From a virus, in IMG/VR virus record IMGVR_UViG_3300017917_002765, positions 72,576-136,575 of that record: a DNA stretch of 64,000 nt. One strand, written 5' to 3'. The translations under genes were made by a program, and so were the position numbers. Below are positions 1-64,000 of this stretch, piece after piece. Within the stretch, counting starts at the first letter, position 1; each line of letters opens with the position of its first letter. Below the pieces are notes generated by a model. It saw only the letters and a list, made by a program, of their open reading frames with translations. It did no database searches and was not told the origin of the DNA.

Positions 1-126
1 TGCTTTGATGTCTTGTAACCCTTTTCTAAGTCTTACACCAGCCGCTTTGTTATCTCTCTCAAAAAATTTTGTTGCATCTTCTTGTAGATTCTCAACAAGT
101 GTTTTTAATTCATTAAACTTTTCCAT
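1..126 (-). CDS. Histone H1-like (Hc1 family) small DNA-binding protein, truncated by the window edge
   Basis: Not in the ORF track. Manual translation from ATG at 126 gives MEKFNELKTLVENLQEDATKFFERDNKAAGVRLRKGLQDIKA. The 'F.xxNKAAG.R.RK' motif is typical of Bacteroidota/Chlamydia Hc1-type proteins. Confidence 0.8.
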   Translation of the reverse strand, partial: MEKFNELKTLVENLQEDATKFFERDNKAAGVRLRKGLQDIKA

Positions 127-346
127 TTTCTTGTTTGGTTTTTGTTTGTTCGTTATTTAACATAGTCATAAACTTACCTAAACTAAGTTCACATATTGCT
201 ATGTCTTTAAGTAATTTTTTAATCGTAAAAACTTTATTGTCGGTATCAATGTCTAAATTAACACTGCGTTCCAACTCTGTTTCTAAACGAAGTTTTTCAG
301 TTGTCATATCCGAAATGACTAATTCGATAAATCTTTGTGTATTCAT
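113..346 (-). CDS. Hypothetical small coiled-coil protein
   Basis: 77-aa ORF on the coding strand; its stop overlaps the start of the Hc1-like gene. Confidence 0.6.
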   Translation of the reverse strand: MNTQRFIELVISDMTTEKLRLETELERSVNLDIDTDNKVFTIKKLLKDIAICELSLGKFMTMLNNEQTKTKQENGKV

Positions 347-394
347 ATAGTAAAACTAATGATTTTTATGTAAAAATAAATAGTAAATCCAATA

Positions 395-862
395 TTATTT
401 TAAAGAAGCATCCATTAATTTATAAATTTCAATAAAAGTATCCATTTCAGAATTAGTTTTTATTTTAGTATAATCAAATATTTCACCCCATAATTTAAGA
501 CTAACTCTATCAATATAATCTATAGGTTTTTTTTCCAAAGAATAGAAAACTTCAAGCATATATTGTAAAAAATAATCGTATAACTTGACGCTATCTATCA
601 CTATCCCTTCAGATGTAAAATTTGATACATTCTTGTTCCAACACCACTTGAAGTGATTAACCTGACTGTTTGTAGTATTGGTTACATCGTCACCCAAATA
701 AGTTTCATAAATAAGCCTTAACAAGGATTGCACATAATCACCATAAAGTTCACATCTATCAAACTTTACGTTATTAGCGTCATACATAACCATGATGCTT
801 TCCTTGCTCATAGGATTATTTATATAGCTGAAAAAATCCCTATTTTTTCCATCACTACTCAT
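395..862 (-). CDS. Hypothetical phage protein (~155 aa)
   Basis: Likely start is ATG at 862 (MSSDGK...), just downstream of a TACTTAT late-promoter variant at 874-880. Confidence 0.65.
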   Translation of the reverse strand: MSSDGKNRDFFSYINNPMSKESIMVMYDANNVKFDRCELYGDYVQSLLRLIYETYLGDDVTNTTNSQVNHFKWCWNKNVSNFTSEGIVIDSVKLYDYFLQYMLEVFYSLEKKPIDYIDRVSLKLWGEIFDYTKIKTNSEMDTFIEIYKLMDASLK

Positions 863-901
863 ATTATTTAAATATAAGTAGTTGATTTTCAAAATAAACA
901 C

Positions 902-1516
902 TTATGCTTTTAACCAAGCGTAAAATTGATTGGTTTTAGCTGTTCTATCATCCAAACCATGTGTTCCACCATTTATTTTTTTGGTAATGGATAAAATTGT
1001 TTCCGCATTTACACCTTTATCAGCAATTTCCCATAATTTATTTTTTGTAAAGAAAAACATAGCTGATTCAAAAGATAATTCAGTTGCAACCAATTCTGGA
1101 TTTGTCATGATTTCTGGTTTGTTTAAGTGTTCTGATAATTGTCTATAGTTGTCTTTACCAGTTGTTTGTAAGGCACCTCTACCTCTGAATAAAAACCCTT
1201 CTTTTGATGCTTCGTTACCATTTCCCATTCTATTGGCATAAACTCTAGATGCTATTTTTTCTGGATTTTTAGCATATAATTCAGCTAAATTACCTGGAAA
1301 ATACTTAGTAAAAACTTTATTTAAACCATCCACCGAATAATTTAAATTTTCAGTGAATGTTGAGTAATTTCCAGTTTCATGTGCTGTTTGTCCAAAAAAG
1401 TGTGCAGCTCTTTCTGGTGTTAGGTTAAAAAAAGCAGCTGCTTTTTTCAAAGTAGTTGGTCCAAATACACCATCAGGTGTGACACCAATTTTTTCTTGTA
1501 GTTTTTTTAAACTCAT
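902..1516 (-). CDS. GH19 (chitinase-like) endolysin with short N-terminal peptidoglycan-binding segment
   Basis: LQEKIGVTPDGVFGPTT (PG_binding-like); AHFFGQTAHETG (catalytic Glu); ENLNYS; FRGRGALQTTGKDNY; ITKKINGGTHGLDDR. Confidence 0.93.
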   Translation of the reverse strand: MSLKKLQEKIGVTPDGVFGPTTLKKAAAFFNLTPERAAHFFGQTAHETGNYSTFTENLNYSVDGLNKVFTKYFPGNLAELYAKNPEKIASRVYANRMGNGNEASKEGFLFRGRGALQTTGKDNYRQLSEHLNKPEIMTNPELVATELSFESAMFFFTKNKLWEIADKGVNAETILSITKKINGGTHGLDDRTAKTNQFYAWLKA

Positions 1517-1539
1517 GGCTTTTGTTTTAGGTTTATTTA

Positions 1540-2217
1540 TTATTCTTTTTTATCGGATGCATATTTAACACCCATTATTGTACCGACAATACTAAATGCA
1601 TTAGTTAAAAGAATACCAAACATGTTGCTCCATGTTGAACCAATTATTTGTGTTTCTTTATTCATAAAGATAGCAACTAAATATAAAATTGTTGTTGTTA
1701 TTCCAACTCCAACGATTACATATAAGGCACTTTTAACTATTGTATTGATGAGTTCAAATTGAGTTTTCTTTTGAAGGACATCTAAATCGTTTTCAACATT
1801 CTTTTTAGCGTTTTCAGCTTCCTGTCTTGCCAATTCAGATTTTTTCATTTCTTCAACAAGTTCTCTACCAATTCTTTCATTATCTTCTTTCCAAGCAATC
1901 AATTCTCTATTTTGCAATTCAATCTGATTTTTTGAATCTTCAACACTTTTTAGTGTTTCTTGGATTTCAACCATCATTTTCTCGTTTTCATTATTAAGGT
2001 CAGATAACTCTTTATTTTTTGTTTGGATTTGTTTTGTCATTTCCAGACGTTTCTTACGAACTTCTTTATCTCTAGTAAAACAATCATCAAGATACTTCTT
2101 GAATTCTTCGTCACCAGATGAATCAATTAGTCTAATAATATTACCTTCTAACCCTATATTTTTTTTATTATATAGTTCTATAAGGTCTTTTCTAGTTGTT
2201 TCATCTAACTGTATCAT
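1540..2217 (-). CDS. Coiled-coil protein with two C-terminal transmembrane helices (holin/lysis-regulator candidate)
   Basis: Long heptad region at about aa 50-155, then TM1 (ALYVIVGVGITTTILYLVAIFM), TM2 (MFGILLTNAFSIVGTIMGV) and a short charged tail. Lies directly upstream of the endolysin; its start overlaps the receiver gene stop (TAATG). Confidence 0.6.
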   Translation of the reverse strand: MIQLDETTRKDLIELYNKKNIGLEGNIIRLIDSSGDEEFKKYLDDCFTRDKEVRKKRLEMTKQIQTKNKELSDLNNENEKMMVEIQETLKSVEDSKNQIELQNRELIAWKEDNERIGRELVEEMKKSELARQEAENAKKNVENDLDVLQKKTQFELINTIVKSALYVIVGVGITTTILYLVAIFMNKETQIIGSTWSNMFGILLTNAFSIVGTIMGVKYASDKKE

Positions 2218-2648
2218 TATTTGTAAATTTTAAAAGGTGCCGTTCTATTCTTATAGCCTTTGTAATCTTTTTTAAATTCCTCTAGTCTTGGTTCTATTTC
2301 GTCTGACTTAATAATCCAGAATTGAGCACCAGCTTGAATTGCTTTAGCTTGTTCTTCTGATTCGTTTGATGAAGAAATAATACCAATTACCACATGGTTA
2401 CCGTATTCAAAATTGATTCGTCTAATTAATTCTATACCATCAAATGATGAACCAATTATGTTTAAATCAACAAATACACATTCTGGTTTGTCTTGCGGGT
2501 CCTTATACCATTTCTTAAACAATTCAGCAGCTTCATCTGAACTCTTTAACGTTTTAAGTGATAGTGTAATGTCTAATAGACTGCAACAGTCTTCAAAAAC
2601 TAAGTGGAATAAATCCTCATCATCCACCAACAACAATGAATCAATCAT
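2217..2648 (-). CDS. Single-domain CheY-like response regulator (receiver only)
   Basis: LLLVDDED acidic pocket; VFVDLN phosphoacceptor Asp; DGIELI; IGIISSS; AGAQFWIIK conserved Lys. No output domain. Confidence 0.92.
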   Translation of the reverse strand: MIDSLLLVDDEDLFHLVFEDCCSLLDITLSLKTLKSSDEAAELFKKWYKDPQDKPECVFVDLNIIGSSFDGIELIRRINFEYGNHVVIGIISSSNESEEQAKAIQAGAQFWIIKSDEIEPRLEEFKKDYKGYKNRTAPFKIYK

Positions 2649-2649
2649 T

Positions 2650-3777
2650 TTAATTTGTTTTATTTAAGTTTATTGTTATTTTTGTACCAATTTCCAATTT
2701 TTCGGAAGTTATTTTAAATCCGTGTTCCTTAAGTATTGCAACACATATATTTAACCCTAAACCGCTGCCACTTTCTTTTTGACCTTCTTTTCTTGTATAA
2801 GGTTTTGATAGTTTTAAAAACTCTTCTTGTGTTAAACCTCTACCATTATCTTGTATTATTATTTCATTAGGATTTTCAAAATAAACTTTAACTATTTTAG
2901 TACTACTGTCATTATATTTCAAACCATTTCTAATCAAATTATCTATTGCAGTACAAAATAATGGTTCATTAACTTCTATTGTGGGTAAACTATCATCTAA
3001 GATTACTTGAGAAACATATGCTGTCGAGGACAAATAGTCTTTGAGAATGTCTTTGATATTACACATAGTTTTTGTTAGACAAGCATCTTTTTTAACTAGA
3101 TTTGTAAATTCATAAACACCTTTATAAACCTTTTGAGTGTGTCTAAGCCCTTCTTTAATCATTTTCATAGGGGCCTCTATTTTAAGATTTTCAATATCTT
3201 CTGGTTTTAATCTACGTTCAAGTGAACTTAATCCTCTTGGTATGTAAGTGTTGATACCAGAGTGCATATCGTGACGTATGATTTTAGCAGCGTGTTCTAA
3301 ATAGGTGTTTTTTCTCTCTATTTCATCTTTTGCAGCCATTATTTCGGTAACGTCTTGTCTAATAGAAACAAAACCTTTAAGACTTCCAATTTCATCAAAT
3401 TCTGCTTTAATAAAAGTGTCTACATAATATAATTCACCATTTTTTGTTTTATTGATACAGACACCATTCCATATTTTTTTATCTTTAAGAACCGTTTTGT
3501 ACATTTCAAACCACATGTCCTTTGGATGAATACCAGAATTGAGAATATTATGGTCTTTACCTATAACTTCATGCAATTTCCACCCAGATACAATTTCAAA
3601 CTTTTTGTTAACATATGTTATCTTACCATGTTTATCAGCTTTGGTTATAATAGCAGCTTCATCAATAAAAGCTTCTAGTTCACGCAATTCTTTAACAACC
3701 TTATCATTCTTAATAAATGATGTTAAAGCATAGAGATTGCATTTAAATTTATTAAAAAAATTTTTAAAAACTTCCAT
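2650..3777 (-). CDS. Soluble PAS-domain sensor histidine kinase
   Basis: PAS (ITKADKHGKITYVNKKF...WNGVCINKTKNGELYYV...SIRQDVT); H-box IIRHDMHS; N-box DNLIRNGLKYN; G1 IQDNGRG; G2 GSGLGL. No TM helix. Confidence 0.93.
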   Translation of the reverse strand: MEVFKNFFNKFKCNLYALTSFIKNDKVVKELRELEAFIDEAAIITKADKHGKITYVNKKFEIVSGWKLHEVIGKDHNILNSGIHPKDMWFEMYKTVLKDKKIWNGVCINKTKNGELYYVDTFIKAEFDEIGSLKGFVSIRQDVTEIMAAKDEIERKNTYLEHAAKIIRHDMHSGINTYIPRGLSSLERRLKPEDIENLKIEAPMKMIKEGLRHTQKVYKGVYEFTNLVKKDACLTKTMCNIKDILKDYLSSTAYVSQVILDDSLPTIEVNEPLFCTAIDNLIRNGLKYNDSSTKIVKVYFENPNEIIIQDNGRGLTQEEFLKLSKPYTRKEGQKESGSGLGLNICVAILKEHGFKITSEKLEIGTKITINLNKTN

Positions 3778-3825
3778 TTATACTAACAAACTATTTACTT
3801 TTTTATTTTATAACCTTTGTCACTT

Positions 3826-3833
3826 ATAAATAT
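3826..3833 (-). promoter_or_regulatory. Putative late-promoter motif ATATTTAT upstream of the kinase-receiver-endolysin operon
   Basis: Recurrent intergenic motif on the coding strand, about 50 nt upstream of ATG 3777 and just downstream of a terminator. Confidence 0.6.
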
Positions 3834-3844
3834 CTTTATAAAAT

Positions 3845-3873
3845 AAAAAACCCCCTAAATTAGGGGGTTTTTT
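3845..3873 (-). terminator. Intrinsic terminator
   Basis: aaaaaaCCCCCTA-aat-TAGGGGGtttttt hairpin with A/T tracts on both sides. Confidence 0.85.
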
Positions 3874-3892
3874 GTATTGTTAATATAAATGA

Positions 3893-5821
3893 TTACAAAT
3901 CACCATATTTTTTCATCTCATCATAGATTTTTTCTGCTCTGTCAATGGCTTTCATTGATTTGTCTTTTGCAATTGATGTATAAATTTCATCATCTGGAAC
4001 GTCAATCATTTCACCTTTAACCATAATTTTGAATTCATCTCTAGCATTTGAGAATAATTTGAAACCTTCATCATCCATTGATGTTGAAGATGGCACCACA
4101 AGGTCTTCTTCATCATCAGCTTTTATGTCAGTTGGTAAATCGGTTTTAAAATCACCAACTTCTGGTTCTTTTTCGTCAGAATCGTTATCATCAGATTTTG
4201 CCCAGTTGCTATCATCAGCTGGTTCTTCTCCTTCTTCGTCATCGATTTCTGGTTCAGATGGTAAGTCAGAAAATTCTTCCTCTTCTTCCTCAGTTACTTT
4301 TTTTTTTGAAAGTTCTTCCATGTATTCTTTCATCATAGATTCTTCATCCATTGGTTCTTCATTCATAAGGTCAAAAGTTTCATCCATCATTTTACCTTCT
4401 TCTTGTTCTTCTTTAGCCTCACTTTTCATCCAACCTTCTTTTGTTTCTGTTTCATCCTTTCTTTTTTTAGAATAACAACCAACAACACAAGGTTTTTTAC
4501 CTTCTTTTTCTTTATCTTCAGAATTTTTTTTCACTATACTTGATGAACCGTCTTTATTATTTTTATACTCATAATCTTTTTCTTTTTCTTTGGTTTCTTT
4601 AAGGTGAACGTGTTTTTTAGCTTCTGGTGCTTGTGAAACATCAGCATCTTCCCAGTGACCTTCTTTTGGTTTAGCATCTGATTCAATGTTTTTGCCAGAT
4701 GAACTCTTCATAGGCTTCTTAGCTTCTGGAGCGTGAGAAACAGCCTTATCAGGGTTTCCATCTTTACTCTTAGCAATAGGGGAATCTTTCTTAACAGAAC
4801 CTGACACATGCTTGGTTGATTCAGCAGCTTTTTTGGTTTCTTCATCCCAATTACCCTCTTTAGCATCAGCACCTTCCATATCTTCTGATTCAGTCATCAA
4901 AGATTTGGTTTTATTCCAAATATCACCAAAAATTTTATTTTCATCAAGTCTTTCTTTACCTTTTAAAACACCAAGAGTTTCATGTGATTTATAACCAAAT
5001 AAGGCTTTCATTCTGTTAATATCTTCATTAACTAAATTTTGGTCAGCAGCAGTTAACACAACAGCTTTACCTTCGTTTAATGAACCTTCCCAACGGATTT
5101 TGTATGATTCGTTTCCATCAGTCATTTCAAATATTTTGTTATTTACTCTATACGCTTCTGGGATAAGTTTTAAAGCGTTTCCAACACCATTAAATGGGTT
5201 TTTGAATTTTAATCTTTTCATGGTTTCTTTTATTTGTGGTTTATTGTTATCGTCTTTTTTTACATCACTTTCATTTACAGCTGAAAATCTTGTATTTTGT
5301 AAATTAGGTCTCGATTCGTTTTCTACGTCATCACCAAAACTGTAAAGTCCTTTTTCAGCATCAGCTCTTTTCTTGAATGAAGCTTTAATATTCTTCACCA
5401 AGTTCTTACCAAATTCTGGTCCTTGAAATCCTTTTTGTTTTTCAACAACATTAGCCCATTCAGGGTTATTACCCATATTTGAACTACCTTCAATAGCTTC
5501 TATAGCTCTTTCTTTAAATCTTTTATTTGGTTCTGAAGCATATTGAATCATCTCTTGACCGTTCATGATTTCCATTTGGTCATGATATGTCTTTTCAGAC
5601 TCATAATCGTAGTTAAATTTATTAGGCGCCATTTGGTTGGCGTTAGGGTCTTCCTTAACAGCCTTTTCAAATTCAGCAACCTTTTTTTCTATGTCTTTAA
5701 CACCATCTTTGTTTTCTTTAGCCGATTTTTTCTTAGCAGCATTTGTTACAGAAATACCTGGAGTAACTTCTTCTGATAAGAATTTTTTTGCTAGGTGTTT
5801 TTTAATTATGTTTTTGTTCAT
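3893..5821 (-). CDS. Acidic, low-complexity 642-aa protein; putative inner-head/prohead core protein
   Basis: Many (L/I/M/V)-x-E sites, an NEDINRMKALFGY motif, three internal ~19-aa repeats and an acidic C-terminus; preceded by ATATTTAT. Confidence 0.55.
   Translation of the reverse strand: MNKNIIKKHLAKKFLSEEVTPGISVTNAAKKKSAKENKDGVKDIEKKVAEFEKAVKEDPNANQMAPNKFNYDYESEKTYHDQMEIMNGQEMIQYASEPNKRFKERAIEAIEGSSNMGNNPEWANVVEKQKGFQGPEFGKNLVKNIKASFKKRADAEKGLYSFGDDVENESRPNLQNTRFSAVNESDVKKDDNNKPQIKETMKRLKFKNPFNGVGNALKLIPEAYRVNNKIFEMTDGNESYKIRWEGSLNEGKAVVLTAADQNLVNEDINRMKALFGYKSHETLGVLKGKERLDENKIFGDIWNKTKSLMTESEDMEGADAKEGNWDEETKKAAESTKHVSGSVKKDSPIAKSKDGNPDKAVSHAPEAKKPMKSSSGKNIESDAKPKEGHWEDADVSQAPEAKKHVHLKETKEKEKDYEYKNNKDGSSSIVKKNSEDKEKEGKKPCVVGCYSKKRKDETETKEGWMKSEAKEEQEEGKMMDETFDLMNEEPMDEESMMKEYMEELSKKKVTEEEEEEFSDLPSEPEIDDEEGEEPADDSNWAKSDDNDSDEKEPEVGDFKTDLPTDIKADDEEDLVVPSSTSMDDEGFKLFSNARDEFKIMVKGEMIDVPDDEIYTSIAKDKSMKAIDRAEKIYDEMKKYGDL
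4607..4862 (-). repeat. Three degenerate peptide repeats inside the 642-aa protein
   Basis: KEGNWDEETKKAAESTKHV / KDGNPDKAVSHAPEAKKPM / KEGHWEDADVSQAPEAKKHV. Confidence 0.7.
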
Positions 5822-5837
5822 CTTTTATGATTTAATA

Positions 5838-5845
5838 ATAAATAT
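5838..5845 (-). promoter_or_regulatory. Putative late-promoter motif ATATTTAT
   Basis: 16 nt upstream of ATG 5821. Confidence 0.55.
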
Positions 5846-5862
5846 CTTCGTTTTTAGTAAAG

Positions 5863-7794
5863 TTAATTCGCTTTAGGTGTGTTGTTTGAACTTTCACTCA
5901 ATGAAGGAGCATTAACATTACTACCAGTTGTCTTTAATTTAACAACATTGTCAACGGCTCCTTGGCTACAACCACCTTTTTGTGCTTTTTTGCTGTTATT
6001 ATAACCCACACAGTTTTTGTCAAAACTAACCATAGCACCACCAGCATATTGGGTTTTCTTAAAAGCTTTTGGTTTCTTATTTGAAAATTCAGTTGGTGAT
6101 TTCATTGCAAACGCTGAAGCTGTATATTGTCCAGATGAAGCAGCAGTTGTTGTTTCACCTACTACTGGTACATCCAAATCGTTTGTATCTACTGGCATTT
6201 CTCTCTTGGTCATACCCATTGGTGCTGTAAATGCTCCAGATGACGCAGCAGTTGTTGTTTCTTCAATACCATAACGAGCTTTTAACTTTTCATAGTAAAA
6301 TTCAAAAGGCATTTCATATAAGTCAGCCAATACTTTTGCCATTTTAATTACATCGTCTTTGGTCTTTGGTGGTTTATTTTCTTTTGGAGTGGTTGCTTTT
6401 ATAATGCTCCTTGAAAACTTATCAAAAACAGAATCTTCAGTTTCGTTTATTGAACCTAACGCTTCTACAAAAGATTTATCTTTATCATACATCTTTAAAA
6501 GCTCATCTTTTAAAGGCAAATCAATTTTAACCAAATCAACACCATCTTCCCAATCATCAACACCTTCTCCTGTTGTAAGAATATTTAAGTTGTCGTTCAC
6601 ATAATTTCCCAAAATATCGGAATCAATGTCAAAATCACCATAATCAAATTCTGGTTGACCATCTTCATCTTTGTCAATATAGTCTCTAGAAACTTCGGCA
6701 TATGGGCTAAAATCATCTTTATCTATCATACCATAGTAAAAATAATATAATGACCCATCACGACCTTTAAGAATTGCTGATTCTCTATTGTACGCAATAA
6801 CATCAAATAATGATTTTTTAGGTATTCTAGCTTTATCCATATCATGCCATGGCGCATTACGGTCATATTCAGCACCAGCTGGTAAATAACCATCAGCTTC
6901 TGTTTTTAAAGTCTCGTTTTTATTACCAATAAGATTTCTCAATTCGTTTTCAACTGCCATAATGGTTTCTTCTGGTGTACCAAATTTCTTTGATAATTCA
7001 CACATACCGTTTTCTGTCACAACAAGACCTCTTGATTTTAAAGCATCTTGAATGTCATCATAGGTTAAACCATGTTTATCCCAAAATGGTGAAAATTGGT
7101 CTGTTTTACGATAAAAATATTTTATTAAGTCTTTTGTTTCTTTCTTTAATTCCTCATCGGTTTCCATAAGTGGTTTTCCGAATTTTCCTTGAATTGAAGA
7201 AGGTAATGAAGGGTTTTTCTTTTTAATATCAAAATTTTCTTCTTCTCCTAAATTTTTAATATCAGCACCAGCAAAATATTTTTTAAATTGCTTGTCTGTA
7301 GGGTCCATAGCTTCATTTATTAAACCAGAAGCAAAGATTCTATTATATTGTTCTTTGGTTATTTTTAATTTTGACACCCCTGTTGGTTTCATTGCTGAAG
7401 GCGCTGTGTCAACTACCAATCCATTAGCTAATATTTCCATTGAACGACCAACACCAGTTATTTTTGGTTCAACATCCATTCCTGTATTTATACTTTTAAG
7501 GTTTCTTTTGATAGCATCAAATTCATTAGAATCAGTTTTTTTACTGACTATTTTATTAGTCAATTCGTTATATGCAGCGTCAGAATTCTTATCTCTGTTT
7601 AAGATGGCTTTAATAACTGCATTTCTAATGTTTTCTTTTTGTAATGGTTCACCAGAAATAACAATTCTTCTTAAATCTGGACCAAGAGAAACCATTTTAC
7701 TAATGCTTGAGTCTGGTTCATTCCCTTCTCCCTCATTAATTTTTTTAATACCAAGTAATTTAGCTTGTTTTTCAGTTATTATGATTTTTTTCAT
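5863..7794 (-). CDS. 643-aa hypothetical protein; putative inner-head protein
   Basis: Starts MKKIIITEKQ (echoed internally as KLKITKEQY), has repeated I/L-x-E sites and two ETTTAASSG repeats. Confidence 0.55.
   Translation of the reverse strand: MKKIIITEKQAKLLGIKKINEGEGNEPDSSISKMVSLGPDLRRIVISGEPLQKENIRNAVIKAILNRDKNSDAAYNELTNKIVSKKTDSNEFDAIKRNLKSINTGMDVEPKITGVGRSMEILANGLVVDTAPSAMKPTGVSKLKITKEQYNRIFASGLINEAMDPTDKQFKKYFAGADIKNLGEEENFDIKKKNPSLPSSIQGKFGKPLMETDEELKKETKDLIKYFYRKTDQFSPFWDKHGLTYDDIQDALKSRGLVVTENGMCELSKKFGTPEETIMAVENELRNLIGNKNETLKTEADGYLPAGAEYDRNAPWHDMDKARIPKKSLFDVIAYNRESAILKGRDGSLYYFYYGMIDKDDFSPYAEVSRDYIDKDEDGQPEFDYGDFDIDSDILGNYVNDNLNILTTGEGVDDWEDGVDLVKIDLPLKDELLKMYDKDKSFVEALGSINETEDSVFDKFSRSIIKATTPKENKPPKTKDDVIKMAKVLADLYEMPFEFYYEKLKARYGIEETTTAASSGAFTAPMGMTKREMPVDTNDLDVPVVGETTTAASSGQYTASAFAMKSPTEFSNKKPKAFKKTQYAGGAMVSFDKNCVGYNNSKKAQKGGCSQGAVDNVVKLKTTGSNVNAPSLSESSNNTPKAN
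6113..6262 (-). repeat. Duplicated ETTTAASSG(A/Q)(F/Y)TA motif
   Basis: Peptide repeat, also visible in DNA as two copies of gcagcagttgttgtttc. Confidence 0.75.
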
Positions 7795-7795
7795 T

Positions 7796-8038
7796 TTAAT
7801 TATTTTTGTTTGATAGGTTATTTCTCCAAACAGCTCTTTTAACCCAGAGAGTTTTATATAATTGTGTTAGAACGTTTCGTGTTATATCAACTACTTTATC
7901 TTCTAATTCTTTTTCATTTTTAAGCCTATCCTTTACAATTTTTTCAATCTTTTTCTTAAAGTCATTGCTATCCATATAGACTTTAATTTCTTTGGATACA
8001 TCAGATTTATTAAGTTCCTCTTTAATGAATTTTTTCAT
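7796..8038 (-). CDS. Hypothetical 80-aa protein
   Basis: ORF on the coding strand (MKKFIKEE...) with ATATTTAT at 8058-8065 upstream. Confidence 0.7.
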   Translation of the reverse strand: MKKFIKEELNKSDVSKEIKVYMDSNDFKKKIEKIVKDRLKNEKELEDKVVDITRNVLTQLYKTLWVKRAVWRNNLSNKNN

Positions 8039-8057
8039 GATAGGTTAAATGTTTATT

Positions 8058-8065
8058 ATAAATAT
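8058..8065 (-). promoter_or_regulatory. Putative late-promoter motif ATATTTAT
   Basis: Lies between the terminator at 8078-8102 and ATG 8038. Confidence 0.55.
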
Positions 8066-8077
8066 ACAATTTTAAAC

Positions 8078-8102
8078 AAAAAAAGCCCCATTAGAGGCTT
8101 TT
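8078..8102 (-). terminator. Intrinsic terminator
   Basis: AAAAGCC...GGCTTTT inverted repeat followed by a T tract on the minus strand. Confidence 0.65.
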
Positions 8103-8123
8103 AATATAATATAGTTTATTATT

Positions 8124-8543
8124 TTAACGACTTAAATGCCAACCTAATAAAAACGATAATATTGCAGCAACTGGAACAGATATTGAAGCAGCAATTTTTG
8201 CTCGTCTATTAGCTTTGAATTTGTTTTCAAAATTATTTATCAGTATGCTATCATTTTTAAATCGAATATTAGCAATACTATCATTTTGAGAGTATTTTTC
8301 GGTTTGTTTTAATAAAGAACTAATTTGTTTTTCTTGACTGTTAATAGTAAATAATTGTTGAGCTTCTACTTTTTTAAGTCCCAAGTAGTCTTTATAAAGC
8401 ATTCTAGTGGCAACAATATAACGATAGTTAACAGTTACTGGTACGGTATCTTTATCGGTTAGTGACGTACTGTTCAAGGTCTCTTGTGAATAAAGAGACA
8501 TTTGAATCAAAAGGAAGAGTACGAATAAGATTAACTTCTTCAT
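8124..8543 (-). CDS. Exported protein with signal peptide and C-terminal TM helix (spanin-like candidate)
   Basis: MKKLILFVLFLLIQMSLYSQ signal peptide with no lipobox Cys, a coiled coil, and C-terminal IAASISVPVAAILSFLLGW. Overlaps the upstream gene by 92 nt in another frame. Confidence 0.5.
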   Translation of the reverse strand: MKKLILFVLFLLIQMSLYSQETLNSTSLTDKDTVPVTVNYRYIVATRMLYKDYLGLKKVEAQQLFTINSQEKQISSLLKQTEKYSQNDSIANIRFKNDSILINNFENKFKANRRAKIAASISVPVAAILSFLLGWHLSR

Positions 8544-8820
8544 TTGTTTTTATTTTTATAATCTTGGTTATTGTTTTGCTGTTTTCAGTTTTTTTAGCTT
8601 GTTCTTCATACATTTTTTTATAAATTTCAATACTATCTAGGTTTTTTTGATATTGTTTCATCAATTCTTTATTCTCTTTGACAATAACCTTTACCTCTCT
8701 TCTAGTTAAAAACTTTTCAACTGATGGTGTAAATACTATAGCTAGTATTATTATAATGACCGCAAATATTAAATAAGTTTTGTATTTATCAACATATTTA
8801 AAAAATTCTTTCCAGAACAT
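8452..8820 (-). CDS. N-terminal TM plus coiled-coil protein (i-spanin/Rz-like candidate)
   Basis: YLIFAVIIIILAIVF anchor followed by a helical coiled coil; Rz/Rz1-like overlap with the next gene. Confidence 0.5.
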   Translation of the reverse strand: MFWKEFFKYVDKYKTYLIFAVIIIILAIVFTPSVEKFLTRREVKVIVKENKELMKQYQKNLDSIEIYKKMYEEQAKKTENSKTITKIIKIKTNEEVNLIRTLPFDSNVSLFTRDLEQYVTNR

Positions 8821-8821
8821 A

Positions 8822-9253
8822 TTACATTGGTTTTTGTTTTATTTCATCATTTATTTTTACAGCCCATTCATCTCTCCATTTCTGAAAATAACCAGTTATT
8901 TTGTTAACCTTATTGTTATTCTCAGCTGTTAAATCATATGGTTCAACCGTTGAAAGCTCAGCTTCGTCTTTTATCAATTCAAATCTAAAAGACAATTTAC
9001 CAAATAACATAGTACCAGTCATGATAACATTTTTGTTTTGTGGGTTGATGTAAGCATTAAAGTTGTCTATTTCAATACTAGAATCAACAATGTCTTTAAT
9101 CTTTTTTAATTCTTCTTGATAAACAGTGTTACCTGGACCATATTCAATAGTGTCTTTTTGTTCATCTACTTCCTTTATGATACCCATGTAACCACCCCTA
9201 ATGACATCCATCATTTTCTTGGTCATGTCATGTTCGTTAATTCGTTCTTTCAT
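8822..9253 (-). CDS. Hypothetical 143-aa protein
   Basis: ORF coupled to its neighbours; N-terminal INE/IKE motifs. Confidence 0.65.
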   Translation of the reverse strand: MKERINEHDMTKKMMDVIRGGYMGIIKEVDEQKDTIEYGPGNTVYQEELKKIKDIVDSSIEIDNFNAYINPQNKNVIMTGTMLFGKLSFRFELIKDEAELSTVEPYDLTAENNNKVNKITGYFQKWRDEWAVKINDEIKQKPM

Positions 9254-9860
9254 AGTTTTCTATGTTGTTTTTAAATATATCAAAATCCCAAGTTGGACTA
9301 GGGTCTGTAAAATGTCTTTCTAAATTGCTTTTATACAATACACCACTATAGTTGGCCAAAATATCTATTTTGGTATTATGGCCTACACAAGTTAGTGGTA
9401 TAGAAAATCTATCACACAGAACCCTTGTTAAGTTTATTGTCGCACTAAGCTGCTTATTGGTGTATTGTGTCCAGAAACTAAACCCTCTCCACTTTTTAGC
9501 AACAATTTTATGTGACTCTATATAAATATCATTAAAACAATTAAGATACTGGTCTTTTTCAACATTTCTAGTTAACCACCCATCATTTTCTAGTAAAATA
9601 ATAATACTCTTTAGATTTTGTTCGTAATTTTTAAAATATCTTGAATAATATTTCGGGTCAAAATGTTCATATATTATACCATCAAAAGATATTGTATAAT
9701 GAGCAGTCTTTTTGTATTGACCATTATTTCTATGTAACCACCCTTTATAATGACGCATATCGCTATTGAATGTATTCCCGATAACTATTTGAGACTTTCC
9801 AGTTTCGGTTAAGATATAATTTTGAATTGGTAGTTGATATGTTTTATTATCTATTTGCAT
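9237..9860 (-). CDS. N-acetylmuramoyl-L-alanine amidase (Amidase_2/PGRP fold), possibly catalytically altered
   Basis: QIVIGNT (normally IVIHHT), AHYTISFDGIIYE, SIIILLEN, YTNKQLSA, VGHN, TDPSP. Confidence 0.78.
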   Translation of the reverse strand: MQIDNKTYQLPIQNYILTETGKSQIVIGNTFNSDMRHYKGWLHRNNGQYKKTAHYTISFDGIIYEHFDPKYYSRYFKNYEQNLKSIIILLENDGWLTRNVEKDQYLNCFNDIYIESHKIVAKKWRGFSFWTQYTNKQLSATINLTRVLCDRFSIPLTCVGHNTKIDILANYSGVLYKSNLERHFTDPSPTWDFDIFKNNIENYERTN

Positions 9861-11044
9861 CAGTCACGTTTAAAAAAAACTTTGTTATTATCTCCGTTTT
9901 TAACTATTTTTTGTGAACCAATTCTTTCTATAGTATTGTTTTTTGCTTTAGGTATGGGTATTGAAAATCCTCTGTCTTTTACTTCTTTTATATCCTCAAC
10001 AGTTATCTTACCATTTGGTACGACTGGTTCCCTTTGTTTAATAGGTTCATCAGAAACATCAATTGGTTCTTGAGGTACAAAACCTTGAATTACTTCTTCT
10101 TCTATTGGTTTTTCTATAATAGGTTCAATAGTGTCTTCGTCATCATGTTGGTCATCAATCATTATTGGTTCTTCTTCTGGTTCAGATTCCTCAATTGATT
10201 TATCTAGGATATTTTTTACTTTAACTTCTTTCTTTTGCTCTGAAGAAATACTCTCATCTTCTATTTCAAACACTCTATTTGTAAGCAAAACCAAAGCAAT
10301 TGCCAATGGGTCGAATACAAATATGAATAACAAAATTAATATGTTTACTACTTTACCCATAGGGTAACCAGTTATTTCAGCTATGTATTTTAAAGGACCA
10401 ACTTCAGCACCAACACTGCTATTAGCTGTCATTTCTAACCCATTTACCGTATAGAGAGAAATGGAATCAGATAATGAAACATTTTTGTTGTTTAAAACAT
10501 CAATATCAGTACTTAATTTTTGAATCTCATCAGTCGCAATTTGAATATCTTTTCTAACCTTATCCTTAGCAAAACCACTCTTTGCACTATCCAACCTAAC
10601 TTCTTGTGTGTTTCGTAAATTAGTTAATTGTTCAATACGCTTATTTTTACTATCAATTATCTTTTGATTATCATCAATTGATTTTTGAAACAAGCCTTTT
10701 TTACTATCTAATATACCTAACCTACCATTTTCTATTTCTAGTTGACTAGCCGTTTTTTGGTAAGCATTAGACAAAAAACCATAAATACCAGCAGATGTAA
10801 TCAACATCAATACGCTAACAGCAATAACTAAATAAAATTTCAAGTAATTGTTAATTTTACCCCAATATCTGTGTAAAGCTGTTGTTGCTACAACCTTGCT
10901 AAATTCTAAAACACTTGCCATTAAAATTACTGATAGAGAAGCCCCAGCAAATAATTTACTCAAACCCCATACCGAAAAATAAGCGGCACATAAAGCAACT
11001 GCTAAAGATAATGTTAAAATAACATAACTAAATTTTAATTTCAT
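9860..11044 (-). CDS. Multi-pass membrane protein with long coiled coil (DUF4407-like)
   Basis: Three N-terminal TM helices, a coiled coil, GPLKYIAE, the C-terminal TM ILLFIFVFDPLAIALVL, and an acidic tail. Confidence 0.7.
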   Translation of the reverse strand: MKLKFSYVILTLSLAVALCAAYFSVWGLSKLFAGASLSVILMASVLEFSKVVATTALHRYWGKINNYLKFYLVIAVSVLMLITSAGIYGFLSNAYQKTASQLEIENGRLGILDSKKGLFQKSIDDNQKIIDSKNKRIEQLTNLRNTQEVRLDSAKSGFAKDKVRKDIQIATDEIQKLSTDIDVLNNKNVSLSDSISLYTVNGLEMTANSSVGAEVGPLKYIAEITGYPMGKVVNILILLFIFVFDPLAIALVLLTNRVFEIEDESISSEQKKEVKVKNILDKSIEESEPEEEPIMIDDQHDDEDTIEPIIEKPIEEEVIQGFVPQEPIDVSDEPIKQREPVVPNGKITVEDIKEVKDRGFSIPIPKAKNNTIERIGSQKIVKNGDNNKVFFKRD

Positions 11045-11059
11045 AACATTCTTTTTTTA

Positions 11060-11067
11060 ATAAATAT
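11060..11067 (-). promoter_or_regulatory. Putative late-promoter motif ATATTTAT
   Basis: Lies between a terminator and ATG 11044. Confidence 0.55.
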
Positions 11068-11074
11068 CTAAAAC

Positions 11075-11097
11075 AAAAAAGGGCATTAGCCCTTTTT
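11075..11097 (-). terminator. Intrinsic terminator after the sigma factor gene
   Basis: aaaaaaGGGC-atta-GCCCttttt. Confidence 0.7.
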
Positions 11098-11098
11098 A

Positions 11099-11926
11099 TT
11101 ATTCATTAAGTAGAACATACAAATCGTGGGCATTATTGCGTAGTTTACGAATTGCTTTCTCTTTTATTTGTCTTATTCTTTCTTTTGTTAAACCATATCT
11201 CTCACCAATCGCTTCCAATGTCATTGGTTCGCAATCAATGTTTATACCAAAATATGATTCAATTATCGCTCTTTCTCTATCATTTAATACTGATAATGCG
11301 TTATTTATTTCATCCCTAAGTCTATTATCAACAACAAACATTTCTTCATCAACGTTGTCTGGAATAAGTTCAATAAGTTCATCACCATCTTCATTTATAA
11401 CTTCATTTAATGATGTGTGTCTAGGATAAGTAACTAAACTTATCGCTTCGTTTTCTTTGTCAAATATTTCACCAAATATTGGTTCCCTTTCATTCTCAAG
11501 TTCAAACTTTGCTATTTCTTTATTTAATTGTAAAATCCTATTGATTACATTGGCTGGTAATCTTACGACTCTAGCATTATCATTCAAACTTTGGATAATT
11601 GATTGCTTAACCCACCATACGGCATATGAAATAAATCTAAAACCTTTGTTATGGTCAAATTTTGTTGCTGCTTTTATTAATCCGTAATTACCTTCATTTA
11701 TTAAGTCTGATAACGGTAAACCCTGTCCTTGATATTCTTTTGCTATTGAAACAACAAACTTTAAGTTTGCATTTACTAATTTATTTATAGCATTTTGGTC
11801 ACCATTTTTTATTTTTTTAGCTAATTCAATTTCTTCGTTCTGTGTTAATATAGTTGATTTTCTTACATCTTTAAAATACTTCCCTAAACTGTCATCGTTG
11901 TTAAAGTTTACAAATTTTTTACTCAT
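11099..11926 (-). CDS. rpoD: RNA polymerase sigma-70 factor, Bacteroidota primary-sigma type (no region 1.1)
   Basis: Region 1.2 SLGKYFKDV...LTQNEEIELA; region 2 ANLKFVVSIAKEYQGQGLPLSDLINEGNYGLIKAATKFD..KGFRFISYAVWW; region 4 MTLEAIGERYGLTKERIRQIKEKA. Confidence 0.93.
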   Translation of the reverse strand: MSKKFVNFNNDDSLGKYFKDVRKSTILTQNEEIELAKKIKNGDQNAINKLVNANLKFVVSIAKEYQGQGLPLSDLINEGNYGLIKAATKFDHNKGFRFISYAVWWVKQSIIQSLNDNARVVRLPANVINRILQLNKEIAKFELENEREPIFGEIFDKENEAISLVTYPRHTSLNEVINEDGDELIELIPDNVDEEMFVVDNRLRDEINNALSVLNDRERAIIESYFGINIDCEPMTLEAIGERYGLTKERIRQIKEKAIRKLRNNAHDLYVLLNE

Positions 11927-11971
11927 TAAATTTTAATTTTTCATAGTGTGTTGTTATGTGTTTTAGTTAAT

Positions 11972-12001
11972 AAAATATACGAAAAAAACAATAAAAGTCA
12001 A
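11972..12001 (-). promoter_or_regulatory. Bacteroidota-type promoter variant (TTG-N19-TATATTTT) upstream of the sigma gene
   Basis: One mismatch to TAnnTTTG with correct spacing. Confidence 0.45.
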
Positions 12002-12011
12002 GCTTTTAAGG

Positions 12012-12464
12012 TTATTTTGTTTTGTTTAAAATGTCTCTTATTTTGGCCGCTTTTTCATAATCTTCACAATCCAAAGCATCTTTTAATTGTTCTTCTAAAC
12101 TTGGTTTGTTTTGCTTTGTTTTAACAGTTTTTGTATGTGATGATAATTCAATCGCCTCTTCAAAATTTTTAGTTAATTGTTCTGGATTTACATGTTTTAA
12201 AAAACCAAAAAGACCTTCATGTATTGGTTTTTTAAGTATATGGTAACCAGATGATTCTTTATCTAAGTCAAACACTAAAAAACTTCGTTTGTTTTCAATA
12301 AACCATTCTGTTAGTTCATTGGGCTCAGCCAATGATGAAAATGTAGCAATAAGAATACCTTTTGCATCCAAAATGTTTGGTGTGGTTTCGCTAATCTTTT
12401 GAATCTCAGCTTGTACTCCTAGGGTATCACCCATAACCACAATACAATAATTCCTAAATTTCAT
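12012..12464 (-). CDS. Hypothetical protein with C-terminal UVR (UvrB/UvrC) motif
   Basis: LEEQLKDALDCEDYEKAAKIRDIL. Confidence 0.75.
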   Translation of the reverse strand: MKFRNYCIVVMGDTLGVQAEIQKISETTPNILDAKGILIATFSSLAEPNELTEWFIENKRSFLVFDLDKESSGYHILKKPIHEGLFGFLKHVNPEQLTKNFEEAIELSSHTKTVKTKQNKPSLEEQLKDALDCEDYEKAAKIRDILNKTK

Positions 12465-12478
12465 TGTTTATATTTTAA

Positions 12479-12509
12479 CAAAAGTACAATTTTATTCTAA
12501 CTTTTACAA
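12479..12509 (-). promoter_or_regulatory. Bacteroidota sigma-A promoter (TTG-N20-TACTTTTG)
   Basis: Matches the -33 TTG / -7 TAnnTTTG consensus. Confidence 0.75.
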
Positions 12510-14873
12510 CTATTTCAATACAAAATTTGAAATGTTTGCCACTTTATTGACCGTAATGACATTTTCACCCCAATCACGAACAAGGTCATTGTGTGTAATC
12601 AAGAAGACAATTTCATACATGTCTTTTATTTTATCAAACAATGTTTTTAGTTTTTCAAGGTTCTCTGGTGCTACTTTACCTAAAACCTCATCAAACGTGA
12701 TGAAATTAGGCATTGGCAAAGTTGATAATTTACCCAATACACTTCTCAAAGCTAAACTGGCGGATGTTTTTTCAAAACCACTGGCAGATTTTAATAACTT
12801 TGAAGTTTCATCCTTATTAATCAAAAACTGAACATCGTTCTTATCATCTATAAATATCTCAACTTCAAAATCGCAAACGTCTTCCAACAATCTTTGAACC
12901 TCTGAATTTATGATTGGTAGTACCGACCTTAATACCAATTTGCTAATACCTTTCTTACCAACCAATTCAATGTAAACCTTGAATATCTTTTCAATTTCCT
13001 CTTCTTTTTTGATTGTTTCGATTAGCTTAGTTTTGGTTGTTATGGCTTCTTTATGTTGTTTTATTTCGCTAGCAACACGTTCTATTTTAGTTATCGTTTC
13101 GTCTTTTGTATGTTCAAACACAGCAATATCAGTTTTTACCTTAGAAACTGCCATATCTATACGCTTATTATGCTCAATAGCCTCAAGATTAAGATTATAC
13201 TTCTTCAAATCATTCATCTTAGAAACAACCTTGTTTCTTAATCCACCAATTTCAACTTCAAGTCTATCTCTATCTAATTCTAATCGGTTTTTCTGGTCTA
13301 CCTTAACCTTTATTTGGTTTAATTCAGCCAAGTTATTGGTGAGTTCAACCAGTTTTTCACCTATAGCCAATAAATCTTCCCCTTTCTTGCTGATTTCAGC
13401 GTTGTGTTTATTGATGTGTTCGGTATTATCCACATTATCTAACTTCCTATTACAAGATTGACAGATACCACCAGCAATCAAATCCTTAACAACACGTTGT
13501 AAACGGGAAATATCAGATTCAATAACCGCCTTTTCAGATGAAAATGTGTTGAATTGTTTGGTATATTGGTGATGTAAATCTTCATCAAACTCAATCACAC
13601 CCATATCTGTTATGGTATTACTTAGACTTTCAATCCTAGCCTTTAGTTCTTTACCTTTTAATGTCAAAGAATCAACTTCTTCTTGTAACTTTGACGGGTT
13701 CATGGCCGATATGGTTACATCAATTTTTTCTTTGCTGTTTAACAACGAATCATTCTCATCTTTTAACGATTCAATCTTTGTTTTTGCTTCTTCAAGACGA
13801 TTTTTAAGAATACTGTTCAACTCTTCATTCTCAGCTATCTTGACTTCGTGTTCGGTAATATCATTTGTAAGAGAGATAACATCGTATTCGTTAGACTTTT
13901 TCTTACGAGAGAATTCGTTATACATTTCCCTAACAGCTGCTTCTTTCATTTCCAGTATTTCAAGCCCTATAAGTCTAGTTAATACTTTACCAGATTCGGT
14001 AGTAGTTAACCCTATAAGGTCGTCTAAGTTCTTTTCTGTCGCCAAAACTAGCATTTCAAAGTCCTTCTCATTACCTATTGTTTCCCTAAGTCTAGCAGTT
14101 GTCTTTTTAGCATCTTCATCATTCAATTCTTGCTCTTCACCATCTGGCAATAGTTTATAGTAGTTAACCTTGTTTACAACAGTCCACCCACCAGCTTTCT
14201 TTGCTGTTCTTTTCATCTTACGTTCAATGATTATTTCTTCACCCTCTATTTCAATCATACCTCTAACTACCAATTCATTCTTACCACTAAACGTATTAAA
14301 AACTTCTTCGTTTTTATCTGTCTTGGTTGTGGTACCATGAAGTAAGAATTTCATTGCATCTATTGTAAGAGTTGTTTTACCCCCTTGGTTAGGTGGGTTT
14401 GAATTAACAATTGTTAATCCTTTTACCTTACTAAAAGGTAGATAATTGTTCTCACCAAATGATAAGAAGTTATCTATCATAACCCACTTTATAGACCAAC
14501 TTCTATGTTGAGATTGCGTCAGGTCCACATTAAGTTGACCATTTACTTTATCATCCAACGCAATGATTCTATCAAAATCAATGTTTTTACCGTCTCTGGT
14601 GATGAGTTCTTTCATCAATGCTCTTTGATAGTTAACATCCATGATGTTCTCTATATTAGCACCAGTTATTTCGATTGTCTCACCCTTATCAGTATATTTT
14701 ACTGGTCGATAAACAACAATAATGTTATTCTTGTTTACCCCATACTTTTTAGCAAAGTAATTCTTAACCTTATTCTTAGCTTCCTTTGAATAGTTATGGG
14801 GCTGGTCGTCCCAATAAACCTTTATCTTTGAATAAGGTGAAATCTTAATGTTTTTTTCTAATGTTGTTTCCAT
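12510..14873 (-). CDS. sbcC: Rad50/SbcC (T4 gp46-like) recombination ATPase with N-terminal extension
   Basis: IDNFLSFG; Walker A NQGGKTT; coiled coils with CQSC zinc hook; signature SASGFE; Walker B ITFDE; LITH. Confidence 0.92.
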   Translation of the reverse strand: METTLEKNIKISPYSKIKVYWDDQPHNYSKEAKNKVKNYFAKKYGVNKNNIIVVYRPVKYTDKGETIEITGANIENIMDVNYQRALMKELITRDGKNIDFDRIIALDDKVNGQLNVDLTQSQHRSWSIKWVMIDNFLSFGENNYLPFSKVKGLTIVNSNPPNQGGKTTLTIDAMKFLLHGTTTKTDKNEEVFNTFSGKNELVVRGMIEIEGEEIIIERKMKRTAKKAGGWTVVNKVNYYKLLPDGEEQELNDEDAKKTTARLRETIGNEKDFEMLVLATEKNLDDLIGLTTTESGKVLTRLIGLEILEMKEAAVREMYNEFSRKKKSNEYDVISLTNDITEHEVKIAENEELNSILKNRLEEAKTKIESLKDENDSLLNSKEKIDVTISAMNPSKLQEEVDSLTLKGKELKARIESLSNTITDMGVIEFDEDLHHQYTKQFNTFSSEKAVIESDISRLQRVVKDLIAGGICQSCNRKLDNVDNTEHINKHNAEISKKGEDLLAIGEKLVELTNNLAELNQIKVKVDQKNRLELDRDRLEVEIGGLRNKVVSKMNDLKKYNLNLEAIEHNKRIDMAVSKVKTDIAVFEHTKDETITKIERVASEIKQHKEAITTKTKLIETIKKEEEIEKIFKVYIELVGKKGISKLVLRSVLPIINSEVQRLLEDVCDFEVEIFIDDKNDVQFLINKDETSKLLKSASGFEKTSASLALRSVLGKLSTLPMPNFITFDEVLGKVAPENLEKLKTLFDKIKDMYEIVFLITHNDLVRDWGENVITVNKVANISNFVLK

Positions 14874-14900
14874 TATCGTTCTCCGTATAAATTTTATTTA

Positions 14901-14931
14901 CAAATATACTAATATTTTATGTCTTTTGCAA
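14901..14931 (-). promoter_or_regulatory. Bacteroidota sigma-A promoter (TTG-N20-TATATTTG)
   Basis: Consensus match upstream of sbcC. Confidence 0.78.
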
Positions 14932-14940
14932 CTTTATTAC

Positions 14941-14948
14941 ATATTTAT
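14941..14948 (+). promoter_or_regulatory. Putative late-promoter motif ATATTTAT on the + strand
   Basis: Upstream of the only +-strand genes, so the motif's orientation follows the coding strand. Confidence 0.6.
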
Positions 14949-14980
14949 ATGTGTATAACAAACTTTTAAAATGTAATACA

Positions 14981-15742
14981 ATGGAATTATTTAATTATCA
15001 ACTAGATTTATTAGAATCTTATAAAACAAATCGATTTGTTTTGGTTAAACATAGTCGACAAATGGGTATAACCACCACTATTATCGAACACATAATCTAT
15101 TTATTATTAGATAACAAAAAACATAAAATTACGCTAATAACACCAAGCTTATCTGTTGGTAAAGAAATTCTAAATAAAATTAGGGTTGACGCTAGAATTA
15201 TACACGCTGGTGTTTTTGACCAAAAAACAAATAAAATAGTGCTTAAAAACAATAACCAAATTAAAATAGGTCATAATTCTTGTGTGTTTCGTGGTGAAAT
15301 AGTTACCGATGTTATTATTGATAACGGGTGTTTTCTTAAAAACTTAAATGATGTTATTAGTAACGCAAAAGTAAACATCACCCAAAATTATGGTTCTATT
15401 ATAATAGTTTCTTCAAATAAAAAAGGATTTACTTATTTTAATGAACTGTTTAATAAAACAGATAATCTATTCAAAAAACATTTAATCCATTGGCATATGA
15501 ATCCTAATTATGATGAAAAATGGTATGAAGAAATTAAAAATTTATATTTTGATAGTGATAAATTAAAATGTGAATATGATTTAATTGACATCGAAGAAAC
15601 CAAAAAAACAAAAGATAGATTAATAAGTTTTCGCTTAACTGACGACATATACACCATTTTAACTGAAAATTTACTAAAAAGAGACATGTCATTGTCTGAA
15701 TATTTAAGATTGTTAATTAAAAAAGATTTCAATGGAAAATAA
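14981..15742 (+). CDS. Degenerate large-terminase-like ATPase domain fused to a C-terminal ribbon-helix-helix
   Basis: LFNYQ...RFVLVKHSRQMGITT (Walker A K->I); FRGEIVTDVIIDNG (Walker B DE->DN); IIIVSS; IHWHMNP; then LISFRLTDDIYTIL...MSLSEYLRLLI (RHH). No nuclease domain. Confidence 0.72.
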   Translation: MELFNYQLDLLESYKTNRFVLVKHSRQMGITTTIIEHIIYLLLDNKKHKITLITPSLSVGKEILNKIRVDARIIHAGVFDQKTNKIVLKNNNQIKIGHNSCVFRGEIVTDVIIDNGCFLKNLNDVISNAKVNITQNYGSIIIVSSNKKGFTYFNELFNKTDNLFKKHLIHWHMNPNYDEKWYEEIKNLYFDSDKLKCEYDLIDIEETKKTKDRLISFRLTDDIYTILTENLLKRDMSLSEYLRLLIKKDFNGK

Positions 15743-16427
15743 TTGTAACACTAAAAAATGCACCAAATGTAATGAGATTAAAAACATTTCTGAATTTGGT
15801 TATGATAAAAAAGGAAAATATTTTGTTAAGTCAGTGTGTAAAGTATGTAAACGAAAAATAGATAAATATTATGTTACTCATAATAAAACAAGTGTGGTAA
15901 ATTCTTTAAAAAAATACCATAAGAGTGAAAAAGGAAAACAAACATTGAAAAAGTCTAGGGTTAAGTGGCGTGAAAATAATAGAGAAACATATTTAAAGTC
16001 TAGTAAAAAAAGTAATTTAAAATTTCGTTTAAACAATAAAGAAAAAATTAATTTTTGGTTTAGGGAAAAGAGAAAAACTGACCCAATTTTTAAATTAAGT
16101 TGCAATATTAGGTCTAGCATTTACACTAGCTTAAAAGAAAATAAATTAATTAAAAATTCTAAAACACATGAAATACTTGGGTGCTCTTTTGAGCAACTTA
16201 AACAACACCTTGAAAGTAAATTTGAGTCTTGGATGAATTGGGATAATTATGGTAAATACAATGGTGAATTGAATCATGGATGGGATATTGACCATATAAT
16301 TCCAATATCAACTGCGGTGACGGAAGAAGATGTTATTAGGTTAAATCATTATAGTAATTTACAACCATTATGTAGTTATGTTAACCGAGTAATTAAACGT
16401 GATTACACTACTCATGTTTCACCATAA
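15732..16427 (+). CDS. HNH homing endonuclease with N-terminal zinc finger
   Basis: CTKC...CKVC, a basic linker, LGCSFEQLKQHLE, MNWDNYG, WDIDHIIP, NHYSNLQPL. Confidence 0.88.
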   Translation: MENNCNTKKCTKCNEIKNISEFGYDKKGKYFVKSVCKVCKRKIDKYYVTHNKTSVVNSLKKYHKSEKGKQTLKKSRVKWRENNRETYLKSSKKSNLKFRLNNKEKINFWFREKRKTDPIFKLSCNIRSSIYTSLKENKLIKNSKTHEILGCSFEQLKQHLESKFESWMNWDNYGKYNGELNHGWDIDHIIPISTAVTEEDVIRLNHYSNLQPLCSYVNRVIKRDYTTHVSP

Positions 16428-16807
16428 ATATCCTTATTCTTTTTCTTTAATTTTTCAACAGCCAATTCTTTGTTAAGTTGTTCAATTGATTGGTTAGCTT
16501 TACTCAAATCAATTTGAGAATCCTCATAAAGCTTTATGTATTTCTTAAGGTTTTCAGCAACCTCATCATCAACCATAGTCACTGGGACTTCAACTATCTT
16601 TTCTACAATTTTTTCAACTGGAACCTCAACTATCTTTTCTACAATTTTTTCTTTGGTTGTTACCATCGGTGTTGAACCATATTTTTCAGAAGTAAAACCT
16701 TGTTTTAAAAGCTTTAATGTAAAATCATCAATATTGGTTATATTGTTTACTCTACAATAATCCCATATCTCATTGTTCAGTTCCTTCGGTATTTCCACGG
16801 CTATCAA
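16412..16807 (-). CDS. Hypothetical protein with possible N-terminal RHH, EKIVEVP repeats and coiled coil
   Basis: KEKIVEKIVEVPVEKIVEKIVEVPV. Confidence 0.65.
   Translation of the reverse strand: MIAVEIPKELNNEIWDYCRVNNITNIDDFTLKLLKQGFTSEKYGSTPMVTTKEKIVEKIVEVPVEKIVEKIVEVPVTMVDDEVAENLKKYIKLYEDSQIDLSKANQSIEQLNKELAVEKLKKKNKDIYGET
16581..16651. repeat. 36-nt tandem repeat (2 copies) encoding EKIVEKIVEVPV
   Basis: actgg(g/a)ac(t/c)tcaactatcttttctacaattttttc, twice. Confidence 0.85.
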
Positions 16808-17042
16808 TATATTTTAATATGTTATTTAGCTCTTCTTCTGATTGATGAAGAAATAACATTTCACCAAATTCTTCATCTATTTCTAAATGAATTATTGGTT
16901 TATCTATTCTGGCATAATATGCATCAAATCTAGCTACCTCTCCATTTACCAATTCAAATTCATCAAATTTTTCTGGTAATTTGTTTAAGAAAGCTTTTAA
17001 CTCTCTAATTGTTATTCCTTTGTTTTCATTATTTTCACTCAT
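16770..17042 (-). CDS. Hypothetical 90-aa protein
   Basis: ORF overlapping both neighbours; ITIRELKAFLNKLPE N-terminus of the kind common in small phage proteins. Confidence 0.65.
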   Translation of the reverse strand: MSENNENKGITIRELKAFLNKLPEKFDEFELVNGEVARFDAYYARIDKPIIHLEIDEEFGEMLFLHQSEEELNNILKYIDSRGNTEGTEQ

Positions 17043-17851
17043 AAATTTGTTAATTTTTCTTCACCAGTCTCTAGGTCTTCCAAAGACTTTATTTTAAATT
17101 GATAATACGGATATTTGTTTTCAACATCATGTTCTGTAAATGTTTTTGATTCAACATCCCACAACAGAAACCCGTGGTTGCTTACATTCTCTCCAAAATT
17201 TTGTTGTATAAGTGATGATGGATAAGCCACCAATATACCTTTGTGATTGAAGACTTGTCTTTTATGTATATCACCCAATAAAACAAAATCACAACCCTCA
17301 AATTCATCTAATTCAGCTCCATGGTCAATTTCATAACCAATATCTGTTTTAGCGTTTATAAGCGGAGCATGAAATAACCCAATGTATGTTTTGTCGTTAC
17401 CGAATTCATTTCTAGCCGCTTCAATGTTTGGTCTTTTGTTTTCTTCAAATATTGAATAAACACACCAAACTATATTATCATCCAAATAACACTTGCTTTC
17501 TTTAAAGTAATTTATGTCGTTGTCTGGTAAGAATTGAACCATCGGTGTTATGCTATCCATGCGGTCTTTGTTATTTTCCAACAAATCATGGTTTCCAGCT
17601 ATTAAAATTACTGGAGCTATCTTTTCTAAAGATTTCAATAGCCAAGTCCCAAGTATCAACTGTTCGTTTGAAATGATTATTTTCTGGTGAACTAGGTCAC
17701 CAGCAATTACTATTCTTATTTCTTCTCTTTGATAATCTTTTACTAATTCTTTGATGTCTATCAAAAGTTGTTTAAAAACATCTTTATATTCATCATGTAA
17801 TCTAAATGTTCTGATATGAATATCAGCCAAATGCACAATAGTTTTAACCAT
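17039..17851 (-). CDS. sbcD: Mre11/SbcD (T4 gp47-like) metallophosphoesterase nuclease
   Basis: HLADIH, AGDLVH, AGNHD, LFH, LGDIH, YPSSLIQQNFGE. Confidence 0.92.
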   Translation of the reverse strand: MVKTIVHLADIHIRTFRLHDEYKDVFKQLLIDIKELVKDYQREEIRIVIAGDLVHQKIIISNEQLILGTWLLKSLEKIAPVILIAGNHDLLENNKDRMDSITPMVQFLPDNDINYFKESKCYLDDNIVWCVYSIFEENKRPNIEAARNEFGNDKTYIGLFHAPLINAKTDIGYEIDHGAELDEFEGCDFVLLGDIHKRQVFNHKGILVAYPSSLIQQNFGENVSNHGFLLWDVESKTFTEHDVENKYPYYQFKIKSLEDLETGEEKLTNL

Positions 17852-18629
17852 TATTTTTCATTATATTATAGTGGTGCATCTCAATCAATTGCTTAGCTTC
17901 TTTTTTAAGATACATTATTTGTATTTTTTGAAACGTCTCTTTTTCTTTATCCCAATATAAAACATAAATCTGTCTGCATTTACGTTTAGGAAATTCTAAC
18001 TCATACATGTAAGCATAAACACTTAATTGTAAACTATATATCGACCATTGACATGCTTGTAGGTGGTCAAAAGGTTTATGAAGTGTTTCAAACCCATATG
18101 GGTTATAGAAATTAAAAACTCTGTTTGTTTTGTAATCAGCAACATCAAAAAACACATCATTAATATCAATGATTAAGTCTGACGTTCCAGCTAATTCATA
18201 TTCTTCAGAAAACAAAATTCTTTCTGGCCACATTGCTTGTCCTTCATCTACATTCAAAGTATTGTAGGCATCAATAACTTTTTGTTCAAAAACACCGTCT
18301 TCATTGTCTGGTGGAAAATACCATTTATTTGCCAATAAATAGCGTTCTACAATATCATGCACCTTTGTACCATAAACATTGGCTTCATCATTTAAAAATT
18401 GCCAATAATCTAAGATTTGTTGTTGTGACATACCGATATAGCGTTCTTGCTTAACATTATCGGCTTGTCTAGTAATAGCCAAAGAAACACCTTCTGCATC
18501 AAAGTGTGGTTCTATTGATGCTAGAGTTGTAGTGACTGATTTGTATATCTTACCAGTCTCCCTATGATGATATTTATGTTGGATTGGTTCTAAGAACAAT
18601 GGCCCAACCCATTTTTTTATTTTACCCAT
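17844..18629 (-). CDS. PD-(D/E)xK exonuclease
   Basis: SVTT, GTKVHDIVE, E..LFSEEYELAGTSDL, DYKT, QLSVYAY. Confidence 0.85.
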   Translation of the reverse strand: MGKIKKWVGPLFLEPIQHKYHHRETGKIYKSVTTTLASIEPHFDAEGVSLAITRQADNVKQERYIGMSQQQILDYWQFLNDEANVYGTKVHDIVERYLLANKWYFPPDNEDGVFEQKVIDAYNTLNVDEGQAMWPERILFSEEYELAGTSDLIIDINDVFFDVADYKTNRVFNFYNPYGFETLHKPFDHLQACQWSIYSLQLSVYAYMYELEFPKRKCRQIYVLYWDKEKETFQKIQIMYLKKEAKQLIEMHHYNIMKNNG

Positions 18630-18633
18630 AATG

Positions 18634-18664
18634 CAAATATACTAATTGTTATCTGTATATGCAA
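18634..18664 (-). promoter_or_regulatory. Bacteroidota sigma-A promoter (TTG-N20-TATATTTG), near-leaderless
   Basis: The -7 element ends 4 nt before ATG 18629. Confidence 0.78.
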
Positions 18665-18668
18665 GTTT

Positions 18669-19628
18669 TTAATATAATTCATTATCAGAAAGCTGTCTGG
18701 CAGACATAAGTAACTTTGTGATACCCTTTTTACCAAGCTTTTCGTGTATTTTAGACGGGTCATATCCCTCTGGACATCTAACAATCCTGATTCTATTTCT
18801 TAAATTACCAAAATTTAGTTGTCGATATAGATTTAAAGCATCAATATACGCATCATCATCTAACACTATTACCACATAACTCATAGCATGGTCATGTAAC
18901 AATTCAATAAGCTTTGGTGGAATGTATTTACCTAACAGAGGAACAGAATTTGGTACTACTACATGGTCTGTAACACCTTCTACCAAATAAATTGTAGCGT
19001 CAAAATTTAATTTACATTCATTAAAAATAATTTCTTGTTTTTCAGCTTCTGGATTTATGTATTTTAGCTTGGTTTTCTCTTTTTCGAACCATCTGGCAAC
19101 AAAATAATTTAGTTTACCATCGACATCATAAGATGGAAAAATAACTCTATTATAATATTTACCAACATACGTATACCCAATATCAAATTCTTTGATAATA
19201 TCATCTGTTATCCCACGCTCATACAGGTATCTTTTGGCTAATCTAGATTTATAGTCCTTATCTGTACAATCTGAAAGTTTTTTAAAACCATCTGGAAGCG
19301 TTACTACAATTTCTTTATGCTCTTTTTCATAGAAAGTATCAGCATCTGGTTTTACCAATAGGTAATCTCTTAGGTTTTTTTGCGTCCCATAACGCTTTAA
19401 AAGCCTTATTACAGAGCCGTGCATGTCATTAATATCCTGACAAGCCCAACATTTAAATAAACCCCTATTATAATTGATTTCAAGATTGCCTTTACCATCA
19501 CCTTCTGGCATACCTTTATCAGCTGAACAAGCTGGACAATCAAAAGATATTTGACCAGTTTCTTCGTTATGCTTCTTGTGTTCACCCAAAAAGCTTTCTA
19601 ATATGTTAACAAGTAGTAATTGCGCCAC
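18669..19628 (-). CDS. dnaG: DNA primase (zinc finger plus TOPRIM)
   Basis: CPAC...CWAC; YLYERGI; RVIFP; KYIN; LVEGVTD; LDDDA. Confidence 0.9.
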   Translation of the reverse strand: MAQLLLVNILESFLGEHKKHNEETGQISFDCPACSADKGMPEGDGKGNLEINYNRGLFKCWACQDINDMHGSVIRLLKRYGTQKNLRDYLLVKPDADTFYEKEHKEIVVTLPDGFKKLSDCTDKDYKSRLAKRYLYERGITDDIIKEFDIGYTYVGKYYNRVIFPSYDVDGKLNYFVARWFEKEKTKLKYINPEAEKQEIIFNECKLNFDATIYLVEGVTDHVVVPNSVPLLGKYIPPKLIELLHDHAMSYVVIVLDDDAYIDALNLYRQLNFGNLRNRIRIVRCPEGYDPSKIHEKLGKKGITKLLMSARQLSDNELY

Positions 19629-19632
19629 CTTG

Positions 19633-19664
19633 CAAAGGTACGAATAAAAATTGAATAAAACAAA
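19633..19664 (-). promoter_or_regulatory. Bacteroidota sigma-A promoter (TTTG-N20-TACCTTTG), near-leaderless
   Basis: Full consensus; ends 4 nt before GTG 19628. Confidence 0.8.
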
Positions 19665-20309
19665 TTACTTCCAAAAACCCATTTTCATCATGTAACCACG
19701 AGCAGCGACATAAGCATCTGAAGTATCAAATGTTTCCTTCTTTAGCTTATTGTTTTTATCATAGAACCATGTGATTTGAGGTTCCAATTCAGCCACTTTT
19801 TCCCATAGGACATATTTCTTGTCTACATCAAAGTCATAACCGCCAAATAAAACTGGTTCATTTTTAGCTATTTGTTTTTCTGAAAGTGGTGTTCCATCCT
19901 TCTTAAATTTACGAACAGCCATTAGTTCTGGAAACGCATATTTACGGGCATCGTAAGACGAAATAAAATCTGGAACAACACCAATAGTGTCATAAACAGA
20001 CTTGGAAATCATACCATTAAAGCGTAAAAGAGTTGCGATAGTATATACATTGTTTGATTGTAAAAGCGGCTCTTCAATCACAACCTTTGTAATACCAAAA
20101 TCAGCATATTTGTTTAAAAACTCAGTTTGGAATATTTCAACCTTTCTAAAAAGTTCTTCCAATTTATTTTCTGGTTTTGGTTTAACTTTCGGACTAACGT
20201 GGTGTAATAGTTTTAATTCTCCATTGTCACCTAAGTCTTCAAATAACGCAATACCAATAGTGGAAGTAGAAACATCTAAGGCTAAAATATAATTTGGCTT
20301 TTTACTCAT
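19665..20309 (-). CDS. RuvC-like Holliday junction resolvase (RNase H fold)
   Basis: ILALDVSTSTIG, VVIEEP, DTSDAY acidic catalytic set. Confidence 0.8.
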   Translation of the reverse strand: MSKKPNYILALDVSTSTIGIALFEDLGDNGELKLLHHVSPKVKPKPENKLEELFRKVEIFQTEFLNKYADFGITKVVIEEPLLQSNNVYTIATLLRFNGMISKSVYDTIGVVPDFISSYDARKYAFPELMAVRKFKKDGTPLSEKQIAKNEPVLFGGYDFDVDKKYVLWEKVAELEPQITWFYDKNNKLKKETFDTSDAYVAARGYMMKMGFWK

Positions 20310-20354
20310 AGTATTTTTATTTTAATCTAATGAGTGTTTTTTAAAGGTAAAGTC

Positions 20355-21557
20355 TTAGAGACTTATTTTCACGTTCAAAGCCAAAAATTCGTTTACATTC
20401 TTAACCAAGTGTCTATCTGTTTTTGCTACTGCGATAAGGTTTCCAGTATTATCATATAAACCAAGTTCACTGATTCTTGGTGAATCAGTTCCTGTAAATG
20501 TTGAATTGGTCGAACCACCAAATTCACCTCTATTTGCTATACAAGTTACGTTCTGATAAACAGCCGTTGATACACTGTTAAAAGTAACTGATGTAGCACT
20601 AGCTACTGTTGCATCATAATTAGAAACTATTGATGGGTGTGTGATTACAATAATACCTTTATCTAAATAAGCTATACCAACTGGTGTATCAGCACTAAGA
20701 CCTAGGTTTGTATTTGTTTGAAGATTGTATAGTTGTTTTCCATTAATACTAAATGGTTTACTTGTGTTATAACCAGTTGCCCAACTTAATGAGGCAGAAC
20801 CACCATTAGGTGTTAGTATGCTGTCTGAAAACAATAAAGCAATATTTGGTCCTAAAAAACTTGTGACTGTAGAGGTTTCTCTAATATTAGCATCTTGTAC
20901 ATTAACTGAACTAGTTCCATTTTGGAATGTGCTATACATTGTATATGTACCAGCCGAAGTTGGTAGAACAACTTGAATTGTTTTCCCATCAATACATTCA
21001 CCATAATTAGCATTATTAATTGCTATTGTAACTATATTTGTTTGAGCTAAACCACTAAGAGCTGTATCTGAATAACCACCTAAATTAAAAGTAACACCAG
21101 TATAGTTACTATCTTCAATTGATGATAAAGAAAGACCAAAAGAATAGAATAAATTAACTAAACTATCAGTTGTATAATTGTTTCTATTGATAGTATTTTT
21201 TGTTAAAGTTGTTCCTGTAAGGGTTGTAACACCGTTTTCGATTTGTTCTACAGTCACATTTATTGATTGAGTTTCTACTGATTTTCTCAACGCACCACTT
21301 GGATTTAAAATTAAAGGATTTTTTATTACCACTAATTCAGCAGTACTATTACTAGTTGTTGAATTAACACCAATATCACCAGCTTCAGCTGGTACTTGTC
21401 CAGTTGTTAACGGTAATGTTACATTGTAATTTGCATCAGAGTCACCTAAAGCAAATGTAGAAATAAGTGCATTATTAGTAGAAACAAGCTTTTGTCTACC
21501 ATAAGGTGTTAGCTTTGCTATAAGTGTTGTTGTTGTTGCTGTTGATATGAATCCCAT
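20355..21557 (-). CDS. Tail/baseplate structural protein with split tail-collar-fibre-like domain
   Basis: N-terminal KLTPYGRQKL...FALGDSD and C-terminal ISELGLYDNTGNLIAVAK; S/T/G/N-rich. Confidence 0.7.
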   Translation of the reverse strand: MGFISTATTTTLIAKLTPYGRQKLVSTNNALISTFALGDSDANYNVTLPLTTGQVPAEAGDIGVNSTTSNSTAELVVIKNPLILNPSGALRKSVETQSINVTVEQIENGVTTLTGTTLTKNTINRNNYTTDSLVNLFYSFGLSLSSIEDSNYTGVTFNLGGYSDTALSGLAQTNIVTIAINNANYGECIDGKTIQVVLPTSAGTYTMYSTFQNGTSSVNVQDANIRETSTVTSFLGPNIALLFSDSILTPNGGSASLSWATGYNTSKPFSINGKQLYNLQTNTNLGLSADTPVGIAYLDKGIIVITHPSIVSNYDATVASATSVTFNSVSTAVYQNVTCIANRGEFGGSTNSTFTGTDSPRISELGLYDNTGNLIAVAKTDRHLVKNVNEFLALNVKISL

Positions 21558-21576
21558 TTTATATGTTTTTTACTGG

Positions 21577-23685
21577 TTAAAAATCAAGAGACAATTCAAA
21601 CATTATAGTATTTCCATTGCTCAAGTTAACTGGTTTACTAAGTTTACCAATACATACTAAGTTTAAATTGGAATCATAGATACCAACTTCTGTTACTTTA
21701 ATGTTTGGTGGATTAGTTGATAAATCTTTGCTTCTTGTAGGGTTAGAAGTTGTATTAAATTGACTTGAATCTACTCTAATGTCAAATATTGTTTTATAAA
21801 TAGTAGCACCAATATATGTTTCCAAGTTACCGTAGAAGAATCTTTCATCCCCGAATTGTAAATAACTTGGTTGATTTGTGGGTGCCATGTTTAATAATGA
21901 ATATAAACTAAATGTTGTGGCTGCTGAGTGTTTTAAAGAATCTAATACAAAACCAGTTAATGTTGGTGTTTGATTTTCAAATAATTTAGGGTCAATAGTT
22001 TGTCCAGCAACTGATGTAATTGCAGTACTAGTAAAATCATATGATTTCCAAGCTCCAGCATCTGGTCTTATTGTACTATCAGAAACTATTTGATATAATA
22101 ACTTAAAGTTTGTAGCATAAAAACCTAATCCATCGTAACCAGCACTTTCTGCTTTACGCATATATGGTAATAAATCAGTTTCATTGATTCTAAACACAAT
22201 ATCTTTGGCACTGGATGAATTATTGGTAACCTTAACATAATTTTGACAAGGCAAACTTGTTGTTAAACCACTAGTTAAACCACTGATTTCTAAACTATAA
22301 GTAAGATATATTGTTTGATTAGGTTGTAATACACCAGTTGATGTTCCACCACTTGGAGCTTGAATATTTGCCGCTAATTCTGGTAATGTCCAGTTTCTAT
22401 TTGATTTATAAGACATTGCAGCTACAATTTCATCATCAGTAAAAGCAATCATCTTAAGTTGTGGAAATACCTTACCAACTACTTTAGTCACAGTATTTGC
22501 ACTTGAAATTAAAGATGGATGTTCTATTAAGTCTATATATTGAATGTCACTAGTACCAAGCAATTGTGTGGCACCAGATGCGATAAATGTCATACCCATG
22601 CTTGTACCACTAGCTGTAGAATAACCATTTCTATGGTACATAATATTAGGAATATGAACTTGAACGTACTTATTATTTGTTGCATCAACATACAAAAATT
22701 CACCATAAAGGTTAGATATTGCATTATTGGTATAATGAATGATTGATACAGATTTTGAAACATCATCTGGATAACTAAATCCAGGTCCATTACATGTAAG
22801 GGTTGTATTTGTAACACCAGTACTTTCACAAAGAATTTCCAAATATGGGTTTTTAGTACCTAAATATGTATAAGACCCAAATTTAGTATAATCCTCATAT
22901 AAGGTATTAGCACTCATGCCAGCTAAATTTTCACACCAAACATTATTCATATTCCAAACTGGAACATCATGACATGTTACGTTTACTGATGAATTAAAAG
23001 ATAGAGTACCAGAATCCCAATAAGCGGTTGTAGTACCAGTACCTATTGTATCATAAACCTCACCACCCTTGTAAATAACAGCAACAGAATTACCAGTAAA
23101 TGCAGAATAAGATGGTAAATTTCTATCTAAACCAAGTGTATTTCCAGTTATTCCTTGTATTTTAAACCATAAATTTGGCAAGGCTAAGGTTGTATCATTT
23201 GAACTTATTGAACCAGATTTTGTGTTGGTTAGCTTTAATAATACAATATCACCAACTGATACATTTGTTGTTGATGACAGAGTTAAATTTGATGTACCAG
23301 AAATTGTTGTGTTAGATACAGTTTGGTAATATGGGGTTAATTCTGAACTTAAATCACTAGTAAATGTTGCACCAGTATGAACAAAAAAACCTCTTTCTGG
23401 TGCTTCATTATTTACAATTGCTTTAATTACATTCAAATTAGAAGCATTAATGCTTTGATAATTTGATGTCGAATTGCTCTGTGTAATAAATGATTTTATA
23501 TTTGGTTGTCTGTCAACTGGTCTTAAAATAGTACTTGTTGAAGCTGATAAAGAATCGTAGTTGATTTCAGAATCACCAATTGCCCAATAAGTAAAATTTA
23601 ATTGACCCAAGGCCAATTGTTCTCTACCTTTTTCTGTTAATTTTATGCCGACAAACGGACTTGTACTTGGAATGATATAGCTCAT
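21577..23685 (-). CDS. Tail/baseplate structural protein, paralog of the adjacent 400-aa gene
   Basis: KLTEKGREQL...WAIGDSE and VTEVGIYDSNLNLVCIGKL. Confidence 0.7.
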   Translation of the reverse strand: MSYIIPSTSPFVGIKLTEKGREQLALGQLNFTYWAIGDSEINYDSLSASTSTILRPVDRQPNIKSFITQSNSTSNYQSINASNLNVIKAIVNNEAPERGFFVHTGATFTSDLSSELTPYYQTVSNTTISGTSNLTLSSTTNVSVGDIVLLKLTNTKSGSISSNDTTLALPNLWFKIQGITGNTLGLDRNLPSYSAFTGNSVAVIYKGGEVYDTIGTGTTTAYWDSGTLSFNSSVNVTCHDVPVWNMNNVWCENLAGMSANTLYEDYTKFGSYTYLGTKNPYLEILCESTGVTNTTLTCNGPGFSYPDDVSKSVSIIHYTNNAISNLYGEFLYVDATNNKYVQVHIPNIMYHRNGYSTASGTSMGMTFIASGATQLLGTSDIQYIDLIEHPSLISSANTVTKVVGKVFPQLKMIAFTDDEIVAAMSYKSNRNWTLPELAANIQAPSGGTSTGVLQPNQTIYLTYSLEISGLTSGLTTSLPCQNYVKVTNNSSSAKDIVFRINETDLLPYMRKAESAGYDGLGFYATNFKLLYQIVSDSTIRPDAGAWKSYDFTSTAITSVAGQTIDPKLFENQTPTLTGFVLDSLKHSAATTFSLYSLLNMAPTNQPSYLQFGDERFFYGNLETYIGATIYKTIFDIRVDSSQFNTTSNPTRSKDLSTNPPNIKVTEVGIYDSNLNLVCIGKLSKPVNLSNGNTIMFELSLDF

Positions 23686-23690
23686 ATATT

Positions 23691-23724
23691 ATAAATATCT
23701 TTTTTTTATTTTAATTATAAATAT
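23691..23724 (-). promoter_or_regulatory. Two tandem putative late-promoter motifs ATATTTAT
   Basis: Copies at 23691-23698 and 23717-23724, both in the context GATATTTATAAT. Confidence 0.6.
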
Positions 23725-23740
23725 CCTATAGTCAATAATA

Positions 23741-25165
23741 TTAATATGAATTTATAGCATTACTTTGAATAACTATTGGAATAGTGTCACTATATGCAAT
23801 ATCTGTTATTATTTGACCACAAAGATTTTCGTAGTTTTTTTGGTTTTTAACCCTATAATATAATTTAGTCCCTACTGTACCAGAAACGACAAATGAATCA
23901 ATATAATTTATTTCATTAACAATATAGTTTTGACTGCTAGTATGATAAAAATTTGAAAAACTAGTACCTGTACTTACTTCCAATGTAAAAACACCATTTG
24001 TTGTTTGAGGCGGGTTACTTATTGACCAAGATACATTTGGTTGGTTAACTATTATACCATTTACTGCCGAAATTGTCGGGATATAAACTATAGTTATAAT
24101 ATCACCAACTTCCAAATCACCTTCCAATATTATTCTTTTATCGTTCGTAATTGATTGATAATAATCAATATTATAAGCTAGTGTTAAACCATTTAATATA
24201 AGAAAAAAAGAAGATGAATCAGACGGGCTAACACTAGTATATACCTCATATTTTGAAGTTGTAGTATTGTAATAAACATTTTCAGAACCTTCACCATTTG
24301 TTGCTCCACTAACTATAGGTTTTGAAACTGAAATAGTATCACCAACTAAGTTACCACCACCTGCTGTGGTGTAAATTATTGTAATAACATCACCCTCAAC
24401 TGTTGCCCCACTTAAAGTCACAACATTCCCTGAAAATGTATAATCAAGTCCAGGTGATAAAGTCAAACCATTTAATGTACAAATAAAAGCTCCAACATAA
24501 GATTGGTCGATAACAAAAACGGTTTCACCTTCGCTTGGTAATATTATTTGTTGAAATAATTGATTTGGTGGCGGATTATTACTGGCGTTTTGTAATAAAA
24601 TTGGTTTATCAGCAGTTTTAAATGCTATAAAATAATAGTCTAAATTATCTTCATAAATACCATATTCATTTCCGTTTATATAATCACGTGTGTTTATGGT
24701 TTTACCTAATTTTGATAGAAAATCAGTACAAACATTAAATTGATAATACCCCTTTATTAAATAATCACCATCTAAATTTAAAGAGGAAACTGGAATGGTC
24801 TGTGAAAGTATATTGGTTCCACTAAAAGCTGAATAAGAATAAGTTTCAGATTCATAAACAGCTGGTTGTGTAAATATATTAGCATTTGTGCTATATTTGT
24901 AAATTTCGTATTTATAAGTAGGGCTTGATGCCGTAAATGTTTCTAAATTACCAGTAAACACAAAAGACAACGGTATTGTTGTTGCAGTAGAGATAACGTA
25001 AGTTGTACCAGTAGAACCAGTACAATCTATCTTTGAAGCACCACTAACAGAAAACAATGGTGCTTCAAAAACACACATATCAGAACTCATATTGACATTA
25101 AAAATATCTTTATTTCTGACTGCACTGTTTTCGTTTTGTACATATATTAATTCTTGGTATCTCAT
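23741..25165 (-). CDS. Virion structural protein with two beta-rich repeats
   Basis: LNGLTLSPGLDYT...GDVITIIY and LNGLTLAYNIDYY...GDIITIVY; FnIII-like C-terminus (YYRVK). Confidence 0.65.
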   Translation of the reverse strand: MRYQELIYVQNENSAVRNKDIFNVNMSSDMCVFEAPLFSVSGASKIDCTGSTGTTYVISTATTIPLSFVFTGNLETFTASSPTYKYEIYKYSTNANIFTQPAVYESETYSYSAFSGTNILSQTIPVSSLNLDGDYLIKGYYQFNVCTDFLSKLGKTINTRDYINGNEYGIYEDNLDYYFIAFKTADKPILLQNASNNPPPNQLFQQIILPSEGETVFVIDQSYVGAFICTLNGLTLSPGLDYTFSGNVVTLSGATVEGDVITIIYTTAGGGNLVGDTISVSKPIVSGATNGEGSENVYYNTTTSKYEVYTSVSPSDSSSFFLILNGLTLAYNIDYYQSITNDKRIILEGDLEVGDIITIVYIPTISAVNGIIVNQPNVSWSISNPPQTTNGVFTLEVSTGTSFSNFYHTSSQNYIVNEINYIDSFVVSGTVGTKLYYRVKNQKNYENLCGQIITDIAYSDTIPIVIQSNAINSY

Positions 25166-25407
25166 TAGTAATCAACGTTTAATGTTATAGGTTGAATGTT
25201 TATATTATTTTTTAAACCAAAATTTAATGGTTTTGAAAGTCTTGAAGTTACTTGAACCTCTGATAAATTTTGTAAAAAAGCAATAAATCCACCTATATTA
25301 ATATAATCTTCAACTTGAACTTCACCAGACACGGACTTTACATAAACCACATTATTTGTTATTGGTTCATAAATTTCCCCCTCTACTTTTTTTAATAACT
25401 TTGGCAT
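25165..25407 (-). CDS. Hypothetical 80-aa protein
   Basis: Coupled to the downstream gene; ATATTTAT at 25412-25419. Confidence 0.6.
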   Translation of the reverse strand: MPKLLKKVEGEIYEPITNNVVYVKSVSGEVQVEDYINIGGFIAFLQNLSEVQVTSRLSKPLNFGLKNNINIQPITLNVDY

Positions 25408-25427
25408 CTTTATAAATATTTAAAGTA

Positions 25428-27833
25428 TTAATCTGAACTTATAAATTTAAATGAGTTTGTTTCATTATTACCATTATTCGTGTTTGTTACAGAAACTTGC
25501 CCGATAAATTCTGAACCATAATTAAGTTGAACAATCCTAATATCATTACATTTACTTGCAATATCTCCTGTATAGCCAGTAGTTATTTTTTCAAGACTAA
25601 GACCAACAGATTGTGTTATACCGCTAGTACCATTAATTGGACTTGGTACCTTTGTACCATAAAATGGATTTTCACAGAAGAATGATGTATACGGTTTATA
25701 AGCAAACTTTTGCGTATCAAAAATTGTGTTTGAATAAATTTTCACACTACCCCAAATTGTTGTTGCTGGAATTACTTGTTCAACAATATCTACCCAATAA
25801 TCACCAACCAAATCAGAAAACTCTTCCATAGTCTTATAATCAAATTCTGAACTATTTGTTGAACAATAATCAGAACTTGACATGTATCTATCGTATAAAG
25901 CTCTTAATGTTGGGTATGAGGATAAGGTTCTTCTGTTTTTTACATCAATTAATTCAGATGTTAAATAGTATTGAAAGTCTTCAATTATTGTAACAGCCGA
26001 TAATGGTTGTGTTAATAATGAATTAAAATCAATCAAATTATCACCACAACAACCACTTAAACATTCATTACAATTAGTCGTTCCAGTTAATAAACATGGG
26101 TTATCTGAAATATATTTCCAAACATCAGTTTCAATAGCCATTGATAAATTAATATCTAAATCAATTTCTTTACTATTTAAAACTAATCTTTCATCTTCAG
26201 TATTATAATTAGTTTGTCTAATTGGGTTAGCGCCACTTGAGTTTAATATCTTAAAATCTCTATTTAAAAGTGTTGTATTACTTATCCAAGATTTTTTATT
26301 ATCTCTAATTCTATCTAACTCAAATCCAGGACAATTTGTTACGAAAATATTTGTTTTAGTTACTCTACTACAATCCTTATTAAGTTTTATATTATCTAAC
26401 AAAACACAAATATCTGTACAAGTATTGTTAATATTTAAACTAATTTTTATTTTTTTATCAGCAATGAGCGCTATTATGTTTGGGTCTGTAATAATAGTTG
26501 AATAAGATAACCATTTAGAACTAAATGAGCCGTCAGTTAACTTATTTAAAGTCTCATTTACTGATAAACCAGACTCTATAGATAAATCATTTAATAAATT
26601 AGATGGTAAAGACTTACATGAATCAGGTATAATATTTGACTTAATTTTCATTGAGTTACCAGTCGTTTCGTCATAAACATAAAACCCACTCTCAGGTGTT
26701 GTTGATAGATACTCGTAAAGATTTCCATTACCAATAGCTGGAAATACGTCAAAGGCTTCATAAACTGAAGTACTTTGATTATTTTCAACAACATACAAAG
26801 TCATTGTTACATCAAGCGTTTCAAAAAAGTTTATTGGTTTGTTACATTCACTTGTTACTAATCCGCTTTCAGTTAAAGCATTTAATTCATTTATTAATGA
26901 TTGAACTCTAGAATTACAATTAGATAATTGTTGTTCTAAAATTTGTTTTTGATTTAATAATTCTGTTTTACTACCAAAAGGTACATTACATAAATAAATC
27001 AAATTATTATTTATATTTCTTTGAATTAAGACATCAATATCTGCACAAGTATAAGAATTAGAATCACCATTTAAGAATAATGAATAATTAAAATCACCAA
27101 TTATTCTCTTAAATAAATCAAGACCATCGTCAGTTAAACAGTATGTTCCAACATTTTGATTAACTAAAGATTTGTATTCGCTATTAGAATCATCTATTGG
27201 TACCTTTTTTGTGTCATCACCAAAACCAGTATTTTCAAAAGATTGAGCAACTGATGTTGGGATTGTTGGTAAAGATTCTGGTGTAATATATTCTGCACCA
27301 CATTCAACTGAATATGGTGTGTTATCAATTTGTTGTTGTAATATGTCAATTTGAGTGCTAATTGTTTCACACAATACAGTCTGTTCCTCAATATCATTTT
27401 GAAGTTTATTGATTTCAAACTTGACTTCTGAATTAAGAAATGAAACGGAAGTGTTTGTGTTAGTTAACATGTTCATTAGAGATTTACAACTAACTTTAAA
27501 CAAATAATCGAATTCTATATTTAAAGAACATGTTTCATTATCAAAAACATTAAAAACAGCACCATCATTACCAGTAGGGTTTAGTGTTAATTTATATGAA
27601 TTATTTATTTCACAGTTAGATGGTGTACCCCACATACATTTTTGGGTATTTTCATCAAATACATAATTAGGGGATAATGTTTCACAACAGTTTTTGTTAA
27701 GTTTAACTGGTATTAATTTATCACCACTTTTTTGAAATAAAGATACGGAACCGTCAGTATTTTCAATAACACTACCATTTGTAGCTCTGACTTGTTCTAC
27801 AGTTAAACACCTATTTATATAATCTGTTACCAT
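25428..27833 (-). CDS. Cys-rich putative baseplate-associated protein
   Basis: In the structural block; coiled coils; C-terminal YWVDIVEQVIPATTIW motif. Confidence 0.6.
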   Translation of the reverse strand: MVTDYINRCLTVEQVRATNGSVIENTDGSVSLFQKSGDKLIPVKLNKNCCETLSPNYVFDENTQKCMWGTPSNCEINNSYKLTLNPTGNDGAVFNVFDNETCSLNIEFDYLFKVSCKSLMNMLTNTNTSVSFLNSEVKFEINKLQNDIEEQTVLCETISTQIDILQQQIDNTPYSVECGAEYITPESLPTIPTSVAQSFENTGFGDDTKKVPIDDSNSEYKSLVNQNVGTYCLTDDGLDLFKRIIGDFNYSLFLNGDSNSYTCADIDVLIQRNINNNLIYLCNVPFGSKTELLNQKQILEQQLSNCNSRVQSLINELNALTESGLVTSECNKPINFFETLDVTMTLYVVENNQSTSVYEAFDVFPAIGNGNLYEYLSTTPESGFYVYDETTGNSMKIKSNIIPDSCKSLPSNLLNDLSIESGLSVNETLNKLTDGSFSSKWLSYSTIITDPNIIALIADKKIKISLNINNTCTDICVLLDNIKLNKDCSRVTKTNIFVTNCPGFELDRIRDNKKSWISNTTLLNRDFKILNSSGANPIRQTNYNTEDERLVLNSKEIDLDINLSMAIETDVWKYISDNPCLLTGTTNCNECLSGCCGDNLIDFNSLLTQPLSAVTIIEDFQYYLTSELIDVKNRRTLSSYPTLRALYDRYMSSSDYCSTNSSEFDYKTMEEFSDLVGDYWVDIVEQVIPATTIWGSVKIYSNTIFDTQKFAYKPYTSFFCENPFYGTKVPSPINGTSGITQSVGLSLEKITTGYTGDIASKCNDIRIVQLNYGSEFIGQVSVTNTNNGNNETNSFKFISSD

Positions 27834-27851
27834 ATACGTTTTATATAAGTA

Positions 27852-30560
27852 TTATTGAGAAGCATTTAATTGCGAAACTTCTGATATAGCTGATGATGAA
27901 TAACATCCACTAGCGTCATTTAAAACATTAAATTTATAAGCTTTATTTTTATAATGATTAAATAATACACTTGTTGACCCTAAAACAATGTCAGAAATTC
28001 CTTTATCAGTTAGTTTACAAGAAGTTCCTCTTTGGTTAGAATATTTGTCAATAACATTTGGTACTTGTATTGTATAGTCTTTAAGACAATTACAACCATC
28101 TGGCATAACAGTTGTTGCCACACCACTTGGTTTAAAAAACACAACATACTTATCACCATTGTTATCCGAATATGGTACAGTCGAAGCTGACCAACCACAA
28201 CTAACTAGACAACCACATCTTTCAAGACTAAGATTATTAGTTAAAACATATGGTTTACAACAAACATATCCATTATTTTCAAAAAAATCATTTGCTTCAA
28301 GATACCATGGAGTACCTTGTAAAGTTGTTTTGCAACAACCTGTAGATGTATAATATGAATTGTTATAAATAGGGTTTCCATTACTATCTAGGTAAATACT
28401 ACCATCAATGTTGTATTGATAATATTTAAAATTATATAAACCCATCTGTGGATTAAATACACTAGAAGCCAATGATGAATCACAAGGTGGTTCTGTTATA
28501 TTTTTATTACTAACACAAAGACTCATTACATTATCTTCATTTGGTATTTCACATCCACAATCATTTAAAACTGGACTTGGATTTGGGTCTTTTTCAATAC
28601 TAGGTGTAAATATAACACACTTGTTTATGTCAATACCATCAAATGTTGATATGTTTACAGTATCTACTACGGTTTGTGTTGTAACTCCATAATTAAACTC
28701 ACCTAAGTCATAGTTAGTATATAAATTATTAGTAAATGTAGTTGTTGTTTCAGAACTAAGAGTTACTGGTTGAAAATTTGGAATCAAACATTTTAATTGC
28801 TCAAAATATTTGTGTCCACCATCATATGGACCAACATGTGGATTATTACCAGTAAGTATATCTATCGTGGAACCAGTACCTCCAGTTTCTCTATACCAAA
28901 GACCATTGTTTTGGAAATACATATTATTGGTATTCGGTAAAAATCTCGGATAACCGTCAGAGTCAATTGGATATAAAGATATATCAGTATCCAATCCGTT
29001 TAATCTTAGAACTTCTATAAATAATTCTACATCTATTGGTGCATCTGCTTTGTAGATATATTCATTAAACTGAATCAATCCTAATGGTGCCCCAATAAAC
29101 TTAATTAAAAACTCAACAGCTTTTCTACTACCTTTTGATTTCCAAATCCAAGGACTGTTTAAAATAATTCTTCTCCAAAGTTCAATATCAGCTTCAACTG
29201 CTGTTAAACCAACTGATTGTCCAGAATAAGTTGATGGTTTTGGTTTAACATAACTAGCTAATAAATCATTATCAAAAACCGATGATACCAATTCCCACCC
29301 TAATACTCTAGCTAAATTTTTAAGATAAATGTCTGGTGTATTGTCTAGTTTATCATACGTTACTGTATTTGAAAATTTAATACCAGTAATGTATTTGTTT
29401 AACTCATCAAATTCTCTACCATAGATTTGAAGAGTTTTGTTAACTTTTTGCCCAGATGTATCTTCATCCAAACCAGAAAGTCTAACTGGTGCTGTATCAA
29501 ATTCTGAAATTGATTCTGAAACTAAAAATCTATTCATCAAATTACTAGAAACCAAATCACTATTGGTTGCTATATCAAATAATTTAGTTGCATAATCTTG
29601 ATAAGCAGTTGTATCAAAATCAATATTATAACCATCTGAAACTGGCCATGTTAAACTTTGTTGTGTGTTTAAAATTATACCTAGTTCTGATTTTACGGAG
29701 TAACTAAACGTTGCAGTATACAAAGGAATTACATCCCTACTTAATAAATAATACTGAAAATCTGGTAATTCATTAAAGAATTTATCACAAACAATACTAG
29801 AAGGTTTAATATGATAGTTTAAATATTGACTAGCAGATGTACCACTAAATGGATTACCTTTAACATTAAAATAAACATAATCATTTGTTTCGTATGTTGA
29901 AGCTGTAAATGCTACAACTGGGTATTCTACTTTATCATAATAAATAACATATGAAGCATAATTTATTGTTAGATTACGTAAATTATTAGTTTCACTAAAA
30001 GTATTTAAAATACTACCATTTTTAGTATAATTAATAGCAAATTTATTAACTATAAATGATGTGTTTACTTTAAAGCTAGAAACCTCTGTTAATTTATCAT
30101 AAGCATAGTCTTCAACCGTAAAACCAACAACTGTTTCACCTAAATTGTTTTGACTTATTGGGTCTAAATACAAAGACGCTGGCCATTTTATGATGATTTC
30201 TTCCAAAGAAACTCTCATGAATTCACTTAAAGAACCAAACTGAGCGTAGTAGTTTAAATTTGTTTTATCCAAATTTAATATAACTGTGGCATTGTCATTT
30301 AATAAAATTTGAGCCTCATCAGGTGTTACATTTAAATCTGTTAGTGTAATAAAATTCGAAAAGCTAGTAGTTGTGTAAGTTTTAGATATTTTTGGGTCTA
30401 TATTTGTCGTAATAGAAAAATTACCAAGAGTAAATAAAGGCGTACCACCATCACTAGCCAATTGAAGACCCACCAAATCTGGTGAGAAATTTCTGTATTC
30501 TATACCATCGGCATAAGTAACTTTTTTTGCGTAACCTACAACTTTAATTCTATTGCTCAT
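27852..30560 (-). CDS. Baseplate wedge protein with P2 gpI / T4 gp7-like domain
   Basis: PDIYLKNLARVLGW...WRRIILNSPWIWKSKGSRKAVEFLIKFIG; Cys-rich C-terminus. Confidence 0.7.
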   Translation of the reverse strand: MSNRIKVVGYAKKVTYADGIEYRNFSPDLVGLQLASDGGTPLFTLGNFSITTNIDPKISKTYTTTSFSNFITLTDLNVTPDEAQILLNDNATVILNLDKTNLNYYAQFGSLSEFMRVSLEEIIIKWPASLYLDPISQNNLGETVVGFTVEDYAYDKLTEVSSFKVNTSFIVNKFAINYTKNGSILNTFSETNNLRNLTINYASYVIYYDKVEYPVVAFTASTYETNDYVYFNVKGNPFSGTSASQYLNYHIKPSSIVCDKFFNELPDFQYYLLSRDVIPLYTATFSYSVKSELGIILNTQQSLTWPVSDGYNIDFDTTAYQDYATKLFDIATNSDLVSSNLMNRFLVSESISEFDTAPVRLSGLDEDTSGQKVNKTLQIYGREFDELNKYITGIKFSNTVTYDKLDNTPDIYLKNLARVLGWELVSSVFDNDLLASYVKPKPSTYSGQSVGLTAVEADIELWRRIILNSPWIWKSKGSRKAVEFLIKFIGAPLGLIQFNEYIYKADAPIDVELFIEVLRLNGLDTDISLYPIDSDGYPRFLPNTNNMYFQNNGLWYRETGGTGSTIDILTGNNPHVGPYDGGHKYFEQLKCLIPNFQPVTLSSETTTTFTNNLYTNYDLGEFNYGVTTQTVVDTVNISTFDGIDINKCVIFTPSIEKDPNPSPVLNDCGCEIPNEDNVMSLCVSNKNITEPPCDSSLASSVFNPQMGLYNFKYYQYNIDGSIYLDSNGNPIYNNSYYTSTGCCKTTLQGTPWYLEANDFFENNGYVCCKPYVLTNNLSLERCGCLVSCGWSASTVPYSDNNGDKYVVFFKPSGVATTVMPDGCNCLKDYTIQVPNVIDKYSNQRGTSCKLTDKGISDIVLGSTSVLFNHYKNKAYKFNVLNDASGCYSSSAISEVSQLNASQ

Positions 30561-30566
30561 TTTCTA

Positions 30567-31490
30567 TTATAAGGTTGTTACAGTTGAAAATCTTTTAGTA
30601 AAATCAATACTGGTTCTTTGTTCTCTAATTTCAAACAATGGAGAACCAGTAAACCTATCTTTGATTTCATACAAGTCATATTGCTTGTAAATATCATTAT
30701 TAAAGTTATAAATAGTATAAATTCCATCTTCAAGAGACTTGGTTTGATTACCAAATATACCAAAAGCTAATGTTTCAATATCGTGTTGTACCACTTCAAT
30801 TTCAACCATTATAGGGTTAAAAAATGTATTTGTAATAATAACATTTTGGTTTGGTTGACCAATGTATGGTAACGCATTTGGTTTAACGTTTGATGCTGAA
30901 GCTGGTGAAACTGTACAAAAAGTTAATGATGAATTGTCGTTAAATCTATATCTAATAGCCTTTTGATTTGAATTTGTTAAATTTTGATTAACTGCTTCAG
31001 CTCTGTTATTTGATGTTATAACCCTAAAAAAGTTGTGAATCTTTGCATCTGGAGATGATGTGTTTGTATCTAAATATTCAACTCTATAACCAACCAACCC
31101 ATTATTTTCAAATTTAGCTAAAAATTCAGTAGGTATTGTTGATGTGTCAAATAATAAACCAGAAATATCTGGAAAAGCAGATAATACACCAACATCTGTA
31201 ATTGTTGTTCTAATCTCTATAGGTTTTATAATAATGGTGTAAAAACCCTTAAGACCAAATGTAGCTGCTGGTAGCTTAAGCGTATACATACCACCAAATA
31301 ATTCAAAACCAGTTATGTTTGATTGGATTTTATTTGGGTTATCTATAGGTATTAAAACTTCAGATGGATTCAATTTTGAAAGCGCTGTGTTTCCTATACT
31401 ATCTCTAGATGGTGTAAAATGATAAAATATCTCTACATCACTTGGCGTGATGTCAGCTGGTCGTACTATTCCATAGGTGCCTGTTGCCAT
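30567..31490 (-). CDS. Putative virion structural protein
   Basis: 307-aa beta-rich ORF in the baseplate block. Confidence 0.6.
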   Translation of the reverse strand: MATGTYGIVRPADITPSDVEIFYHFTPSRDSIGNTALSKLNPSEVLIPIDNPNKIQSNITGFELFGGMYTLKLPAATFGLKGFYTIIIKPIEIRTTITDVGVLSAFPDISGLLFDTSTIPTEFLAKFENNGLVGYRVEYLDTNTSSPDAKIHNFFRVITSNNRAEAVNQNLTNSNQKAIRYRFNDNSSLTFCTVSPASASNVKPNALPYIGQPNQNVIITNTFFNPIMVEIEVVQHDIETLAFGIFGNQTKSLEDGIYTIYNFNNDIYKQYDLYEIKDRFTGSPLFEIREQRTSIDFTKRFSTVTTL

Positions 31491-31539
31491 TGTATGTTTT
31501 TAAGTTTTAAAGATAGTTATAGTTTCAAATAAGTAATTA

Positions 31540-32337
31540 TTATGTTCTTCTTATGGTATAAAAACCGTTACCGTATCTGGTAAGTTGTCCCAAATTTGTA
31601 ATTTCAGACATTCTTAAATGCATATCCATAACGCTAGTTACACCTCTTTCTATAAATACATCATTTTGTACTTCTGGTTTAGAAATAATTCCAAATAAAT
31701 ATTCTTCTTTTGTTAAAGCCGATAATGATACATTTGTTTGATTTAATCCTTCACCAACAAATCTAAATTCAGTTAAGGGTATTGTGGTTTGAACACCATC
31801 TATTATCGTTGTTTTGGTTAATCCAGTGTAATCTTTATATAAAATTCCAGTATTTTGATTGTTGGTACCAATATCCTGATTATTTTCAGCATCAAATACA
31901 TATATAGAAGGTTCTCCGTCACTAATTATTCTACTAACTCCATCAACATTTACTCCTTGATAATTGGTATAATTTTCAACATCCATATCGAACCCTACAA
32001 TATATCTATCATCCTCATCGTAAGACATCAAATCTTCTTTTTTTGTATCGGTTGTTCCAGTAATAAATAAATTTTGATAATTGTAATAATTCGTTTCATT
32101 GGTATTTTGAAATCTAAGTGTAATAAGTTCTGTAGGTGATAAAGGGGTTGTGTAAGTTGTCGCTGTAATTGATGGAATGTAGTCTAAATTAGTAAAAAGA
32201 CCCATATCATCAATATTTTGTGTTAAAAAAACATTAATGTAGAAAGAAGTAGCAGTTAAGGTTCCCCAATTCGAATTGTTGCTACTCCTATCTATACTAT
32301 TTTCTAGTAATATTTTACGTTTAATAATAGAATACAT
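31540..32337 (-). CDS. Putative virion structural protein
   Basis: T/N-rich ORF in the baseplate block; ATG at 32337. Confidence 0.6.
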   Translation of the reverse strand: MYSIIKRKILLENSIDRSSNNSNWGTLTATSFYINVFLTQNIDDMGLFTNLDYIPSITATTYTTPLSPTELITLRFQNTNETNYYNYQNLFITGTTDTKKEDLMSYDEDDRYIVGFDMDVENYTNYQGVNVDGVSRIISDGEPSIYVFDAENNQDIGTNNQNTGILYKDYTGLTKTTIIDGVQTTIPLTEFRFVGEGLNQTNVSLSALTKEEYLFGIISKPEVQNDVFIERGVTSVMDMHLRMSEITNLGQLTRYGNGFYTIRRT

Positions 32338-32351
32338 TTTCAATAATTATT

Positions 32352-33209
32352 TTATAATGCCCTTATTTGATATAAATTAACCCTAACAATTTTATTACGG
32401 TTGACATAAATAACATTATTTGTACCTGTAACCCCTGAATTACCTTGATAAGTGTTATCTATTTCATAATAATAACCATCATCTTTTCTAGTTAATTTAT
32501 ATCTAGTATATAATTCGTGAACTAATTTATCAATTGGTTGTGGCGAATTTTTAACCATAAGGTTTGTTGACGTACCAATTTTTGCATTATTAAAACTAGC
32601 TCTCATGTATAAATATTTTGATTCATTTACCGCCAATTCATCTTTATAATCATATAAATAAAAACCTTCAGAAACTTTATCTGGGACAAATAAAGGACTT
32701 TCTATTTTAAAAGTTAACGTAATAGCAGTTGCTGGTAATGGTTGACCTGGAATACCATTTACACTACTTGCAGGGAATAAATTGTCAACCGTAAGTCTTG
32801 GATATAAAGTTATATTATTGACTAAGTTTTGAACCAAGGGATTGTCACTATCGTAAAAATTTAAATTTATAAAACTTTGTTTAAACGCTTCTGTTTGAAA
32901 TTTAATGTCATCATTTGTGAATCCAATTGCTCCATAATTATTAACATAAGTGTTATTTATGTACATATAGACATTGTAATAAATACCATGTAAATAATTT
33001 CCATTTAAATCTAATGGTGTAAATCTGACTTTTTCATAGTCGATTATAGGGTTTATTGCTTTTTCTGTTTCTACATCAACAAAAACTCTATCAACCAACT
33101 CAGCTTGGTCTACCAACTGATATTGCATATTTATAGGAATATTAATAGTAGTAGCAGTAGTTTCACCACTAATAGTATTCAGATTTATTTTAAAATTATT
33201 AACAAACAT
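32352..33209 (-). CDS. Putative virion structural protein
   Basis: 285-aa ORF in the baseplate block. Confidence 0.6.
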   Translation of the reverse strand: MFVNNFKINLNTISGETTATTINIPINMQYQLVDQAELVDRVFVDVETEKAINPIIDYEKVRFTPLDLNGNYLHGIYYNVYMYINNTYVNNYGAIGFTNDDIKFQTEAFKQSFINLNFYDSDNPLVQNLVNNITLYPRLTVDNLFPASSVNGIPGQPLPATAITLTFKIESPLFVPDKVSEGFYLYDYKDELAVNESKYLYMRASFNNAKIGTSTNLMVKNSPQPIDKLVHELYTRYKLTRKDDGYYYEIDNTYQGNSGVTGTNNVIYVNRNKIVRVNLYQIRAL

Positions 33210-34971
33210 CTTCTGAAGAATTAGATTTAAAATTATCAGTTATTCTTTCACCAATAGGGTCAGCAGGAAATTTTCCGTAGTATAAATCCCATTCATCAAA
33301 TGGGTCTTGTCTTCTAAGGTAAAAACAATAGTTATTATACAAATAATGACTACCGTTTAAAAAAGCATAGTCTATTAAACTTGTGTTAGTTTGAATTACC
33401 CCAATATCTAAAATATCTCTCCAAAAATATTGACCATTACCCAAATCAGAAGCATAGCTTGGTATATTACCAGTTGTCGCTGTTGTTCCTTGTTCCACAT
33501 ACGTAGATAGTTGTTTTATTTTTAACAAATTGTGTGGTTTGTAAAAATAACCTTCTTGTCTAGGACCTAAATTAGTTGTTACTAGTGTAGAATCATTATT
33601 AACTTGTGATGAAATATAAGTTATTTCAGCAGTATATTGTTCTCTATTAATCGTATTAAATCTATGCAAAACATCAGCTAACACTGTTTCTTTTACTTCA
33701 TATTTATTATACTCCACCAAATCACCATAAAAATCATTAGTTAGTGAATTTATTTTGATATCTAATTCCAATGGAACATGACTAGGCCATGGAGAACCAT
33801 TTCCGTTATGTATTTTATTAATTACTGGAATTTTTCTTAAATATTGAATCGTTGGGCTATCATTTAATCTAGCTATTAAAGGTGTTTCAATACCAGATGA
33901 AACTTTTGAAAACAAAGCATTACTGTCTGTTTTAATCATGCTTAAATAAAGTTCTGTTAATGGTCTCCCTAAATTATCAGTTAAATTACTAATATCAACA
34001 TCATCATTAAAACAAAATTGAGTTATAGAATCATTATATATATTTTGACTAAATGCTACATTATAAACTTCAAAATCACCATCTTTCATTACTGGGTAAT
34101 TTTTTGTTTTTATTTTTTTAAACCTTCTAAAATAATATTGTGATTCAAAATTATTTACAACCCTTTTAATTCTAGAATTTTCATTTATTAACCCTATTGT
34201 TGGATTGGCATCAATCACAAAATAATAGTCTTTTAAATCACCATTATCTTTACCAGTTCTAACAACAATATGGTCACCATCATAATTAACTGTTCCACTT
34301 ATTCTAACAACATCACCAACTTGTAAATTATGCTTACATGGCATAGCAAAAGCTGTCATTACCCTTGTAGAAACAACTGCTGGTTCAATATCTGCAATCA
34401 ATAATCCACCATTAACTAAAGTATGCTCACTATCTACAGCGTGTGGATACGTAATAGTTAACTCCCAGTTTTTAACAAATGGTAAAGAAGGGTTATTATA
34501 TGGTTTTATATCTGGTAAAAAATAAAACCTTTCTCTTTTTGGTTCCATATCAAAAAACCCACAAAAACCAGTTCTAGATATGTCTGGTTCATAATAACCA
34601 AACCAACCTTGATTTTCAACCAAATTTGAATTTATTACAGTAGTATAAACAGGTTCAAAAAATCTATATTCATTTGTTATTGGGTCTTTATAGTTAAAAG
34701 TACTCCAAGTATATTCATCATTATTGTATGAATCATTTAAATTAAATAATGGGTTTGAAGCTACTAAATTAATTGTACCAATAATCCTATAAAAAGTACT
34801 TCTTTGTCTTTCAACATTAAATCTTTCAGCAACATTAACAATATTAATTATTTCATCTGGAGGTAATAACCTTTCACTATTATCTAAAGAAATCTTCAAA
34901 TATGCATCAGTATTGGTGTTTTCTTTAGATAATTCAGAATTTAAAATCTTTTGTATTCTTTCAGTACTCAT
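33199..34971 (-). CDS. Putative virion structural protein
   Basis: 590 aa; contains a HNLQVGDVVRISGT..YDGDHIV beta-barrel module seen in tail proteins. Confidence 0.6.
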   Translation of the reverse strand: MSTERIQKILNSELSKENTNTDAYLKISLDNSERLLPPDEIINIVNVAERFNVERQRSTFYRIIGTINLVASNPLFNLNDSYNNDEYTWSTFNYKDPITNEYRFFEPVYTTVINSNLVENQGWFGYYEPDISRTGFCGFFDMEPKRERFYFLPDIKPYNNPSLPFVKNWELTITYPHAVDSEHTLVNGGLLIADIEPAVVSTRVMTAFAMPCKHNLQVGDVVRISGTVNYDGDHIVVRTGKDNGDLKDYYFVIDANPTIGLINENSRIKRVVNNFESQYYFRRFKKIKTKNYPVMKDGDFEVYNVAFSQNIYNDSITQFCFNDDVDISNLTDNLGRPLTELYLSMIKTDSNALFSKVSSGIETPLIARLNDSPTIQYLRKIPVINKIHNGNGSPWPSHVPLELDIKINSLTNDFYGDLVEYNKYEVKETVLADVLHRFNTINREQYTAEITYISSQVNNDSTLVTTNLGPRQEGYFYKPHNLLKIKQLSTYVEQGTTATTGNIPSYASDLGNGQYFWRDILDIGVIQTNTSLIDYAFLNGSHYLYNNYCFYLRRQDPFDEWDLYYGKFPADPIGERITDNFKSNSSEDVC

Positions 34972-37900
34972 GTTAATATCTTAGTAATTTCACAACCAAC
35001 ATTGTCAGTTATTTTTATTGTTAAAGGATTAAAAGTACTTTGAATTGTTGCAACATTGTTATTAATACTAACAGTATTTTGTTGAGTTGATGTTACGTTA
35101 TATGAACCTATACCACCATTAATAGTTACCGTATAAGTGTATAAACCAGTATTGTTGTTAAATATTTTGGTATGTGTTGCTGATAAGGCAGCGCTTGGTC
35201 TTCTTATTGAATTATACTCTATACTGTTACTCCTACAATTTCCATTGCCAACTAGTCTAAATGTTATTGAATTTGATATGTAAGCTGAAATATTAAAACT
35301 CATTATCTGTCCAGGTGTTGTATACAACCCATTACTTTGAATTGAAAACCATGTAGGGTCTGCGTCTAATCTATACTCAATATCCTTCAAAGAATTAACT
35401 ACACCAGCATCTGTTGCAATAAAAGATATTTTATATGTATTAGGGTCGCATTGTTTATAAACTAAAGTGTTAGCAGCTGGGTCAATTTGTAGCGGTTGTG
35501 GAGTCGAAATTGTTGAAATAACTCTAAATATTTGTGGTGGGTTTGAACTATCGCTAACTCTTGATGAATATTGACCTGGTAATAATCCAGTCATAGTTGC
35601 TGAATTACTATAAAATGTAGTGTCTGTTATACCAGTGGTTTCAAAAAAATAAATTGAACGACCACCAGTGACAGTTAAAGTTATTTCACCATCAGGTGTA
35701 TTTGGACAAGAAGCATCTTTTTTGGTTGGAGTGACTGTTAATGTTGTTATTCCATTAATGGTTAAACCAGTTGTTATACATTGTTTATTTTCTGAATCAC
35801 TAATAACAACTTTATATGTACCTATAGGTAAATTAGTTATTGTAGCTGGTGATTGAATTGGGTTAGCTAGAGATGTTTGTATTGGATTATTGTTTGAATC
35901 ATATAAATTATAAGTATATGGTGGCACACCACCAATTATATTATATATAGTTATCTCTCCATCAACTGTTGTTAAAGATGCTACATCACTAGATACACTT
36001 ACCAAACATTCTAATGGTTGAGGACCAGAAACTGATACTGTTTTAGAAAAAGGATAACCTAATGAATCAACACCAGTAATAACGTATGTTCCAGAACACA
36101 GACCGTTAAGTGGTGATATTGGAAGAGTTTCTGTATTACCACTATGATAATATGGTTGTTGTGGAACACCATTTATATTAGTATTATTACTCGTAACAGT
36201 ATAATAATATGGTGCTTCACCACCAACAAAATCTAGTATTATTTGACCATTACATCCTACACTTGACGGAGTTATTGTTGTTAATACAGAAATATTTGAA
36301 GATGTAACAATAGGACATGGATTAAAATATCTAAAATTCATCTTAGATAAGGCTGTTTTACCTGGAACCATACCAAAAAACATAAAGTATGAATGTTTTG
36401 GTTGAACATAATAATTGTCTGATGTATAACCTCTAAAATTAGCGTAATCACGACCATTATCACTTATTGAAGAAAAATCATAAACTCCTCGTCTATTTAT
36501 ATTAAAATTAGTGTCAATACCAATTGGTAATAAATATCTAGTTGGAAAAGATTGGTTTCTATTAATATATGTATAAGTATCTCTAAACTGTAAATTAAAG
36601 TCAGATATTTCCTCAACACTTATTGTACCATCAGCCTCTTTTAAAACAATATTTGTTTGGTCATCAAAAATAGCAGTATCAACATCAACACCAAATTCAC
36701 ATATGTGTCTTAAATTTAAACATTGTTGGCTGTTAACATGTAAACCACCACAATTAATATCAAAAAATAAACCATTTGTTTCATTAATAGTTACCATTCC
36801 ACTTTCAACCAAAGCATAACTACCATCTGGTTGTTGTTCTATTACACCAGTTTCTGTTGGTAATTTATATGTGGTTTCAACTAAAAAATCTTGTAATTTT
36901 GGATAACCTTGCCAATCACAATTAAGCACTGAACCTAAACAAATAATATCTGTTGCAAACAATCTAAAATTAGTGCTATGTGTTGTTGATGCATAATATA
37001 ATTCATCTTCGTATTTTTTTACTAATCCTTCTCGTATTTTTACATCTCTAGTTTCTTTTTGACAATCTTGTGTAAAAACAGGATTATCACCACATTTAAA
37101 ACACGTATCTAGTAATTCTTGGTTCCAGCAAAAATTATCTGGTATACCATTTTTATTACCATCTGCACCAGTATAATTAGGGTCACTAGTGAAGTCTCTA
37201 CAATCATATTCACAAAATTTCTCAGCACCTTTTCTTCTTTTTTTATATTTTAATAAAAAATAATATAATGTACCTACTATCCAATCATTATAGAAATCAA
37301 ACTTAAAAATATTTAAAGCAACTGCCATTTGAAAAGACCAACAATCATCTAAACCAACTAATATATTTTCACTACAACTACCATTAAAATCATCTCCACA
37401 ATAATATGTTAAATTAGAACCATTAAGATTACTTTGATTAAAACCATTAGAACCCCTTCTACATCCTGGTGCAAATCTAACACCGCTATCTGCTGGACAC
37501 TCAACAGATATACAAGGTATATAATCTGGTTTATTTATTCCAAAACCAAAACTATTTAAAAAATCAATAATACCATTTATTATACTTATTATACCATTTA
37601 TTATAGCAATAATAGTTATATTTATTAAATATATAATAAAACCAACTATACTTATCAATATACAAAGTAATGTAAATATCGGATTGATATCTGTGTCTAT
37701 TCTATTATATGGAAAAGGATTTCTACTACCAACACAAGCATCAACATCTTTCATACCAATCATGTTCCTATTGTTGGCTGCTCTAACTTGTTTCTGATAT
37801 CTTGGTATAAAATTAGAAATTGTATATATTTTATTCCAATATAAATTTTTAAAACTACTATCTTTAGTATTTTCGTCAAAATTATAATCTATTTCGTTAC

Positions 37901-39050
37901 GATTTTGTGGATTATTAGGTACCAAATATTTTGCTCTAGTCCTAAGCTTTCCTTCACCACCAGTTTCATCCATTGATATTCTAAACCTTACATCGGCTCT
38001 AGTTGGTACACCTTCATTTTGGTCTGCTGATGGGATAGTATTACCAGTTTCATCAGTAATAACATAATCTAAATTCATTGGAATTTGAAAAGCCCAAGTT
38101 CCGTCTTCATCAATTACTTTTCCACCTTCAACACTAAATTCTTCAATTTGTCCATCAATATTTTTTCTTATCATTTCAATCGTACCAGCACCAACAGTTT
38201 GTTCACAAACCTTACCAATATTTATTAAAGGACGACATAGTTGCGTTAAGTTGTTTTTTTCATTATCACCATATAAACTACCCATAAAAATAGCTGTTGG
38301 TGTTACGATAAAATTCAAATCTACATCAGCTCTGGTTATACCAATTTCACAATTATCCATATCACCCCAAAATGGTTGTACATTAATACCAATATTGGTC
38401 GATTTTATTTGTGGTAATTTATCTAAGTTCGTATTTTTTTTAAATTTTGTAGAAGTTTCAAATTGTTTTGGTGAATAACCTTGTCTTATGAAATCATATG
38501 GTCTTTGTGAAATGGCTCCAGCATCTGATAAATCAACATCAACATGTAAAATGTGTGTTCCAACTGGAACACCAAAAATCATAAAATCCCCAGCGTTATT
38601 AGTTGTACTGGTAAATTTGTAATACTTACAATAAACTTCTTGAACTACTTCATTATCTAATATTTCACGTTTATTAGGTAAAGTTCCAACCGATGTAAAA
38701 CATTCATTGTCAATAGATGGTTCTTTAGGTAAAACATTATATCTAATACCCTCATTATTTGTATCTGTTACAACTTCATAAGGATATAAATTTTTTATTA
38801 CACTATTGTTTTTATCTATATCGTCTATTGGTATGAAAACACTAACTTTAGCATTTGGTACACCAAAACCACTATTAACAATTACTCTACCAACAACAAC
38901 ACCATAATCAGAACAAAAATTTTGATAAGCTTCTTCTTGTGTTACTTTTAATGACAATATTTCAATAAAATCAAATTCTTGGTCTAATTTTAATTTTAAA
39001 TATTTATCACCTCCATTTGGTGTTGTTTTTATTCTTATTGAATTTGGCAT
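34968..39050 (-). CDS. Large baseplate/tail protein with hydrophobic segment, Cys-rich middle and C-terminal SprB-like repeats
   Basis: N-terminal GVVVGRV...GVPNAKVSVF prealbumin-like fold; hydrophobic stretch at about aa 458-500; repeats G.I.....GG.(A/P)PY.Y...L..GTY.V...D. Confidence 0.7.
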   Translation of the reverse strand: MPNSIRIKTTPNGGDKYLKLKLDQEFDFIEILSLKVTQEEAYQNFCSDYGVVVGRVIVNSGFGVPNAKVSVFIPIDDIDKNNSVIKNLYPYEVVTDTNNEGIRYNVLPKEPSIDNECFTSVGTLPNKREILDNEVVQEVYCKYYKFTSTTNNAGDFMIFGVPVGTHILHVDVDLSDAGAISQRPYDFIRQGYSPKQFETSTKFKKNTNLDKLPQIKSTNIGINVQPFWGDMDNCEIGITRADVDLNFIVTPTAIFMGSLYGDNEKNNLTQLCRPLINIGKVCEQTVGAGTIEMIRKNIDGQIEEFSVEGGKVIDEDGTWAFQIPMNLDYVITDETGNTIPSADQNEGVPTRADVRFRISMDETGGEGKLRTRAKYLVPNNPQNRNEIDYNFDENTKDSSFKNLYWNKIYTISNFIPRYQKQVRAANNRNMIGMKDVDACVGSRNPFPYNRIDTDINPIFTLLCILISIVGFIIYLINITIIAIINGIISIINGIIDFLNSFGFGINKPDYIPCISVECPADSGVRFAPGCRRGSNGFNQSNLNGSNLTYYCGDDFNGSCSENILVGLDDCWSFQMAVALNIFKFDFYNDWIVGTLYYFLLKYKKRRKGAEKFCEYDCRDFTSDPNYTGADGNKNGIPDNFCWNQELLDTCFKCGDNPVFTQDCQKETRDVKIREGLVKKYEDELYYASTTHSTNFRLFATDIICLGSVLNCDWQGYPKLQDFLVETTYKLPTETGVIEQQPDGSYALVESGMVTINETNGLFFDINCGGLHVNSQQCLNLRHICEFGVDVDTAIFDDQTNIVLKEADGTISVEEISDFNLQFRDTYTYINRNQSFPTRYLLPIGIDTNFNINRRGVYDFSSISDNGRDYANFRGYTSDNYYVQPKHSYFMFFGMVPGKTALSKMNFRYFNPCPIVTSSNISVLTTITPSSVGCNGQIILDFVGGEAPYYYTVTSNNTNINGVPQQPYYHSGNTETLPISPLNGLCSGTYVITGVDSLGYPFSKTVSVSGPQPLECLVSVSSDVASLTTVDGEITIYNIIGGVPPYTYNLYDSNNNPIQTSLANPIQSPATITNLPIGTYKVVISDSENKQCITTGLTINGITTLTVTPTKKDASCPNTPDGEITLTVTGGRSIYFFETTGITDTTFYSNSATMTGLLPGQYSSRVSDSSNPPQIFRVISTISTPQPLQIDPAANTLVYKQCDPNTYKISFIATDAGVVNSLKDIEYRLDADPTWFSIQSNGLYTTPGQIMSFNISAYISNSITFRLVGNGNCRSNSIEYNSIRRPSAALSATHTKIFNNNTGLYTYTVTINGGIGSYNVTSTQQNTVSINNNVATIQSTFNPLTIKITDNVGCEITKILT

Positions 39051-39064
39051 TACTAATTACTTTC

Positions 39065-39409
39065 CTATTTTGTTATTTCTTCTGATTGTAATAAAATAAC
39101 ATCACTTTCTGTTAATTCATTTATTTCATTTGGTGAAAATATTTCATCATCTTCATCTTCTTTTTCTTTAAATTTATTACCAATAAATGTTAATAAAGGA
39201 AGCAAAGTCACATTTTTATTTAAAATTATTGTTTCAAACATTAACCATATTATGTATAAATTTATTAACGGCAACAAAAGTAACATAATAATAAAACCTA
39301 CTATTTTCAATGTGTATATTAAAATAGTAGTTGAATTAAAAGTTATTTTTTCATCTTTTTTAACCAAATTTTCGTCTGATAAATTATTTTTTTTACAATT
39401 ACAACCCAT
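39065..39409 (-). CDS. Small membrane protein with N-terminal MGCNC motif
   Basis: Probable start MGCNCKK; hydrophobic core; acidic tail. Confidence 0.6.
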   Translation of the reverse strand: MGCNCKKNNLSDENLVKKDEKITFNSTTILIYTLKIVGFIIMLLLLPLINLYIIWLMFETIILNKNVTLLPLLTFIGNKFKEKEDEDDEIFSPNEINELTESDVILLQSEEITK

Positions 39410-39469
39410 AGTTTTCTTTTTAAACTTTATTATTCCCAATTATACACATTTTTATACTATAAGGAAACC

Positions 39470-41290
39470 TTACTTAACCCTAACTTTGATGTCCAACGCT
39501 GGATATTTTATTTCAAACATACTTATTGGGTCTCCGAACAATGTGTAATCATTTGATATATCTATCTGTCTAGTAGAAGCATCAATATATGGTTGTGAAA
39601 TTTCATTAACACTATACTTATCATCACCAACCTTATTGTAAACCCTCAAATCAATTACGTTCAATACACCACCGACATTATTTATAGCCTCAACAAGTGG
39701 TGATAAATAAACGTTATCACCCATTTGAAACTTATTTATATCCATAAAGTTTTGTACTGTTGAAATAACTTGTGTCGCAATCTGTGATTGTGGTGACTTT
39801 TTATCAATAAATAAATCAATTTCAAAAGCTAAGTTAATTATTTTACCATTAGATATTTGAACATAATCATTCATCATACGGTAATCAGCTAAATAAGTAG
39901 CTATATTTTGTTGAAGTGTACTGGTAGAATTATTTGTCAGTTTTGAATTACTATCTAAACCTAAAATATAAACTTTAATTTTATTTTGTTCCTCAAAAAC
40001 ACCACATCTGAATGGTACACCAAATTGGCCTGGCATTAAACCAATTCTTGTTTGATAATCCTTTATTGTTACAGCTCTATTTTGTGAAGAAAAATTATAT
40101 CTAACAAAGTTTCTTAATTCTTCAACACTTGGAGCATCTTTACCACCTAATGCTGGAAAAGCATTGTTTACAGTAATAGAAGCCCTTACTGCCGTGTTTA
40201 TGTTCTGGTTTGGACCATTAACAACCATGTTTATAATACCAGTATTAGTTAATACATTAACACCTAAATTGGTATCAGACCCACCACCAACTCTATACTT
40301 AACAAACATTGTTTCGTTTGCTGTTGGTGTTTCACCTAATGCTGTGTTATTAATAAAATCACCTATTTGGTTTACTAACGCAGTGTTTGTATCAAAATCA
40401 GAAAGACTACTGGTATCTATACTACCACCACCAAATATGATTCTAGTAAAACCTAGGTCAGTATATTCACGAATAAATCTCTTGGTTGTTGTTATCCATT
40501 TTCCAGGTCTAACCCCTGGATTGTCACTTACTTGTGCATTGTCTTCAATAAAAACATCTCCCTCAGCTAAAGCATCAACTTCAAACCATCTATTTTCAAC
40601 ATCTAAAAATTGGTCCAAACTTGGGTCTTTTGTATAATTGGTTCCTTGAAGTGTAATAATTGAATCAATTGACAAAACGTTATCATCTGGTAATATAAGT
40701 TCAAAAAATGGTTTTACATCAACTGGGTTAATAACCTTTTTAAATATTTTCGTAAAACCATTTACTACGATTTCTCTTTTGACTAATGTATAGTTAATCA
40801 AAATATTATTCGAATTGAAGTTTGGAATAATTAATCTATTTGGAATACCACCAATCGTAAAAGGACTTGAGAAATCTATATCATAAGATGTCTCAAATAC
40901 TTTTCCACCACCAATTGCTTGAGCACCAGCTCTAATTAATGGAGCATAAGATATATCAAAAGTGTCACCAAATGGTGGTACTGTAACAGAAAAATCTACA
41001 ATGGTTACACTTGGACGTTTTCCTGGTACCTTTAATCCAAATGTTCTAGCCATTGAAAGAATTGATTTTCTTTCTTGTGCATAATCAATTTGTGTTTCTT
41101 GAAACATTCTATCTGTATTAAAAGATAGCATGTCACCTACGGCAGCATTTAATTCCAATAGCATCATACCCACTGATGCATCATTAAAATCGTTAAAAAT
41201 ATCTGGATAATACTGTCTAACCATATCAACTAGGTCAGACCTTATGTCAGCAAAATTGCGTGATGAATAATTAATACCTTGATTTGCCAT
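39470..41290 (-). CDS. Baseplate wedge subunit (T4 gp6 / baseplate J-like)
   Basis: YSSRNFADIRSDL, DFNDASVGMMLLEL, YRVGGG, GGKDAPSVEELR, QNRAVTIKDY. Confidence 0.88.
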   Translation of the reverse strand: MANQGINYSSRNFADIRSDLVDMVRQYYPDIFNDFNDASVGMMLLELNAAVGDMLSFNTDRMFQETQIDYAQERKSILSMARTFGLKVPGKRPSVTIVDFSVTVPPFGDTFDISYAPLIRAGAQAIGGGKVFETSYDIDFSSPFTIGGIPNRLIIPNFNSNNILINYTLVKREIVVNGFTKIFKKVINPVDVKPFFELILPDDNVLSIDSIITLQGTNYTKDPSLDQFLDVENRWFEVDALAEGDVFIEDNAQVSDNPGVRPGKWITTTKRFIREYTDLGFTRIIFGGGSIDTSSLSDFDTNTALVNQIGDFINNTALGETPTANETMFVKYRVGGGSDTNLGVNVLTNTGIINMVVNGPNQNINTAVRASITVNNAFPALGGKDAPSVEELRNFVRYNFSSQNRAVTIKDYQTRIGLMPGQFGVPFRCGVFEEQNKIKVYILGLDSNSKLTNNSTSTLQQNIATYLADYRMMNDYVQISNGKIINLAFEIDLFIDKKSPQSQIATQVISTVQNFMDINKFQMGDNVYLSPLVEAINNVGGVLNVIDLRVYNKVGDDKYSVNEISQPYIDASTRQIDISNDYTLFGDPISMFEIKYPALDIKVRVK

Positions 41291-41291
41291 A

Positions 41292-41678
41292 TTATATGTT
41301 AATTATTACGAAATCTGTTGTTTCGAAAACGTTATCTGTTATTGTGTAATCTATCCTAACCACAGCAGCGTATTCACTCTCTTCTGATGGTGTTACACTG
41401 ACTTCATTTACTTGTAAGTTAGGTAGATATTTTTTAACTACATTTGTTATTTCTTGTTTTATCCCACTAAGTGTTAATGAATCATTTGGTTCAAAAATAA
41501 ACCTCAATAAATCCGTACCAAAGTCTGGATTGTATAATCTTTGACCCCTTCTGGTTAAAATAAGATGCATTAAATCAGCTTTTATAGCTGACCTATCATC
41601 AGAATTTAGATTTAAGAAAAAACCTTTTGGGCTATTCTTAAATGGATAGTCAATATTTATATATTTTCCTTTAGCCAT
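41292..41678 (-). CDS. Baseplate wedge/sheath initiator (gp25/GPW family)
   Basis: IKADLMHLILTRRGQRLYNPDFGTDLLRFIFEP. Confidence 0.9.
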   Translation of the reverse strand: MAKGKYINIDYPFKNSPKGFFLNLNSDDRSAIKADLMHLILTRRGQRLYNPDFGTDLLRFIFEPNDSLTLSGIKQEITNVVKKYLPNLQVNEVSVTPSEESEYAAVVRIDYTITDNVFETTDFVIINI

Positions 41679-41692
41679 TTGCTTGTTTTTAC

Positions 41693-41700
41693 ATAAATAT
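41693..41700 (-). promoter_or_regulatory. Putative late-promoter motif ATATTTAT heading the baseplate operon
   Basis: Between the nrdA terminator and gp25 ATG. Confidence 0.6.
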
Positions 41701-41735
41701 TATAGCTAAAGATTTTTGTAAGTAAATGTGCAAAT

Positions 41736-41762
41736 AAAAAAGGGCCAATTTAGGCCCTTTTT
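41736..41762 (-). terminator. Intrinsic terminator after nrdA
   Basis: aaaaaaGGGCC-aattta-GGCCCttttt. Confidence 0.85.
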
Positions 41763-41780
41763 ATTATTTTCTATTTTTTT

Positions 41781-43934
41781 TTACGCTGAACAACCAAAAC
41801 ATTCAAATTGACTATCTTTTGGTTTTTTGGTAACCGATACTTGTGTAGTCGCCAATTTTGTATTGGTTTCTAACTTAGATTTGGTTCTAGTATAGTAAAC
41901 ACCAGTTTTCAACCCACCTTTCCAAGCATACATCAAAGCACTAGCAATCTTTGCGTATTTTGCATCAGCATGATAAACGTTTAATGATTGTGATTGGTCT
42001 ACATATTTGTTTCTAATTATAGCTAAATCTAATAAAACCCTTTGTGGTATCTCCCAAACATCTTTATATCTAAATCTTATGTCTTCTGGAATTTCAACAA
42101 TACTTTGAATACTTCCCTTGTTTTTAATAACCTTATCAATCATATCAGAATCCCAAAGTTCGTTTTCAATCAATTCATTAACCAAATATTTGTTAACAAC
42201 CAAGAACTCACCCTGTCCTACACGTCTCGTAAATAGATTGGCTGTTACTGGTTCAAATGATTCAAAAGAACCCAATAATATTGCTGATGAAGCAGTTGGC
42301 ATTAGACCTAATAACAAGCTATTATACATCGGTATAGGTTCTCCAGCTGGTTTTGGTGACCAACCTTCAATATAGGTTTCACCATTAGAATATGGACTAC
42401 CTTCCCAAGATGGATAATTTACACCAAGTTCATCAGCCATAGCCATTGATTCTTCAACAGCTGCCTTATACATGGTTTCAAATATTTCATGCATCCACTT
42501 TTTAGCTTCATCACTTTCAAAGGATATTTTCTTCTTAGCAAAGAAATCAGCCAAACCAGCAACACCAATTGCCAAAGCTCTTTGGTCTAACCCAGCAGAC
42601 ATACTCCAATCATCACTCCATTTGTTCTTATTGATAACTTGATTAAGACCTCTAACCATAACCTTTGTTGATTTCTCAATTGATTTAAGACCGTTATGTT
42701 CGGTTAGATTAATTGAACCTAATGTACATTGCGGAGTGTATCTTGGTTTTGAAGCTTGGAAGACTTCTATACAAAGATTTGATTGTGTAATGGGACCAAT
42801 ATTTGCTTGCATATTACGTCTGTTCGCATTGTCTTTGAACATAACATATGGTCTTCCGCTTTCAACCTGTGCTTTGATAATTGAGTCGAAGATTTCTTTT
42901 GGGTTAATCTTCTTACCTATACCTAAATCAACAGCTTTTTGGTATTCTGTTTCAAATTCTTCACCCCAAATAGTATGAAGAGCTTTTAATCCAGCTTTTT
43001 TGATGTCGTTAGGGCAAAATAAATACCAATCTTCATTCTTTTCCAACTTTTTCATGAATAAGTCGTTGATGATAACAGCAGTAAACAAATCCCTAGTTCT
43101 CAATTGTTCATCACCTATCGGTAATGTAAGTTCCAAGAAATCTAATATGTCTTTATGCCATACTGATAAATAAAGCGCACAGCTACCAGAACGAGAACCT
43201 TGCTTATAAAAACGCATTTTAGATTGAACCATGTCTGCTAAACGAACAACACCACCAGCATTTCCTTGAAATGATTCTACCACGCTATCCTTGCTTCTTA
43301 GTGGGTCTATAAGTAATCCAATACCAGAACCCTCTTTTGATGCCGCAGCTATCTTTGTTAGGGTAGCTTCAATACCTTCAAAAGAATCTTCTTCTAAGTG
43401 TGTTAAATTACAACTAATCATACCGCCTCTTTTTTCAATACCAGCATTGGTATAGATTGGAGTGGCAAAGTTTAATCTTTTAGTTTTAAGTTCTTTTAAT
43501 AATTCATTCTTAGCCTTTTCATCATCACCATGCAAATGACTGGCAACACGCTCATACATACATGATGGTAGTTCAATAGGCGCTTTTGTGTTATCTCTCA
43601 TTGAATATTTTGATAAGAATGTTGTTGCAGCAAAGAAATCATAAGTTAAATCTATTGGTTGAAGTTCTTTTCCTATTAACTTTGATTGTCTACTCAATAA
43701 AATACGACCACCTAATAAAGCATAGTCTGGATGTTGAATTATCTTATCAGCAGCTTTAAACGCAATTATCTCATCAATTTCAGTTGTTGTGATGTTGTCA
43801 GAAATTAAAGGCATAACCTCAAGAAATAGAGCATCAGCATCAACTTTCAATCCAATTGATTGTGCCTTGATTCTACTCAAGATTTTATTAGGCATAAAAG
43901 CCTGTGTTGTTTTATCTCTTTTTACGATTCTCAT
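41781..43934 (-). CDS. nrdA: Ribonucleotide reductase class Ia alpha subunit with ATP cone
   Basis: Likely start MRIVKRD (ATP cone); ATP.Y.NAG; ISC; SNLCIE; CTLGSINL; MPTASS; DQSQS; GVYY; C-terminal CFGC. Confidence 0.95.
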   Translation of the reverse strand: MRIVKRDKTTQAFMPNKILSRIKAQSIGLKVDADALFLEVMPLISDNITTTEIDEIIAFKAADKIIQHPDYALLGGRILLSRQSKLIGKELQPIDLTYDFFAATTFLSKYSMRDNTKAPIELPSCMYERVASHLHGDDEKAKNELLKELKTKRLNFATPIYTNAGIEKRGGMISCNLTHLEEDSFEGIEATLTKIAAASKEGSGIGLLIDPLRSKDSVVESFQGNAGGVVRLADMVQSKMRFYKQGSRSGSCALYLSVWHKDILDFLELTLPIGDEQLRTRDLFTAVIINDLFMKKLEKNEDWYLFCPNDIKKAGLKALHTIWGEEFETEYQKAVDLGIGKKINPKEIFDSIIKAQVESGRPYVMFKDNANRRNMQANIGPITQSNLCIEVFQASKPRYTPQCTLGSINLTEHNGLKSIEKSTKVMVRGLNQVINKNKWSDDWSMSAGLDQRALAIGVAGLADFFAKKKISFESDEAKKWMHEIFETMYKAAVEESMAMADELGVNYPSWEGSPYSNGETYIEGWSPKPAGEPIPMYNSLLLGLMPTASSAILLGSFESFEPVTANLFTRRVGQGEFLVVNKYLVNELIENELWDSDMIDKVIKNKGSIQSIVEIPEDIRFRYKDVWEIPQRVLLDLAIIRNKYVDQSQSLNVYHADAKYAKIASALMYAWKGGLKTGVYYTRTKSKLETNTKLATTQVSVTKKPKDSQFECFGCSA

Positions 43935-43947
43935 TTTTTTTTGTTGT

Positions 43948-44901
43948 TTAAAATTCTTCATCAAAAATTCCATCAGTAGTTACTGGAATATCTACTCTGG
44001 TATATTCACCTTCTCTCTTTTCAAAGAAGTTATTCTTAGATGACAAACCAATTCTTGACATATATTCCAATGGGTTTGAAACCTTAAATTCTCTTTCACA
44101 TCCAAAGTCATTTAAAACAATATCTGTTACATACTGAACATATTTAACCATGTCATTCTTAGTGATACCTTGCAATCCATCAGGCATACTTTCTTCCACA
44201 AATGTTTTTTCTACTTCATAACAACCAAGTATGATATTCCTTAATTCATCTTGAGAAAGCTTGTAATCATCTTTTAAATAATTGTTATATAGATTTATAG
44301 CAAATTCATAATGGAATGTTTCATCTCTAAGAATAAGTTCATTCATTGCAGCTAAACCTGGCATCTTATTTCTACTTCTAAACCAAAAAACACCAGAAAA
44401 TACACTAGAAAACGCAATACCCTCTACACAAGCAAATGCAACAAGTCTATGTGCAAATGATGGGTGTTGTATCCAATTCTCAGCCCAAGCTGCTTTTTTA
44501 GCAACAGCCTGATTACTTTCCATAGAATTAAATAATTCTTCTTTTTCAAGAAGATTTTTTATGAACGTATCTATTAACAAAGAATACCCATTTGCATGAA
44601 CTTGTTCAATAAATGTTTGGTGACCATAAAAATATTGAGCCTCCAATATCTCAACTTCATTTAGAAAGTTGGTTGCTAGATTATCTATAACTAACCCATC
44701 AGATATAGCAAAAAAAGCTAATATGTTTTTAAGATATGTTTTTTCATTTTCTTTTAATTCATCAAACTTATCTTTGCTCAAATCTGTTTCTTCAGCAACC
44801 CAAGTTTGGGATTCCGCTTTTTTATACATTTGCCACAAATCATTATGAATGATTGGGAAAATAGAGTAACGTTTTTTAAGTGTTTTATCTTTTAAATACA
44901 T
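43948..44901 (-). CDS. nrdB: Ribonucleotide reductase class Ia beta subunit
   Basis: WVAEE, FFAISD, EQVHANGYS, VEGIAFS, RDETFH, NFFEKR..EY. Confidence 0.95.
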   Translation of the reverse strand: MYLKDKTLKKRYSIFPIIHNDLWQMYKKAESQTWVAEETDLSKDKFDELKENEKTYLKNILAFFAISDGLVIDNLATNFLNEVEILEAQYFYGHQTFIEQVHANGYSLLIDTFIKNLLEKEELFNSMESNQAVAKKAAWAENWIQHPSFAHRLVAFACVEGIAFSSVFSGVFWFRSRNKMPGLAAMNELILRDETFHYEFAINLYNNYLKDDYKLSQDELRNIILGCYEVEKTFVEESMPDGLQGITKNDMVKYVQYVTDIVLNDFGCEREFKVSNPLEYMSRIGLSSKNNFFEKREGEYTRVDIPVTTDGIFDEEF

Positions 44902-44922
44902 TTTTAATTTTTTTTAATTTTT

Positions 44923-47427
44923 TTATTCACCTTCTAAGGCTTCTCGTCTAGCTTTTGAAGCTATAAATACTTCTGCTGCCCTATTAACACCAGCCCTTTC
45001 AACATCTTCACGGTGTTCTACACGTGTTCTACCAACCTTATTTTGATTCATGTCAATTTGTATTTTTGCATTATCAAAAATAATGTCTTCGAATATGATA
45101 CCGTCCTTACCGAAACGTGATTTAAGAATAGCCATCGTAGCGGTTCCAGCATCTTTTTGGTCAAGATTCTTTGCTATAGACACAATAAAGTGACCTATTT
45201 GACCTTTCTTGATTGAACCACCCATTTGGTCAGCTTCTACTACGTTTGCTTTTATAGAACTTCTGTTACCTTGCACGGCTGTCCATCCAGCTACATCTAA
45301 CTCAGCTAACATTGATTCAAATTGACGCATTACACTACCTTCACCAGAGAATATGTCATCATATTGTCTAGATGGTTGTACACAATCAATGTAGTCTAAT
45401 AGAACAATATCTGGTCTAAAACCTTCAGCAATTTTTTTTCTGATGTATTGTCTAATCATAGGCATAGTAGTTCCATCACTAGGAAACTTTTTAAGCTTTA
45501 AGATACCTCCACCAGATTTTGATTCTAATTCTTTTTTAACACACATATCAATAATCTCATCCTTATGTAATGCAAGACTATTAAGGTCAATTCCAGACCA
45601 ACAAGCTAAGTGTTTTCTCTGGATAACTTTTGGGTTGTCCTCAAAGAATATTTGTAAAACATTGTGACCATCGTTTACAGCAGTGTTAGCAAGCTTGGTA
45701 ATCATGGTGGTATTATGCGTTACAATATAATCATCAGTAACGTATAAATGTTCTGGGTTATCAACCATAATACATTTAGCATCCTCTTCACCAAAATATT
45801 CAATAGATTCTATAAATTTATTTTCAGAATATTTTGTTCTAGGTTTAAATTTATTTAGTTTTCTAGCTAATCTACTTGGAACAACACCATTATCTGGAAA
45901 ACTGAAAGTAATTCGATAATATGTTTTACAAAATGTATCACCATACTTACCAATTTGTTCAGTTATTGACACCCTACCACCTAATGATAGAATTAATTCT
46001 CTAATACCAATTGATAAATTTTTAGAAACCGTGGATATCTCAAGCCTATGTCCGTCAACATACCCATCAGTGTCAACTAATCCTTGTAATAAACTAACCC
46101 TATCAGACACTGATGAGTAAAGATAATCTGTTGGTATGAATTTAGAGGTGGAATTACTACCATACAAATTAAGCTTAACCAATGAGTCTTTAATACCCAA
46201 TAACGAAACCTTAATTAATGAGCGTTTGATTAATACTAATTCACCATCAACGTCTTTTTCAATATTTCTATTTTGTTCACTAATTGAAATATTCTTATAA
46301 ACTTTATTAACTTCAGAAATGATTTCATTATCTTTAGTAACAAAATGTGGTTGATTTGACGTTGTTATACAACCATCACCAAGAATTACACCTAATAAAT
46401 ATGGGTCAATTATTAACTCTTTTTTGTTGAATTCAACTGGTGATACGATAGGAATTTTATAATTTAACCTTTTACCATTCCAAACCTTAACATTATTAAC
46501 CATATCAATAGTTTTCATCACTTTAAAAGAGTTGTCTGATTCTAAATAAATAATCTTACCATCTTTTTTAGTTTTCCTATTTCTTTGGTTAATAGTGTTA
46601 ACACTCCATAAATGTTCAGCGTCACACAATGTTTCTGTACCATCATTTATTTTAACCTTATATATCGGCCTTTTACCTTGTGAGAAAACACCAATTACTT
46701 TTGTAGGCTTACCATCTCTACTAATAACATATTCACCAACATTAATTTCACCCATTGTTTTCCAACCATTTGGTGTTAATATTTTAGAAAACAATGGTTG
46801 AGCTTTACCAACACCAAATGGTGCAAGTATTACCGCCAATTCACCCTTAGATAAGCCACCGTCCATGACTTCATCCAAACCCTTGATACCAGTTCTTATT
46901 GGTTTCCTAAAATCATCAACCAACACATTATCAATATTATCAAAAATATCCATGCCATCATCTTTATTGTCACCATGTTCCAATGCTTTCCTTAAAATGG
47001 TTTCACATTGTTCATAATTTTCAATATCACCAACATCTATGATTTTTTGAATTTGTTTGATTGATTTTTTTAATTCTTGTTGTTTGCAAAATTTCATTGC
47101 GATGTCTTGAACTTTAAGACCATCATATGAACTAGCTTCTTGAATCTTGGCTAATTGCTTAATAATATATTTTCTTTGTATATCATCAGTCACGCTTTCA
47201 AACAATCTAAACTTAATACTTCCCATATCTGGGACAATATCATCTTTTTCTTTAGCTTCTTTTACAGTGGCAGCAATTACTCTTAGATAAGAATCGCTAA
47301 AATAATTTGGGTCGACTATATCTATAATAGCATTTGCGAATTTTCTATCTATTAACAGTTGAGCTATAAGACGAAATTCATAGTCTATACCCAAAAAAGC
47401 TAAATTATCTCTGTTTATCTTTGCCAT
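44923..47427 (-). CDS. dnaB: Replicative DNA helicase (DnaB / T4 gp41-like) containing an intein
   Basis: Walker A APFGVGK|T split by the intein; LLDYID; WTAVQGNR; ILKSRFG. Confidence 0.92.
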   Translation of the reverse strand: MAKINRDNLAFLGIDYEFRLIAQLLIDRKFANAIIDIVDPNYFSDSYLRVIAATVKEAKEKDDIVPDMGSIKFRLFESVTDDIQRKYIIKQLAKIQEASSYDGLKVQDIAMKFCKQQELKKSIKQIQKIIDVGDIENYEQCETILRKALEHGDNKDDGMDIFDNIDNVLVDDFRKPIRTGIKGLDEVMDGGLSKGELAVILAPFGVGKAQPLFSKILTPNGWKTMGEINVGEYVISRDGKPTKVIGVFSQGKRPIYKVKINDGTETLCDAEHLWSVNTINQRNRKTKKDGKIIYLESDNSFKVMKTIDMVNNVKVWNGKRLNYKIPIVSPVEFNKKELIIDPYLLGVILGDGCITTSNQPHFVTKDNEIISEVNKVYKNISISEQNRNIEKDVDGELVLIKRSLIKVSLLGIKDSLVKLNLYGSNSTSKFIPTDYLYSSVSDRVSLLQGLVDTDGYVDGHRLEISTVSKNLSIGIRELILSLGGRVSITEQIGKYGDTFCKTYYRITFSFPDNGVVPSRLARKLNKFKPRTKYSENKFIESIEYFGEEDAKCIMVDNPEHLYVTDDYIVTHNTTMITKLANTAVNDGHNVLQIFFEDNPKVIQRKHLACWSGIDLNSLALHKDEIIDMCVKKELESKSGGGILKLKKFPSDGTTMPMIRQYIRKKIAEGFRPDIVLLDYIDCVQPSRQYDDIFSGEGSVMRQFESMLAELDVAGWTAVQGNRSSIKANVVEADQMGGSIKKGQIGHFIVSIAKNLDQKDAGTATMAILKSRFGKDGIIFEDIIFDNAKIQIDMNQNKVGRTRVEHREDVERAGVNRAAEVFIASKARREALEGE
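45712..46803 (-). mobile_element. 364-aa class 3 (Ala-start) intein with LAGLIDADG homing endonuclease in the helicase P-loop
   Basis: Starts AQPLFSKILTPNGW and ends YVTDDYIVTHN|T. WCT triad: CDAEHLW, AKCIMV, VTHN. LAGLIDADG motifs LLGVILGDG and LLQGLVDTDG. Confidence 0.92.
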
Positions 47428-47458
47428 TATACTTTAATACTTTAATAACTATTTTATG

Positions 47459-47466
47459 ATAAATAT
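47459..47466 (-). promoter_or_regulatory. Putative ATATTTAT motif upstream of the helicase
   Basis: Intergenic copy of the recurrent motif. Confidence 0.45.
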
Positions 47467-47480
47467 AAGAAAGTGGTTGT

Positions 47481-47978
47481 TTAGACAACCACCTTCTCAT
47501 AATTTTCTCTACTTAAAAATTCCCTGATTTCAGATATAATTGATGGAATAACTTCCTTAATATCAACAGCATAACGAACTTTTGTTGGAAAAACATTACC
47601 AGAAAATTCACTTTTAGCCACAGATTTTTTATCAATTTTTATTTCAAATTGGAAATTATCAATTCTTTCTGGTGTGTTTTTAACAGGTGAATCAATATTT
47701 GTAACAAATGGGTTATAATAAGACCATAATAATTCTTGTGATTTCTTTTTCAAGAAATTAGGTATTATACCCATGCTACCTAATTGGCCATTATTCATGC
47801 CGCAAATAATATCCATAAGCTCTTTCATTTCATAAGACTTAACGGATTGTTCATTAAAATTGCGGATGTGGAAATACCTCTGACAAATAATGTGATTGTT
47901 GATGTAGAGGACGAATTCAAAACGTTGTTCTTCAATCTTTTTTTGGTCAAACGTATTTGATTTTGTTGTAGTTGTCAT
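47481..47978 (-). CDS. Hypothetical 165-aa protein
   Basis: ORF within the replication operon. Confidence 0.7.
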   Translation of the reverse strand: MTTTTKSNTFDQKKIEEQRFEFVLYINNHIICQRYFHIRNFNEQSVKSYEMKELMDIICGMNNGQLGSMGIIPNFLKKKSQELLWSYYNPFVTNIDSPVKNTPERIDNFQFEIKIDKKSVAKSEFSGNVFPTKVRYAVDIKEVIPSIISEIREFLSRENYEKVVV

Positions 47979-47996
47979 TTTTTTTTGTTTAAAATG

Positions 47997-49046
47997 TTAA
48001 AAAATATTTTCTCTGTCGATAAGTTTTTTAAATGGTAAAAGAAATTCTGCGAATCTAGTTTCACCAAGGGTCTTATCCAACCCATTTTTTTTCATCATAA
48101 TAAGAACATTCTTTAAATCACGCCCTGATGAATCCAACGTGTTTTCTTTTAGAAGTTCTAATTCACCTACCGCATCTTCTGTTATCATTGGCCGATGTAA
48201 ATTTACAAGTCTTTCATTAATCTCATAAATCTTTTCTTTTTGAACACCATCAGTAACTCTATTGATAATGTTATCCAAAATCTTAAGAGGTTTTTGTTTG
48301 GAAGATATGCGCTCTTCTTGTTGTTTTTTAGCTTTTTCTACGATTTCATCAATAGTTAATTTTTTTGTTTTAAGTTCAGGAAATAAAGATATTAATTTTG
48401 TCTCACCTAGACCTTTTATACCCTTGATACTATCACTAACATCACCAGTCATTGTCTTCATTAAAACGCAATTATCTTTGTGATAACAAAAATACGAAGA
48501 ATAGTTTGATAAATCAACATAAACCTTCAAATCTAAAAAATAAATTTTAATATCTTCAGAAAGCAATTGTAGAAAATCCCTATCAGTTGATACAATAGTT
48601 ATATTCTCATTTTCTTTTTTTGTTAAACAATAATAAGCAATAAAATCATCACTCTCAATCACTTCATGACTTATTTGTCTAACATACATATCATTTAGAT
48701 AGTTCCAAACCATCCTACGCTGCATTAGCTCGTTTATATCATCAGGTTGAGTACCATTAATGTAATCCTTGCCTCTGCCGCTTTTGTATGGCTCATAAAT
48801 CTCATAACGAAGCTTGCCACTAAAATTACCATCCCAGAAGACATATACCCTATGATATATGTCTTCCGTTAATATCTTTCTTAGGATGGTTAAAAATGAA
48901 TACAAACCACCAATATGTTCACCATGATGATTGTATTCATTTTTGGCACCGAAATACCCCATTTTAAACAGAGCATTTCCATCTACCAAAAGTGTGTTTT
49001 GTTTTTTTATTATTTTTTCACCGTTTTTTGGTGGTCTTTTATTCAC
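47997..49046 (-). CDS. 5'-3' exonuclease / flap endonuclease (T4 RNase H / PolI N-terminal-like)
   Basis: LLVDGN, VFWDG, RYEIYEPYKSGR, ESDDFIA, STDRDFLQL, GDVSDSIKGIKGLG. Confidence 0.92.
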   Translation of the reverse strand: MNKRPPKNGEKIIKKQNTLLVDGNALFKMGYFGAKNEYNHHGEHIGGLYSFLTILRKILTEDIYHRVYVFWDGNFSGKLRYEIYEPYKSGRGKDYINGTQPDDINELMQRRMVWNYLNDMYVRQISHEVIESDDFIAYYCLTKKENENITIVSTDRDFLQLLSEDIKIYFLDLKVYVDLSNYSSYFCYHKDNCVLMKTMTGDVSDSIKGIKGLGETKLISLFPELKTKKLTIDEIVEKAKKQQEERISSKQKPLKILDNIINRVTDGVQKEKIYEINERLVNLHRPMITEDAVGELELLKENTLDSSGRDLKNVLIMMKKNGLDKTLGETRFAEFLLPFKKLIDRENIF

Positions 49047-49074
49047 AAATTTAATTTAAAAGGTTAACAAATAA

Positions 49075-50172
49075 TTAAGCCATCATATCTTCTTTGCTTA
49101 ATCCAATTTCTTCTTTCTCAATTAAAAAATCATCATATTCAGTGTTCAAGTGTTGTTTGATGAAATCTTTGTGTTCTTCTTTGTAATCATTGATTTTGTC
49201 TGGATTCCAATATCCGTGTGGAGTTGACGCAATCTTACCCTTCTGTTCGATACCGTTAACTTGGTTCTTTTCACACCTGATTCTTGTCTCAACACCAAAT
49301 TGAAACTCTTCACCATTTAATGTAGCTTTAAGCTTTTCAGTGCTATGTGTAAGAATTCCTCCAAAGTGGAAGATAAGTCTTGGTGAATAAAAGAATGCTT
49401 CACCACCCTTATGTTTGATGACTTTGTTTTCGTTATCCAACCATATTTGTTGTACAACAGCAAATGTAGCTGTGTATGGAGCATCTTCTCTTCTTGATGC
49501 TGGGATACGATAGTTGATAAGAGATTTGAAACATGTTGACAATGCACCAGCAGTCCACTGGTTATTGGTTGTTTTTGATGTTGCACCCTTAAAGCAGTTG
49601 ATTGAACCAACAGAATCCCAGAAGAAACAAACGTTTCTTGGTAATTTACCTTCTTGTTGTGCATCTAAAATAGTATGCATATGGAATGATACGTCTTCAA
49701 CCACTGGTTCATATCTTAGTGGTTTGGTAGTCATTTTGCTGTGTTGGTGGTCGTAGTTAGCGTACATCCTTACTAAGTCTGGACCCTGTAAGAAAATGAA
49801 GTCTCCACGATAATTTACCTCACCAGTTTCTTCATCAACATATTCTTCAAATTGAACACCAACATTTTTTGCATGTTCCCAATTCCAGTTACCTTCTGTT
49901 TCATAGATTACTGGTAGGATACCTAATTTTTGACACCCAGCAACTCCTTCATATATCGCAGTTGATTTACCCGTGTTTGAATAACCACGGAATGATGTGA
50001 AATAACCAACTGGAATTCCTGGAACCTTAACAGCATCATGGAACGCTTCTGATAAAGGAATCCATGATAATTCTTTTTCCTTAACTGTGAATGTAAGGCC
50101 TTGTGATTTTTTAAAATCTTCTAAATCAAATTCTTTTTTTTCAATAGGTTGTTTACTTGGTTTCTTTCCCAT
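49075..50172 (-). CDS. uvsX: RecA/UvsX-like recombinase
   Basis: GIPVG, Walker A GYSNTGKST, YETE, Walker B FFWDSVG, GGEA, KNQV. Confidence 0.85.
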   Translation of the reverse strand: MGKKPSKQPIEKKEFDLEDFKKSQGLTFTVKEKELSWIPLSEAFHDAVKVPGIPVGYFTSFRGYSNTGKSTAIYEGVAGCQKLGILPVIYETEGNWNWEHAKNVGVQFEEYVDEETGEVNYRGDFIFLQGPDLVRMYANYDHQHSKMTTKPLRYEPVVEDVSFHMHTILDAQQEGKLPRNVCFFWDSVGSINCFKGATSKTTNNQWTAGALSTCFKSLINYRIPASRREDAPYTATFAVVQQIWLDNENKVIKHKGGEAFFYSPRLIFHFGGILTHSTEKLKATLNGEEFQFGVETRIRCEKNQVNGIEQKGKIASTPHGYWNPDKINDYKEEHKDFIKQHLNTEYDDFLIEKEEIGLSKEDMMA

Positions 50173-50204
50173 TTTTTAATATTCTTAATGTATTGTTATT
50201 CTAG

Positions 50205-50238
50205 AATAAAAATGGGCGATTCCTCACCCATTCTTATT
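50205..50238 (-). terminator. Intrinsic terminator after the SSB gene
   Basis: Minus strand ATGGGTGA-GGAA-TCGCCCAT followed by TTTTATT (GNRA loop). Confidence 0.7.
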
Positions 50239-50263
50239 TTTTATGAAACACTAAATCACTATT

Positions 50264-51160
50264 TTAGAATGGGAGGTCATCAGTTTCCTCTTCTTCGATA
50301 GTTACACTTGGTGCAGAAGTAGCTGTTTGAATCTTAGCCTTTACCGTTTCAACACCCATAGTCAATTCAGACTCAAGATTACTAGCTTCTCCTTCGTTAC
50401 TAGATAAAGAAGCTTTGTCAACAAATGTCTTCTTTTCTTTGTCCCATACTGGCGAACCACCTTTAACGATGATTTCCAAGTAGTCATAAGTCTTAACAGC
50501 ATAAACATCTTCCCATGTTCTTGTATCACTCAACCAAGTATTTGATTGTTCAGCGTCTTCAGAAAGAACTGATGGGTCCAAAGATGCCACAGCTGATACA
50601 ACTGGAACACCGTTTTGGTTTCTGTTAATTGTGAGCAACAAATCACGACCATTTTCAGGGTTAGTAACATCTTTCTTAATAGCGTTCAACACACCGATAA
50701 TTTTGTCGTAAATACCCTCTTTACGATAGTCATGGTTAAATCTCCAGAATTTAACACCGTCAGCCTCATTTTCTCTGTCGATAATCTTTACAACGTACAT
50801 AAGCTTAGCGTTGTACTTCTTAGCCAATTCTTTGTCTGATTCTTTACCAGTAGACAATAAAGCTTCACGAGCCTCACAGAACGGACATGCTTCACCCTTC
50901 TCATGCTTCAAGCAAGCAAATGTTTTCCATTCACCATCAACTTGAACTTTGTGACCATACATTTCAACAAATGGACTTGAACCATCTGTAGTAGGTAGGA
51001 TTCTGATTTGTTTTGTGGCTGACTTAACACCCTCTTTAATGTAGGTATTAAAGTAGTTTTTAAGGTCATAAACCTTTTCACTTTTCTTTTCGTACTTAGG
51101 CTTGTTGTTGCTTTCGTACTGTTCTAGCATTGCGGCTAGTGCGTTCTTTTTTTCACTCAT
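50264..51160 (-). CDS. Single-stranded DNA-binding protein (T4 gp32-like)
   Basis: IRILP, H...CLKHEKGEACPFC zinc site, GRDLLL, acidic tail ending DDLPF. Confidence 0.88.
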   Translation of the reverse strand: MSEKKNALAAMLEQYESNNKPKYEKKSEKVYDLKNYFNTYIKEGVKSATKQIRILPTTDGSSPFVEMYGHKVQVDGEWKTFACLKHEKGEACPFCEAREALLSTGKESDKELAKKYNAKLMYVVKIIDRENEADGVKFWRFNHDYRKEGIYDKIIGVLNAIKKDVTNPENGRDLLLTINRNQNGVPVVSAVASLDPSVLSEDAEQSNTWLSDTRTWEDVYAVKTYDYLEIIVKGGSPVWDKEKKTFVDKASLSSNEGEASNLESELTMGVETVKAKIQTATSAPSVTIEEEETDDLPF

Positions 51161-51216
51161 TTTGTTTTTGTTTTTGTTCTATATATGTATTGTTATTTTA
51201 CTTGCTTTTGTTTCTA

Positions 51217-51310
51217 CAAATATACTAAAAAATACAAGAAAGTCAAGCAAAAATAGCCATTATTTTCTTGTTGTTTTTGCAAAGATACTACTCTTTTTTG
51301 AATGATGCAA
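51217..51310 (-). promoter_or_regulatory. Two tandem Bacteroidota sigma-A promoters upstream of SSB
   Basis: TTG-N19-TATATTTG (51217-51246) and TTG-N20-TATCTTTG (51280-51310). Confidence 0.78.
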
Positions 51311-51329
51311 CTTGTAACTATAAAAAAAT

Positions 51330-51354
51330 AAAAAAGCCCCAATTTAGGGGCTTT
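51330..51354 (-). terminator. Intrinsic terminator
   Basis: aaaaaGCCCC-aattta-GGGGCtttt. Confidence 0.85.
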
Positions 51355-51356
51355 TA

Positions 51357-52109
51357 TTAGTAGTTTTCTTCTGTATAATCTTGTATTTCATCCTCTTCGT
51401 ATGGGTTATCTTTACTTGAAAAAGATTGTTTAATGTTTGCTTCACTATAACCAGCATCAACATCATCTTTTGTCAAAACATATTCTTTCTTTTTCTTTTC
51501 ACCCATTACATTATATGGACCCTCTTTATCAGCCCAATAATCTGTTAATTTTTGGTTAAAAGGATATGAACTAAGTGACCTCATTTCCAATCTTTCAACT
51601 GGTGTTGGATTTCTCTTCACAATTTCTTTTTCAAGGTCTTCAATTTTATTTGTAATAGCACTCATGTTACCAATACGAGATTCCAATTCATCAAATTTTT
51701 GCAATAATGCTTCAATACTCTTATTAGCCATATCAGCTGATTGCTTAGCATCTTCTGAACTCTTTACAAGTGAAGTAACATCAACCTCAACTTCATCAGA
51801 AGATGGTTCTTCCATAGGAGGCTCAGCATCAATTGGTTCTTCATCAGAAGCTGGTTCTTCCATTTCTGGTTCTGGAATATCCGCAGTGGTTTCTTCACCT
51901 GGAACATCAATACCCAAATCAGCCGAAATTTCATCAGCACCAGCAACATCTGCTGGTTCATCTTCTTCAGCTTCTTCTAAATCACCAAGGATAATATCTT
52001 TTTTAAAGGTAGGTGGTTCTTTTCTCTCTTGGTAAAAATCATATTCCAAAAGGGTTTTGAACCTATTTTGTTCTTCCTTTAACAATTCTGGATTAAATTT
52101 CTTTCTCAT
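51357..52109 (-). CDS. Acidic 250-aa protein; putative head scaffold/inner-head protein
   Basis: LLKEEQNRFKTLLEY motif, E/P/D-rich linker and coiled coil. Confidence 0.55.
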   Translation of the reverse strand: MRKKFNPELLKEEQNRFKTLLEYDFYQERKEPPTFKKDIILGDLEEAEEDEPADVAGADEISADLGIDVPGEETTADIPEPEMEEPASDEEPIDAEPPMEEPSSDEVEVDVTSLVKSSEDAKQSADMANKSIEALLQKFDELESRIGNMSAITNKIEDLEKEIVKRNPTPVERLEMRSLSSYPFNQKLTDYWADKEGPYNVMGEKKKKEYVLTKDDVDAGYSEANIKQSFSSKDNPYEEDEIQDYTEENY

Positions 52110-52110
52110 C

Positions 52111-52305
52111 TTAAAATAACAATTGTCTTCCGTCTTCAGTTATTATTTTTTTATTGATTCTTTCAACTAGGCTTTTATCACCCTTTATTACACAAACCCC
52201 AGATGTGCAATCCATTTCTTGGTTATTCTCTAACATAGCATTTAAAGCCTTATCCAATGCTTCTGCTTTTTTATCTTTTTTTTCAGTTGTTAATTTGTTT
52301 TCCAT
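52111..52305 (-). CDS. Hypothetical 64-aa protein
   Basis: ORF with CTSGVC; ATATTTAT at 52339-52346 upstream. Confidence 0.65.
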   Translation of the reverse strand: MENKLTTEKKDKKAEALDKALNAMLENNQEMDCTSGVCVIKGDKSLVERINKKIITEDGRQLLF

Positions 52306-52356
52306 AAAAAAAAATGTTTAGATAGTCGTTATCTACTAATAAATATCAGACTATCA

Positions 52357-52755
52357 TTAAAAAACCCTTTCTATGGGAAAAATACTAACATCATCATTAT
52401 TTATCAAAATAAACTTGTTTTGATATTCTGACCAATCAATCTTGACCGATTTATAATCAATGTTACCATTACCACCCATCTTTTTATCTATTAATTTATT
52501 AAGGGCATTTATAGTATAGAATGTAGTACCTTTTTTATGTATGGTTACAGCACTTGGAAATAAATCTTTAAGGTTAAGATATTTACCTTCTTGTACCACC
52601 AACTTGAACGTCATAATTAATTTGGATTCATCTTCCAAATTTTTATAACAAAATACTTTATCTTTTGTGATTGAGAATTTAGCCTCTAAGTAACTTATGA
52701 ACCAATCAACCCTCTCTGGGAATATGAATGATGCTAGAAGTATCGTTTTGTTCAT
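52357..52755 (-). CDS. Hypothetical 132-aa protein
   Basis: ORF on the coding strand (HKKGTTFYTINALN). Confidence 0.65.
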   Translation of the reverse strand: MNKTILLASFIFPERVDWFISYLEAKFSITKDKVFCYKNLEDESKLIMTFKLVVQEGKYLNLKDLFPSAVTIHKKGTTFYTINALNKLIDKKMGGNGNIDYKSVKIDWSEYQNKFILINNDDVSIFPIERVF

Positions 52756-53344
52756 TTTTTATAGAATACAAATATGGGATATACCTTACTTTATTGTTTA
52801 GTATATCAATGTAATTTTGGTATTCTATAAGTATCTGGTTTTCAGTCAAAAATGTATCTGATAAGTAATTAATTTTTTCTTTTATTTTGTTTTGGTTTAG
52901 ACCAACAAAAGATAATAATTTTAAATCAACACCAAAGATTATATTTTCACCATAAATGTATATCATATCTTTATGTTGATAAACAATTGGGTTTCTTAAT
53001 GAATATATTTTCTTAACTATCTTTTTTAGAGTTCTAGGTTTATATTGGATAGGGTCTACAAAAACATACACCAATTTATTGGTTAAATCTTCATAAACTT
53101 TTTTTATAAACCAATTCAAATCTTCTTCGTATTTATCTCTTTTTTCTGTCCTTTTAAATGTCCAGAATAAATTTGGTTCTATTTCTATATTTGTGATGTC
53201 AAAATCTGGATAATGTTTATTAACCAAATCATAACCAATGATTAATGTGGGTAAACCGTCAATAACGCTATTGATGGATTTTACCACATTAAACTCTTCT
53301 GGAACCTCAATTTTTGAAGATGAGACAATATTTGCTAAAATCAT
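52706..53344 (-). CDS. Hypothetical protein (~212 aa)
   Basis: Start reassigned to ATG 53344, directly after a sigma-A promoter. Confidence 0.65.
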   Translation of the reverse strand: MILANIVSSSKIEVPEEFNVVKSINSVIDGLPTLIIGYDLVNKHYPDFDITNIEIEPNLFWTFKRTEKRDKYEEDLNWFIKKVYEDLTNKLVYVFVDPIQYKPRTLKKIVKKIYSLRNPIVYQHKDMIYIYGENIIFGVDLKLLSFVGLNQNKIKEKINYLSDTFLTENQILIEYQNYIDILNNKVRYIPYLYSIKNEQNDTSSIIHIPREG

Positions 53345-53349
53345 ATCTG

Positions 53350-53380
53350 CAAAGATACAGAATAAAATTGTAATAACCAA
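53350..53380 (-). promoter_or_regulatory. Bacteroidota sigma-A promoter (TTG-N20-TATCTTTG), near-leaderless
   Basis: Consensus match ending 5 nt before ATG 53344. Confidence 0.78.
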
Positions 53381-53400
53381 CAATTAACTTTATTAATGTA

Positions 53401-56400
53401 TTAAACAATAGGTGGTTTTGCATTAGCTTTGATAGTTTCATAATCAATTTCTGGTGATTTATTTGGATTTAAGTTTTTCCAAGTAGATATTAAAGCTTTA
53501 GCTACGTCTAACGCACAAAATTTAGCTGATGCGCTATTTCCAGCTTTACCACCATACAAACTAGTTTTTTGTAAATATCCTCCTGGATTTATTTTTTTAA
53601 TCGCAATTTCTTTATTTGGACCAAAAAATGTTGGCATTGATGCAAATTCTAACGCTAAATCTGTTATTGCTGATTGCAAATCTGATTCTTTACCTGTGCT
53701 ATTTTGACTAAAATAATTTCTCAAACCTTTTCTATTATTTCCACCGTAAATAATTAACCAAATACCAGCTTGTTCTTGTTTTTTAGCATCAAATATATCA
53801 TCATCTTTAAATTCTAAACTAGTCACCATAGCTTTAAATGTTTCTGGTATTAATTGATATTTACCAACAGCAAAAATTCTTTTTACATCATTTTCTGGTA
53901 ATGCTTGTAATTCCTTAATTCTTTTAATAGTAAAAATTGATGGTTTGTAATTCATATTACCAGAAACACCAGCAATACCTGTATTATATGCGTCATATCC
54001 AGCAAGACCGCTTTCAACACTAGCGACTAAATCTCTTATTGGTTTAGTTGCTGTTAATGTAGGAACTTCAGTATCTGTTGTTAAATCTTTTACCCCTCTA
54101 ACATTATACGTACCACATGTATCGTCACCTACCACCCAACTTCCAATAGAACTTTGACTACCAAAAGTTGTACCTTCAGTTGTATTAAATTGTTTTATGT
54201 TTTCTAATAATGACATATAAAAATCACTTGTAGAAAACAATGTTGTTTTTGGTCTTTTAATTCTAACACCAGTGAAATTGGTGGACATATGATTTGGTTT
54301 GATACTATGTGTTACTTTAATAATCATATAGGCACCATGAAACATTGGAATGTTATCCAACTGAAAATACATCATGGGTTGAATCATGACATTACCCATC
54401 ATTTCAATTTCAGCTTTATAACTTCTTACTGACCATATATTATACATGTTTTGTCCACCTATTGTTCTGTATTTTGGATTACCTCTTTGTGATATGTCTT
54501 CCATTATTTGTTGTGATTCTAGTGTTTCACTAAATTCACTTTGGTCTAAGACTATATCTTTGAATAAATTTTGATTTTGTTGACCATAAACAACTTTAAA
54601 TGCAGTTACAGGTAAATCATTTTCACCAAGTGCGCTGTTAAAATCTTCTGGAGCATCAGTTAAATCTTCACTTAAATCAAAACCATCATTTAAATATTCT
54701 GAATTTGTAAAATCTAAACTGTTTGATGCCTCTCCAATATATGTACAAATAAATGTTGGTCCATATGTTGAATTTTTAAAATTATCATAAGTTGGAAAAG
54801 TTTTAAAAATTGAATCTAAAGAGTTTTGGTCTCTATAATTAATAAAATTAGGTAAAGGAACAAAATTAAAATTATTTGATGATAATAAACTTGTTATTAA
54901 ATCATATGAACTAGAATTTACATTATCTGTTAAATAATCCATCAACGGAAATGGGTTTACAGCTAACGTATCACCTATATCTTTAAATGCTCTATCTAAA
55001 AACCTAAAACTATCAATCAAATTTATTTGTTGAGTATTACTATCTGTTGATTCACATTGAAAGAATATTGACCCTGGATTTTTTACACCACCAATCCATT
55101 TATCATAAATGTTTTTACAAAGTTTATATAACTGAAGCTTAATTAATTTATCGCTTACAGTACCAAAAATTTCTTGTTTTAATTGTTCTTCCTCATTTAA
55201 ACCTACAGATTCTGTGTTACCACTAAATTTATTTACAAGTATTTTTATGTAAGTATCTAAAGATTTTTTATCAACATCAAAATCTTTTCTGTTTAAAAAG
55301 TCATCACTCTGTGGCTTATTATTCCAAATACGGTAATTTGTGTTAGCTATAAAAATTTCTTCTTTATACAAAGAAATTAAATCTTGGTTTATTGCTGCAT
55401 CATCTCTTAATTCTAACCATAAATTATTTCTATATTGGTTCTGATTATTATTACCAGCTGTATAATAAGGTGTGAAAATAATATAATTGTCAAAATTCTT
55501 TGGGAAATTTGACTTTATTTTTTCTGTATTAGCATAGTGTTTGTCACCAGAAGATGTTATAACACCGTTATTTAAATTCGTTATGAAATTGTATTTTGAT
55601 ACTAAATCAGAACCAGAACCGTCTATTATCTCTAAATTGTTATATATTGATGGCCAATCTATATTAACAAAAGATTCAAAAACAGATATAAACTCATTCT
55701 TAACTTGGTCTGGTAAATTTAATAAAGCAACATCTAAATTTTTATATTTACCATTTTCAGCAAAAAGCATTCCAAGTTGATTTAATCTTGGTTTTTCAAA
55801 CAACAAATATTGTTTCACAGACGGGTATGAATTTTTATAATTACTTGTAAAATTTGGTAAAAACGACTCAATAATATCACCGTTAGTATTTGTTTTATAA
55901 AATTTAATTGGGTCATTGGTTTGTTGTGCTCTCCAAAGCATTCCACCAATAAAACAAACCCAAAGCTTAGGTACTGATATAAATCCAGCTCTTTCATTAA
56001 ATGACCTGATAATTTCATTCATATCAAATATTGACTTATCTCTTTCTGTTCCTTCACCTACAAGGCCTTTCCAAGGAAAAGTGTGTAAAAACAATATTGC
56101 TTTAGCTTTTTCATCTGTTTGTTCATAATACAATCTACTACCAAAAAGACTAATTGGTACTATCTTCGTAAAATCAAGACCCAAAAGAAAATCAGGTTGC
56201 AAAACGTTAAAATCAATATATGGATATGAAATTTGTCTACTATTTGATGAATTTTCGTAAACTAATTCTAAATTTTTACCAAATGATTTGTGAGTATTTA
56301 CACTCTTATAATCAAAATAACCAAAATTTAAATATGTAATGTCAAAACTATTAGAAATTATTTCATATTTATTTTTTACGGTATAACCACCGTTTTTCCA

Positions 56401-59043
56401 AGTATATATGTCATATGAACTAGTTGTTGCCAAACCCTTAGAACCACTATCCTTTCTTGTATAACCAAGACCATTTGCTTTAACTGGTTTACGTCCAACA
56501 TCATTCTCATCAATTGCCTGACTAGAATCTAAAGAATAAAAAATATATCTATACGGAAAATTAGTAATTTCTTGTGTTTCACCATTTATCGTTGTATTTA
56601 TACCATAATCCAAAAGTTCAAAAGTTTGAATACCATATGAACTACCAAAAATATTAAAACCAGGATTTTCACCATCTTTTAATTTGGTATAATCTAAAGG
56701 TTTTATATCAACACTCTGAGGTAGTGAAGCCGTAGTAAACTCATCATATTCATTCTTAGAGAATATTTTAACGTATATACCACCATCATCAGGTTTTTCT
56801 AAATTTCTATTTCCTTCATCATATATTGTGGATACGTAATTTGTTAAAAATATATAATCTTCATTTCTTTTATCAACTAACTCTGATGTTTTATCAGGCC
56901 ATTCACTATTGTTAAATCCTTTATTAATCGGTATTATTTGACCAAAACCATTGTTTAGTTCTGAAAAAGATATAAAGTTATATTTATACTTGGAACCAAT
57001 TGGCTCTAACAATTTTTTGGTATAGCTTTGCGTTGATAAAGAACTTGAACTAGTTATTGAATAATTACCAGTTATATTAATATAATCTTCAAATTTTTTA
57101 TCAGCTAATGGTTTTACTGTTTTGTCTTTGTTTTTTGCACTTCTAACAATAGCTTGATATTCGGCATCAGCCATTTTTGCTATTTCTTCATCATCAAGTC
57201 CTTTATTTGATACCCCAAGAAAAACTATTGCTCTTAACATAGCAATTCTAATAATATCATCTGGTGATAATGAATTGTATCTAGCATATGGTTCTGTATT
57301 GGTAAATAATCTTGTATCTAATGGATTTATAGCAAACCAATTTTTAAGATTTTCTTTTAAATTGCTTTGAGTTTCTTTAATTTTTTCAGCTGAAATTAAA
57401 AAAGCTTTTAATAATTTATCAATAAAAACCAACTCATTAATTTTTTGTTTATCTGTTTCAGTTAAACCATCAACATCACCTAAATAAGATTCTTCATAAC
57501 CATATGATTGAGTTTTTTTCCTGAATGCTGGCCATGGGTAAAACTTGTCAGATAAACTACCAGAAGCCGAATTATTTGGTGTTTGACCTATTGCGTTGTT
57601 TTTTATATCTGTTATATTAACATCGTTTTTAAAAATATTTTTTAAAACATCTTTTCTATCTTGATTTTCTTCAGCAGCTTTAGAAACACTATATATAGCA
57701 TAAAACAGAGCCTCTACTGATGATGTTAAAATATTAACTATGTTTCTAATTGAGGGAGAAAAATTTAATTTACCTGTTATTTCAGAATCTAATTGTTTTG
57801 CTAAATCTTGTTGTAATAAACTAATTTCATCTTTTGTTGCATCAGATATTTCAGATATTTTATTTAAGTTATTTCTATTGTCAATAATACGTAACTCTGT
57901 GTCTTTACCTAAAGTGTCTGTTAGACCATTTCTTTCAATATAATTTAAAATTTCTTTATTTCTTTCGTCACCATTATTTTGATTTAGTTTGTTTAATGAT
58001 GTTGGTATATATATTAAATTTGTAAAGTCTTCTCGTCTTAATTTAAATTTAGTATTGGTATTGTATTCATCAATAGCTTTGCCAATATCAGCTGAATACT
58101 TGGAGAAATTTTTAAGAAGTGAATCAGCATCATCTTTCTTATAAATTGTAAAACTATAATCGTTATTATCTGGTGTTTTATTAGCTAATTTATTTAACAG
58201 TTCTGTGTTTAGTATTCCAATATTGTTTTTTATTACACCTAATTCTTCTAATTTTTTATTTCCAGTATTTACATCACTAGCTTGTGGTGATGTACTTAAA
58301 ATCCCATCAACACTATTATTAATTTCAGATATTTTTTGATATAATTCATCTAGTGTTAATAAATTTGGGTATTCATCTTTTAACTCTTTATATTTTAAAT
58401 TACCCTCATTGACATATGGAATTGCTCTCATAAAACCAACCAAAGCATCAGATAACATGGCATAAGTATAACCAACAAAATTTGCTGTGATTTCAAAATT
58501 ACCAGTTTGTGAATTAAACCTAGAGTTCATCTTGGTCATATGTAAACAATATTCAACTTGTTGTCCATAATAACCCTTGATTGATAATTTATATAAAGGA
58601 TATGGTAATTGGAAAAAAACTGAGTATTTATTGCTTCCAGTTGCAGTTCTGCTTTCATTTTGAAAAATAGCACTACCTCTAACATCAGTAAATTGAATAA
58701 CAATCATTGGTGCATAAGAAGAATTAAAAGATATATCTATTGAAGTAATACCTAGAGCCTCATCAGCGTTACCATCTGAAAGTCTAGTTGTTAAGTTTGT
58801 ATAATTAGTTGTTAAATTTTTGTCTCTTCCTGTTTGAGCACCTTCAATGAATTTTATACTAACACCTTCTTCTGTTTTTGCAAATGAACCTTGTTTATCT
58901 TGTGTTAATAATGTTCTACTTTTTTTATCTACACTTAATTGAACTGAAATCGTTAAATCTTCCAATGGAACTGGAATATTATTAAATAAAGATGTATTAC
59001 CTAAAACATTATTAGGGTCTATGACTGTTGTATTAGTTGCCAT
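53401..59043 (-). CDS. Baseplate hub-like protein with C-terminal lysozyme-like (lambda R/GH104-like) domain
   Basis: Hub-like ends (GITSIDISF...; YKAEIEMMGNVMIQPMMYF...GAYMIIKVTHSI). C-terminal VASVES..YDAYN...AVGKYQLIPET...FDAKKQE...LALEFASMP. Confidence 0.75.
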   Translation of the reverse strand: MATNTTVIDPNNVLGNTSLFNNIPVPLEDLTISVQLSVDKKSRTLLTQDKQGSFAKTEEGVSIKFIEGAQTGRDKNLTTNYTNLTTRLSDGNADEALGITSIDISFNSSYAPMIVIQFTDVRGSAIFQNESRTATGSNKYSVFFQLPYPLYKLSIKGYYGQQVEYCLHMTKMNSRFNSQTGNFEITANFVGYTYAMLSDALVGFMRAIPYVNEGNLKYKELKDEYPNLLTLDELYQKISEINNSVDGILSTSPQASDVNTGNKKLEELGVIKNNIGILNTELLNKLANKTPDNNDYSFTIYKKDDADSLLKNFSKYSADIGKAIDEYNTNTKFKLRREDFTNLIYIPTSLNKLNQNNGDERNKEILNYIERNGLTDTLGKDTELRIIDNRNNLNKISEISDATKDEISLLQQDLAKQLDSEITGKLNFSPSIRNIVNILTSSVEALFYAIYSVSKAAEENQDRKDVLKNIFKNDVNITDIKNNAIGQTPNNSASGSLSDKFYPWPAFRKKTQSYGYEESYLGDVDGLTETDKQKINELVFIDKLLKAFLISAEKIKETQSNLKENLKNWFAINPLDTRLFTNTEPYARYNSLSPDDIIRIAMLRAIVFLGVSNKGLDDEEIAKMADAEYQAIVRSAKNKDKTVKPLADKKFEDYINITGNYSITSSSSLSTQSYTKKLLEPIGSKYKYNFISFSELNNGFGQIIPINKGFNNSEWPDKTSELVDKRNEDYIFLTNYVSTIYDEGNRNLEKPDDGGIYVKIFSKNEYDEFTTASLPQSVDIKPLDYTKLKDGENPGFNIFGSSYGIQTFELLDYGINTTINGETQEITNFPYRYIFYSLDSSQAIDENDVGRKPVKANGLGYTRKDSGSKGLATTSSYDIYTWKNGGYTVKNKYEIISNSFDITYLNFGYFDYKSVNTHKSFGKNLELVYENSSNSRQISYPYIDFNVLQPDFLLGLDFTKIVPISLFGSRLYYEQTDEKAKAILFLHTFPWKGLVGEGTERDKSIFDMNEIIRSFNERAGFISVPKLWVCFIGGMLWRAQQTNDPIKFYKTNTNGDIIESFLPNFTSNYKNSYPSVKQYLLFEKPRLNQLGMLFAENGKYKNLDVALLNLPDQVKNEFISVFESFVNIDWPSIYNNLEIIDGSGSDLVSKYNFITNLNNGVITSSGDKHYANTEKIKSNFPKNFDNYIIFTPYYTAGNNNQNQYRNNLWLELRDDAAINQDLISLYKEEIFIANTNYRIWNNKPQSDDFLNRKDFDVDKKSLDTYIKILVNKFSGNTESVGLNEEEQLKQEIFGTVSDKLIKLQLYKLCKNIYDKWIGGVKNPGSIFFQCESTDSNTQQINLIDSFRFLDRAFKDIGDTLAVNPFPLMDYLTDNVNSSSYDLITSLLSSNNFNFVPLPNFINYRDQNSLDSIFKTFPTYDNFKNSTYGPTFICTYIGEASNSLDFTNSEYLNDGFDLSEDLTDAPEDFNSALGENDLPVTAFKVVYGQQNQNLFKDIVLDQSEFSETLESQQIMEDISQRGNPKYRTIGGQNMYNIWSVRSYKAEIEMMGNVMIQPMMYFQLDNIPMFHGAYMIIKVTHSIKPNHMSTNFTGVRIKRPKTTLFSTSDFYMSLLENIKQFNTTEGTTFGSQSSIGSWVVGDDTCGTYNVRGVKDLTTDTEVPTLTATKPIRDLVASVESGLAGYDAYNTGIAGVSGNMNYKPSIFTIKRIKELQALPENDVKRIFAVGKYQLIPETFKAMVTSLEFKDDDIFDAKKQEQAGIWLIIYGGNNRKGLRNYFSQNSTGKESDLQSAITDLALEFASMPTFFGPNKEIAIKKINPGGYLQKTSLYGGKAGNSASAKFCALDVAKALISTWKNLNPNKSPEIDYETIKANAKPPIV

Positions 59044-59347
59044 ATAAAAGTATATGTTTTTTTACTTGGTCCACATATGATTGAATAGCTGAATCAAAAG
59101 GAAATGGTACCCTTAAAACCGTATTATCTGGTATCATAAATTCAAGACCACCATATTGTGGATTACCTTGCATTATTAACCAACCGCTATAAGGATTATT
59201 ATAATATTCATTACTTATTTTGTCAAGCCTTGTTTCTCCTTTTCTATAAACAAATGATTTATCATTACCAGAGTCTGGTATTATTATCCCAGGAATTGGC
59301 TTCATATTACCATTATCCCTAAAAATCTTATATCTGTCGAAATACAT
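59033..59347 (-). CDS. LysM-like baseplate wedge protein (gp53 / P2 gpX-like)
   Basis: GETRLDKISNEYYNNPYSGWLIMQGNP...LRVP. Confidence 0.82.
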   Translation of the reverse strand: MYFDRYKIFRDNGNMKPIPGIIIPDSGNDKSFVYRKGETRLDKISNEYYNNPYSGWLIMQGNPQYGGLEFMIPDNTVLRVPFPFDSAIQSYVDQVKKHILLYGN

Positions 59348-59502
59348 CTTATTAAACTATTTTAACTGTTTTTATTATTGTGTTATAATAACTACAAAAT
59401 GGTTGTAAGTTAGTATAAACATTTAACTTAGTTTTAAAAAAATTTTTACATTTTTCTATCATTTCAAAATATTATATTCTTTTGATTTGTTTAATATTTT
59501 AG

Positions 59503-62500
59503 TTATGTCACTATAAACATTTTTTTAAATAATAATCCTCCATCGTATTTAACTTTTACAACATATGAACCACTAGATATTATTATTTTAGGCAAACTAG
59601 AATCAGGCTCGATAATAGAACCAAAATAAAAACCAAATGTCGAATCTAAACCTCCAGATAATAACCAGTCTAAACTTTTATAAGTTGGTGAATTTAATAC
59701 AACAGCTTCTTCAATTATCATTTGCCCTAAAACATTTTCTATACTCAATTTTAAACCTTTACTTAAAAATGTGTTTTTTTCTTGTTCACTACTGTTAGAT
59801 GTTAACCCATCAAAAGTTAAATTTACTCTAATATCATGTTTTTCACCACCCCAATTACCAACAACAATATTACCAATTCCACTTACTTTAGGTTCAGTTG
59901 TACCAGAACTAGGTGGTTGATTTGCAGCCTGTGTTGCTAATGGTCCATTTTGTATATCACAAGTTTCTACTTGGTTAATTTCTGGTGTATCTTCTACTAC
60001 CAAACCTAAATCAGTTGTTATTGTTTCTTCAGTATAACCAGTAGCTCCATTAACAATTCCCCACCCAGAAGGTGTTGGTTGTATTGATATGTAATCAGCT
60101 CTTGTATCATAAACTTGTGTATTAGCATAATAATTAAACGACAACGCATTCTGTAATTTATTTATAGGTCCAAGAAGTGATGAACCACCTAACATTTTAA
60201 ATGATAATGTTACGTTAGCTATCATTGGTTGAACGCCAACACCCTCTGGATTTAAATCCCATTGTAATGGGTCGTAATCTATTGATAAGTTGTCAAATAT
60301 TACTTTGGTATTAAAGAAATCACCAATTCTAAGAATACATACTGGAGCCCTACCGAAAGCTAAGTTAACAGCTCCTTGAGCCTCATTTGTTGGTCCTTGT
60401 CTAGTACATTGTTGTAAGAATGTAAGTCTTGAGTTTAACCCTTCTGGTGTCATTGAATGAAACGCTGGATGGAAGTATTTTATTTTTTCTCTAAATGAAT
60501 CAAATACAAATCCGTCTGTTTCTTTTAATTTATCAAAATAATTACATTCAGTATAAAATCTATTGGTTATTTTTGTATTTATCTTTCTATTTTGTGGTTT
60601 GACAACTTTGTCTGGTGTTACTTGTGTTTCTGGTTTTAGTTTATCATCGATAGCAAAAGTTATAACTGACTTTCTATCCATTTTACATTGTTTTGTGTCA
60701 GTTCTAGTACCAGACTTTGGATTACAACCAGTATTATAAAGAGTTTCATTCTTATCACTCTTTCTAATTCTTGCTTTTTTATATTCATCACTTTTTCCAA
60801 GATATAACTTTTGATACAAATCTCCATAAATACTATCTGTTCTACCATTAGATAAAATTTCATTAGATTTTGGATTACCTTGCGCACTTGCATAAGAAGT
60901 AATTGTCAAATAACAACTAGGACATTTCTCGTCCAAATAAATGCTTAAATCAGCAATATATAATGGGTCTAATATTCCGTTATATGTTTTTCCACCTGGT
61001 TCTATTTGTATTGGATTATACCACCCATTTAAACCAAAATTGTTTATATCGTTCCAAGTTGTTTGACTTGTTACACCACCTGAATAAGAACCAATACCAT
61101 AACCAGCTCCATCTGGATTTAATTTGTAATTAATTTTATCATTAATTGTTGAACCACTTAAACCGTTTTCGTATTTTTGTGGTATTGCAGTTGAATCATT
61201 TGGGAAGTAAATGGTAAACGGTTGTGGTGGCGTCTCTGGTGTTACTGTTTTTATTGGTGTTATTGTTACGTTATCAACTATAATATCTTCTCTTTCAGAT
61301 ACTGTTAATTTATCAATAAATTCTTGTGTAGGTTCAATACAACCAGCAAAAAATGATGCAACATAATTGTCATCTGGTCCAGAGTATCCTCTAAATGAAT
61401 TAACATAACTAGGATGGTCAACTATAATACTAAATGAAAGTGTTCCACTTCTTTCTGTGTTATTATATGTGTATACTGGTTCACCTCTACCAATAAAATT
61501 AGTACTTTCCCAATTGACATTTGATGATTCATTTATGCTAATATTATATGGTGGAAACCACATTATTCTACCTTTTTTACCTGTTAATAAATCTCCTGGA
61601 CCTATTTCACATGGTGGTAAATTTTTAAAAGAATCAGCCCAAGCTAAGTTTTCAATTGAGAACATATATTTTTTAGGGTCTGTTGGACTATCTGACCTAT
61701 AAGGAGCTATTTTAACAAATCCATTATCATCCAATACAGAACCTTTTAGTTGGTTTCTATAAGGATATGTGGTATCTAAACCTCTATGTCTTACCAGCTG
61801 ATTAACATATTGATATCTGTCTAATGTTGTCCAACTTCGACAATAAACTTGGTCTGCCGTTCCCTTTCCAATACCTACATACTTACCAGTTCCAAATTCA
61901 TAATTTGCTGCTGTTAAAACAGCACTACCTTTTGAAAATCCACCACCGTTTGCTGTTGTTATTTGTGATGAACTATTATTCATATCACCTTTCGATGTTA
62001 CAATATTTTTCATACCCTTACTGTTAAACAACTTTTGTGTCTTAACCAATAAAGATTTTTTATCACCTAACAATTCATCAAATTCATTTTCATAATTTGA
62101 ATTTGTCAAACTACCTTTACTTGTAGTCCAAGTAAAACCAACATCACTAAGTTTTCTATTATTATAACCAGAATTTCCTCTTGGCCCTGTAGATATTTCT
62201 TCTGGTGATTTAAAACCATAATCAGAAACCATTTGTGACCTATTATAACTTATTTCTGGGATAACATTATTAGGGTCTGAAACAACAAAATTATAAATGG
62301 TTGATTTATCAGCATTATAAAAAGCATATAGACTAGGGTTAATATCAGGAGTTTCTCCTCTATTGTTTTTGTAACCTGGAACATAACCACTTCTAAATGG
62401 TGTTGTTGAAGGATTATCATATTGACCAGTTCCAATAACATTTGCATTAACATTTGAAATCAGCGCAGTAACTTGACCTTTACCAGTATTTAGTAACATT

Positions 62501-63549
62501 GAATTGGCTCTTTCAATATTTGCTGCATTACTTTCAGATAAAAATATTGAACCATCATCACTCAAATAGCTTTTAGGAAGTGTAAAACCAAGTATTCTTG
62601 ATGTATAATCAGCAACTCTACCCAAATCACCAGAAGGAACCGTAATTTGATAATTTGGTCTAAATCCAGGAGTTGTACCATCCTTAACAAGACTAAGGAT
62701 ATTATCTCTTGCATTTAAAGAACCAAGTATTTCTTCTTGAATATTAAATGCTGCATTATTTGCTAATGCTAATGCTAATTGCTGAGCACCTATTGAACCA
62801 AGTCTTGTGTCATTTATAACACCAGTAGCACCTAAAACTCTACCAGCTAATGAAGACCTAATATCAAAATTAGTAACAATACCAGTATTTGAAAAACCAA
62901 TTCCTTGTCCATTTAATACACTACCTATTATATCAGCTATTTGTGTTGATTGCCCATCACCTAAATTTAAGGCACCATATTCGTTTAAATAACCATCAAT
63001 TTGTTGTGAATAACCTATCGGTTGAAGAGATATCCAATCTGATACATCTGTCTGTTCAGCAGCGTCTAAATAAAGATTGTACTTGGTATTGTTTTTTCTA
63101 AAAGAAGCATAGTTTGTTTTTCCATATAAACCTAATTCTTTTATTTGTTGAGTAGCACTAATTGGATATGATTGTGTTCCTTGTGGAAAATCAACCCCAC
63201 CAAATACACCTTGAGTTTGAGTAATGTCTTCAATGTCTAATAATGAAGGTGCATTTGTGTCATCATTTTTAAATTTATTTGGTAGTATTGCAATATCATA
63301 TCTAAATAAACCTTCAATTTCTAATGGTAAACCTAGTGGTACTACATTGGTATCATTATTAATACTTGTATCTAAAACTGGTTCACCAATACGTACAGTG
63401 CCTGGACTAAGATTTAATGCTTGAGGATATACTGGACCTAAATTCTTTAATAATAAAAAATCCCTATAACCATAATCAGTAGCTGTTTTAGTTATTGAGT
63501 TTTTATTTCCTGGATTTGGAGCTGACGTATTATAATATGGAAAGGACAT
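59503..63549 (-). CDS. Large tail-tube-initiator (gp48/gp54-like) protein with embedded OmpA-like domain
   Basis: Tube-like segments FPPYNISINESSNVNWESTNFIGRGEPVYTYNNTERSGTLSF and PVCILRIGDFF...PMIANVTLSF; OmpA-like IYFPND...SYASAQG....NEILSNGR. Confidence 0.68.
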   Translation of the reverse strand: MSFPYYNTSAPNPGNKNSITKTATDYGYRDFLLLKNLGPVYPQALNLSPGTVRIGEPVLDTSINNDTNVVPLGLPLEIEGLFRYDIAILPNKFKNDDTNAPSLLDIEDITQTQGVFGGVDFPQGTQSYPISATQQIKELGLYGKTNYASFRKNNTKYNLYLDAAEQTDVSDWISLQPIGYSQQIDGYLNEYGALNLGDGQSTQIADIIGSVLNGQGIGFSNTGIVTNFDIRSSLAGRVLGATGVINDTRLGSIGAQQLALALANNAAFNIQEEILGSLNARDNILSLVKDGTTPGFRPNYQITVPSGDLGRVADYTSRILGFTLPKSYLSDDGSIFLSESNAANIERANSMLLNTGKGQVTALISNVNANVIGTGQYDNPSTTPFRSGYVPGYKNNRGETPDINPSLYAFYNADKSTIYNFVVSDPNNVIPEISYNRSQMVSDYGFKSPEEISTGPRGNSGYNNRKLSDVGFTWTTSKGSLTNSNYENEFDELLGDKKSLLVKTQKLFNSKGMKNIVTSKGDMNNSSSQITTANGGGFSKGSAVLTAANYEFGTGKYVGIGKGTADQVYCRSWTTLDRYQYVNQLVRHRGLDTTYPYRNQLKGSVLDDNGFVKIAPYRSDSPTDPKKYMFSIENLAWADSFKNLPPCEIGPGDLLTGKKGRIMWFPPYNISINESSNVNWESTNFIGRGEPVYTYNNTERSGTLSFSIIVDHPSYVNSFRGYSGPDDNYVASFFAGCIEPTQEFIDKLTVSEREDIIVDNVTITPIKTVTPETPPQPFTIYFPNDSTAIPQKYENGLSGSTINDKINYKLNPDGAGYGIGSYSGGVTSQTTWNDINNFGLNGWYNPIQIEPGGKTYNGILDPLYIADLSIYLDEKCPSCYLTITSYASAQGNPKSNEILSNGRTDSIYGDLYQKLYLGKSDEYKKARIRKSDKNETLYNTGCNPKSGTRTDTKQCKMDRKSVITFAIDDKLKPETQVTPDKVVKPQNRKINTKITNRFYTECNYFDKLKETDGFVFDSFREKIKYFHPAFHSMTPEGLNSRLTFLQQCTRQGPTNEAQGAVNLAFGRAPVCILRIGDFFNTKVIFDNLSIDYDPLQWDLNPEGVGVQPMIANVTLSFKMLGGSSLLGPINKLQNALSFNYYANTQVYDTRADYISIQPTPSGWGIVNGATGYTEETITTDLGLVVEDTPEINQVETCDIQNGPLATQAANQPPSSGTTEPKVSGIGNIVVGNWGGEKHDIRVNLTFDGLTSNSSEQEKNTFLSKGLKLSIENVLGQMIIEEAVVLNSPTYKSLDWLLSGGLDSTFGFYFGSIIEPDSSLPKIIISSGSYVVKVKYDGGLLFKKMFIVT

Positions 63550-63655
63550 AGTACTTTTTCTTAATAAATACTATTCTACCTCAATTTTTATCAAAATAAA
63601 TGATTGGAATTAAAATATAAAATACATAATAATAAATATATAATATTATATAATA

Positions 63656-63686
63656 CAAATATACGGTTTTTATTTTACATAGTCAA
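63656..63686 (-). promoter_or_regulatory. Bacteroidota sigma-A promoter (TTG-N20-TATATTTG), with TATTTAT motifs downstream at 63632 and 63564
   Basis: Consensus match in a very AT-rich intergenic region. Confidence 0.65.
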
Positions 63687-63721
63687 GTCTATTTGAAGAA
63701 AAAGTGTGTAAAATTAACAAA

Positions 63722-64000
63722 TTAACCTCTTGTATTCTTCTGATTTATACTTCTTTCAATTTCTTTTGTTAATTTTTGGTTCAATTCACTAATAAATATA
63801 GGGTCTTTTAACAAATCAACAGCAAAACTTTGGTTTCCTGGTGTTGTGACAACAAGATTTCCATTTATATTCAACTCACCAAATTCATGTTTAACGATGT
63901 TTGGACCAGTGTTTTTATTCATCATATTATCAACAATACCTCCAGGTTTCATTGCAAGTATGTCATCTTTATTATCAATTGGTGTTATTCTACCACCTTG
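63722..64000 (-). CDS. C-terminal end of a long gene, probably tape-measure-like (truncated by the window edge)
   Basis: Frame is open to the edge: QGGRITPIDNKDDILAMKPGG...ELNINGNLVV. Directly upstream of the tube-initiator, LysM and hub genes. Confidence 0.55.
   Translation of the reverse strand, partial: QGGRITPIDNKDDILAMKPGGIVDNMMNKNTGPNIVKHEFGELNINGNLVVTTPGNQSFAVDLLKDPIFISELNQKLTKEIERSINQKNTRG

Follow-up and report, generated by a model that had tools for sequence, protein, structure and literature searches.

Lysis timing is a main determinant of phage fitness, and the known means of adjusting it are holin/antiholin clocks and lysis inhibition of the T4 type. An endolysin that has no SAR or signal segment reaches the wall via a membrane lesion. 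Class II holins and pinholins, such as S21 68, have two transmembrane (TM) helices with both termini inside (N-in/C-in), a short charged C-terminal tail and helix faces of small residues. XhlA, from Bacillus PBSX-type cassettes, is a protein of about 90 aa with one TM segment and no known sensor input. Among bacteria, the two-component system LytSR governs the holin- and antiholin-like proteins LrgAB/CidAB of staphylococci, streptococci and Bacillus. In CheA-CheY-FliM and DivJ/PleC-DivK a phosphorylated stand-alone receiver binds its target by a short segment or domain at the target's N-terminus, and several targets are common for single-domain receivers. Passages of two papers on T4 describe lysis inhibition as involving the holin T together with the antiholins RI (periplasmic) and RIII (cytoplasmic) (PMC11413866, PMC8385771), and an excerpt on cid/lrg records the holin-antiholin likeness of those proteins (PMC6997555). 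The literature searched yielded no description of a phage kinase-receiver pair, or of a fused PAS or GAF sensor, governing lysis via a membrane hairpin. This agrees with an earlier note on the DNA analyzed here, which knew of no described lysis system under phage two-component control.

Composition of the cassette

The window, meaning the whole stretch of 64,000 nt that was analyzed, comes from a large uncultured freshwater phage. On its minus strand a PAS histidine kinase (HK), a receiver (RR), a 225-aa membrane protein (TM protein) and a GH19 endolysin (LYS) follow one another in that order. The HK stop codon ends at 2650 and RR starts at 2648, leaving a gap of 1 nt, and the RR stop and the ATG of the TM protein share base 2217 (TAATG, a 1-nt overlap). 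The TM protein stops at 1540 and LYS starts at 1516, with 23 nt between them.

HK (2650..3777, minus strand; 375 aa) is a soluble sensor histidine kinase with Pfam matches to PAS (9.7e-8, about residues 42-145) and HATPase_c (5e-14, residues 274-373). No Pfam HisKA match was obtained; residues 29-366 align to a PhoR model, and hydropathy analysis revealed no hydrophobic segment. In the 68 HK sequences compared, H169 in RHDMHSG, N280/N284, D310-N311-G312-x-G314 and G339-L-G-L are invariant. The protein therefore has what defines a two-component kinase, a DHp histidine and a Bergerat ATP-binding domain with N, G1 and G2 boxes, where the assignment of its residues to the H/N/G boxes, like that of the RR residues to the DD/D/S/K set, is our own reading from consensus motifs. 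Among relatives the transmitter is invariant and the sensor part varies, 353 to 712 aa. The nearest models of the PAS domain are NifL PAS1 (4.3e-20), DibA and YtvA, all under their cut-offs, and going by this PAS subtype we would guess at a flavin- or redox-type ligand.

RR (2217..2648, minus strand) is a stand-alone CheY-type receiver of 143 aa that lacks an output domain and ends in a conserved C-terminal tail of 28 aa; its match to Pfam Response_reg, at 2.4e-9, scores 37.8 bits where the cut-off is 30.2. Residues D9, D10, D61, S92-94 and K114, invariant in 78 sequences, supply the acidic pocket, phospho-acceptor Asp, Thr/Ser and Lys expected of a receiver. It is the most conserved part of the cassette, with a mean column identity of 86% over the 78 sequences versus 69% for the TM protein, and homologues are found in more than 569 stretches.

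LYS (902..1516, minus strand; 204 aa) can be called a GH19 endolysin at the family level, having a family 19 domain in a phage lysis context. It matches Glyco_hydro_19 (PF00182) with 28.3 bits against a cut-off of 25.5 and the endolysin family phrog_181 at 1.3e-55, and its gene is 72.6% identical in DNA to one annotated as endolysin in Flavobacterium phage immuto. No hydrophobic segment was found in LYS (highest 19-aa hydropathy 0.56); because it lacks a SAR or signal segment, a membrane lesion would be needed for it to reach the wall.

Ahead of the cassette lies an intrinsic terminator, AAAAAACCCCCTAATTTAGGGGGTTTTTT (3845..3873, minus strand), a bidirectional hairpin with a 13-pair stem, 5 G-C pairs and a T tract, which at 3873..3845 closes an upstream gene of 642 aa. 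Terminator-like sites number 6 in the region, where shuffles give 2.0 +/- 1.5, and similar hairpins stand before the HK gene in many relatives. Between terminator and kinase, 56 nt upstream of the HK ATG, is the promoter-like motif ATATTTAT (3826..3833, in minus-strand reading). The window has 20 minus-strand copies of it, eight of which lie at most 120 nt upstream of minus-strand gene starts, in zones that make up 8.6% of the window, and among 56 permutations of its letters ATATTTAT is the most upstream-biased. The motif is common to this cassette, a terminase-like gene and a baseplate-wedge gene. Of 66 relatives 30 carry it ahead of HK, versus 3.4% of background 150-nt windows, while among 25 upstream regions of relatives that were inspected GTATTTAT replaces it in several, often with a terminator ahead of the motif. 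A host-type TTG..TAnnTTTG promoter was not found at the ATATTTAT site upstream of HK. On this distribution ATATTTAT may be a promoter, putatively a late one.

Most of what the earlier note had read from this region holds. Its four genes on one strand, with the spacing given above, are in place, as are the intact kinase boxes, the intact DD/D/S/K residues of a receiver that has no DNA-binding domain, the endolysin without signal peptide and the terminator. Of its putative late promoter, the recurrence of the motif upstream of genes and of HK in relatives is confirmed, and promoter function and lateness keep the standing of a proposal.

The membrane protein and its inputs

The TM protein (1540..2217, minus strand) is phage-only. 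Its N-domain, from residue 1 to about 60, has a LEGNI motif; a single long helix spans 37-184, and the C-terminal part is a 2-TM hairpin whose hydrophobic segments are 156-174 and 199-217. The AF2 model has a pLDDT of 86. The invariant columns of TM2 are W196-S-N-x-F-G-I-L-L-T-N-x-F-S-I-x-G-T-I-x-G-x-K-Y, a conservation far above that expected of a holin. Pfam, NCBIfam, PADLOC and the PHROG lysis families gave no match, on which ground membership of a described holin family was rejected; XhlA (PF10779) was rejected for want of a Pfam match at E 0.01 or better. Foldseek against the PDB likewise returned nothing at E 0.001 or better. There are 7607 homologues, with no consistent function named, and a profile search recovered only 262 clusters. 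The nearest Atlas clusters are 94-100% viral.

The same hairpin is found in other phages behind different sensors. Two proteins (P0169, P0171) have the layout PAS(x2 or x1)-coiled coil-2TM and a third (P0137) GAF-coiled coil-2TM, all with the TM2 sequence of the TM protein. The fusion PAS is 48% identical to an HK PAS (1e-36) and the fusion GAF 56% identical to an HK GAF (5e-82). Neither RR nor HK is present in any of the 80 PAS-fusion loci or the 3 GAF-fusion loci; the kinase-receiver-N-domain input is exchanged for directly fused PAS or GAF sensors. Hence the N-domain goes with the receiver, and the hairpin is the common output.

Because the N-domain co-occurs with the receiver, and PAS or GAF stands in its place where RR is absent, the likely target of RR is this conserved domain of about 60 aa and not the coiled coil as such. 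The earlier note had named the coiled coil, of about 155 aa, and on this point it has to be revised. It had also suggested a complex prediction of RR with the N-terminus of the membrane protein. With TM protein residues 1-155 this gave a score of 0.36, the best of 3 controls scoring 0.00, with contact agreement between runs of at least 96% and partner pLDDT of at least 86. Of 80 solved complexes 58 reach the mark used for such predictions, as do 2 of 110 mismatched pairs, and among those reaching it scores of 0.60 or below belong to 7 of the 80 solved complexes and to both passing mismatches, all these counts being rough because our own alignments were used. The prediction thus separates the pair from its controls at a low score, and weakly suggests that RR may bind the N-terminal part of the TM protein. 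The N-domain is also fused to kinase cores (P0245, P0256, P0261, P0263, P0268), and is therefore a general input module whose partner need not be this RR. At two loci in a T4-like lineage (L077, L081) an N-domain protein occurs with no RR in records that are 74% and 14% complete.

Linkage to lysis genes and alternative outputs

Cassettes with fused sensors carry GH19, GH24 or M15 endolysins, with a Pfam holin. One (L193) comprises a 2-TM ORF, the PAS fusion, GH19, Phage_holin_4_1 (4.8e-6, above its cut-off) and small TM ORFs; another (L205) spanin-like ORFs, the PAS fusion, a 2-TM ORF, GH24 (3e-43) and M15 (2e-21); and a third (L246) the GAF fusion, two small TM ORFs and GH19. An endolysin is present in 45 of 57 PAS-fused loci, adjacent in 28, and 7 of the 24 that have 5 kb or more on each side are without GH19, GH24 or M15. 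Because sensors are fused to it in lysis cassettes, the hairpin can be regarded as a signalling output, most likely a lysis regulator or holin. Fusion of the same sensors to the membrane module in lysis clusters also implies that lysis is probably timed by an internal signal.

Relatives with the receiver were represented by 90 distinct RR-linked loci, 88 of them informative for RR-TM adjacency. RR abuts or overlaps the TM-protein gene in 86 of the 88, with overlap in nearly all relatives, and HK lies directly upstream of RR in 56 of 90 loci and no more than about 3 kb upstream in a further 22 (78/90), so that sequence comparison supports HK, RR and TM protein as one conserved unit. An endolysin is found in 55 of the 90 loci; in 49 it lies no more than 3 kb away, and in 27 it starts at most 400 nt downstream. 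Of the 46 loci flanked by 5 kb or more on each side, 32 have one. Other flanking genes of the window are kept in only 2-3 of 157 loci, and complete relatives, with genomes of about 300 kb, have at most one GH19 match each, for which reasons the endolysin linkage is not mere block synteny. Absence of endolysin linkage in relatives, which the earlier note had set beforehand as a ground for giving up its reading, is not what these loci display. Linkage is nevertheless not universal: a GH19, GH24 or M15 endolysin was not found in 14 of the 46 well-flanked loci. For linkage the complete genome G002 is uninformative, as nothing in it matches GH19, GH24 or M15_3.

Taken together, we consider it probable that the cassette is a phage-encoded signalling path with the membrane hairpin as an output acting in host lysis. 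From the genes and their arrangement we infer a path, presumably active late in infection, in which the soluble PAS kinase would sense a cytoplasmic cue, autophosphorylate at H169 and pass the phosphate to D61 of RR. RR would then dock on the small N-domain of the TM protein, and the change would travel along the coiled coil of roughly 110 residues to the invariant hairpin, altering the way it packs or pairs with other membrane proteins. This would set the time at which the signal-less endolysin gains access to the wall.

The hairpin protein could itself be a holin or, slightly more probably, an antiholin or holin activator that is driven by a sensor and cooperates with small membrane proteins encoded nearby. 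A rival holin candidate, a 70-aa 2-TM ORF about 1 kb downstream of LYS, is conserved in the 3 nearest relatives; another sub-lineage has an 83-aa 1-TM ORF after the endolysin, and Phage_holin_4_1 or 2-TM ORFs occur in 35 of 57 PAS-fusion loci. The earlier suggestion of a holin or lysis regulator thus gains from the lysis-cassette context of three wirings, yet the holin half of it is weakened by these small TM ORFs and by the missing family match, and a lysis regulator or antiholin is at least as likely as a holin. A more ambitious proposal, which we put forward tentatively and think rather doubtful, is that the coiled-coil/2-TM hairpin forms a new class of gated holin opened by cytoplasmic input, through a phospho-receiver on the N-domain in jumbo phages and fused PAS or GAF in smaller phages. 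A large group of freshwater phages of Bacteroidota type would in that case monitor the redox, energy or small-molecule state of the host and time lysis accordingly, using signal transduction in the bacterial style.

The path could be real and its output still serve a different late or membrane process, such as depolarisation or ion leak for takeover, superinfection exclusion or a host envelope machine, the endolysin being near only by sharing an accessory envelope region. The well-flanked loci without a nearby endolysin fit such an account, as does a 71%-complete relative (G003) whose GH19 gene lies about 59 kb from the module without membrane-protein neighbours. In some relatives HK is membrane-anchored and is separated from RR by two inserted exported or membrane proteins. 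TM2 does not vary from one phage lineage to another, as would be expected if it touched a conserved partner in the host membrane. We nonetheless hold it unlikely, given that all three wirings lie in lysis cassettes, where spanin-like ORFs, a Pfam holin and endolysins of three families accompany them, and that the endolysin is directly adjacent in so many loci of both sets.

Considerably less probable is that RR acts mainly on host targets (two-component, motility or secretion partners), with the TM protein as an anchor, sink or phosphatase-like scaffold. Phages without RR retain the hairpin module, joined to PAS or GAF, which means that the hairpin does something in its own right downstream of sensors; the overlap of the RR and TM-protein genes also speaks against it. 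The conservation of RR, tail included, would suit several binding partners, which single-domain receivers often have, and the complex prediction is weak. That kinase and receiver were captured from a host, play no part in the phage and stand here fortuitously can practically be discounted: this view could draw on there being no RNA run listed that contains the stretch, against which stand the invariant catalytic residues, the near-constant RR-TM coupling, homologues in the thousands, the viral Atlas clusters and no sign of pseudogenisation or relaxed selection.

Comparison with known systems

If control of the hairpin by a kinase-receiver pair or by fused PAS or GAF in lysis cassettes is true, it would constitute a different route of lysis adjustment, by post-translational signal transduction onto the lysis machinery. 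The family is large, as the homologues of the TM protein attest, and may help to explain how huge phages fit their burst to host physiology in lakes. One output module with three inputs amounts to natural domain swaps, which are directly testable, and a ligand- or phosphorylation-gated membrane lesion protein is a possible tool.

Class II holins resemble the TM protein in its predicted N-in/C-in 2-TM hairpin, its charged tail KYASDKKE, its place directly before the endolysin and a TM2 rich in spaced G/S/T (G201, T205, S209, G212/T213, G216). However, the TM protein has 225 aa with a 155-aa cytoplasmic input part and no holin-family match, and its TM2 is invariant, not fast-evolving. XhlA shares the soluble coiled-coil N-part, the C-terminal membrane anchor and a gene position ahead of holin and endolysin, yet the TM protein has two TM segments and a proposed sensor input where XhlA has one TM segment, and lacks a Pfam XhlA match. 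As in the CheY and DivK systems, a stand-alone receiver is proposed to bind an N-terminal domain of its target; here the target is a phage-only hairpin protein beside an endolysin, with no CheA-type kinase and no motility genes.

LytSR is comparable as a two-component system over holin-like membrane proteins tied to cell lysis. It is bacterial, with a DNA-binding, transcriptional LytR and a multi-pass membrane sensor LytS, whereas the present system is phage-borne with a soluble HK and presumably works by protein-protein control. Membership of LytSR-LrgAB/CidAB was rejected, RR being a 143-aa receiver with no LytTR domain and HK soluble with PAS. The T4 system has no sequence relation to the cassette and is without kinase, receiver, PAS or GAF. 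Its signal, superinfection, is periplasmic, whereas the input here would be cytoplasmic, by the proposed phosphorelay or a fused sensor. The two would nevertheless be alike in that a signal sets lysis timing via proteins binding a soluble domain of a membrane lysis protein, T4 RIII doing so from the cytoplasmic side.

Operon layout and upstream motif

ORF calls placed four genes on the minus strand of the window at the coordinates claimed by the earlier note, which had read them as a lysis-timing cassette: a kinase (2650-3777), a receiver (2217-2648), a membrane protein (1540-2217) and an endolysin (902-1516). The spacing was also as claimed: kinase and receiver lie 1 nt apart, the receiver and membrane genes overlap by 1 nt (TAATG), and a gap of 23 nt precedes the endolysin. 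Pfam and PHROGs bore out the assigned domains, the kinase carrying PAS plus HATPase_c and the endolysin matching phrog_181 (1.3e-55) as a GH19 enzyme. The 143-aa receiver does stand alone, with Response_reg above cut-off and no other Pfam domain, and hydropathy found no hydrophobic transmembrane (TM) segment in the endolysin. The terminator at 3873..3845 is real. Directly upstream of it lies a very acidic, lysine-rich low-complexity protein of 642 aa (3893-5821, minus strand) with no family match and relatives in two loci only (L004 and L127).

The octamer previously proposed as a late promoter is ATATTTAT on the coding strand, and it does recur with an upstream bias, the strongest among 56 permutations of its letters. 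Eight of its 20 copies fall within 120 nt of gene starts, although such zones make up 8.6% of the window. These gene-linked copies (63639, 47466, 41700, 23724, 23698, 11067, 5845 and 3833, all minus strand) stand 13-90 nt upstream of genes that include a terminase-like gene and a baseplate-wedge gene; the preceding base is G in seven of the eight (AG in five), and three follow right after a terminator hairpin. Of 66 relatives, 30 also have the motif ahead of the kinase gene (background 3.4%), often just past a terminator. From this placement we infer, fairly, a phage-specific and probably late promoter element. No Bacteroidota host-type promoter (TTG-N18-24-TAnnTTTG) was found upstream of the kinase, with 19 minus-strand matches elsewhere in the window; a sigma-70 scan gave no excess over shuffles (25 vs 28.5), and the T4-type late motif TATAAATA had no upstream bias (1 of 15 copies). 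The window further encodes an 834-aa protein (44923-47427, minus strand) with similarity to terminase-large-subunit PHROGs in residues 198-579 and to DnaB-like helicase PHROGs in residues 574-788; it may be a fusion or hold an intein-like insert.

The window, with a G+C of ~29%, forms the final 64 kb of a virus record of 136,575 bp. CheckV puts the completeness of this record at 39%, and the phage is therefore of jumbo size. At the DNA level only the endolysin gene matched cultured phages, namely Flavobacterium phage immuto and Cellulophaga phage phi14:2. A single run, from a pond metagenome, contains the bulk of the stretch (0.93 of its sampled words) and may represent the source sample; eight runs from freshwater or lakes contain small shares only and have no bearing on habitat, and no RNA run was listed as containing the stretch. 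A search of the 39%-complete record for Ribosomal_S21, the marker of the bS21-phage clade, gave no match.

Kinase, receiver and membrane protein in relatives

In scans of viral contigs the membrane protein matched 317 stretches and the receiver more than 569; for counting, loci were collapsed to 90 distinct membrane-gene sequences. The receiver adjoins or overlaps the membrane gene in 86 of 88 informative loci and is the best-conserved part (86% mean column identity, C-terminal tail included). The kinase lies directly upstream in 56 of the 90, behind an insert of 0.15-1 kb in one and of more than 1 kb in 21, and is absent in three; in the remaining nine the locus is cut off by a contig end. 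Its transmitter is invariant among relatives and its sensor part varies (353 to 712 aa), with PAS in 64 and GAF in 20 of 68 kinases. The PAS domain of the window kinase is nearest to the NifL PAS1, DibA and YtvA models, all below their cut-offs, and a flavin-type ligand is only a lead. A LOV photoreceptor was ruled out: what we take to be the position of the flavin-adduct Cys is His in GKDHNILNSG. In one sub-lineage (L035 2014-5557, L024 2399-5552, L132 2166-5996) the kinase has two N-terminal TM segments, and two genes stand between kinase and receiver, one for a ~200-aa protein with a signal-like N-terminus and one for a coiled-coil protein of ~440-484 aa with a central TM segment. These proteins may be envelope-side accessories of the sensor.

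The 225-aa membrane protein belongs to none of the families in Pfam, NCBIfam or PADLOC, and its sole PHROG match is weak (E 0.005), to a family of unknown function. The AF2 model (pLDDT 86) comprises a small N-terminal domain and one helix (37-184) that continues into the first hydrophobic segment, from which a short loop leads to a second TM helix; by hydropathy the TM segments are residues 156-174 and 199-217. Foldseek against the PDB gave no match at E 0.001 or better, and Atlas structures outside the protein's own family reached TM-scores of 0.28 or less. Homologues in a large protein collection number 7607 at E 0.001 or better, most of them unnamed or called 'hypothetical protein', the few remaining names being scattered and inconsistent. 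Viral proteins make up 94-100% of the nearest Atlas clusters, only 262 clusters were recovered when 1.84 billion representatives were searched with a profile, and the family is restricted to one group of phages. Mean column identity is 69%, with TM2 almost invariant and the LEGNI motif of the N-domain (the first ~60 aa) conserved. The coiled coil was ruled out as a Spo0B-like His-phosphotransfer domain because the protein contains no histidine.

The profile search also recovered proteins in which sensor domains take the place of the N-domain and a coiled coil leads to the same C-terminal 2-TM hairpin. In this position P0169 and P0171 have PAS domains (two or one) and P0137 has a GAF domain. 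The PAS of the fusion is 48% identical (1e-36) to the PAS adjoining the DHp of a relative's kinase, and the GAF is 56% identical (5e-82) to the N-terminal GAF of a kinase; judged by these alignments, the fused sensors are of the same types as those on the kinases. The PAS fusion is widespread (253 viral stretches), and neither receiver nor kinase was found in 80 PAS-fusion loci or in three GAF-fusion loci. Since N-domain loci have a receiver alongside and fused-sensor loci have neither kinase nor receiver, the domain swap supports one path. No other evidence speaks as strongly for kinase, receiver and membrane protein acting as one path with the hairpin as output, and we hold it highly probable that the three form a single signalling path.

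Two loci of a T4-like lineage (L077 and L081) contain the N-domain protein, and no receiver was found in their incomplete records. Near the N-domain protein in both is an ORF of 124 aa (L077 4364-4738, L081 6334-6708), which we take to resemble a T4 gp55-type late sigma factor. In five metagenomic proteins (P0245, P0256, P0261, P0263 and P0268) a histidine-kinase core (DHp plus HATPase) is fused to the N-domain and the first part of the coiled coil. For P0261, viral contigs held no relative and representative genomes gave matches to the kinase core only. Prediction of a complex between the receiver and residues 1-155 of the membrane protein, a check named by the earlier note, scored 0.36 against 0.00 for the best control, which supports docking weakly. 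For reference, 58 of 80 solved complexes reached the mark, as did 2 of 110 mismatched pairs; only 7 of the solved complexes, and both of these mismatches, did so with a score of 0.60 or under. These counts hold only roughly here because alignments of our own were used. Contact agreement across runs was at least 96% and partner pLDDT at least 86.

Endolysin linkage and holin candidates

Counting GH19, GH24 or M15 as endolysin, the synteny check found one in 55 of 90 receiver-linked loci (within 3 kb in 49, directly downstream in 27), so that the linkage exists but is incomplete. Where such loci are flanked by at least 5 kb on both sides, 32 of 46 have an endolysin and 14 have no recognised one. 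In many relatives the adjoining GH19 enzyme is longer (275-278 aa), with its start 11 nt past the membrane gene. PAS-fused loci have an endolysin in 45 of 57 cases, adjacent in 28, with no recognised one nearby in 7 of 24 that are well flanked. Several fusions sit within fuller lysis cassettes: L193 combines a 103-aa 2-TM ORF, the fusion and GH19 with a Phage_holin_4_1 protein and small TM ORFs; spanin-like ORFs, the fusion and a 104-aa 2-TM ORF occur in L205 together with a GH24 lysozyme and an M15 peptidase; and in L246 a GAF fusion is accompanied by two small TM ORFs and GH19.

The window's remaining neighbours are kept in just 2-3 of 157 loci, and complete relatives have at most one GH19 match per ~300 kb; the link to endolysin is therefore not inherited block order. 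One relative (G003) has its GH19 gene ~59 kb from the module with no membrane neighbours, and in a complete genome (G002) GH19, GH24 and M15_3 were all without match. In the complete 322-kb relative G001, the ~1.8 kb downstream of the membrane gene (L010 6700-8500) has no convincing ORF on that gene's strand.

Small membrane ORFs also occur near the endolysin. One of 70 aa with two hydrophobic segments lies on the minus strand of the window's record (G000:C1 ~72285-72497; L163 12286-12498), 79 nt before the window's first base and ~1 kb downstream of the endolysin. The three nearest relatives (L003, L004 and L127) have it in the corresponding position at 60-70% identity, and it is a candidate small holin. 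Another sub-lineage has an 83-aa 1-TM ORF after the endolysin. Other holin-like genes are common in PAS-fusion loci (35 of 57) but rare in receiver-linked ones (7 of 90), and Phage_holin_4_1 is absent from the window's record and three complete relatives.

Proposed path and known systems

The gene arrangement that prompted the lysis-control interpretation is thus confirmed, and the interpretation itself is supported in part. We consider it reasonably likely that the path acts on lysis. A cytoplasmic cue would be read by the kinase PAS, and phosphate would pass from H169 to D61 of the receiver, which would dock on the N-domain of the membrane protein; the signal would then travel through the coiled coil to alter TM1/TM2 packing and so release the signal-less endolysin.

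The lysis-cassette context favours the earlier suggestion that the membrane protein is a holin or a lysis regulator, but it does not compel the former, the small 2-TM and 1-TM ORFs being rivals for that part. If the path does act on lysis, most of our confidence goes to a sensor-driven antiholin or activator working with these small membrane ORFs. That the hairpin is the holin itself seems the less likely reading. It is like a class II holin in topology, yet falls outside every described holin family.

Literature on phage-encoded two-component systems and on sensor-linked holins or antiholins, covering few subscription journals and no supplements, gave no description of such a system, in line with the earlier note, which knew of no lysis system under a phage-encoded two-component pair; in PMC9723584, 'kinase' and 'response regulator' have 0 occurrences in the main text. 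The system would represent a new variant of signal-controlled phage lysis. In its mode of action the receiver may be likened to CheY or DivK. T4 lysis inhibition is alike in function, but there is no homology. LytSR-LrgAB follows a similar logic, again without homology, and differs in that the receiver described here lacks a DNA-binding output and its kinase is not of the LytS type.
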